A stretch of 25,209 nt of DNA from contig JAFGAR010000032.1 of assembly GCA_016933575.1 (NCBI GenBank), positions 1-25,209 on the forward strand, written 5' to 3'. A program made the translations under genes and the position numbers. Source of the stretch: Candidatus Thorarchaeota archaeon. GTDB taxonomy: Archaea > Asgardarchaeota > Thorarchaeia > Thorarchaeales > Thorarchaeaceae. The notes under the pieces were generated by a model. That model saw nothing but the letters and a program-made list of their open reading frames with translations, was not told where the DNA came from and made no database searches. This document shows, piece after piece, positions 1 through 25,209 of the stretch. Every line of letters begins with the position of its first letter. Positions within the stretch are counted from its first letter, which is position 1.

Positions 1-476
1 AAATCAACGTCACCACGTTGAAATGCAGCAGCAGCAGTTGTCTGGGTACTGAATACTTCTACCAAAGTGTCAAAACTAAGAATTATGGTTACATCAGGTT
101 CTTCAGATGGAACCGATTCAACAGTAAGATTCAACGCATCATTCTCAACTGTAAACCATAGGTATCCATTATCAATGACCTCAAGGACAGCAAGAATGTC
201 CCAATCCTTTGTAATCTCTTGAGCTTCAGGATGATGAGCTGCGACATAATTTGAGAATATCGAGAAGTTTTCCATATCATCCCAAGTAAATGTACCTTCT
301 GATAGCTTTTCCTTGAGGTCTGCTTTCAATGCACGAATCTCTGCTGGAGCCTCATCTAGGTTAAGAGCCTCAGGAGGTGGTGGATTCAAAATTCCATTTA
401 TAATATACAGTGTCGTTGGAATCGTTATTGCTACGATAATGAGTATCGCCAATAGACCCTTTGTTCTGCGTCGCAT
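1..476 (-). CDS. Membrane-anchored SCP2 (sterol carrier protein-2 / alkylsulfatase C-terminal)-like domain protein, 3' end runs off the window
   Basis: Not in the ORF track. Manual translation from ATG at 476: MRRRTKGLLAILIIVAITIPTTLYIINGILNPPPPEAL...EEPDVTIILSFDTLVEVFSTQTTAAAAFQRGDVD. Basic N-terminus plus hydrophobic anchor; the PDVTI...AAAFQRGDV pattern resembles SCP2 domains. Confidence 0.7.
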   Translation of the reverse strand, partial: MRRRTKGLLAILIIVAITIPTTLYIINGILNPPPPEALNLDEAPAEIRALKADLKEKLSEGTFTWDDMENFSIFSNYVAAHHPEAQEITKDWDILAVLEVIDNGYLWFTVENDALNLTVESVPSEEPDVTIILSFDTLVEVFSTQTTAAAAFQRGDVD

Positions 477-746
477 ATCACAACTATCCACGCATTTTGA
501 ATATGAAACTAGAGTGCTGTCACATAGGTAGATTTCTACGCAGTTGAATTCTACCTTCTTATATATTCAAACGTTTTGAGTCGCATGGCGAACGACAATT
601 TCCAATCTTTAAGTAATAAATTCGAAATTGGATTCCTTACTTCATAACGCAGAATCCTGTACAGCAATCCTTATACTAATAGAAAATGCCGATTATTTTA
701 CCTTCAATTGATATCGAACTTGGTGACTTACAGAAGGACGGTTAGC

Positions 747-1499
747 ATGGATTTCGGTTTGTTAATTCTTGTTGCATTGATAGGGCTTGTATCTGGCCTT
801 GGAAGTGGTTTTCTTGGTATTGGTGGTGGCTCAATCCGGATACCACTTCTCAATCTTGTAGGTTTCACGCTAATCTCTTCATTTGGGATGAATCTCATGG
901 CCCTTCCTGTATCGAGTTTGATAGGTGCTACTTCGCAAAGGAAGAATATTGACCGCAGACTTGGAGAATATATGATTCTTGGAGGATCAATTGGGACAGT
1001 ATTGGGGACACTAATTGCATTCTCTCTATCAACAGCTGCAATGTTGCTAGCAATTGTCTTTATCATAGTGTCAATCTTGTCTGTGATTGGTATGAACCTA
1101 AGTTACATACATCCAAATATCTCGGAGGGATTGAAACCATCATTTGCCTCACTCTTTTCCACCTCTTTAGCATGTAACACTTTAACAGGAATGAGGGGTG
1201 GAAGTGAGGGGTCGCTATTTGTACCACTACTTAGGACCTTCAATGTTGAGATGCATAAAGCAATTGCAACAGCTCTCTTCGCAGCAATATTTACTTCACT
1301 TGTAGGAATACTCCTCTATTGGAGCCAACAAGAACTCTTGATAATAGAAGGTCTTGTCCTTCTAATTGGGTCGGGTATTGGCTCAAGACTAGGTAGTATG
1401 GTTTCGATGAATACAAAACCAAGATGGTTGCAGATTGGGCTTACTCTTCTTATTCTAGTGCTTGCAGGCTTACCATTATTGAAAATATTCATTGTGTAA
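747..1499 (+). CDS. Sulfite exporter TauE/SafE family membrane protein
   Basis: GLGSGFLGIGGG motif and its internal-repeat counterpart TGMRGGSEG, about 8 hydrophobic segments. ATG at 747 preferred over TTG at 708. Confidence 0.85.
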   Translation: MDFGLLILVALIGLVSGLGSGFLGIGGGSIRIPLLNLVGFTLISSFGMNLMALPVSSLIGATSQRKNIDRRLGEYMILGGSIGTVLGTLIAFSLSTAAMLLAIVFIIVSILSVIGMNLSYIHPNISEGLKPSFASLFSTSLACNTLTGMRGGSEGSLFVPLLRTFNVEMHKAIATALFAAIFTSLVGILLYWSQQELLIIEGLVLLIGSGIGSRLGSMVSMNTKPRWLQIGLTLLILVLAGLPLLKIFIV

Positions 1500-1556
1500 C
1501 TGAAACATCTGCTACAGATATCACAATCTACTGATTAAAATTGACATAAGAGAACA

Positions 1557-1979
1557 TCAATGTGCAATACTTCTTGCTATCACAGTAAGTACAAGCCCTA
1601 GAGCCAAAGCAGTGTGCAATATTAACCAGGTGAGTATCAAAAGGCCTGCCCATCCAATTGATGCAACCACCCACCAAATCATTAGGATTAGACTAATCAA
1701 CCCAAAACCTGCAGAGATAGCAATGATGAATTTTCCAGTTCGGATATGAGATGTCGTAAGCAAATATCCCCCAATGATGACAGCAAAACCACCCAACCAA
1801 GCAATTAGCCATAGAATGACCAGTATAATATCAATCAGTAGGTAGAGAGGCGCAAGTGGAGCTATTGAGTGGACCAGAATATAAATCAAAACAATAGTCG
1901 CAGTACCATGTGTATAGTTTGCACCAATGAGCAAAAGCCCACCAATGATACAGAGTGCAAAGGGTGTTTGATTACGCAT
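1557..1979 (-). CDS. Hypothetical integral membrane protein (about 4 TM helices)
   Basis: 140 aa, almost entirely hydrophobic, ATG start with GAGG upstream. Confidence 0.75.
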   Translation of the reverse strand: MRNQTPFALCIIGGLLLIGANYTHGTATIVLIYILVHSIAPLAPLYLLIDIILVILWLIAWLGGFAVIIGGYLLTTSHIRTGKFIIAISAGFGLISLILMIWWVVASIGWAGLLILTWLILHTALALGLVLTVIARSIAH

Positions 1980-2065
1980 TTTGCTTCCTCAGGCTTAATG
2001 TGATGTTGAGGTGTTGTACTTTATACACTTTTCGCGAGCAGGAGAAATACATAGCTGCCCAATGA

Positions 2066-2083
2066 TAAGGTAAGGTTTATTTA
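2066..2083 (+). promoter_or_regulatory. Putative archaeal BRE/TATA promoter of the his operon
   Basis: TTTATTTA at 2076-2083 preceded by purine-rich taaggtaagg, implying a start site near 2100-2108. Confidence 0.5.
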
Positions 2084-2096
2084 GCATTAGAATCGG

Positions 2097-2318
2097 AAAC
2101 GAGTTGGAGTTGAATGACGTGAGGAATTGCGTTCATCAAAGGTGGTTGTGTTCACTAAGAGACCTACCACTAATATAGAAAATACAGATGAATCTCACTC
2201 AGAACACTCTCTCAATACTACTTGTTTCAGAATCTCTTGTCTAGTCAGTAGTAGGCTAGCAGTTGGTTCTGATTTTGTAAATCAATTCACTGTCATCAAA
2301 AACGAGTTGGTGTTAGGT
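2097..2318 (+). promoter_or_regulatory. Long structured 5' leader of the his operon (candidate cis-regulatory RNA)
   Basis: Direct repeat aaacgagttgg(a/t)gtt at 2097-2111 and 2300-2314, several complementary segments (see findings), and uORF ATG-ACG-TGA at 2114-2122. Confidence 0.5.
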
Positions 2319-3305
2319 ATGTCTAAAATAAAACTAGCTATTCCAAATGGACACTTGAGTAAAACAACGCTTGAAACCTTCGCACGTGCAGGATACAAGA
2401 TATCTGGTCAGGAGCGAACTTATACACCTATCATCAATGACCACCATATTGAAGTCCGTGTGTTAAGGCCGCAAGAGATTCCCACCTTTGTCGCAGATGG
2501 GCTTCAGGACTTAGGTGTCACAGGGAAGGATTGGCTCAGGGAAACCAATAGTGATGTTGAAATTCTACTCGATTTGGAATATTCCAAAGTTCGAATCGTC
2601 ATTGCAATACCTGAAACTATGAAAGGGATTGAATCTTTGTCAGATTTGATCTGCTCGTTTTCTGGTGAAGATAGACCACTTAGAATATTCACGGAATATC
2701 TAAGGCTTGCATCAAAAGCAATTCGTCATAATCCCATGTATACGGAACTTTATGGGTCTAAAGAACCAATGATAGTAACGCCATGGTGGAAGAAGGGTAC
2801 TAATTCTAAGGTTGGAGTATACCTTTCTTTTGGTGCTACTGAGGCTAAGCCACCGATATTAGCAGATGCTATTATCGAAGTCGCTGATACAGGTGCCTCG
2901 CTAAGACAGAATGGGTTGAGAAAAATTGAAACATTGATGGAATCGACAGCAGTGCTCATTGCCAATAAACAATCAATAATCGATCCAGCTAAACATGAGA
3001 AAATTTGTGATGTTATGACTCTCTTACGAGGTGTAGTTGAAGCACGTCGCAAACTTCACATCTTTGCCAATGTAAAACGTGATAATCTTGATGTATTATT
3101 AATGCAACTACCAGCCCTAAGAAAACCGACTGTGAGTCCATTATCTGATAGTGATTGGGTAGCTATCAATACAGTCATCGATCGAACTGTATTCTTAGAG
3201 ATTATTCCTAAACTTAGGAGATTGGCACAAGGACTTGTTGTATATGAACCACGGCAGGTTTTGTCACTAGATTATATGCAATTAGGAGAGAATAACAATG
3301 AGTGA
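2319..3305 (+). CDS. hisG: ATP phosphoribosyltransferase (long form)
   Basis: KLAIPNGHL, LRPQEIP, DLGVTGKDW, GATEAKP, DTGASLRQNGL, C-terminal regulatory domain (PTVSPLS). ATG at 2319 (MSKIKLAIP) after ggtgttaggt. Confidence 0.95.
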   Translation: MSKIKLAIPNGHLSKTTLETFARAGYKISGQERTYTPIINDHHIEVRVLRPQEIPTFVADGLQDLGVTGKDWLRETNSDVEILLDLEYSKVRIVIAIPETMKGIESLSDLICSFSGEDRPLRIFTEYLRLASKAIRHNPMYTELYGSKEPMIVTPWWKKGTNSKVGVYLSFGATEAKPPILADAIIEVADTGASLRQNGLRKIETLMESTAVLIANKQSIIDPAKHEKICDVMTLLRGVVEARRKLHIFANVKRDNLDVLLMQLPALRKPTVSPLSDSDWVAINTVIDRTVFLEIIPKLRRLAQGLVVYEPRQVLSLDYMQLGENNNE

Positions 3306-4602
3306 TATACCAATTATAGAGATCAAAGATTCTGACGAATTGGATAAGTTCATTACAACTACTAGGAGGCGGACAGAGAGTCAATTAAGTACAGTATCGG
3401 AACAGAAGGTCAAGGGAATAATCAAAAGAGTGCAACGTTATGGCGATAGAGCTATTATTGAATTTACAAGATGGTTTGATAAACTGGATATCTATGCTTC
3501 GAAACTCAGAATAAGTAGAGACACAATCAAAGAGGCTTACAATAGTGTCGAAGACGATGAAGTTGTTGCTCTCAAAGAGATGGCCTCACGATTGACTCAG
3601 TTGGCAAAAAGAACTCTATCGGGAATGTCTTTTTCAATCGATATTGATGGCACTAGTGTTTCCTCGATTGTGAAGCCACTTGAATCAATAGGATGTTATG
3701 TTCCTGGAGGTAGTGCATCATACTCAAGTTCGTTGATGATGTGCGCAATCCCAGCAAGAGTTGCTGGTGTTGAAAGGATTGTTGTATGCACACCACCTAA
3801 GAATGAAGGAGTGCATCCTCTCATATTAGTCGCTGCTGATCTCTGTGGTGTTGATGAGATATATCAAGTTGGAGGAGCACAGGCAATTGCGGCATTGGCA
3901 TATGGAACAGAAACAATTGATCCCGTGCAGAAGATTGTTGGACCGGGTAATATCCATGTCACACTAGCAAAAATTATGGTTGCTCGAGACATATTGATTG
4001 ATTCACCCGCAGGACCAAGTGAACTCTTGGTCATTGCCGATGATTCAGCTTCGCCCAAGATCATTGCATTGGATATGATTTCACAGGCAGAACATAGTGT
4101 AGATGCCATATCGATTCTTGTATCTCCATCAAGAAGACTCTGTGAGGCTGTGAGTCAGGAGATCACCAAATTTGTCCCAATATCACAAAGAAGAGATACT
4201 ATTACTGAATCGCTCAAACAAAAGGGAGGAATATTTGTCAGTGATACACTTGACAGCGCTATCGAACTAGTCAACAAATTTGCAGCCGAACATGTGGAGA
4301 TATTGACAGAAAATCCAAGAGTAATTGCTGATAGAATAACATCCGCAGGGTTAATTCTCCTAGGCAATTTTACGCCAGTAGCTGCTAGCGATTATTGTCT
4401 AGGAGTCAATCATGTGTTGCCAACTCAAGGGTATGCCACCTCTTACTCAGGACTCACTGCTTTAGATTTCGTTAGAATTGTCAATGTCGTCGAATCGACT
4501 AAAGATAGCCTAGCAAGAATAGTTGACTTTGTTTCTACACTTGCACAATCAGAGGGTTTACCGAACCACGCAAAGGCAATCCAGGGGAGGTTTAAAGAAT
4601 GA
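3298..4602 (+). CDS. hisD: Histidinol dehydrogenase
   Basis: GCYVPGG, VGGAQAIAALAYGTE, GPGN, PAGPSE, QAEH, DYCLGVNHVLPT. Confidence 0.97.
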   Translation: MSDIPIIEIKDSDELDKFITTTRRRTESQLSTVSEQKVKGIIKRVQRYGDRAIIEFTRWFDKLDIYASKLRISRDTIKEAYNSVEDDEVVALKEMASRLTQLAKRTLSGMSFSIDIDGTSVSSIVKPLESIGCYVPGGSASYSSSLMMCAIPARVAGVERIVVCTPPKNEGVHPLILVAADLCGVDEIYQVGGAQAIAALAYGTETIDPVQKIVGPGNIHVTLAKIMVARDILIDSPAGPSELLVIADDSASPKIIALDMISQAEHSVDAISILVSPSRRLCEAVSQEITKFVPISQRRDTITESLKQKGGIFVSDTLDSAIELVNKFAAEHVEILTENPRVIADRITSAGLILLGNFTPVAASDYCLGVNHVLPTQGYATSYSGLTALDFVRIVNVVESTKDSLARIVDFVSTLAQSEGLPNHAKAIQGRFKE

Positions 4603-5690
4603 ACTACTACTTGGAGAGGAAAATATTTCATTTGAGGTCTCTTGGATCATATTCTGATCAGAATTCTGAGATACCAAGTAAGGATGAAAAGGGATTACTA
4701 AAACTAGATAGTAATGAGAATCTTCAACTACCAAAGTCCTTTATCAAAAAAATTCTCGGAGATGCAGCTGAATCTACTGACCCAAGAGTCTATGCAGATG
4801 GGCAGAGAGAAGAACTTATTCAATTACTCGGACACCATTTCAACGTTGATCCTGATACTCTCGTAATTGCTTCGGGGGGAGATGAACTCATTCAAGGCAT
4901 AACTAGTTCGTTAATGACTTCGAATGATACCGGAGTGACTATTGAGCCAACATATTCTATGTACAGATATCTCCTCAAGTCGTTTGGACGAAAAAGAAGG
5001 ATGATTCGTCTTAGCGAGGATTTCTCACTAGACATGGAAAGTGTTCGAGAAAATCTAGCTGGAACAGATGAAGTTGTCTTCATATGCTCTCCTAACAATC
5101 CCACAGGAAATCAATTTCCAAGAGATAGTATCAGAGAACTACTAGAGTCAACCAAGGGTTTCGTCGTTCTAGATGAAGCATATGCAGATTATGCACCAGA
5201 ATCGCTAGTAGCAATGGTCAATGATTATGACAATCTACTTGTCCTAAGGACCTTCTCTAAAGCATTTGGGATTGCAGGAATGAGAATTGGCTTTGCTATA
5301 ACAAATAGCGCGCTAGCAGAATCAATTCAGAAATTCGCCATTTTACCCTATCCTGTTTCAAGTTACTCGATGGCAGTGGGTTCATTGATACTGAAGAATC
5401 TTGATGTAGTGCGGAGAACAATTTCTCAAGTGAGCGAAACCCGAGAGAAATTCGTTCAAGAACTCATGCAAGTAAGAGATGTTGTAGTATATCCTTCTGT
5501 TACCAACTTTGTGCTGATTGAAATTCCAGAACTCTCCTCAACCTTTGCTTACAAGATGAAACAACAAGGGATCAAAATCAGGATAGTTGATTGGATTGCC
5601 AATGAAAGGAATTTCGTACGAATCACCATTCCGCCCATTGACCAGCTAAAGCGTGTCGTGCGAGTCTTCAAGGAGGTGCTTGCTCAATGA
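4599..5690 (+). CDS. hisC: Histidinol-phosphate aminotransferase
   Basis: LDSNEN, CSPNNPTG, DEAY, RTFSKAFGIAGMRIG (PLP lysine). ATGA overlap with hisD. Confidence 0.95.
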   Translation: MNYYLERKIFHLRSLGSYSDQNSEIPSKDEKGLLKLDSNENLQLPKSFIKKILGDAAESTDPRVYADGQREELIQLLGHHFNVDPDTLVIASGGDELIQGITSSLMTSNDTGVTIEPTYSMYRYLLKSFGRKRRMIRLSEDFSLDMESVRENLAGTDEVVFICSPNNPTGNQFPRDSIRELLESTKGFVVLDEAYADYAPESLVAMVNDYDNLLVLRTFSKAFGIAGMRIGFAITNSALAESIQKFAILPYPVSSYSMAVGSLILKNLDVVRRTISQVSETREKFVQELMQVRDVVVYPSVTNFVLIEIPELSSTFAYKMKQQGIKIRIVDWIANERNFVRITIPPIDQLKRVVRVFKEVLAQ

Positions 5691-6262
5691 GATACTCAGA
5701 GATATCACGGAAGACTCTAGAAACTGATATCTATGTATCCGTCAACCTCGATGGGCAAGGCGTTGCGAAACTGGATTTTGAACCGATTTTCATGAAACAC
5801 ATGGTTACCGCGATGACTGTTCACAGTTCATTTGACGTGAAAGTTGTAGCGAAGGGTGATCTCAATCATCATATTATCGAGGATATCGCGTTGTGTCTAG
5901 GTCAAGCAATCAGAGAGGCGATTGGGGATACAGGAAAAATCGCCAGATACGGACAAGCAATCATTCCTATGGACTGCTCTCTCGCGTTGGCCGCCGTTGA
6001 TATCTGTAATAGATCCTATTCAGTAGTAGATCTATGTTCTCAAGTCAGTTTCGTTGAGGATACGCAATGTGAAGATGTAGAACACTTTCTTAGGTCTTTT
6101 TCAACCAATTTAGGGAGTACTATCCATTTGAAAGTCTTCTATGGAATGAATGAACACCACAAGATAGAAGCAACCTTCAAGGCTCTTGGAAAGGCTTTGA
6201 AACAAGCTGTTGTTATCCGAGAAGAGAAATCTCCACAGACAAGTTCCAAGGGGATACTATGA
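5687..6262 (+). CDS. hisB: Imidazoleglycerol-phosphate dehydratase (monofunctional)
   Basis: RKTLETDI, HHIIED, PMD, NEHHKIEATFKA. Confidence 0.95.
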   Translation: MRYSEISRKTLETDIYVSVNLDGQGVAKLDFEPIFMKHMVTAMTVHSSFDVKVVAKGDLNHHIIEDIALCLGQAIREAIGDTGKIARYGQAIIPMDCSLALAAVDICNRSYSVVDLCSQVSFVEDTQCEDVEHFLRSFSTNLGSTIHLKVFYGMNEHHKIEATFKALGKALKQAVVIREEKSPQTSSKGIL

Positions 6263-6864
6263 TGAAAGTCGGCGTAATCAATTATGGAGCTGGCAATCTA
6301 TTAAGTATCCTCAATGGACTTAAGCGTACTGGGATAGAAACGTTAGTCATCACAAACCCAGTGGAATTGAAGGAACTTGATGCAGTTGTTATTCCTGGTG
6401 TTGGCAATTTTGCCCATGCATCTGGTGCTCTTGAGCCCTTCAGAGAAATCTTTCGCGACATAATCAAAGAGGGACGTTATGTTCTGGGAATTTGTTTGGG
6501 AATGCAAATCTTGTTTGAAAACAGTGAGGAAGGAGTAGGCGAAGGCCTCGGCGCTTTGAAAGGAAGAGTAGTCCGGTTTTCTCCAGAAGTAAAAGTTCCA
6601 CACATGGGTTGGAACACTCTAGATATCATAAAACAGACGCAAATGACGGATGGTATAAGCGACTCAGATTATTTCTACTTTGTTCACTCCTATTATGCGA
6701 CAGGTTTGGCGGGTTCTCACATCGTTGCGAGAACGGATTACAGTGTAAAATTTCCCTCAATGATAGTTAAGGACTCGTTAGTTGGTGTTCAATTCCATCC
6801 TGAAAAATCAAGTAAGAATGGTGTTCGAGTCCTACAGAATTTCAGAGATATGATTTCGAGGTGA
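6259..6864 (+). CDS. hisH: Imidazole glycerol phosphate synthase, glutaminase subunit
   Basis: YGAGNL, PGVG, GICLGMQ, VPHMGWN, YFVHSY, QFHPEKS. Confidence 0.97.
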   Translation: MMKVGVINYGAGNLLSILNGLKRTGIETLVITNPVELKELDAVVIPGVGNFAHASGALEPFREIFRDIIKEGRYVLGICLGMQILFENSEEGVGEGLGALKGRVVRFSPEVKVPHMGWNTLDIIKQTQMTDGISDSDYFYFVHSYYATGLAGSHIVARTDYSVKFPSMIVKDSLVGVQFHPEKSSKNGVRVLQNFRDMISR

Positions 6865-6865
6865 G

Positions 6866-7591
6866 ATGATGAAAATATATCCGGCAATCGATATCATGAA
6901 TGGAAATGTTGTAAGACTGAAATCGGGAGATCCTAGTACTATCATTGACTACTCACAATTGGGTAATCCATTAGACGTTGCATTACTATGGGAGAGTCAA
7001 GGTGCACAAATACTCCATATCATAGACCTAGACAGTGCTTTTGGAAATGGCAATAACATCTCTTGGATTTCAAAAATCATCAATGAAATATCAGTACCTA
7101 TTCAGGTCGGCGGGGGACTTCGAACAAGGGCAATGATAACAGATTACCTCGATCTTGGCGTAGATCGAGTAATACTAGGGTCTCTTGTGATTCATTATCC
7201 AGAAATTGTTCTTGATATTGGTCAGAACTATGGCTTAGGTCGTATTGTGATATCATTAGATTACAGGAATAGCTGTTTAGTTACTGATGGTTGGAGAAGA
7301 GAAGAAAATTATGATGTCGGGGATCTCTTGTCAGCTTTTCGTTCCAGAGGATTCTGTAATTTTTTGATGACATCGGTCGATAATGATGGACATCTCCAAG
7401 GACCAGATCTTCGCTTAGTCAATATCAGTAAGACAATATCTGATGTCATAGTTGCAGGAGGTGTATCATCGAAAGATGATATCAGAATTCTTGCTTCACA
7501 AGGCTTTGCAGGAGCAGTGGTTGGTAGGGTGCTCTATGAAAACAGGTTAACACTAGTTGAGGCGATAAGTGCAGGCAGGGAATTGAAATGA
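6866..7591 (+). CDS. hisA: ProFAR isomerase
   Basis: IYPAIDIMNGNVVRL, HIIDLD, QVGGGLR, AGGVSS. Confidence 0.95.
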   Translation: MMKIYPAIDIMNGNVVRLKSGDPSTIIDYSQLGNPLDVALLWESQGAQILHIIDLDSAFGNGNNISWISKIINEISVPIQVGGGLRTRAMITDYLDLGVDRVILGSLVIHYPEIVLDIGQNYGLGRIVISLDYRNSCLVTDGWRREENYDVGDLLSAFRSRGFCNFLMTSVDNDGHLQGPDLRLVNISKTISDVIVAGGVSSKDDIRILASQGFAGAVVGRVLYENRLTLVEAISAGRELK

Positions 7592-8370
7592 CTTTAGCAA
7601 AGAGATTAATTGCATGCTTGGATGTGACAAAAGGGCGAGTTGTCAAGGGTGTGAATTTTGAGAATCTAACAGACATCGGGAATCCAGTGAAATTGGCAAA
7701 ACAATATTGTGATGACGGAACTGATGAGTTGGTCTTTCTTGACATCTGCGCTTCAGGAGAAAGAAGGCAACCTTTGTATGAATTGATAAGAGATGTTGCC
7801 TCAGAACTCACTATTCCATTCACAGTAGGAGGTGGAATACGCACAGTTGAAGAGGTTAGAGATATTTTGTCTAAAGGAGCTGACAAGGTTTCAATCAATA
7901 CTGCCGCTGTTGAGTCACCACACTTGATTGAAAAACTCTCTCAAAGATTCGGAAACCAGTGTATTGTAATCGCAATCGATGCTAAGAGAAATGAACACAA
8001 TAGATCGATGGCGTCAAATCCAATTTATGAGGTCTATACATACGGAGGGAAGAAGAATACAGGAATTGATGTTATTGATTGGGCTCATATAGTCGAGTCT
8101 TTAGGAGCTGGAGAAATTCTTCTAACATCAATGGATAGAGATGGTACTAGGGAAGGATATGATGTTGAACTCACCAGAGCTGTATCTGAAGTCGTGGGAA
8201 TTCCTGTTATTGCATCAGGAGGCGCAGCAGGGCCTCGAAGCTTTCTTGATGTTCTGACCATTGGGAAAGCTGATGCAGCACTTGCAGCCTCATCCTTTCA
8301 CTACAACCAATACCCGATATCGTATGTTAAAAGATACCTTTCAGAGAATGGAGTAGACGTGAGAGTATGA
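7588..8370 (+). CDS. hisF: Imidazole glycerol phosphate synthase, cyclase subunit
   Basis: [47 protein letters not shown]. Confidence 0.97.
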
Positions 8371-8702
8371 AAGATATTGGAATTGGCGATCTTGATTTCG
8401 ATAAAAACTCAGGGCTTATCCCTGTAGTTGTTCAAGATTTCGAATCACGAGAAGTGCTAACGTTGGCATATGTGAATAGAGAAGCTCTGGACTTGACAAT
8501 ACAAACTGGTTTGGCATACTTCTATCGAAGGTCACACGGTAAGGTGATGATGAAAGGAGTCACATCAGGGAATATTCAGAGGGTAGTGAGCATTCTAGCT
8601 GATTGTGACGTTGATGCTATTATCTATCTAGTTCATCCATCTGGTCCAGCATGTCATAAGGGAGAGGTGAGCTGTTTTCATTTTTCGATAAGCAATAGTT
8701 AG
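8367..8702 (+). CDS. hisI: Phosphoribosyl-AMP cyclohydrolase (stand-alone, no fused HisE)
   Basis: GLIPVVVQD, KGVTSGN, DCDVDA, ACHKGEVSCF; only 111 aa. Confidence 0.93.
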   Translation: MKDIGIGDLDFDKNSGLIPVVVQDFESREVLTLAYVNREALDLTIQTGLAYFYRRSHGKVMMKGVTSGNIQRVVSILADCDVDAIIYLVHPSGPACHKGEVSCFHFSISNS

Positions 8703-8712
8703 TGATTCCATA

Positions 8713-8750
8713 TGGTGGGAGAATAATTCCTCCTACCAACTTTCATTCTT
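8713..8750 (+). terminator. Hairpin directly after the his operon (terminator or 3' stabiliser)
   Basis: tggtgggag (8713-8721) pairs with ctcctacca (8730-8738): 9 bp with one G-U and an 8-nt loop, followed by pyrimidine-rich actttcattctt, 10 nt after the hisI stop. Confidence 0.5.
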
Positions 8751-8810
8751 AGAAGATGGTTAGAAAAGCATAATTGCGTCCGTACTGTTTCGTGGATATG
8801 TGGTGATTTT

Positions 8811-10475
8811 GTGGTCAGGCATCTTGCACTCAACTTTCTGTACAACAGGATAGGAACTAGATCAGAGATTGAACCAGAGGGTGTGTGTTTGGCTGTAGCA
8901 CTGGCATCAGCAGACTCCAAAAAAACTGGAGGCTCAAAAATGGCTAGTCTGAGCAAAGTAACATTTCCATTCTGGATTGTACAGACCTCCCCAACTAAAT
9001 CAATCGCTATTGCTGCATTCAGCTCCATTAAACAAGAATTCAAGCTCAGCGAAATGAAAGGTTCAGGCGAAATCAGAAGGATAGTGAGTTCAGATGTGTC
9101 TCAATCTGAAGATATCCCCAAAGCAGCATCAAAGATAAGACCACTTCTAGATAGAGTTGAAACGGTCACTGCAGATATTCCTAATCTCATCAATCCTACT
9201 ACATTTACGAATGTTGCGAATTACATTGAAACATTAGAACCATCTGTACAACCTAATAGATTGGAAATACAAATCGATTCAAATGTTGCTCTAAAGAGAA
9301 CAGAGGAATTTAGAGAAATTTCAAATGCAGCGCAACTCCGTATCGAAGCCACAGAATCACTACGAAAGCTAATTCAAGATAAATTCGGTGATCAAAAGAA
9401 GATACTTGAAAACCTTGCAAAATTGGAACTAGATCGATGGAACGATCGTGTCAAGACGATGGAGGAGAGGTCTAAACAGGAGATAATCGACCTTACTAAG
9501 AAGAAGGATGATCAACTCTATGCTTTGCGCGAGAAGCATAAGATGAATCTCCGTGCGATGACAGCTGAATTCTCACGAACCACGAATGACCTAGAGAAAT
9601 TCTTCACTGAGATAGTTGATGAAATACGAGATGCTAGGACTCAGATTGGAGAGAAAGAGGACAATGTCGAGGGAGCTATAACAATCTATTCAGAACTTGT
9701 AAGCAAGGTCAAGAAAAGAGTAGAGAGAAGTACTCAGCCTCTAGAAACCTTAGAGAGCAAGAAACAAACTTTACGTAATCAAGTAGAAAGCGAGCAAAAA
9801 GAGTACAACACAAAAATTACTGAAATTGAGAAAGCTCTGAAAGCACAAATAACTGATCATGAAAATAGAATTGAAAGCACCAAGAAAGAAATGATTCAGA
9901 AGATGAAAGAGTTTGATGAAATCAAGTCAAAAGTAAATTCCGCAATCGAAGAGACCGATGAAGCACTCGAATCCAGAATAATTGGTTTTCAGAAGGAATT
10001 TCTTGACCTGATGTCATGGACTCTTGATAATAATTCGATTAGTGAGATTGCTCCATTGACCCATTTGGATATCAACACATATGTAGCAAAATTTGATGAC
10101 AATTCATATTCAATTCTGACACCAAGCATGCTTCCCGAATCAGGAAGCTCCAAGGGGGTGAAGATACAGTCGCTCGATGTTGATTTCGATAGAATGATCA
10201 CATCATTGATTGACGAGCGAAGAAAAACAGATCGTGCATTCAAGGATGCTTTCGACCGTGCTTGTGTCAGAGGAAACGTGTTCATTAATGCTGAATCCAA
10301 GGAATTGTTGAGTGAAGGACTAAGAGTACTAATCAGTAAGAATCTATTGAATACAGATGACAAAACAAGATATGAAAATCTCTGGAGTAAGTATTCAGGA
10401 AAATGTCCAAAGTGTGGAGCTATTACTGAGATAGGAGCAAAATTCTGCCAAAAGTGTGGACTAGATCTAAGTTAA
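8811..10475 (+). CDS. Long coiled-coil protein with C-terminal zinc ribbon
   Basis: Central E/K/Q/L-rich heptad region of roughly 250 aa; C-terminal CPKCG...FCQKCG. GTG start, exact start uncertain. Confidence 0.85.
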   Translation: MVRHLALNFLYNRIGTRSEIEPEGVCLAVALASADSKKTGGSKMASLSKVTFPFWIVQTSPTKSIAIAAFSSIKQEFKLSEMKGSGEIRRIVSSDVSQSEDIPKAASKIRPLLDRVETVTADIPNLINPTTFTNVANYIETLEPSVQPNRLEIQIDSNVALKRTEEFREISNAAQLRIEATESLRKLIQDKFGDQKKILENLAKLELDRWNDRVKTMEERSKQEIIDLTKKKDDQLYALREKHKMNLRAMTAEFSRTTNDLEKFFTEIVDEIRDARTQIGEKEDNVEGAITIYSELVSKVKKRVERSTQPLETLESKKQTLRNQVESEQKEYNTKITEIEKALKAQITDHENRIESTKKEMIQKMKEFDEIKSKVNSAIEETDEALESRIIGFQKEFLDLMSWTLDNNSISEIAPLTHLDINTYVAKFDDNSYSILTPSMLPESGSSKGVKIQSLDVDFDRMITSLIDERRKTDRAFKDAFDRACVRGNVFINAESKELLSEGLRVLISKNLLNTDDKTRYENLWSKYSGKCPKCGAITEIGAKFCQKCGLDLS

Positions 10476-10612
10476 GAAAAAGAGTAAACCAAGGATATCT
10501 CTTATTCATGAATAGATAGCGCTTTATGATAAACTTCAGAAGATTAGAGAATGACTTGAACAAAGCGATTGCTCTAAATACGACTAGTTGCCTAATCCGA
10601 TAACTGAGGCAT

Positions 10613-11890
10613 ATGGGTTTAGTTACTGCAATCATTGTACTCACTGTATTTGTGATTGCGTTACTTGGAATAATGAGCGAACGGGTAAACGATACAGCTG
10701 CCTCCCTAATGGCCTTTGGACTCGCTGCATCAGCAGTCTATTTTTTCGATGGAGTACAATTCACTACCTATGTCATAGGGATGGGTTGGGACGTCATTCT
10801 CTTTGTTGCAGCCATGATGATCATCGTTTCAGTAGTTGCTTCATCGGGTCTATTTCAATATCTAGGAATACTTCTTGCATTGCGAACCTTTGGTAATCCA
10901 AAACGAATATTCAATTACTTCATGATCTTGGTATTCATCATTTCACTTCTCTTCGACCCATTACCTACAATGCTAATCGTCAGTGTATTTACAGTTGAAG
11001 TCTGCAACGCAATTGATGTTGACTTTCGACCGTATTTGATAACTGAGGCAGTAATTGCTGGCGTTGGTTCTTTGCCGACGCCTATTGGTTCTGTAACAAA
11101 CTTGGTAATATTCTACCTTGCAGATGTTAATGCAGGATTGATGTTCATCATTCTCTTCCCACTCTCAATCATTCTATTTATTGTAACAATGAAGTACATG
11201 GTTAGAAAGTACAGTAGTATCGTTGATGATAGTGTTGCCAGAGACATGACAGATCTCTTTGTTATAGATCCAAATGTAACAATAAGATCGAAACCAGATC
11301 TACTTGTGTCTGTTAGTGGACTGTTTGTGCTTATCCTAGGCCTCATTCTCTTGCCTCAACAGACTGCGATGGTAGCTCTCGTGGTTGCAGGTGCTCTTCT
11401 TATTCCGTCACGTGATAGAGCAAAAGACCTATTGAAACGACTATCTTGGGATACAGTCTTCTTTCTAGTTGGGATGATGGGAGTTGTTCAAGGACTGGTA
11501 TTGACAGACATTATAGCGGCTCTAGGAAATAGTCTCCAGTGGATATCCGAAACCAATGTATTTCTTGCGATTGCGTTAATGGTTCTAGTTCCTGGCGGCG
11601 TTATGGCGCCAATCGATGCAAAAGCTGTTGGTATTCTATTAGCCCCAGCAGCAAAGGAACTCACAGCAATAAATCCAGTGATACCTCTAGCTCTCATAAC
11701 AGGGACTAACGCAGGAGGGTATGTCGTTCCGCTTGGTGATGCCCCAAATATGGTAGTAGTATCTATTGCTGAAAAGAATCTGAAACCATTAAGCTGGGCG
11801 GAATTCAATAAAGTTGTAATTCCTCTTGGCGTCTTACATCTCATTATCTCGGTTATTTACTTGGGAATAATTGGACTGCTCTTTATGTAA
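10613..11890 (+). CDS. ArsB/NhaD (ion transporter superfamily) permease
   Basis: About 12 TM helices; paired motifs GSLPTPIGSVTNL and GTNAGGYVVPLGDAPN; WDVILF and WDTVFF repeats. Confidence 0.85.
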   Translation: MGLVTAIIVLTVFVIALLGIMSERVNDTAASLMAFGLAASAVYFFDGVQFTTYVIGMGWDVILFVAAMMIIVSVVASSGLFQYLGILLALRTFGNPKRIFNYFMILVFIISLLFDPLPTMLIVSVFTVEVCNAIDVDFRPYLITEAVIAGVGSLPTPIGSVTNLVIFYLADVNAGLMFIILFPLSIILFIVTMKYMVRKYSSIVDDSVARDMTDLFVIDPNVTIRSKPDLLVSVSGLFVLILGLILLPQQTAMVALVVAGALLIPSRDRAKDLLKRLSWDTVFFLVGMMGVVQGLVLTDIIAALGNSLQWISETNVFLAIALMVLVPGGVMAPIDAKAVGILLAPAAKELTAINPVIPLALITGTNAGGYVVPLGDAPNMVVVSIAEKNLKPLSWAEFNKVVIPLGVLHLIISVIYLGIIGLLFM

Positions 11891-12075
11891 AAAGCAGATG
11901 ATGATTTAGAGAAACAGAATAACAATCCTAACTAAATTGATGTGATTTTTCTACAAGTACTATTAGACGTTCATAAAAATTTGAAGTCATGATTTTCCAA
12001 TATAGTATTGTGACTGCTCCTTTCTTCTGATAGAATGCTAGATATATTTGTTTCAATTACTTGCAGAAGAGAAAA

Positions 12076-12381
12076 ATGAAAGAATTCAAACGGAGTGTTA
12101 GGCTCTTTGAGGAACGTGGTGAAACCTCTATCTTCATAGATGTTGGCATTGATGAGAGTGGCAATGTGATGATGTCAGGTCAAGATTTAGGTAAGGTGCC
12201 TCAGGAGTATTGGGGAGACTCTGACTATGAATATGCCATTTTAGTAAATCATGGAGAGCGAGACGAATTGCTTCTTGCATTGTTACAGCAAATGTTTAGT
12301 GGATCAAGAGAAGCTTTTTCCAAGTTTAGAGATTTCCTTACAAAATATAACATAAAGTACGAATTCGACTCGTGGATTTAA
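12076..12381 (+). CDS. Small hypothetical protein
   Basis: Globular-looking sequence (SGQDLG...WGDSDYEY). ATG at 12076 preferred over TTG at 12061. Confidence 0.7.
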   Translation: MKEFKRSVRLFEERGETSIFIDVGIDESGNVMMSGQDLGKVPQEYWGDSDYEYAILVNHGERDELLLALLQQMFSGSREAFSKFRDFLTKYNIKYEFDSWI

Positions 12382-12387
12382 AACGCT

Positions 12388-12831
12388 TTATTCTTGACGA
12401 TTTTCAAGTTCCTCTCGTAGCTCATCTGACCATTCTTCGGTGGGCATTGGGTTATTAATCTCAATCAGATTACCATCAGGGTCTCGAACATAAGAGACTC
12501 GAATCCCCCATCGTGAATTGTCAATTGGTTCTAGGATGACATTAGCTCCTTTCTTCTTTAATTTTGAGATTGTATTATCAACGCTTTCCACTCCGAATAT
12601 TAAGACGTAAGAATCTTGAGTAACAGCATCGCTTGGGAGATTTGTGGTTCCTATTACCTCAGCTAGCAATCCACGCTTGAATATTGATAGATTGGTGGTG
12701 TCTCCGACTTTGAAGCTAGCATAGTTTTCACCCTCATTCCCCCAAATCACAGGGAAATTCATCACGTCTCGATAGAAGCAAAAACACTCGTCAAAATTCT
12801 GAACTAGTAGACGGATATAGTCAAGTTTCAT
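12388..12831 (-). CDS. VOC/glyoxalase-bleomycin resistance family protein
   Basis: IRLLV...FYRDVM, FGVESVD, WGIRVSYVRDPDGNLIEI. Confidence 0.92.
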   Translation of the reverse strand: MKLDYIRLLVQNFDECFCFYRDVMNFPVIWGNEGENYASFKVGDTTNLSIFKRGLLAEVIGTTNLPSDAVTQDSYVLIFGVESVDNTISKLKKKGANVILEPIDNSRWGIRVSYVRDPDGNLIEINNPMPTEEWSDELREELENRQE

Positions 12832-12969
12832 GCAATTAACCCGGATTTGAGGAAATGAGAACCAATATTGTTCTTTTCGGTCAGAGTATTTATTTTCGAA
12901 AAAAGCAGAAAGCGTAATTTGCTGATTGCAGTAATCTTATTCAGTCTGCTATAACTTGTCTTTAGTGAA

Positions 12970-13995
12970 ATGAAGTTCATCAATTTCAAACCTGCTGAAT
13001 TGACAGAAAACGAGTGGCACGAATATTTTCGATCAAGAGAACGTTTGCATCATGAGAATAATCCAAGAAGTCCTTTACCATCAACCAAACGCCGACGGGA
13101 CTATATGCTCGACCCACATCCTGATTACATCCTGTCTTGGTGGAGAGCTGAGTCAGAACCAGGTGCAGTCGTTGGAATGGGAGGAGTATGGTGGGCAAAG
13201 AAAAATACGTCAATCTATAAAGAAGCGAAGGATACAGCCTATGCTGATATGATTTTGGAACAAGAGTATGCAAATGATAGGAACGAGATCGAATTCCTTA
13301 GGCATCTTACAGAAACAGCTCAAAGAATTGGTAAATCAAAATTGATTGTAGAAACCCGTGCAGAGCATCAACAGCAACTCCTCCAGAATCTTGGATTCGA
13401 TATTGTAAGTCAGCGTGCAACTTACCGATTACACGTTTCAGATGTGAATCTTGAGATGATTGAACATTGGCGTAGTGAGTGTGCCAAGAAAGCACCAGGT
13501 GTTGCAATTGAAAGACACCGTTCAATTCCTGATGAAGACCTTGTCGAATACGCAAAGATTTACACTGAAACTTGGAATCAAGCGCCTCTTGAGAATGCGG
13601 CTCCAGATATGATTGTCACTCCTGAGAGTCGAAGAAAAATGGAGAGTTACTTCGAGTCACAAGGAGAGATATGGACTACCATACTTAGCCGAGAACCAGA
13701 TAGTACAATTAGTGGTCTAACTGAGATATGGTATAATCCAGAATTGGATTATTATATTGAACAGGGTCTTACCGGGGTCAAAGAGCAGTATCGAGGAAGA
13801 AGCATAGGCAAATGGCTCAAGGCTGAGATGCTAGCTTACATATTGAGAGAATATCCAAAAGCAACTGTCATTGAAACAGGAAATGCGGATACAAATGCGC
13901 CAATGCGTTCAATCAATCAACAACTTGGATTTCGACATTACAGAAACCTTTGGATTCTTTCAACGAAAGTCAATGATCTTTTATCAAAGCTGTAA
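12970..13995 (+). CDS. Tandem GNAT-family N-acetyltransferase
   Basis: C-terminal acetyl-CoA motif TGVKEQYRGRSIGKWLK and TGNADTNAPMRSINQQLGF; degenerate N-terminal GNAT. Confidence 0.88.
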   Translation: MKFINFKPAELTENEWHEYFRSRERLHHENNPRSPLPSTKRRRDYMLDPHPDYILSWWRAESEPGAVVGMGGVWWAKKNTSIYKEAKDTAYADMILEQEYANDRNEIEFLRHLTETAQRIGKSKLIVETRAEHQQQLLQNLGFDIVSQRATYRLHVSDVNLEMIEHWRSECAKKAPGVAIERHRSIPDEDLVEYAKIYTETWNQAPLENAAPDMIVTPESRRKMESYFESQGEIWTTILSREPDSTISGLTEIWYNPELDYYIEQGLTGVKEQYRGRSIGKWLKAEMLAYILREYPKATVIETGNADTNAPMRSINQQLGFRHYRNLWILSTKVNDLLSKL

Positions 13996-14112
13996 TTATT
14001 CTTCAAACAATTGGTGGAGTAATTCTTAATCTGATGCAAAAATAGATTCAGATACAAAGAGATAAAATCATGGAGAAATCCACTTTTATTCTAGATAAGC
14101 GGTTGTGGAAAA

Positions 14113-16953
14113 TTGACTGGAAAACACGAATGGTTCAGACAATCTTCTGAAGAGGTCTTGGAGAATCTTAATAGTTCAGCAGATGGATTGAGCGACCAAG
14201 ATGCTGAGCAAAGACTTGTCGAATATGGACCTAATGAATTGGAGGAATTTGGTCGTGTAGGGCCACTTAGAATGTTTCTTCAACAATTTACAAATCCAAT
14301 GGTAATCATTCTTCTCTTTGCAATCGTAGTTTCAATCGCTACTGTTTCATTTCATAGTAGTCATGAATCGGAGGGGTACATTGATGCAATTGTCATCTCA
14401 GCCATTGTGATAATCAACGCTGTCTTCGGGTTTGTTCAGGAATATCGCTCAGAACAGGCTCTTGAGGCACTAAAGGATCTCTCTGCACCAAAGGCCATTG
14501 TCAAACGGAATGGAGAGTGGAGAGAGATGGAAGCAGGTCAGATTGTGCCGGGAGATATCATTTCCCTCGAGACCGGCGATATCGTTCCTGCTGATGCTAG
14601 GTTGATATCTAATGTTAACCTTTCAACAGATGAGTCTGCCCTTACAGGTGAATCCTTATCCGTCCAAAAGAGTGTTAAATCAATAACATCAGAAAAACCA
14701 GCTCTCGGGGATCTAACAAATCTTGTTTTTCAAGGGTCAGTTGTGACGTCAGGAAAAGGTACAGCAATCATTACTTCAACTGGGATGAAGACAGAATTCG
14801 GAAAAATCGCACAATTAGTGCAGGAAAGTAAGCAAGAACTGACACCTTTACAATTAGACTTGGATGACTTAGGAAAGCGACTTGGGGCTATCGTCCTCGT
14901 TCTCTCCGTTCTTGTCTTTGTTGCTCTCGTCTTTGTAAATGCCACCTATGATTGGAATGAAGCACTATTCGTTGGTATTGCCGTTGCAGTAGCAGCAATT
15001 CCTGAAGGACTTCCTGCAATAGTTACAGTGACTCTGGCTATTGGCGTTAGTCGAATGGTAAAAAAGAATGCAATTGTTAGACGTTTGCCTTCTGTGGAAA
15101 CATTGGGTTCTACGACAGTAATCTGCTCTGACAAGACAGGTACCATCACTAAGAATGAGATGACAGTTCGATACATACATCTCCCTACTAAGAAAGCAGC
15201 ATTAACAGGAGCCGGATACTCCAAAGAAGGGGTGTTTCATAATGTGTCAGCACCAGGAGATTGCGACGAACTCTCTAAGATAGAAGACCCATTTGATGTA
15301 GAAGGAAGCCAAGAGTTAAAATTGTTGCTGACAGCTGGTCAGTTATGTTCAACAGCAATCATATCAACAAATCCTGATGATGAATCAAGTTGGAGAATAG
15401 TTGGTGATCCTACAGAAGGGGCTCTTCTTGTTGCTGCTGAAAAAGCGGGAATAGGTTTAGAGAGTACACGAGCACAATATGAGGAACTTACAGAGTTCTC
15501 ATTCGATTCAAAACGTAAGAGAATGACAACAATCCTTCGTGACAAGTCCGGTCAGACTTGGGCTTTTTCAAAAGGAGCACCTGAAATCATACAAAAACTA
15601 TGCTCACAGATACTCGTTGCTGGCAAAGAACGGCAGTTAGATAATCAGACGCGTAACGAGATACTCGATGCAAATACCATAATGGCAGGTTGCGCAATGA
15701 GAGTTCTTGCTCTTGCATATAGAAAGCTGGACTCGAAATCAACTGATTGGAATGAGGAAGAGGTTGAATCAAATCTTGTTTTTCTTGGTCTTATGGGCAT
15801 GATAGATCCACCCCGCGAAGGAGTTGTCGAAGCTATCGTAAAGTGCCGTAGTGCTGGAATCAGACCGATTATGATTACTGGTGACCATGTACTAACTGCA
15901 AGTGCCATTGCAAAAAGTGTAGGTCTCACTCAGTCAGACAGTGGAGGAATAACGGGCTCAGAAATTAGTGATATGAGCGACGATGAACTCAATAGAATTG
16001 TCAACGAGAGAAATGTCTTTGCTCGTGTGGCACCAGAACATAAGTTGAGAATCATTCAGGCTCTGAAAAGCCAAAATCATATCGTGGCTATGACTGGTGA
16101 TGGTGTAAATGATGCCCCTGCCATAAAGACTGCGGATGTTGGTATCTCAATGGGTATCCGTGGCGCAGGAGTAACAAAAGAAGCCTCTGATCTTATCCTC
16201 ACAGATGATAATTTTTCAACCATAGTATCAGCGATTGAAGTTGGGCGAGAAATATACGCTAACATCCGTAAATTTGTGAGATTCTTATTATCTGCAAACA
16301 CTGGAGAAGTGCTCATAGTATTTCTTATGGTCATGATTGGACTACCTATCCCTCTGACACCTGTCATGATTCTCTGGATCAACTTGGTCACTGATGGGCC
16401 TCCAGCACTCGCTCTTGGTTTTGATCCACCTCCAGAGGGCATAATGAGTAGATGTCCTAGAAAACCTGGAGCTCGTATGTTAGACAAAGGAATGATTAGG
16501 ATAATCATGATTGGTGGAATCCTTGCCACATTTGCGGCAAGTACTGTGTACCTGTATGTTCTCTGGTCTGGTATTGGATATATCCCAGGAATCACGGGAC
16601 CTCGCGTGAACTGGGTATTACCACTATATGCAGAAACATTGATAGTCGCACAGACAGCAACATTTTCGACAATGGTACTGTTCCAGTTGCTATGGGTCTG
16701 GAATTGCAGGGATGAATGGAATCCCGTCTGGCGCACGAATATTCGCGAGTCTAGAGCTCTATTTATTGCAGTAGCATTCTCACTCATACTTACATTGATG
16801 GTTCTCTACACACCACTATCGATTGCCTTTGGAACAGCACCCTTTGGTATGGATGTCTGGGTCTTGATCATCGGACTATCCTTGATTGGCTTTCTGGCTC
16901 CAGTGTATCGATTGATGGGACATGGACTTGACGAAATCTGTGAAGTTGAATAG
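14113..16953 (+). CDS. P-type ATPase, type IIA (Ca2+-transporting, SERCA/PMR1-like)
   Basis: YGPNEL, DESALTGES, IPEGLP, CSDKTGT, KGAPE, DPPR, MITGD, TGDGVNDAPA, LWINLVTD. Confidence 0.95.
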   Translation: MTGKHEWFRQSSEEVLENLNSSADGLSDQDAEQRLVEYGPNELEEFGRVGPLRMFLQQFTNPMVIILLFAIVVSIATVSFHSSHESEGYIDAIVISAIVIINAVFGFVQEYRSEQALEALKDLSAPKAIVKRNGEWREMEAGQIVPGDIISLETGDIVPADARLISNVNLSTDESALTGESLSVQKSVKSITSEKPALGDLTNLVFQGSVVTSGKGTAIITSTGMKTEFGKIAQLVQESKQELTPLQLDLDDLGKRLGAIVLVLSVLVFVALVFVNATYDWNEALFVGIAVAVAAIPEGLPAIVTVTLAIGVSRMVKKNAIVRRLPSVETLGSTTVICSDKTGTITKNEMTVRYIHLPTKKAALTGAGYSKEGVFHNVSAPGDCDELSKIEDPFDVEGSQELKLLLTAGQLCSTAIISTNPDDESSWRIVGDPTEGALLVAAEKAGIGLESTRAQYEELTEFSFDSKRKRMTTILRDKSGQTWAFSKGAPEIIQKLCSQILVAGKERQLDNQTRNEILDANTIMAGCAMRVLALAYRKLDSKSTDWNEEEVESNLVFLGLMGMIDPPREGVVEAIVKCRSAGIRPIMITGDHVLTASAIAKSVGLTQSDSGGITGSEISDMSDDELNRIVNERNVFARVAPEHKLRIIQALKSQNHIVAMTGDGVNDAPAIKTADVGISMGIRGAGVTKEASDLILTDDNFSTIVSAIEVGREIYANIRKFVRFLLSANTGEVLIVFLMVMIGLPIPLTPVMILWINLVTDGPPALALGFDPPPEGIMSRCPRKPGARMLDKGMIRIIMIGGILATFAASTVYLYVLWSGIGYIPGITGPRVNWVLPLYAETLIVAQTATFSTMVLFQLLWVWNCRDEWNPVWRTNIRESRALFIAVAFSLILTLMVLYTPLSIAFGTAPFGMDVWVLIIGLSLIGFLAPVYRLMGHGLDEICEVE

Positions 16954-17031
16954 TGTCAGATTCATGGAGAGCAAAGAGCTCGTAAAAAATGAGAGAATGG
17001 GTGATATCGAGTTACCCATTATACGAGAGGG

Positions 17032-17838
17032 GTGGTTACATTGGAGACAGTGAATGCAATATCTCTATTGAGAGCAGATCATCAGGATGCTGAAATCCTC
17101 ACTAAGACATGCAAGAGAGCGTTTGATTCAGACTCAGAATATGGAGCTCCGGGACCTGGAGGACCACCTGACTATGATTCTGTCGAGTGGAATGCAAGTG
17201 CGATAATGAATAGATATCTGCAGTATTACAAGATTGTTATAGGAAATGATATCGTTGGAGGATTCATTGCAAGTGATAGAGGTCCAGGATATCAGGTATG
17301 TGAAAGGATTTGGATAGACCCAGATTATATGAGGCAAGGTATAGGCCAGAGGGTCTTTGGGTTGGTGGAAGAGCTGTATCCTTCAGCTGACCTCTGGGCT
17401 CTAGGAACTCCAGAATGGAATACGAGAACAAATCCATTCTATCAGAAAGTGGGTTTCGCCCAGATTGGTAGGACACATGATTATCCAACATGGAGTGGAA
17501 ATTATTACGAAAAGAGAATTTCAAAGGGATTCCCACAAGCCATATACACAATAGATAGACTTCGAAGAGGTCTGAATCAGGTTGTAGTAGAAGGACTTGT
17601 TTCTAAGATGTCTAGCCCTAGAACTGTTTCATCAAGAAAGACAGGTGAAACATTGAGGGTTGCAAATGTTTCTCTGAATGATGATACAGGATCAATCAAT
17701 CTTACGCTCTGGAATGATCAGATACGGCAAGTTGAGAAAGGAACAAGGATTCGAATTGAAAATGGCTATGTGAAGGAGTATAGAGATGATCTTCAATTGG
17801 GTGTTGGAGAATGGGGAATAATAATCACCTTGCTATGA
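17032..17838 (+). CDS. GNAT acetyltransferase fused to an SSB/RPA-type OB fold
   Basis: N-terminal GNAT (IWIDPDYMRQGIGQ, NPFYQKVGF); C-terminal OB fold (RVANVSLNDDTGSINLTLWNDQ...IRIENGYVKEYRDDLQLGVG). Confidence 0.85.
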   Translation: MVTLETVNAISLLRADHQDAEILTKTCKRAFDSDSEYGAPGPGGPPDYDSVEWNASAIMNRYLQYYKIVIGNDIVGGFIASDRGPGYQVCERIWIDPDYMRQGIGQRVFGLVEELYPSADLWALGTPEWNTRTNPFYQKVGFAQIGRTHDYPTWSGNYYEKRISKGFPQAIYTIDRLRRGLNQVVVEGLVSKMSSPRTVSSRKTGETLRVANVSLNDDTGSINLTLWNDQIRQVEKGTRIRIENGYVKEYRDDLQLGVGEWGIIITLL

Positions 17839-17864
17839 TTTCGTCAACAAGATCTCATCAGATG

Positions 17865-18590
17865 TTACATTTGGATGATTCCTTCAGCTTGAATTACTGT
17901 GTACCGATACTTCTGAGGGTCCACCTCAAGGACCTTCATCTTATCGACGTTGACGATGAAGATTCCTTGGATCTCTGAAGTTGCGAGTTCATCATACAAT
18001 ACGGGGGGAGTGAAGTATTGAGCATCGCACAACTCCTTCAGCTTGGCGAGTTCTTCATCATCTCTATGACCTACTCGCTCGAACATAGTATTGGGAATTT
18101 GTAAAACATGGTAGTGAGGAGTTGCTAGATAGAAGTAATGGCTGAATCCAGCATATCTAGCAATCTTCGCAGCAATTCTGGTCTTTCTATATGTACCAGG
18201 ATGAAGCGCGGCTTTTGGAGGAACAAAACCAGTCTCTACTTCAAGAACAAGAGTCTCTTCATCTTCATCTGTCCCATGCATTTCACTAAGGATTGCATCT
18301 TTTGCTTCATCGTTCCTATCAATTAATCTCTTTCTAACACCGAAGATATCGGCCATCAGTGTCCCACCATTTAAGGCGTACTCGATTTTGACTCTGTATC
18401 CATTCTCAATCAAGTGTTTTGCACAGAGGAACTGCATAATGCTATGATTGATCTTCACAAGACGTCTATGACTGAGCTCAACAAATCGCTCGCGAACATT
18501 TACTAATTCATTCATGACCTCAGGTAAAGTTGTTGGTTTCAATCGAGTCATTAACTCATCCATATCCCTAATGAAATGCTTCTTGGTCAT
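17865..18590 (-). CDS. Conserved archaeal protein with a PD-(D/E)XK-like nuclease fold
   Basis: HS...GYRVKIEY...ADIFG...LVLEVETG pattern (E...D...ExE), and KIARY. ATG at 18590. Confidence 0.7.
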   Translation of the reverse strand: MTKKHFIRDMDELMTRLKPTTLPEVMNELVNVRERFVELSHRRLVKINHSIMQFLCAKHLIENGYRVKIEYALNGGTLMADIFGVRKRLIDRNDEAKDAILSEMHGTDEDEETLVLEVETGFVPPKAALHPGTYRKTRIAAKIARYAGFSHYFYLATPHYHVLQIPNTMFERVGHRDDEELAKLKELCDAQYFTPPVLYDELATSEIQGIFIVNVDKMKVLEVDPQKYRYTVIQAEGIIQM

Positions 18591-18702
18591 CAAATGTCAC
18601 AACATCTGTTGATTCTATGAGTCATATTTTCCTCCCACCTAAGAGTCTGTCGATATCTATTCAAACGAGTGGAATATTGAAATATACAATGATTCGTTGA
18701 TT

Positions 18703-18718
18703 AGAAGAACTTATAACG
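18703..18718 (+). promoter_or_regulatory. BRE/TATA promoter of the putative ncRNA
   Basis: agaagaac (18703-18710) followed by TTATAACG (18711-18718); the TATA starts 28 nt before the first G of the terminal stem. Confidence 0.6.
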
Positions 18719-18738
18719 ATATAATACGTATGTAATAT

Positions 18739-18963
18739 GGCCGTCGAGGAGTTCGCTCACGACAAGTGTACTCAGTCGATTCATGTTGAGTAACGCCACA
18801 GAGATGGTCTTTAGGTGGCGAAGCGACTAACACAGCATGACGAACTGACCATCCGCGAACAAGACTGAGCAGTAGACATCGATCAATAGGTGTTTATTGC
18901 GACTAAGATAGTCTTGTGAGTCGAGTAGGTATTGGACATTGTCGAGGCTTAGACTCGACGGCC
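18739..18963 (+). ncRNA. Putative structured non-coding RNA (225 nt), family not recognised
   Basis: Perfect terminal stem ggccgtcgag/ctcgacggcc, multiple internal helices with G-U pairs, promoter upstream, T-rich tract (ttcttgtgtttt) immediately downstream, no ORF in the track. Confidence 0.7.
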
Positions 18964-19015
18964 TTCTTGTGTTTTGGATACTATTCTATTTCAACTACCA
19001 GAAAATCACCATTCC

Positions 19016-19228
19016 TCAGAGCGATTGAGTTATTGACTCCTTCAAATAACTTCTAACATCTTCAATAGTGATGCCTCGTTGTTTAACTGCTAGTTTTTCT
19101 AATGGATAGACCATTCCACAAGTGGTACACTCTAAGGCAACATAATACGCTTTTAATCCACGATTATCAATCTCATGGAGTTTAATCTTCCAATCTTCAG
19201 ATTCGCACTCTTCGCATATGATTTTCAT
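19016..19228 (-). CDS. Small Zn-finger protein (CxxC...CxxC)
   Basis: MKIICEECES...LECTTCGMVYP. ATG at 19228 preferred; the ORF track starts at 19261. Confidence 0.7.
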   Translation of the reverse strand: MKIICEECESEDWKIKLHEIDNRGLKAYYVALECTTCGMVYPLEKLAVKQRGITIEDVRSYLKESITQSL

Positions 19229-19298
19229 GAGCTGACTAAGAATTGAGGATACATAAATCATTCCGACATGCGTTCATTTGATTAACTAATAAGTTAGT

Positions 19299-19433
19299 CA
19301 GAACACTATTGCAGAAAGAATTGTGAAACGAGAAGATTGTGGAATCGAAGATGCAAGATGGAATTTGTATCACAAACATCCTGCAATCAGACGAGGACTC
19401 GCGAAATATGGTAGGAATAAAATCTGCTATATT
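19299..19433 (+). pseudogene. Internal fragment of a paralog of the QueG-like gene at 23874-24845
   Basis: Translates as QNTIAERIVKREDCGIEDARWNLYHKHPAIRRGLAKYGRNKICYI versus QSTIARRIVKREDCRIEDVRHNIYLKHLAVRSGLAKYGRNNICYV (24204-24338). No start codon; in-frame TAA just upstream. Confidence 0.85.
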
Positions 19434-19464
19434 ATTCCTTTCTTATACTTTAAGAATGAACCTT

Positions 19465-19896
19465 TTAGACGAGTACACTAATTACAGGAATTTTCGATCT
19501 TTCTACGACCTGATGAGTAATGCTTTTCGAAATCAGTCCTCTCAGACCTGTCTTTCGTCGTTTTAGCATGAAGATGATCGCATACCCATTAGATACAGAT
19601 TCTTCTATGATAGCAGAAGATATAGATCTTGCAACAGCTGTCTTGACCTCAACAGAATATCCTTGCTGTTCAAGAGAAGCTGCTATGGGTTTTACAATCT
19701 TTTCGAAATCCTCCAGAATTCCATTCAGGTCATCTGGGTCGAGGGAGGAAGTCACTGGTGCTTCAACAACATGAAATAGTGTTACTCTGGGAAAGCTGAA
19801 TTTCAAAAGAGGGAGAATGGATGAAACAAAGTGAGAGAATTGAATGTCCTTCGAGAGTGGTATTAGAACTCCATCGGTTGTTTGTTTACTGGCCAT
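19465..19896 (-). CDS. Universal stress protein (USP) domain protein
   Basis: VLIPL, VTLFHVV, AIIEE, SKSITHQVVERSKIPVISV. GAGGGTG SD-like sequence 6 nt upstream of ATG 19896. Confidence 0.8.
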   Translation of the reverse strand: MASKQTTDGVLIPLSKDIQFSHFVSSILPLLKFSFPRVTLFHVVEAPVTSSLDPDDLNGILEDFEKIVKPIAASLEQQGYSVEVKTAVARSISSAIIEESVSNGYAIIFMLKRRKTGLRGLISKSITHQVVERSKIPVISVLV

Positions 19897-19911
19897 GCTC
19901 GACACCCTCAA

Positions 19912-20172
19912 TTAATCTTCAGGTATGCTTCCGTCCTTCTTATGGATATAGGTTATGACGCTAGATACCGTACTTCGAATACCATCGATTCCGAGAATCT
20001 GGTCCTTCAGAACTTCTCTGAAACCTAAGACATCGGGTACATCTAGTACAACAACAATGTCAGATTCACCAGTTACTTCATAGACATCTTCGATACAGTC
20101 AATTTCTGTCAATTTCTTTGTTACTTTAGTTAAGTCCTTAGACTCAACAAATATGTTTAGGATTACTTTCAT
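19912..20172 (-). CDS. Stand-alone Lrp/AsnC ligand-binding (RAM) domain protein
   Basis: 86 aa; VYEVTGESDIVV, IDGIRSTVSSV; no HTH domain. Confidence 0.88.
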   Translation of the reverse strand: MKVILNIFVESKDLTKVTKKLTEIDCIEDVYEVTGESDIVVVLDVPDVLGFREVLKDQILGIDGIRSTVSSVITYIHKKDGSIPED

Positions 20173-22091
20173 TTACTAATTGTCCTCCTTAGTACCATTA
20201 GCTTTCCAGGAGCAGAATGAGAAATGACTGTGCTTAGATTGTCCCTCTCAAATGCTCGCTTCTTGGAAACCTTTCTTCTTACAAGTATTGCAAAATCTAC
20301 ATCAGATGAAGTCACTATATCTTTTACAGTCTTTTCAAGTGGACCAATTACCACGTTGACCTTTGTTTCAAATCCATATCTTTCAAGCTCTTTTGCCATT
20401 GGCCTAAGATCTTCGAGAATAGATTCTTTGTACTCGATAGCCGCACTTAATGGCATATCCCATTGATCAGTAACAACCATACTCTGAAGTGTTAAACGCA
20501 TACTCGTATCTATGCTCTCAGCTATGGAAACAACGATAGATTCTCGTTCTTCAGGCCTTACGAAGACTACTGCATTTATCTTGTAAGCAGCTGGTTTAAT
20601 TGTCTGCCCAATCTCTTTTGAGAAAAATGGAAGTCCTCTTTTTCGTCTATAGACAAAATAGACAAGCATCCCAACACTTGTCCAAGTCAAGCCCAAGAGC
20701 CGTCCCATTGGGTGAAATAGGACCACTAGCAACCAAATCGAGAAACAGGCAACTATACCTATTAGATTCGGTATGGGAATTATGTATTTCTTACCATGAT
20801 ATCCAATTTTCAAGTTAAAGGGAACTTTCCAAGACCTATGTGTTTCACGATCTGTCTGGCGTAAAATGATGAGTGAAATGTTCACAAGAAGATAAGACAA
20901 TAGAGCTCCAAAGTTATAGAGATCAGCAACCCAATCAAGTTGCCCTATTAATGCCATTAAAGCTCCAATTGAACCAAAGACAAGAATTGTACGGACAGGT
21001 GTTCGGGTTTTTGGATTGACTTTTGAAAACCATTTGGGAAGTAGACCAAAATGGCTCATTGAAAATACGACACGGGAAACCCCAATGATACCCGTATTGG
21101 AAGATACGAGGCATATGGCAAACCCAGTAAAAGCAACGATAGGAACCATATAGAGACCAATGGTACCTATCGAACTTGCAAGTGCTGAGATAGGCGCATC
21201 AAGACTTGCTCCTAAGAATTCCCAAGTGATTATTCCAAGACTTATGAAGGCGAGACCTACAGCAAAGACAAGGACTGCAATTACAGAGAGTTTCGTAGCC
21301 CGAGGGATTGTACGATCAGGTCTCTTTGTTTCTTCTGCTGCTTGTGCAATTGATTCAATACCAATGAACGAACTCATCGCCAATGTAACTGCATAGAGAA
21401 AATTCTGACTACTGGGGTTACCCCCCCATAAATAGGATATGTGTGGAAATGTTTCTGGAGACCCAACTACTTGGATTTGTATCTGAAATAGCTGAAGATT
21501 GAATGAGAACAATAGTCCTATGATCATTATAGAAGACAAAACAAAAAGATTGAGAGCCACCATTGTCATATTGAGGTTGGAAGATTCTTTGATGCCAATA
21601 GTATTGATAGCCATGAGAAAAATTACCAAGAGAAAGGACACTACACCAGTCATACTAAAAGATAGAACCACGCCCAGAACAGTAAGAGTCAGAGTTGTTG
21701 TTGCTAACCAAGGTAGAAAGAATGAGAGATATCCAGTCGTTGCTATGGAAAAAAGTGCTGTACACACAGTATAATCAAGCATTACCAACCATCCGGCGGT
21801 AAAGCCTGCAAAGTCATTAATTGCCTTCATCGAATAGACTTGAGCTCCACCTGCATAGGGATAGGCAGTTGCCAGCTCTGCATAGGCAAGACCAGTTGCA
21901 ATATATGTGACTGCGGCAATGAGAAAAGCAAAAGGAGCCCAACCAGCTGCATAGGCTGCTACAAGACCGAGAGCTACGTAGATGTCCGCACCTACATCAG
22001 CATAACCCATTGAGAAAGAGCCAAACCAACCTATATCTCGTTTTAAGGAAACCCGTATTTCCGGGACAGCTGCTTCCTTTTGCTGGGTCAC
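20169..22091 (-). CDS. APC-family amino acid permease with a C-terminal USP-like domain
   Basis: LKRDIG, GADIY, YAELATAYPYAGG, FIGIESI, AEETKRP, SRVVFSMS, about 12 TM helices; soluble C-terminal alpha/beta domain of about 140 aa. ATGA overlap with the RAM gene. Confidence 0.9.
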   Translation of the reverse strand: MTQQKEAAVPEIRVSLKRDIGWFGSFSMGYADVGADIYVALGLVAAYAAGWAPFAFLIAAVTYIATGLAYAELATAYPYAGGAQVYSMKAINDFAGFTAGWLVMLDYTVCTALFSIATTGYLSFFLPWLATTTLTLTVLGVVLSFSMTGVVSFLLVIFLMAINTIGIKESSNLNMTMVALNLFVLSSIMIIGLLFSFNLQLFQIQIQVVGSPETFPHISYLWGGNPSSQNFLYAVTLAMSSFIGIESIAQAAEETKRPDRTIPRATKLSVIAVLVFAVGLAFISLGIITWEFLGASLDAPISALASSIGTIGLYMVPIVAFTGFAICLVSSNTGIIGVSRVVFSMSHFGLLPKWFSKVNPKTRTPVRTILVFGSIGALMALIGQLDWVADLYNFGALLSYLLVNISLIILRQTDRETHRSWKVPFNLKIGYHGKKYIIPIPNLIGIVACFSIWLLVVLFHPMGRLLGLTWTSVGMLVYFVYRRKRGLPFFSKEIGQTIKPAAYKINAVVFVRPEERESIVVSIAESIDTSMRLTLQSMVVTDQWDMPLSAAIEYKESILEDLRPMAKELERYGFETKVNVVIGPLEKTVKDIVTSSDVDFAILVRRKVSKKRAFERDNLSTVISHSAPGKLMVLRRTISK

Positions 22092-22255
22092 GGGATATCA
22101 CATCCATTAGAGCAACAGAATATCATAAATTCGGTTACAAATCGGGCTTTCTTCAGCTTTTTAAGGATAATCTTTGAACGAATATTATTGGCACATTATC
22201 ATGGACAGAAACGGATATACGGAGTTTCTGTAAAAATAAAAAGACAGAGAGATTT

Positions 22256-23041
22256 TCATATCCTTTCAAATTGGGCTCTCACGGTAGCACCACAATAGCC
22301 GCACTTTGCTTCAAGCGGCCCGACCCAATCGATTTCTTCTGGGGAAAGAGGAGCACCACATTTAGGACATTCAGTTGGGATCCGCACCATTCGTAAGCCA
22401 TCATCTTCGTCTGTTCTACGTTGGTACTTCTCCGGGATTGCCTTTGGAGGTGCTTGAACGACTTGGATCTTTGGTTCCGGCCGCGGTTCTTTCGGAGTCT
22501 TTCTCACAAGAATTGCGCGTAGAAGTATCGCGAGCACTAGAATACTGATTATCAGCAGTATCGGAAACAGAGGTGTTGGAGGTATTACTGCCCATGAATG
22601 GAAGTGTGCATCGTCGTAGACACCAATGCTAAAAATACCTGCAGTGTCACCATTCAATGAATTCTCATGGACAAGAATGTAGACAGTGGTATTATCTGAT
22701 ACAATAGTGAAATTAACCTCAGGAAAGTTACCATAACCAGTTCCACTCACAGCAATGATGTTGGTCATATTGATATCAGATGCGATAGTGATATTCACTT
22801 CTAATAGACTGCTACCACTCTTTGGTTCAATCATAACTGTCCAATGGCCGGCATTAAGAGATACATTGTATGTCTTAGGTGAATACATATCGTATGGGGC
22901 TTCACGGTTCAGTAATACTTGATCTTCTAGGATTTGATTCGGAGTCAATTCAGTCAGGCTTGAAGTAAGCGGAAATAGAAGAAATAAGAAAAGCGCAAAC
23001 AATGTAATAGCTTGAATCGATCTGCATTTCTTCATTTTCAT
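22256..23041 (-). CDS. Single-pass membrane protein: signal sequence, extracellular beta-rich domain, TM helix, cytoplasmic zinc ribbon
   Basis: MKMKKCRS...LFALFLFLLFP signal; several N-x-S/T sequons; TM LFPILLIISILVLAILL; CPKCG...IDWVGP...CGYCG. ATG at 23041 preferred. Confidence 0.8.
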   Translation of the reverse strand: MKMKKCRSIQAITLFALFLFLLFPLTSSLTELTPNQILEDQVLLNREAPYDMYSPKTYNVSLNAGHWTVMIEPKSGSSLLEVNITIASDINMTNIIAVSGTGYGNFPEVNFTIVSDNTTVYILVHENSLNGDTAGIFSIGVYDDAHFHSWAVIPPTPLFPILLIISILVLAILLRAILVRKTPKEPRPEPKIQVVQAPPKAIPEKYQRRTDEDDGLRMVRIPTECPKCGAPLSPEEIDWVGPLEAKCGYCGATVRAQFERI

Positions 23042-23230
23042 CGAGCCTAGTTCTTGTCTAATACTGGGTCTATTTAGTTGTTTTGTGCTAAACGACACAC
23101 AGTATATTGATACGTTATGAAAAGATTGGTCACGAAAATTGTCAGTGTAATCGAATAGGTGCAAATGATCATCATCTACTACATATGTCTGATTCCTCTG
23201 ACCAGATTTGTTGGCATTCCTTCATGCTTA

Positions 23231-23520
23231 TTAGGCATGCAGATTTCTGACCTTAATTTTTGGAAAGATTGTGTCAATAATTATTTTCTTGCCTAGATTG
23301 TGTGCGATTAAATCTGGCTCAATGTATTGTATCTCATTAAATGTTCTGTATCCTAGTAGGATTTTCACCATATAGTTTTCCGGAATTATGATATCAGCGC
23401 CTGCAAGGGATTCTCTAGTGATCAATTTATCAATTTTGAGAACTTTGCCATTCTGAAAATGTATTGTAGTTCCATGACGATAGAAACTGATCTTCAGCTC
23501 TCCTGAGAAATTGGCAATAT
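23231..23520 (-). pseudogene. 5'-truncated C-terminal remnant of an Eis-like GNAT acetyltransferase (SCP2-like terminal domain)
   Basis: The frame extends upstream of the listed TTG: IANFSGELKISFYRHGTTIHFQNGKVLKI...ADIIIP...ILLGYRTFNEI...PD...IFPK. No upstream ATG; in-frame stop near 23612. Confidence 0.55.
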
Positions 23521-23873
23521 GATCATTTTTTGACCCTTCAATATGGTGATGACTCGCAGAAGGTGTCTGAGCTTGCAGCTCTCGGAAAATACACTGAAGC
23601 CTCGTGTGTCTTTATCTTCCAATCCTCAGATTCGCATTCTTCACAGGTAATTTTTATAACCTAGAGAAGAATTGAAGACACATAAATCATGATGCTAAGT
23701 TCTCATTTGACTACTTGAAGAGTTAGCGTGATATCTAACATCATGCACTGGGCGTATCTAATCAAAGATTGATTCCTTACAAATATATTCGTCTTTCCTT
23801 ACTAGGGAAATACACCACGAACAAAACTGCGTTGTTATCAAATTTAAAAACAGGAAAATCACTGGACTTTGGC

Positions 23874-24845
23874 ATGGTAGACATCTCGAATGGAACTGAC
23901 CAAGATCTTCTACCCGAATCACGTTTCCAGTATAGAACAGTTCGAGTTGAGCATTTACAGGATATGCAGAACTATATCGATGAACTTCGGAAAAATGGAT
24001 TCTTTAGCGAAAACAAAGTCTTTAGAAGTTATGTAGACAAGCTTGCTTTCAGACTACCTGAGAATTTCCCAGAAGCAAAGTACATCATTGTTATTGCTGT
24101 TCACAGCCCACTAGCTAGAGCAAATCTAAGGTATCATGGTGAAACCCATTCAGTCTTTATTCCTCCTAATTATTATGAGTTTGATTTTACGATAAAACAA
24201 CTTCAAAGTACCATTGCAAGAAGAATTGTAAAACGAGAAGATTGTAGAATCGAAGATGTTAGACACAATATATATCTCAAGCATCTTGCAGTCAGAAGCG
24301 GTCTAGCAAAATATGGTAGGAATAACATCTGTTATGTAGATGGTATGGGAAGTATGCTGTCACTCTTTGCATTTTTCACTGATCATGTCTTTGAAGAAGA
24401 TCACTGGACAGATATCCAAATGATGGACTCCTGTGAGAAATGCAGAATCTGTATGAATGAGTGCCCAACAGGTGCAATTCCAAACGAGAGATTTGTGATT
24501 AATGTTGAGAAGTGCTTATCATTGTACAATGAAGTCGCGGGAGAAATCCCCAATTGGATTCCTGAGTGGGCACATACCTCGTTAATGGGTTGTATGCACT
24601 GCCAGTTTGCATGCCCTGCTAATAGAGAGATAATTGCAGCTGCAGTTGATTTCGATGAAGTAACAGAGGATGAAACCGTTGCTTTACTTAACGAACACTT
24701 CAATGAAGATATGACACGAGTACTAAGTGAAAAACTAAAGGTTGTGAAACCAGAACAAGCTGAAACATATCTCCCTGTATTTGCGAGAAATTTGAGAGCG
24801 TGTTTTTCTAGTCTTTTCAAGAAAAACATGGAAATGTCCATCTGA
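23874..24845 (+). CDS. QueG/reductive-dehalogenase-like protein with two 4Fe-4S clusters
   Basis: LKHLAVRSGLAKYGRNN, CEKCRICMNECPTGAI, KCLS, GCMHCQFACPAN. TTTAAAAA at 23843-23850 suggests a leaderless start at ATG 23874. Confidence 0.8.
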   Translation: MVDISNGTDQDLLPESRFQYRTVRVEHLQDMQNYIDELRKNGFFSENKVFRSYVDKLAFRLPENFPEAKYIIVIAVHSPLARANLRYHGETHSVFIPPNYYEFDFTIKQLQSTIARRIVKREDCRIEDVRHNIYLKHLAVRSGLAKYGRNNICYVDGMGSMLSLFAFFTDHVFEEDHWTDIQMMDSCEKCRICMNECPTGAIPNERFVINVEKCLSLYNEVAGEIPNWIPEWAHTSLMGCMHCQFACPANREIIAAAVDFDEVTEDETVALLNEHFNEDMTRVLSEKLKVVKPEQAETYLPVFARNLRACFSSLFKKNMEMSI

Positions 24846-25178
24846 AAAGATGGTTGGATTCTTTGTGAAATATGGAATTAATTAGGATATTGAAAGACCA
24901 TCAGGAAGAAAAGTAGATACAAGATCCTTTGAAAAAGAATCTGTTTCTAAATGAAAATGGATCCATGATGGCTAGAAACCCGAGTATCTAATAGCATGAT
25001 ATATGAACCCAGTAAAACAAGTTTCCAAGAAGATATTCTAACCAATGTAATAAACGATACAGTGCTAGCCATTATAGGTTATAGATTCAAAGAGATAGAA
25101 TAATTGTACAAAACCAGATACTTGGTTTGATAGTAAACAATATACGGGGGATGAGTGGCACACCGCACAGGGGTAAAT

Positions 25179-25209
25179 ATGAAACTCGATATCACTCCAC
25201 GTGCAGCAA
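25179..25209 (+). CDS. Possible 5' start of a gene running off the window (MKLDITPRAA...)
   Basis: ATG preceded by aggggt; only 10 codons visible. Confidence 0.3.
   Translation, partial: MKLDITPRAA

Follow-up and report, generated by a model that had tools for sequence, protein, structure and literature searches.

Judging from its conservation among relatives, the hisG leader in the window (the whole 25,209-nt stretch of DNA analysed, contig JAFGAR010000032.1 of a Candidatus Thorarchaeota archaeon) is a conserved cis-regulatory element of the his operon with real RNA helices, and its strongest signal lies in its reading frames, not in RNA folding. The placement of stops, a frame kept open as far as hisG, and the avoidance of His codons in that frame argue for sensing by ribosomes rather than by a ligand-binding RNA. 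We regard it as quite probable that histidine is sensed by the ribosomes that translate the leader. The exact path that we propose, to which we give an even chance, is that two successive +1 frameshifts at hungry His codons bring ribosomes to hisG. The features concerned are as follows.

2070-2083, + strand: purine-rich BRE-like stretch and TATA box (TTTATTTA, 2076-2083), conserved among relatives
2106-2109, + strand: SD-like GGAG, 9 nt 5′ of GTG 2119, which doubles as the 5′ strand of P0
2106-2110 with 2206-2210, + strand: helix P0, from the cognate-duplex test
2119-2178, + strand: zero-frame ORF, GTG start, VRNCVHQRW..., stop TAG 2176-2178
2120-2154, + strand: hairpin H1 (RNAalifold consensus), in which repeat 1 pairs with repeat 2 and the first CAY lies in the apical loop
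2125-2136, + strand: repeat unit 1 (AATTGCGTTCAT), from variation and conservation among relatives
2131-2136, + strand: proposed shift site 1, P-site GTT 2131-2133 and A-site His codon CAT 2134-2136
2135-2158, + strand: +1 frame segment IKGGCVH, then stop TAA 2156-2158
2141-2171, + strand: hairpin P2 (MFE fold, relatives), 2141-2146 paired with 2166-2171, with its base 5 nt 3′ of the first His codon
2144-2155, + strand: repeat unit 2 (GGTTGTGTTCAC), 19 nt after unit 1
2150-2155, + strand: proposed shift site 2, GTT 2150-2152 and His codon CAC 2153-2155
2154-2318, + strand: +2 frame ("frame F," the long frame), without stops between the second site and the hisG start
2187-2198, + strand: 3′ strand of helix P1 (MFE fold), pairing with 2131-2137 and 2119-2123
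2227-2272, + strand: second-domain hairpin (fold, cognate test), outer helix 2227-2234/2265-2272 and inner helix 2241-2246/2254-2259
2309-2321, + strand: hisG SD GGTG (2309-2312) and start codon ATG 2319

The core of the leader (2119-2155) is near-invariant in 152 instances (125 distinct) among relatives. The search pattern behind most of the metagenome examples already specified the core and the 19-nt spacing, and the invariance of both is independent of retrieval only in the 21 leaders retrieved through hisG and in the mismatch-tolerant genome matches. In nearly all of the 152 instances with enough downstream DNA, the distance from core to hisG was 143 to 208 nt. The exceptions were L083 (305 nt), where the 5′ end of hisG is duplicated, and L059, where the same leader precedes hisS (TIGR00442, 377 bits), the sole case of this kind; its long frame ends with UGA-AUG at the hisS start. 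The core matched once in the window's genome and once in each of 13 other genomes of the family, and it was also single-copy in 5 + 10 Bathyarchaeia genomes, while reversed-pattern controls gave zero matches in the same genome searches. The long hisG leader described in the earlier note is thus a conserved feature, found in 125 distinct relatives. Its length of ∼215 nt is also plausible, because a conserved TATA box puts the start near 2104-2108, as judged from the usual archaeal TATA-to-start spacing. The TTTA of this box is invariant in the 21 hisG-retrieved relatives, at a fixed 43 nt 5′ of the core. At the other end, the HisG and HisG_C domains start after ATG 2319. The comparison with Rfam that the earlier note had suggested gave no family match: in Rfam 15, the window had no gathering-score match to any family, and the best matches with E up to 10 on 1950-2400 (Histone3 at 14 bits; Evf-2) were chance. 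The genes adjoining the leader in relatives are PAC2, SatD, and unknowns, none of which suggests a regulator. No RNA run was listed as containing window positions 1900-3300, and next to none of the words of this segment were present in two metatranscriptomes of the source study.

Analysis of the reading frames showed several signals that are specific to one frame. First, a short zero-frame ORF starts at a fixed position with AUG, GUG, or UUG, never CUG, and contains an invariant His codon, in 125/125 distinct leaders; its length was 15 to 23 codons in 51/51 clusters. There is usually one in-frame His codon, codon 6 (CAT 2134-2136 in the window), and a few lineages have a second at codon 11. 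Those members of the window's own family that were inspected by eye carry GGAG, GGUGA, or GAGG 7 to 10 nt before the start codon, except for L044, in which the SD-like match is weak. The earlier note had seen neither a His-rich leader peptide nor a T-box; both are indeed lacking, the former from every frame, but the statement passed over this short ORF and its His codon.

Second, the core is built from two near-identical units at a spacing of 19 nt (18+1). Both end in NUU-CAY, and this ending is found at both sites before hisG and before hisS alike. Unit 1 varies only as Y/N/Y at the positions equivalent to 2130, 2131, and 2136, and unit 2 varies at the equivalent positions, though these fall in a different phase in any fixed frame. 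Reading unit 1 in frame 0 and unit 2 in frame +1 is the sole combination that makes these changes Cys-synonymous, Val/Ile/Leu, and His-synonymous. It is extremely unlikely that the repeat is instead an operator at which a transcription factor binds the DNA just past the promoter. Several features would suit an operator: the two direct repeats fall at about +15 to +50 from the predicted start and contain partial dyads, the palindromes found between TATA box and start site vary from clade to clade, and there is one site per genome. However, the repeat is always on the gene's strand, its G-U-type variation fits RNA pairing on the + strand only, the strong frame-specific signals fall outside it, and no conserved regulator gene adjoins it.

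Third, the +1 frame is open between the two sites in 125/125 leaders and stops 0 to 2 codons past the second His codon in 47/50 clusters, compared to a chance expectation of 0.23 per cluster (binomial p ∼2e-26).

Finally, the +2 frame is kept open to the gene start. Over 51 clusters, it contained 22 stops, compared to 226 and 213 in the other two frames. Its end falls between −41 and +10 nt of the gene start in most clusters, irrespective of hisG phase, and the stop is at +10 in 78/125 leaders. The frame would thus bring shifted or upstream ribosomes to the start region of the main gene, as in ermC-type control or coupling. In the window, it is in phase with hisG (ORF 2127-3305, closed upstream by TGA 2115-2117); an in-phase fusion to hisG is seen in four own-family clusters. 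His codons are depleted 4.6-fold in this frame, to 12/2406 (0.5%), compared to 56/2397 and 55/2386 (2.3%) in the other frames (Fisher p = 9e-10). The depletion holds in both clades, and the other NAY codons show none. Two observations count against the two-shift path. The window's own long frame carries two His codons (2196-2198 and 2205-2207). Moreover, where a long-frame stop could arise from the two bases that follow the first CAY, the codon was CAC in 7/9 cases, a hint that ribosomes read the long frame at this point. At least five lineages (L042, L059, L154, L146, and L110/L017) have long-frame stops, or no start codon in that frame, ahead of the second site, and downstream of it their long frame is still open. 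The frame thus seems to be entered only by recoding. However, 49/51 clusters have a possible canonical long-frame start (UUG at the 2127 position or an upstream GUG), so that ordinary initiation could also occur.

Could the long frame simply encode a small protein of 60 to 80 aa, with the core as its N-terminal coding region? Gene callers do predict the product, databases label it a hypothetical protein, and ∼130 clusters of such proteins of 53 to 91 aa are 51 to 98% identical to the L016 version; an open frame that ends at the hisG start also resembles operons with overlapping genes. This explanation is nevertheless very unlikely. The long frame evolves almost neutrally: its differences by codon position are 373:370:433, compared to 313:174:1258 in hisG, and the synonymous fraction is 0.31, compared to 0.25 to 0.27, so that almost no purifying selection on amino acids is seen. 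By contrast, only one difference creates a stop in the long frame, compared to 81 and 70. The product matches no Pfam family, the third codon positions of the core are invariant whereas first and second positions vary, several lineages have the frame broken or startless upstream of site 2, and in four clusters it is fused in phase to hisG.

These signals can be combined into the following path for the frameshifting sensor. Transcription would start ∼25 to 30 nt past the TATA box, and ribosomes would initiate at GTG 2119 and decode unit 1 as Asn-Cys-Val-His. When charged tRNA-His is plentiful, CAT 2134-2136 would be decoded and translation would terminate at TAG 2176. When it is scarce, the ribosome would pause with CAY in the A site, and the P-site tRNA on NUU may re-pair on UUC, one base forward, as a prfB-type +1 shift. 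Such re-pairing retains 2/3 pairs unless N = C, and SD-like elements lie 5 to 6 nt before the shift codon (GAGG at 2121-2124 ahead of site 1), compared to 3 nt in prfB. Because the unit spacing is 19 nt (18+1), the shifted ribosome would read unit 2 in the same phase and reach the second His codon, CAC 2153-2155. If this codon is decoded, an immediate stop at TAA 2156 would follow, whereas a second +1 shift would place the ribosome in the third frame, stop-free and almost His-free, which leads to the hisG start and in the window would run in phase into HisG. The arrival of ribosomes at the hisG start would switch the operon on. This may occur by termination-reinitiation, by the unfolding of the 2227-2272 hairpin and SD region by ribosomes, or by protection of the transcript from termination at the U-run. 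In effect, the leader would be a two-step hungry-codon sensor in which only a double failure sends the ribosome to hisG (hisS in one lineage), a reading that we hold to be evenly balanced between right and wrong. Since the efficiencies of both shifts would be multiplied, the path could have a low yield.

Other routes into the long frame fit less well. A −1 frameshift at site 1 was rejected because there is no slippery heptamer, because the ribosome would meet UAA (position of 2136-2138) in two clusters, and because the second unit and the +1-frame stop would be left unexplained. A hop from one identical unit to the other would bring the ribosome into the closed +1 frame. Reinitiation downstream of the short ORF was rejected because the long frame lacks stops even before the short ORF ends, with 0 long-frame stops seen there compared to ∼30 expected by estimate. 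A C/D-box sRNA was also rejected, since AUGAUGA occurs in one clade only and D boxes are absent.

Folding of the leader gave a mixed picture. The whole-leader fold was no better than shuffles (z = −1.1; 27/200 shuffles fold equally well), and a best-complement search for the partner of repeat 1 was barely above shuffles (9.7 versus 9.3 of 12). Individual helices showed more. RNAalifold on the MAFFT alignment returned H1 alone, with 384/384 cells paired in 32 sequences, 7 pairs varying one-sided, and 0 compensatory changes. For P2, almost every cell of the six core pairs (A2 columns 43-48 with 66-71) is paired; for the nine-pair helix as counted, the figure is 73%. Inspection by eye of the L140, L082, L047, and L024 folds showed compensatory changes in P2 from A-U to G-C, two were counted in the aligned subset, and the cognate test was marginal (p ∼0.06). 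P1 and P2 together were 68% paired, compared to 31 to 47% for slid controls, with compensatory changes in 6 pairs, and an equivalent P1 was supported in Bathyarchaeia (p ∼0.0005). For P0, the cognate duplex was −11.1 kcal/mol compared to −9.2 kcal/mol for non-cognate duplexes (p ∼0.006), and for the second-domain hairpin it was −17.0 compared to −10.95 kcal/mol (p ∼0.0005).

The earlier note had proposed two mutually exclusive folds over the hisG SD, and a second domain with a pseudoknot. All the strings that it quoted are in the window where it placed them, and its structures fared unequally. The three helices of its SD-masking fold all appear in the MFE fold, and 2141-2146/2166-2171 (P2) is backed by relatives, but P1 found no support in the window's own family (p = 0.64). 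The alternative fold, in which 2110-2129 would pair with 2283-2299 and leave the SD free, gained nothing from own-family relatives (p = 0.29). Nor did the CAUCAA/UUGGUG hairpin said to hide the SD: pairing of the SD region with this nearby upstream stretch was unsupported in the family (p = 0.24) and in Bathyarchaeia (p = 0.95), whereas a far upstream partner was supported in the own family only (p = 0.01). In the second domain, hairpin 2241-2246/2254-2259 is present in the MFE fold and supported by relatives, but the domain closes with 2227-2234/2265-2272 and not with 2199-2205. The loop AGUAGUA (2247-2253) is indeed the exact complement of 2216-2222, but relatives lend the pseudoknot no support: there is one mismatch in the closest relative, L045, and no complementary loop in the other relatives inspected by eye.

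Because they have a strand in common, H1 and P2 are mutually exclusive. Together with the near invariance of the core, the full pair compatibility of H1, and the P1+P2 pairing above that of slid controls, this speaks for a riboswitch-like core, close to the new RNA sensor of the earlier note. The core would bind a ligand, tRNA, or protein, toggle between H1 and P1+P2, and so control initiation of an ordinary uORF from UUG 2127 or the upstream GUG, whose ribosomes would be coupled to hisG. The canonical starts in 49/51 clusters would serve this uORF, P0, which covaries, joins the SD-like GGAG to a CUCC-type stretch farther downstream, and the CAY of each unit would fall in a loop or junction. 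We regard this explanation as rather unlikely. It leaves unexplained why the units are 18+1 nt apart, why a start codon is universal at 2119, why the +1 frame stops right after the second CAY, why His codons are avoided, and why some lineages have long-frame stops or no start upstream of site 2, and no Rfam family matches. A generic metabolite riboswitch would have a conserved core held by covarying helices, and a conserved core with some supported helices is seen here; such a riboswitch would, however, act without translation of its sensor, and the frame signals indicate that the sensor region is translated. A tRNA ligand fits poorly as well: the tRNA-His loop of a family member (UUGUGG + C or A) gives UUCAY only 3 to 4 pairs, too short for a T-box-like model, which was therefore rejected, and by eye the conserved core has no UGGG to pair with a CCCA end. 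The family member's tRNA-His ends in C73-CCA. ARAGORN gave no tRNA-His in the window's genome, and a spacing pattern gave chance matches only; one was found via RF00005 in the relative G091, with an intron after position 37. The claim of a conserved cis-regulatory leader outside the known Rfam families thus stands, but the reading-frame signals favor the ribosome as the sensor, although the core may also bind a ligand or factor.

The same alternative pairings would also suit a stalling attenuator without recoding, in which a stall at the His codon 2134-2136 refolds the downstream RNA and alters termination at a U-run or access to the long frame or the hisG start. The short ORF has an SD and an invariant His codon, and the logic is known from bacterial hisL. 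In the window, a T4 run (2273-2276) lies directly 3′ of the second-domain hairpin; many clusters have T4-T6 runs 55 to 77 nt 5′ of hisG, and in 41/50 the leader includes at least one run of T4 or longer. However, a single His codon is a weak sensor, and a simple sigma-70 and terminator scan, not meaningful for archaea, gave no terminator-like site and nothing else of relevance. Stalling by itself also leaves unexplained why unit 2 is in +1 phase and followed by a stop, and why the third frame is open and His-free to the gene start. This makes it unlikely.

We know of no described RNA- or translation-level control of archaeal amino acid biosynthesis operons, and literature searches found none for archaeal his genes. 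Among known systems, enterobacterial hisL (RF00514) likewise controls the his operon through a leader ORF whose translation gauges charged tRNA-His. It contains a run of seven His codons and works via a terminator/antiterminator, whereas the present leader has a single His codon per frame, matches no Rfam family, and shows no terminator-like site, and its output appears to run through a change of frame. The his/hisS T-boxes of Firmicutes and Actinobacteria have the same regulon logic and a codon-like CAY in a conserved RNA. A T-box comprises a Stem I specifier codon and a UGGN stretch that pairs with the NCCA end of the tRNA. Here there is no Stem I, T-box sequence, RF00230 match, or complement of the tRNA 3′ end, and the reading-frame signals have no counterpart in T-boxes.

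In its proposed mechanism, the leader resembles prfB and ermC. As described in a 2016 frameshifting review (PMC5009743), a slow A-site codon favors +1 shifts, prfB uses CUU_U with an upstream SD, and in the ermC leader, ketolide-induced frameshifting unfolds the mRNA and permits ermC initiation. With bacterial prfB, our leader has in common a short zero-frame ORF with its own start, a putatively shift-prone P-site codon ending in UU, an upstream SD-like element, an earlier frame closed soon after the site with a productive frame open at +1, and, as predicted here, a slow A-site codon whose decoding depends on the product of the pathway itself. Unlike in prfB, the proposed slow codon encodes His instead of being a stop, two cassettes follow one another, the host is archaeal, and the new frame would lead ribosomes to the next gene without encoding the product. 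As in ermC, shifted ribosomes would translate on into the spacer, unfold the mRNA, and enable initiation at the main gene. The trigger there is a drug on the ribosome, whereas here it would be scarcity of His-tRNA, and here the long frame has been kept open and His-free to the start codon over evolution. Archaeal termination-reinitiation coupling (PMC6728339) offers a parallel for the output, since there too an upstream frame stops a few nucleotides from a downstream start, with the same overlap types (UGA-AUG, AUGA-type, +1/+5/+10); unlike in those cases, recoding seems to be the only way into the upstream frame here, which does not encode a conserved protein.

According to the same review (PMC5009743), no natural amino acid sensor built from recoding was known, and for archaea, two other papers (PMC8211752, PMC8037382) give stop-codon readthrough and one −1 frameshift as the only established recoding. 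If the proposed path is true, this leader would be the first +1 programmed frameshift and the first amino acid-responsive leader shown in archaea, and a large group of uncultured soil and sediment archaea would gauge histidine by reading-frame maintenance, with a two-step check. It also suggests a search rule for other amino acid sensors, namely leaders that combine a start codon with NUU-codon cassettes at 3n+1 spacing and with a frame that runs to the next gene and lacks both stops and the sensed codon. For annotation, the 60- to 70-aa "hypothetical proteins" before hisG are probably not proteins.

Contig C196, which makes up the window, belongs to a 3.47-Mb archaeal MAG (completeness, 85%; contamination, 6.9%) in which ARAGORN found 17 tRNAs only. 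Both hisG and its leader are absent from all 24 to 27 other genomes of the window's genus but occur in several of the family's other genera. Given the contamination of the MAG, the contig is possibly mis-binned; alternatively, the operon may have been kept by this species alone within the genus. The intergenic region 5′ of hisG is 339 nt long. The genes concerned, including the tRNA-His of family-member genome G091, are as follows.

Ending at 1979, divergent from the his operon: small membrane gene.
2319-3305, + strand: hisG, followed by hisD, hisC, hisB, hisH, hisA, hisF, and hisI as consecutive genes of the same operon.
L195:1498-1592, − strand: tRNA-His of G091, with an encoded G-1, a C73-CCA end, and a 21-nt intron after position 37.

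The nearest relatives of this hisG are found in MAGs labelled Bathyarchaeota or Bathyarchaeia (50 to 57% identity) and in one uncultured archaeon (70%). The hisG upstream regions of all of them have in common a near-invariant block of ∼40 nt (2119-2155 in the window), with a TATA-like TTTA(T/A) box at a constant 43 nt 5′ of it. Genomes were searched for this block with a degenerate pattern, the reversed pattern serving as a control. There was one match in the window's genome, one each in 13 other genomes of the family, one each in 5 + 10 Bathyarchaeia genomes, and none among the 315 genomes that represent other families in the phylum sample; the control gave no match in any genome set searched. 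A metagenome scan, for which core and spacing were fixed in the search pattern, found at least 120 stretches with the block, and the collected set comprises at least 152 instances, at least 125 distinct leaders, and at least 51 clusters at 80% identity. The distance from the block to the hisG start is 143 to 208 nt in nearly all listed instances with sufficient downstream DNA; one exception is L083 (305 nt), where a duplicated 5′ part of hisG sits after the leader. The one real gene exception among the listed instances is the metagenome contig L059, in which the leader (1226-1430) precedes hisS, the gene for histidine-tRNA ligase (1427-2683). On this comparative evidence, the leader is real, a widespread element that controls histidine genes from a single locus. 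Two inverted copies of the leader in L071 resemble an assembly palindrome.

The earlier note had proposed a new cis-regulatory RNA with mutually exclusive folds. All the strings that it quoted are present at the positions it gave, and a check of the leader against Rfam gave zero family matches. Judged by the window alone, the structure claim does not rise above chance, since the fold energy of the whole leader is ordinary (z = −1.1) and no Rfam family is matched. The minimum-energy structure retains the helices of Fold B (2119-23/2194-98, 2131-37/2187-93, and 2141-46/2166-71) and the hairpin 2241-46/2254-59, but closes the second domain with 2227-34/2265-72 instead of the proposed 2199-2205. 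In relatives, the 2141-46/2166-71 hairpin (P2) is supported by compensatory A-U to G-C changes, and the second-domain hairpin (2227-2272) is still paired in own-family sequences that are wholly different (cognate versus noncognate duplexes, p ∼0.0005). A closing helix, P0, joins the SD-like GGAG region (2106-2110) to 2206-2210 (p ∼0.006). In Bathyarchaeia, repeat 1 of the core forms a long-range helix with a downstream CUCC-type block (p ∼0.0005; 68% of cells paired versus 31 to 47% in slid controls). A hairpin between repeats 1 and 2, mutually exclusive with P2, is 100% pair compatible across 32 sequences, all of its changes being one-sided. Neither Fold A (2110-29 with 2283-99; p = 0.29 in the own family) nor the CAUCAA/UUGGUG hairpin over the hisG SD (p = 0.24 and 0.95) found support. 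The same holds for the pseudoknot, whose pairing has a flaw in the nearest relative and which was not seen by eye in the other relatives inspected.

The reading frames of the leader make it probable that the leader is translated and that His is sensed through the ribosome. In the window these frames are as follows.

Frame 0, from 2119 to a stop at 2176: VRNCVH...
Frame +1, between the two CAY (His) sites, stop at 2156: IKGGCVH.
Frame +2, from 2154: continues into HisG, with which it is in phase.

First, the triplet at 2119-21 is AUG, GUG, or UUG, and never CUG, in 125 of the 125 leaders listed; the ORF that it opens has 15 to 23 codons, the sixth being the first CAY. An SD-like GGAG, GGUGA, or GAGG lies 7 to 10 nt 5′ of this start in the own-family members inspected by eye. 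Second, the core is a duplicated unit (SD-like G-run, AUUGY, NUU, CAY) with copies exactly 19 nt apart, and variation in the two copies is limited to equivalent positions. The changes (Cys third position, Val/Ile/Leu, and His third position) are synonymous or conservative only when frame 0 is used for copy 1 and frame +1 for copy 2, exactly as expected if ribosomes shifted by +1 on reaching the first CAY. Third, frame +1 is open between both CAY sites in all 125 listed leaders and meets a stop 0 to 2 codons past the second in 47 of the 50 clusters listed (p ∼2e-26 against a background of 0.085 stops per codon), the stop being UAA, UAG, or UGA at varying positions.

Finally, frame +2 is kept open towards the gene, with 22 stops in the 51 clusters listed compared to 226 and 213 in the other two frames, and 1 stop-creating difference compared to 81 and 70. 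In most listed clusters its end falls −41 to +10 nt from the gene start, regardless of hisG phase; in L059 its UGA directly precedes the hisS AUG (UGA-AUG). Gene callers annotate it as a hypothetical protein. A conserved protein is argued against by its differences by codon position (373:370:433, compared to 313:174:1258 for hisG in the same sequence pairs), its synonymous fraction (0.31 versus 0.25 to 0.27), and the lack of a Pfam match to its product. It was predicted in advance that a frame translated under scarce His-tRNA should avoid His codons. Among the leaders listed, frame +2 bears this out, with 12 in 2,406 codons versus 56 in 2,397 and 55 in 2,386 in the other frames (Fisher p = 9e-10). 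The shortage is present in both clades, other NAY codons are not depleted in this frame, and the window's own frame +2 has two His codons. At least five lineages have frame +2 stops, or lack a start codon, 5′ of the second site, and their downstream frame is not decayed, which argues that ribosomes would enter frame +2 at the second site. In most listed clusters, this long frame also contains a candidate canonical start codon. Trp codons are scarce there too (0.1% versus 0.8 to 0.9% in the other frames), possibly as a by-product of selection against codons that a single mutation would turn into stops.

A tandem +1 frameshift path, read from sequence patterns, has about an even chance of being correct. 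Ribosomes would initiate at 2119 and, with ample His-tRNA, decode His at NUU-CAY and terminate soon after. With limiting His-tRNA they would shift +1 as NUU re-pairs to UUC, an imperfect slip, and after two shifts would run to hisG. The arriving ribosomes might switch on the operon by termination-reinitiation, which is known in archaea (PMC6728339), by unfolding the 2227-2272 hairpin, or by protecting the transcript from termination at U-runs. The logic parallels that of prfB and of the ketolide-induced frameshift in the ermC leader, both covered in a review according to which hungry-codon shifting had no known trans-frame use in nature (PMC5009743). A short leader from a different family could represent a one-step form of the two-cassette device.

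L003, 1370-1500: 90-nt leader with a single AUG-AGA-GGU-CGU-CGA-GUU-CAC cassette 3′ of a TATA box.

Its +1 frame ends in a UGA overlapping the hisG AUG; the support is weak because its +2 frame is likewise open.

Some minor features flank the core. In relatives, the stretch from the TATA box to the predicted start (2084-2105 and equivalents) carries palindromes of differing sequence, such as GGAAGACA...UGUCUUCC and GAACC...GGUUC; G-U-type imperfections occur in some of them. With the start as predicted, these would lie outside the transcript and may serve as operator sites; alternatively, the true start may be further upstream. A window-specific mini-ORF (AUG ACG UGA, 2114-2122), not conserved among relatives, lies 3′ of GGAG and ends in a stop that shares bases with the GUG start at 2119 (GUGA). 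A 20-nt direct repeat (2092-2111 and 2295-2314; 85% identity) brackets the leader. The repeat does not resemble an insertion scar. Its copies are the two translation-initiation regions, ...ACGAGUUGGAGUU including GGAG and ...ACGAGUUGGUGUU including the hisG SD, and a weaker similarity was seen by eye in the leader L046.

What the first reader, a model, noticed from the sequence alone, without database searches (positions are those of the whole stretch)
18739..18963. Unannotated 225-nt structured RNA gene with its own promoter, closed terminal stem and candidate pseudoknots
Seen directly: a perfect 10-bp terminal helix (18739-48/18954-63); hairpins tactca/tgagta (18769-74/18787-92) and cgccac/gtggcg (18794-99/18815-20); a 12-bp G-U-rich helix gcagtagacatc/ggtgtttattgc (18869-80/18889-900) enclosed by acaagact/agtcttgt (18859-66/18910-17). 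The loop of the cgccac hairpin contains gatggtc (18803-09), exactly complementary to gaccatc (18847-53), which would form a pseudoknot. Further long-range options are ctcagtc/gactgag (18771-77/18863-69), gttcgc/gcgaac (18751-56/18855-60) and cgacaa-g-tgt/aca-ttgtcg (18760-69/18936-44). BRE+TATA lies 28 nt upstream and a T-rich tract follows immediately. The many G-U pairs favour selection on RNA rather than DNA structure. It lacks the hallmarks of tRNA, 5S, SRP helix 8 and a complete RNase P P4. Inference: a stand-alone ncRNA, possibly a new ribozyme or RNP scaffold class.
Basis: partly seen in the sequence, partly recalled or inferred. Interest (0 to 1): 0.88.

Follow-up and report, generated by a model that had tools for sequence, protein, structure and literature searches.

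The report
New archaeal structured RNA with nuclease partner
The 225-base stretch is a real, previously undescribed structured RNA gene of Thorarchaeota, probably trimmed and closed into a ring, that sits next to an uncharacterised nuclease-like protein gene in two archaeal phyla, which points to an unknown RNA-protein machine.

Summary
The finding holds. Window 18739-18963 (+) is an independent RNA gene with a conserved BRE/TATA promoter and a T-rich tail. It matches no Rfam family. A covariance model finds full-length copies in 48 of 87 genomes of the class, 0-2 per genome.

Across 51 sequences 89% of cells pair, against 28-39% when partners are slid. 53 of 62 pairs show changes on both sides. 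I found a second one (18883-88 with 18930-35).

The two ends form a bulge-helix-bulge-like handle: a 10-11 bp stem, a 3-nt bulge, a 4-bp helix, a 5-nt bulge, then a stem. One metatranscriptome contig from a close relative joins the 3' part to the 5' part within the two bulges or the 3 nt beyond them. This suggests excision and closure into a ring of about 198 nt.

The upstream 242-aa ORF (17865-18593, -) has a PD-(D/E)xK fold and is predicted to form a symmetric dimer. It adjoins the RNA in 21 of 24 Thorarchaeia genomes that carry it. Its Bathyarchaeia homologues lie head-to-head with 133-229 nt RNAs that share the handle and one domain.

Function is unknown. This scan had already noted the gene pair at this same locus.

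The parts
18703..18716 (+). Promoter: purine-rich BRE-like run (18703-09) and TATA-like box CTTATAA (18710-16), 23-29 nt before the RNA start
   Evidence: Sequence. An equivalent element sits at the same distance at all 51 homologous loci, including those directly downstream of the protein gene.
18739..18963 (+). Primary transcript (precursor) of the structured RNA, 225 nt
   Evidence: Model R1 scores 196 bits over model positions 1-225. Conservation against the same-genus genome G004 starts at the promoter and stops about 15 nt past the RNA's 3' end.
18739..18764 (+). 5' half of the handle: P1 (18739-48), central 4-bp helix strand GAGU (18749-52), 5-nt bulge UCGCU (18753-57), P3 (18758-64)
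   Evidence: Same geometry in the family: the 5' bulge is 5 nt in 44 of 51 sequences. P1 and P3 covary.
18940..18963 (+). 3' half of the handle: P3 (18940-46), central helix strand GCUU (18947-50), 3-nt bulge AGA (18951-53), P1 (18954-63)
   Evidence: The 3' bulge is 3 nt in 49 of 51 sequences. The motif GGCUUAGA is also conserved in Bathyarchaeia RNAs.
18755..18952 (+). Predicted excised and circularised core, 198 nt. Ends are placed by the canonical rule of cleavage after the second bulge nucleotide. The observed junction allows a shift of +1 to +4 nt at both ends.
   Evidence: A metatranscriptome contig of a relative matches 18920-18956 and then continues with the homologue of 18759-18788.
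18781..18840 (+). Domain A: P5 (18781-88/18833-40), P6 hairpin (18790-99/18815-24) and the conserved joining strand GCGAYUAAGAC-like
   Evidence: P5 is 94% and P6 93% paired, with changes on both sides. The same domain occurs in Bathyarchaeia RNAs.
18803..18809 (+). Pseudoknot PK1, loop strand (GAUGGUC)
   Evidence: 98% paired, 4 of 5 pairs with changes on both sides. The alignment was not fitted to this pairing.
18847..18853 (+). Pseudoknot PK1, junction strand (GACCAUC)
   Evidence: The equivalent pairing also covaries in Bathyarchaeia.
18859..18917 (+). Domain B: P9 (18859-66/18910-17), asymmetric internal loop, P10-P11 (18869-80/18889-900)
   Evidence: Helices are 78-91% paired and every pair shows changes on both sides.
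18883..18888 (+). Pseudoknot PK2, loop strand (UCAAUA)
   Evidence: 85% paired, 6 of 6 pairs with changes on both sides.
18930..18935 (+). Pseudoknot PK2, junction strand (UAUUGG)
18964..18977 (+). T-rich tract (TTCTTGTGTTTTGG), likely terminator
   Evidence: Conserved T-rich tails directly after the RNA at the homologous loci.
17865..18593 (-). Linked gene: 242-aa protein of an unnamed family, PD-(D/E)xK fold, transcribed divergently from the RNA
   Evidence: No Pfam, NCBIfam or PADLOC hit. AF2 model pLDDT 84.5. VIA Z 9.2 to 3dnx (rmsd 2.6, 106 aligned) and 9.1 to XisH 2okf (rmsd 2.9, 115 aligned). D82, E118, E120 and K143 are invariant. Adjacent to the RNA across two phyla.

Best explanation
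This is a dedicated gene for a structured non-coding RNA of a new family.

Shown: it is transcribed from its own archaeal promoter as a precursor of about 225 nt. The precursor folds into a terminal 'handle' (P1, 3-nt bulge, 4-bp helix, 5-nt bulge, P3) that carries a two-domain core locked by two loop-to-junction pseudoknots.

Inferred, about 0.6: the handle is a relaxed bulge-helix-bulge motif. It is cut in both bulges, most likely by the tRNA-splicing endonuclease EndA, and the core is ligated, most likely by RtcB, into a stable ring of about 198 nt. The conserved handle nucleotides GCUUAG and RCU then become the loop that caps P3.

Inferred from gene linkage, about 0.6 for physical binding and about 0.8 for some functional coupling: the RNA works together with the neighbouring PD-(D/E)xK-fold protein, a predicted symmetric homodimer. 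The protein recognises the handle, which is the only RNA part conserved in sequence between phyla. The RNA would then be its cofactor, regulator or substrate.

A second, unlinked paralogue and the RNA-only genomes show that the RNA can also act, or persist, without this protein.
For: Real RNA family:
- No Rfam hit.
- z -4.74 on the + strand.
- Full-length matches in 48 of 87 class genomes and in a second Asgard family.
- 89% of cells pair against 28-39% when slid. 53 of 62 pairs change on both sides. 0 of 500 shuffles reach the observed values.
- PK1 is 98% and PK2 85% paired on an alignment not fitted to them.
- Promoter and T-tail are conserved at 51 loci.

Handle and ring:
- Constant geometry in 44-49 of 51 sequences.
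- An RNA-library contig joins ...GGCUUAGACUC to ACGACAAG..., that is, 3' part to 5' part, with the join falling within the two bulges or up to 3 nt beyond them.
- None of the 21 metagenome contigs that contain the junction pattern carries the RNA.
- The genome has two EndA-family genes. RtcB is in 26 of 28 genomes of the genus.
- The EndA loop that gives broad substrate range is reported as conserved in Asgard archaea (PMC5829648).

Protein link:
- Adjacent (<400 nt) in 21 of 24 Thorarchaeia genomes with a full-length gene, in divergent, co-directional and convergent arrangements.
- Adjacent in 17 of 20 named loci and in three more distant lineages.
- In Bathyarchaeia, homologues at 30-39% identity lie head-to-head with 133-229 nt RNAs that share the handle, domain A and PK1. 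This holds at 15 of 30 protein loci by model R2, plus one more by pattern.

Protein properties:
- PD-(D/E)xK fold.
- Invariant D82, E118, E120, K143.
- Homodimer model: score 0.68 against best control 0.00. The mark was reached by 20 of 30 proteins solved as pairs of one chain and 1 of 23 solved as single chains. The runs agree in at least 70% of contacts and the partner pLDDT is at least 78.
Against: - The ring rests on one 151-nt contig of depth 3.2 from a relative, not this organism. Only 30 nt of its overhang were shown.
- The 5' bulge is 5 nt, not the canonical 3.
- With the bulge sequence of the four known close relatives, the junction fits a cut after the third bulge nucleotide (or up to 3 nt further) better than after the second.
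- In Bathyarchaeia, RNAalifold prefers another fold of the handle.
- The group 2 RNAs have only a 3-bp central helix.
- The RNA occurs without the protein in many genomes. In this genus the RNA is in 18 of 28 genomes and the protein in 3 of 28.
- The protein occurs without a detectable adjacent RNA at about half of the Bathyarchaeia loci.
- The RNA was not found in several nearly complete genomes, so it is not essential.
- No direct evidence of binding or catalysis.
- Related sequences inflate the shuffle controls.
Confidence: 0.55

Rival explanations
1. The RNA stays linear. The closed handle is only a binding platform for the dimeric PD-(D/E)xK protein or another protein, and the permuted contig is an artefact or comes from an unseen DNA rearrangement in a relative.
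For: Only one low-depth contig supports the junction. The handle sequence is conserved beyond what a processing signal needs. In Bathyarchaeia an alternative handle fold with a small GA-rich internal loop is favoured. The predicted symmetric dimer would suit a near-symmetric helix.
Against: The join falls within the two bulges or up to 3 nt beyond them, and the two sides share only 3 nt, too little for an assembly chimera. No permuted DNA copy appears among the 64 matches listed or among the junction-pattern hits.
Confidence: 0.25
2. The pair is a toxin-antitoxin-like or nuclease-inhibitor module. The pseudoknotted RNA holds the PD-(D/E)xK nuclease inactive, and RNA-only genomes keep orphan antidotes.
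For: Tight gene adjacency in variable orientation. RNA without protein is common while protein without RNA is rare in Thorarchaeia. Patchy distribution and variable genomic contexts of the RNA-only copies.
Against: No tandem RNA repeats as in type III systems. No PADLOC hit. The protein is a single-copy gene in about half of the Bathyarchaeia genomes sampled. The group 2 RNA sits in stable housekeeping synteny. This pattern looks more like a cellular function than an addiction module.
Confidence: 0.1
3. The RNA is itself catalytic. It would be a self-cleaving and self-ligating ribozyme that makes its own ring, or a ribozyme acting on another substrate.
For: A compact fold with two pseudoknots and conserved joining strands is typical of ribozymes. 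A permuted junction exists.
Against: Few universally conserved unpaired nucleotides. No match to any ribozyme family even at E up to 10. Domain B is absent in Bathyarchaeia relatives. The cut sites lie in a motif that resembles a protein-enzyme substrate.
Confidence: 0.05
4. It is a mobile element: a MITE, or an intron-like element with a homing nuclease. The terminal helix would be its inverted repeats.
For: 10-11 bp terminal inverted repeat. Neighbouring nuclease-fold gene. Variable flanks among close species. Occasional tandem copies.
Against: One copy in this genome and at most two elsewhere. G-U pairs and covarying internal helices and pseudoknots act at the RNA level. Own promoter and terminator. 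Not found on viral contigs by pattern search. Stable synteny of group 2 across genera.
Confidence: 0.03

Closest known systems
Archaeal bulge-helix-bulge (BHB) substrates that yield circular RNAs: tRNA and rRNA introns, the tRNA-Trp intron C/D-box RNA, circular pre-16S/23S rRNA (PMC12558985), and the permuted SRP RNA of Thermoproteus (my own knowledge)
   Same: Stem, bulge, 4-bp helix, bulge, stem at the base of the released RNA. The EndA and RtcB genes are available in the lineage. A permuted 3'-to-5' junction was seen in an RNA library.
   Different: It is a free-standing gene with no host tRNA, rRNA or mRNA. The 'exons' are only about 16 and 11 nt. One bulge is 5 nt. The released part is a conserved double-pseudoknot RNA. 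A dedicated protein gene travels with it.
Structured RNAs encoded beside the nuclease or recombinase they serve: omega/reRNA of TnpB and IscB, bridge RNA of IS110 (my own knowledge; omega RNA circles in PMC12558985)
   Same: A pseudoknotted RNA of 130-230 nt lies directly next to a nuclease-fold gene. The pair is conserved while the flanks vary.
   Different: No transposon ends or multiple copies. The protein has a PD-(D/E)xK fold, not RuvC, HNH or DEDD. Both RNA ends are locked in a helix, so there is no obvious free guide segment. No variable guide-like region was identified.
tRNA-splicing endonuclease EndA (Pfam PF01974)
   Same: It acts as a symmetric dimer or tetramer on a pseudo-symmetric BHB. 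Its catalytic domain is usually placed with the PD-(D/E)xK-like folds (my own knowledge). The linked protein is a predicted symmetric dimer of that fold class.
   Different: No sequence or top structural match to EndA. The linked protein keeps the acidic D/E..E.E..K set typical of metal-dependent nucleases.
XisH (2okf, 2inb) and SPO1766 (3dnx), small PD-(D/E)xK proteins of unclear function
   Same: Best structural neighbours of the linked protein: Z 9.1 (rmsd 2.9, 115 aligned) and Z 9.2 (rmsd 2.6, 106 aligned).
   Different: 13-17% identity. The archaeal protein has an extra N-terminal helical hairpin. No RNA partner is known for those proteins.
Type III toxin-antitoxin systems (ToxIN; my own knowledge)
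   Same: A pseudoknotted RNA gene adjacent to a nuclease gene. Orphan RNAs are plausible.
   Different: No tandem short repeats. The RNA is long and has two domains. There is no defence-island context.

Membership tests
Any Rfam 15 family (including RNase P, SRP, tRNA, C/D and H/ACA RNAs, known ribozymes) | Score at or above the family's gathering threshold | tested here: not met
   No hit at gathering score in the window or in 7 related loci. At E up to 10 only chance-level hits appear, none covering the RNA. No tRNA or tmRNA. RNase P RNA (146 bits) and SRP RNA (92 bits) lie on other contigs.
Archaeal BHB-processed circular RNA | Two 3-nt bulges on opposite strands separated by a 4-bp helix and flanked by helices | tested here: inconclusive
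   The 3' bulge is 3 nt in 49 of 51 sequences, the central helix is 4 bp in group 1, and flanking helices P1 and P3 are present. But the 5' bulge is 5 nt in 44 of 51 sequences, and group 2 has a 3-bp helix. This is a relaxed motif, not the canonical one. An alternative fold is possible in Bathyarchaeia.
Archaeal BHB-processed circular RNA | RNA molecules in which the 3' cut end is joined to the 5' cut end | tested here: inconclusive
   One RNA-library contig of a relative carries such a junction, within the two bulges or up to 3 nt beyond them. It is a single observation at depth 3.2.
Archaeal BHB-processed circular RNA | EndA and an RNA ligase encoded by the organism | tested here: met
   Two PF01974 genes in the genome. 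RtcB was not found in this 85.5%-complete assembly but is in 26 of 28 genomes of the genus.
Kink-turn (L7Ae-binding) motif in the handle | 3-nt bulge followed by tandem sheared G-A pairs, conserved across the family | tested here: not met
   Group 1 sequences could be drawn this way. Group 2 has AG instead of GA on the 5' strand, and the drawing would break the covarying P1 helix (read).
MITE or other DNA transposon | Many copies per genome, terminal inverted repeats with target-site duplications | tested here: not met
   One copy in this genome and at most two elsewhere. The repeats covary with G-U pairs as an RNA helix does.
Riboswitch or other cis-regulatory leader | Fixed position in the 5' UTR of the regulated gene, on the same strand | tested here: not met
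   It has its own promoter and terminator. It lies divergent, downstream or convergent to the linked gene, or far from it.
PD-(D/E)xK nuclease superfamily (for the linked protein) | Core alpha-beta fold with D ... (D/E)xK-type acidic and lysine residues | tested here: met
   Foldseek and VIA-align lists are dominated by PD-(D/E)xK proteins, best Z 9.2 and 9.1. D82, E118, E120 and K143 are invariant from Thorarchaeia to Bathyarchaeia. The lysine lies on a helix, not in the canonical ExK position. No Pfam family matches. Catalysis was not tested.
Type III toxin-antitoxin | Antitoxin made of tandem short RNA repeats processed by the toxin | tested here: not met
   The RNA is a single unit of 133-231 nt. 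No PADLOC match.

The most novel reading that the evidence does not exclude
The RNA and the PD-(D/E)xK-fold dimer form an ancient archaeal ribonucleoprotein enzyme of a kind not yet described. A circular, double-pseudoknotted RNA made through a BHB-like handle would direct, activate or restrain a restriction-endonuclease-fold nuclease. The system would be shared by Asgard archaea and Bathyarchaeia.
Probability: 0.3. Interest if true: 0.9.

Novelty: new variant of a known kind. Interest (0 to 1): 0.8.

Why it matters
Well-supported new classes of large structured RNAs are rare, and rarer still in archaea. This one has two covarying pseudoknots and a conserved processing handle. It also has a conserved protein partner of unknown function, found in Asgard archaea (the closest known relatives of eukaryotes) and in Bathyarchaeia.

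If the ring is confirmed, this would be a gene whose main product is a BHB-excised circular RNA, with no host tRNA or rRNA around it. That would be a natural template for expressing stable circular RNAs.

If the protein proves to be an RNA-dependent or RNA-controlled nuclease, it would add the restriction-endonuclease fold to the RNA-associated nucleases. It would also give a function to a protein family with thousands of unnamed members.

Tried and rejected
- **Known RNA families.** Rfam at gathering score and at E up to 10, tRNA/tmRNA, RNase P and SRP RNA. It is none of these.
- **Protein libraries for the 242-aa ORF.** Pfam, NCBIfam, PADLOC and PDB sequence search gave nothing. Foldseek against PDB gave only weak PD-(D/E)xK rows.
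- **Expression of this exact locus.** No RNA holder is listed. The two metatranscriptomes of the source study gave no cover of the window apart from the relative's contig.
- **Junction pattern in metagenome contigs.** 21 exact matches, none with the RNA, consistent with chance. This gave no further junction evidence and no permuted DNA copy.
- **Viral contigs.** Two 3'-end patterns gave 8 matches, none with the RNA.
- **Rolling translation of the ring.** All three frames hold stops.
- **Kink-turn reading of the handle and of the domain B internal loop.** Not conserved.
Not conserved.
- **Neighbours of the group 2 RNA as hidden paralogues of the protein.** No similarity. They are FlpD, cupin, acyl-CoA dehydrogenase and HD genes.
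- **Truncated copy in L078.** It is a masked stretch of N, not a real truncation.
- **Cross-phylum model searches.** R1 does not detect the Bathyarchaeia RNAs and R2 does not detect the Thorarchaeia RNAs. Their kinship rests on the shared handle, domain A motif, PK1 and the homologous neighbour.
- **Literature.** Searches found no description of this RNA or pair.

Full report
**What is there.** The window is contig C196 of a 3.47-Mb Thorarchaeota assembly, 85.5% complete. At 18739-18963 the + strand folds at -85.7 kcal/mol (z -4.74). The opposite strand gives z -3.14. No ORF of note covers it. It is not a tRNA. It matches no Rfam family at gathering score or at E up to 10. RNase P RNA and SRP RNA are on other contigs. 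The element is single-copy in this genome.

**Homologues and structure.** A same-genus genome holds an 80%-identical copy. Its similarity begins at the promoter and ends about 15 nt past the RNA. Three more copies were first seen only through their 3' ends. A covariance model built from five sequences finds full-length matches of 220-231 nt as follows:
- 18 of 28 genomes of the genus
- 48 of 87 genomes of the class, in 10 of 17 genera, with 0-2 copies each
- a second Asgard family

On 51 aligned sequences 89.3% of cells pair, against 28-39% when the partners are slid. 53 of 62 pairs change on both sides. No shuffle out of 500 reaches the observed values. These sequences are related and the alignment was fitted to the model, so the shuffles overstate the case. 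The slid controls and the many pair types do not depend on that.

A scan for further covarying stacks recovered two pseudoknots. The other is new, between the distal loop (18883-88) and 18930-35. The model has no pseudoknots, so the alignment was not fitted to either. On it they are 98% and 85% paired, with changes on both sides in 4 of 5 and 6 of 6 pairs.

**Transcription unit.** A purine run and a TATA-like box lie about 23-35 nt upstream, and a T-rich tract follows, at all 51 loci. This includes loci where the RNA lies just downstream of the protein gene. It is an independent gene on the + strand.

**The handle and the ring.** The ends have a constant geometry:
- P1 of 10-11 bp
- a 3-nt bulge on the 3' strand, usually AGA (49 of 51)
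- a 4-bp helix, GAGU with GCUU
- a 5-nt bulge on the 5' strand (44 of 51)
- P3

Each strand reads helix, 4 bp, bulge, helix, which is the layout of the archaeal bulge-helix-bulge motif apart from the longer 5' bulge.

I laid the two metatranscriptomes of the source study on the window. One 151-nt contig (depth 3.2, 90-95% alike, so from a relative) matched 18920-18956 and then ran on with 30 shown letters. Those letters match the family's 5' region from 18759 onward, with 3-5 mismatches to known members. The join therefore links the 3' side of the handle to its 5' side. The two sides share only CUC, too little for an assembly chimera. The cut could sit at four or five positions, from AG|A with NN|NCU to three nucleotides further on. 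With the bulge sequence of the known close relatives it fits a cut after the third bulge nucleotide (or up to 3 nt further) better than after the canonical second.

No DNA copy shows a permuted order. The genome has two EndA-family genes. RtcB is missing from this incomplete assembly but is present in 26 of 28 genomes of the genus. The EndA loop that allows relaxed motifs is reported as conserved in Asgard archaea (PMC5829648). I therefore read the RNA as a precursor from which a ring of about 198 nt is excised and closed. This rests on one contig and I give it about 0.6.

**The neighbour.** The ORF 17865-18593 (-) encodes a 242-aa protein with no Pfam, NCBIfam, PADLOC or PDB-sequence match. 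It has more than 3,100 unnamed relatives, all 'hypothetical', in Thorarchaeota, 'Promethearchaeota' and Bathyarchaeota. Its properties are:
- The AlphaFold model (pLDDT 84.5) has a PD-(D/E)xK core behind an N-terminal helical hairpin. The best neighbours are SPO1766 (Z 9.2, rmsd 2.6, 106 aligned) and XisH (Z 9.1, rmsd 2.9, 115 aligned), followed by AF1548, a type IIS enzyme and NucS.
- D82, E118, E120 and K143 are invariant from Thorarchaeia to Bathyarchaeia.
- A homodimer is supported by the model. The score is 0.68 against a best control of 0.00. The mark was reached by 20 of 30 proteins solved as pairs of one chain and 1 of 23 solved as single chains. The runs agree in at least 70% of contacts and the partner pLDDT is at least 78. 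The interface is symmetric and built from invariant motifs. This supports a dimer but does not show one.

**Linkage.** Clustering the ORFs around 41 RNA loci showed this protein next to the RNA in 15 of them. Across the class, 21 of 24 genomes with a full-length gene have an RNA copy within 400 nt. Most are co-directional, with the RNA about 50-150 nt downstream. Some are divergent, as here, and one is convergent. 17 of 20 named loci show the same, as do three more distant contigs.

The reverse does not hold. In this genus the RNA is in 18 of 28 genomes and the protein in 3 of 28. The RNA-only copies lie in varied contexts. A lower-scoring paralogue (group 2) sits in stable synteny with housekeeping genes across genera.

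**Beyond the Asgard archaea.** A weak model hit beside a Bathyarchaeota homologue showed the same handle sequence on a 166-nt rod-like RNA.
- *The 13-mer.* In 201 Bathyarchaeia genomes the 13-mer GGCUUAGACUCAG occurs in 15, against 5 for the reversed control. The four occurrences that have a matching P1 all lie head-to-head with a homologue of the protein at 30-39% identity.
- *The protein and its neighbour.* The protein is a single-copy gene in 98 of the 201 genomes. At the 30 best protein loci, pattern search and a second model built from seven Bathyarchaeia RNAs find an adjacent, divergent RNA of 133-229 nt at 15 by the model, plus one more by pattern.
- *What these RNAs share.* They share with the Thorarchaeia RNA the handle, the P5/P6 domain with its AAAC...GAAAG loop and GCGAYAAAGAC strand, and PK1, which covaries there too. 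They lack domain B, and one has domain A twice.
- *Rfam and handle fold.* None matches Rfam. RNAalifold prefers a different pairing of the handle in these RNAs, so the handle may switch, or the BHB reading may not apply there.

**Reading.** The RNA is real, new to Rfam and to the literature I could search, and selected at the RNA level. The gene pair is conserved across two phyla while orientation and flanks change, which argues for a functional link. The only part of the RNA conserved in sequence between the phyla is the handle, so the handle is the likely contact or cut site for the dimeric protein. What the pair does is not known.

I rank the readings as follows:
1. A ring-forming RNA that is cofactor, regulator or substrate of the nuclease-fold dimer.
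2. The same, but with a linear RNA.
3. An inhibitor or antitoxin RNA.
4. A ribozyme.
5. A mobile element.

The first-stage scan had already noted the head-to-head pair at this same locus (e1-5518443). The tests here agree with that note and extend it.

Noticed in passing
window 17032-17838 (+): ORF fusing a GNAT acetyltransferase domain to an Ssb-like OB fold. A homologue of it also lies near the RNA in another genome of the genus, in the opposite orientation and without the 242-aa gene (locus L014, cluster c28).
   Followed up: no
L054:3824-4049 and L054:4350-4575: Two tandem copies of the RNA, about 300 nt apart, directly downstream of a 41%-identical homologue of the protein on a 655-kb metagenome contig. 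A called 101-aa gene overlaps the gap and the 3' end of the first copy.
   Followed up: partly
L159:2450-2678: A 229-nt Bathyarchaeia member that appears to carry domain A (P5/P6 with its pseudoknot strand) twice inside one handle, which suggests modular growth of the family.
   Followed up: partly
upstream of group 2 RNAs, e.g. L024:1455-1475: A conserved element, TGTGCA..CCA.CTCAGG, directly 5' of the TATA box. It is found only at the group 2 (stand-alone) RNA loci and may be a regulator binding site.
   Followed up: no
L143:958-1125 and L149:2325-2496: Bathyarchaeia members whose interior folds into a long, near-perfect rod (about -110 kcal/mol; a near-identical copy gave z -13) instead of the pseudoknotted domain, with the same handle and the same protein neighbour.
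   Followed up: partly
G050:C76:5680-6707: The only locus seen with RNA and protein gene tail-to-tail (convergent). With the divergent and co-directional forms, this makes three arrangements of the same pair.
   Followed up: no
window 18640-18654: A short block (TAAGAGTCTGTCGA) in the shared intergenic region is conserved with the same-genus genome while its surroundings are not. It may be a promoter or operator of the divergent protein gene.
   Followed up: no
own genome G000: No RtcB gene was found in this assembly although 26 of 28 genomes of the genus have one. The likely cause is incompleteness at 85.5%.
   Followed up: yes
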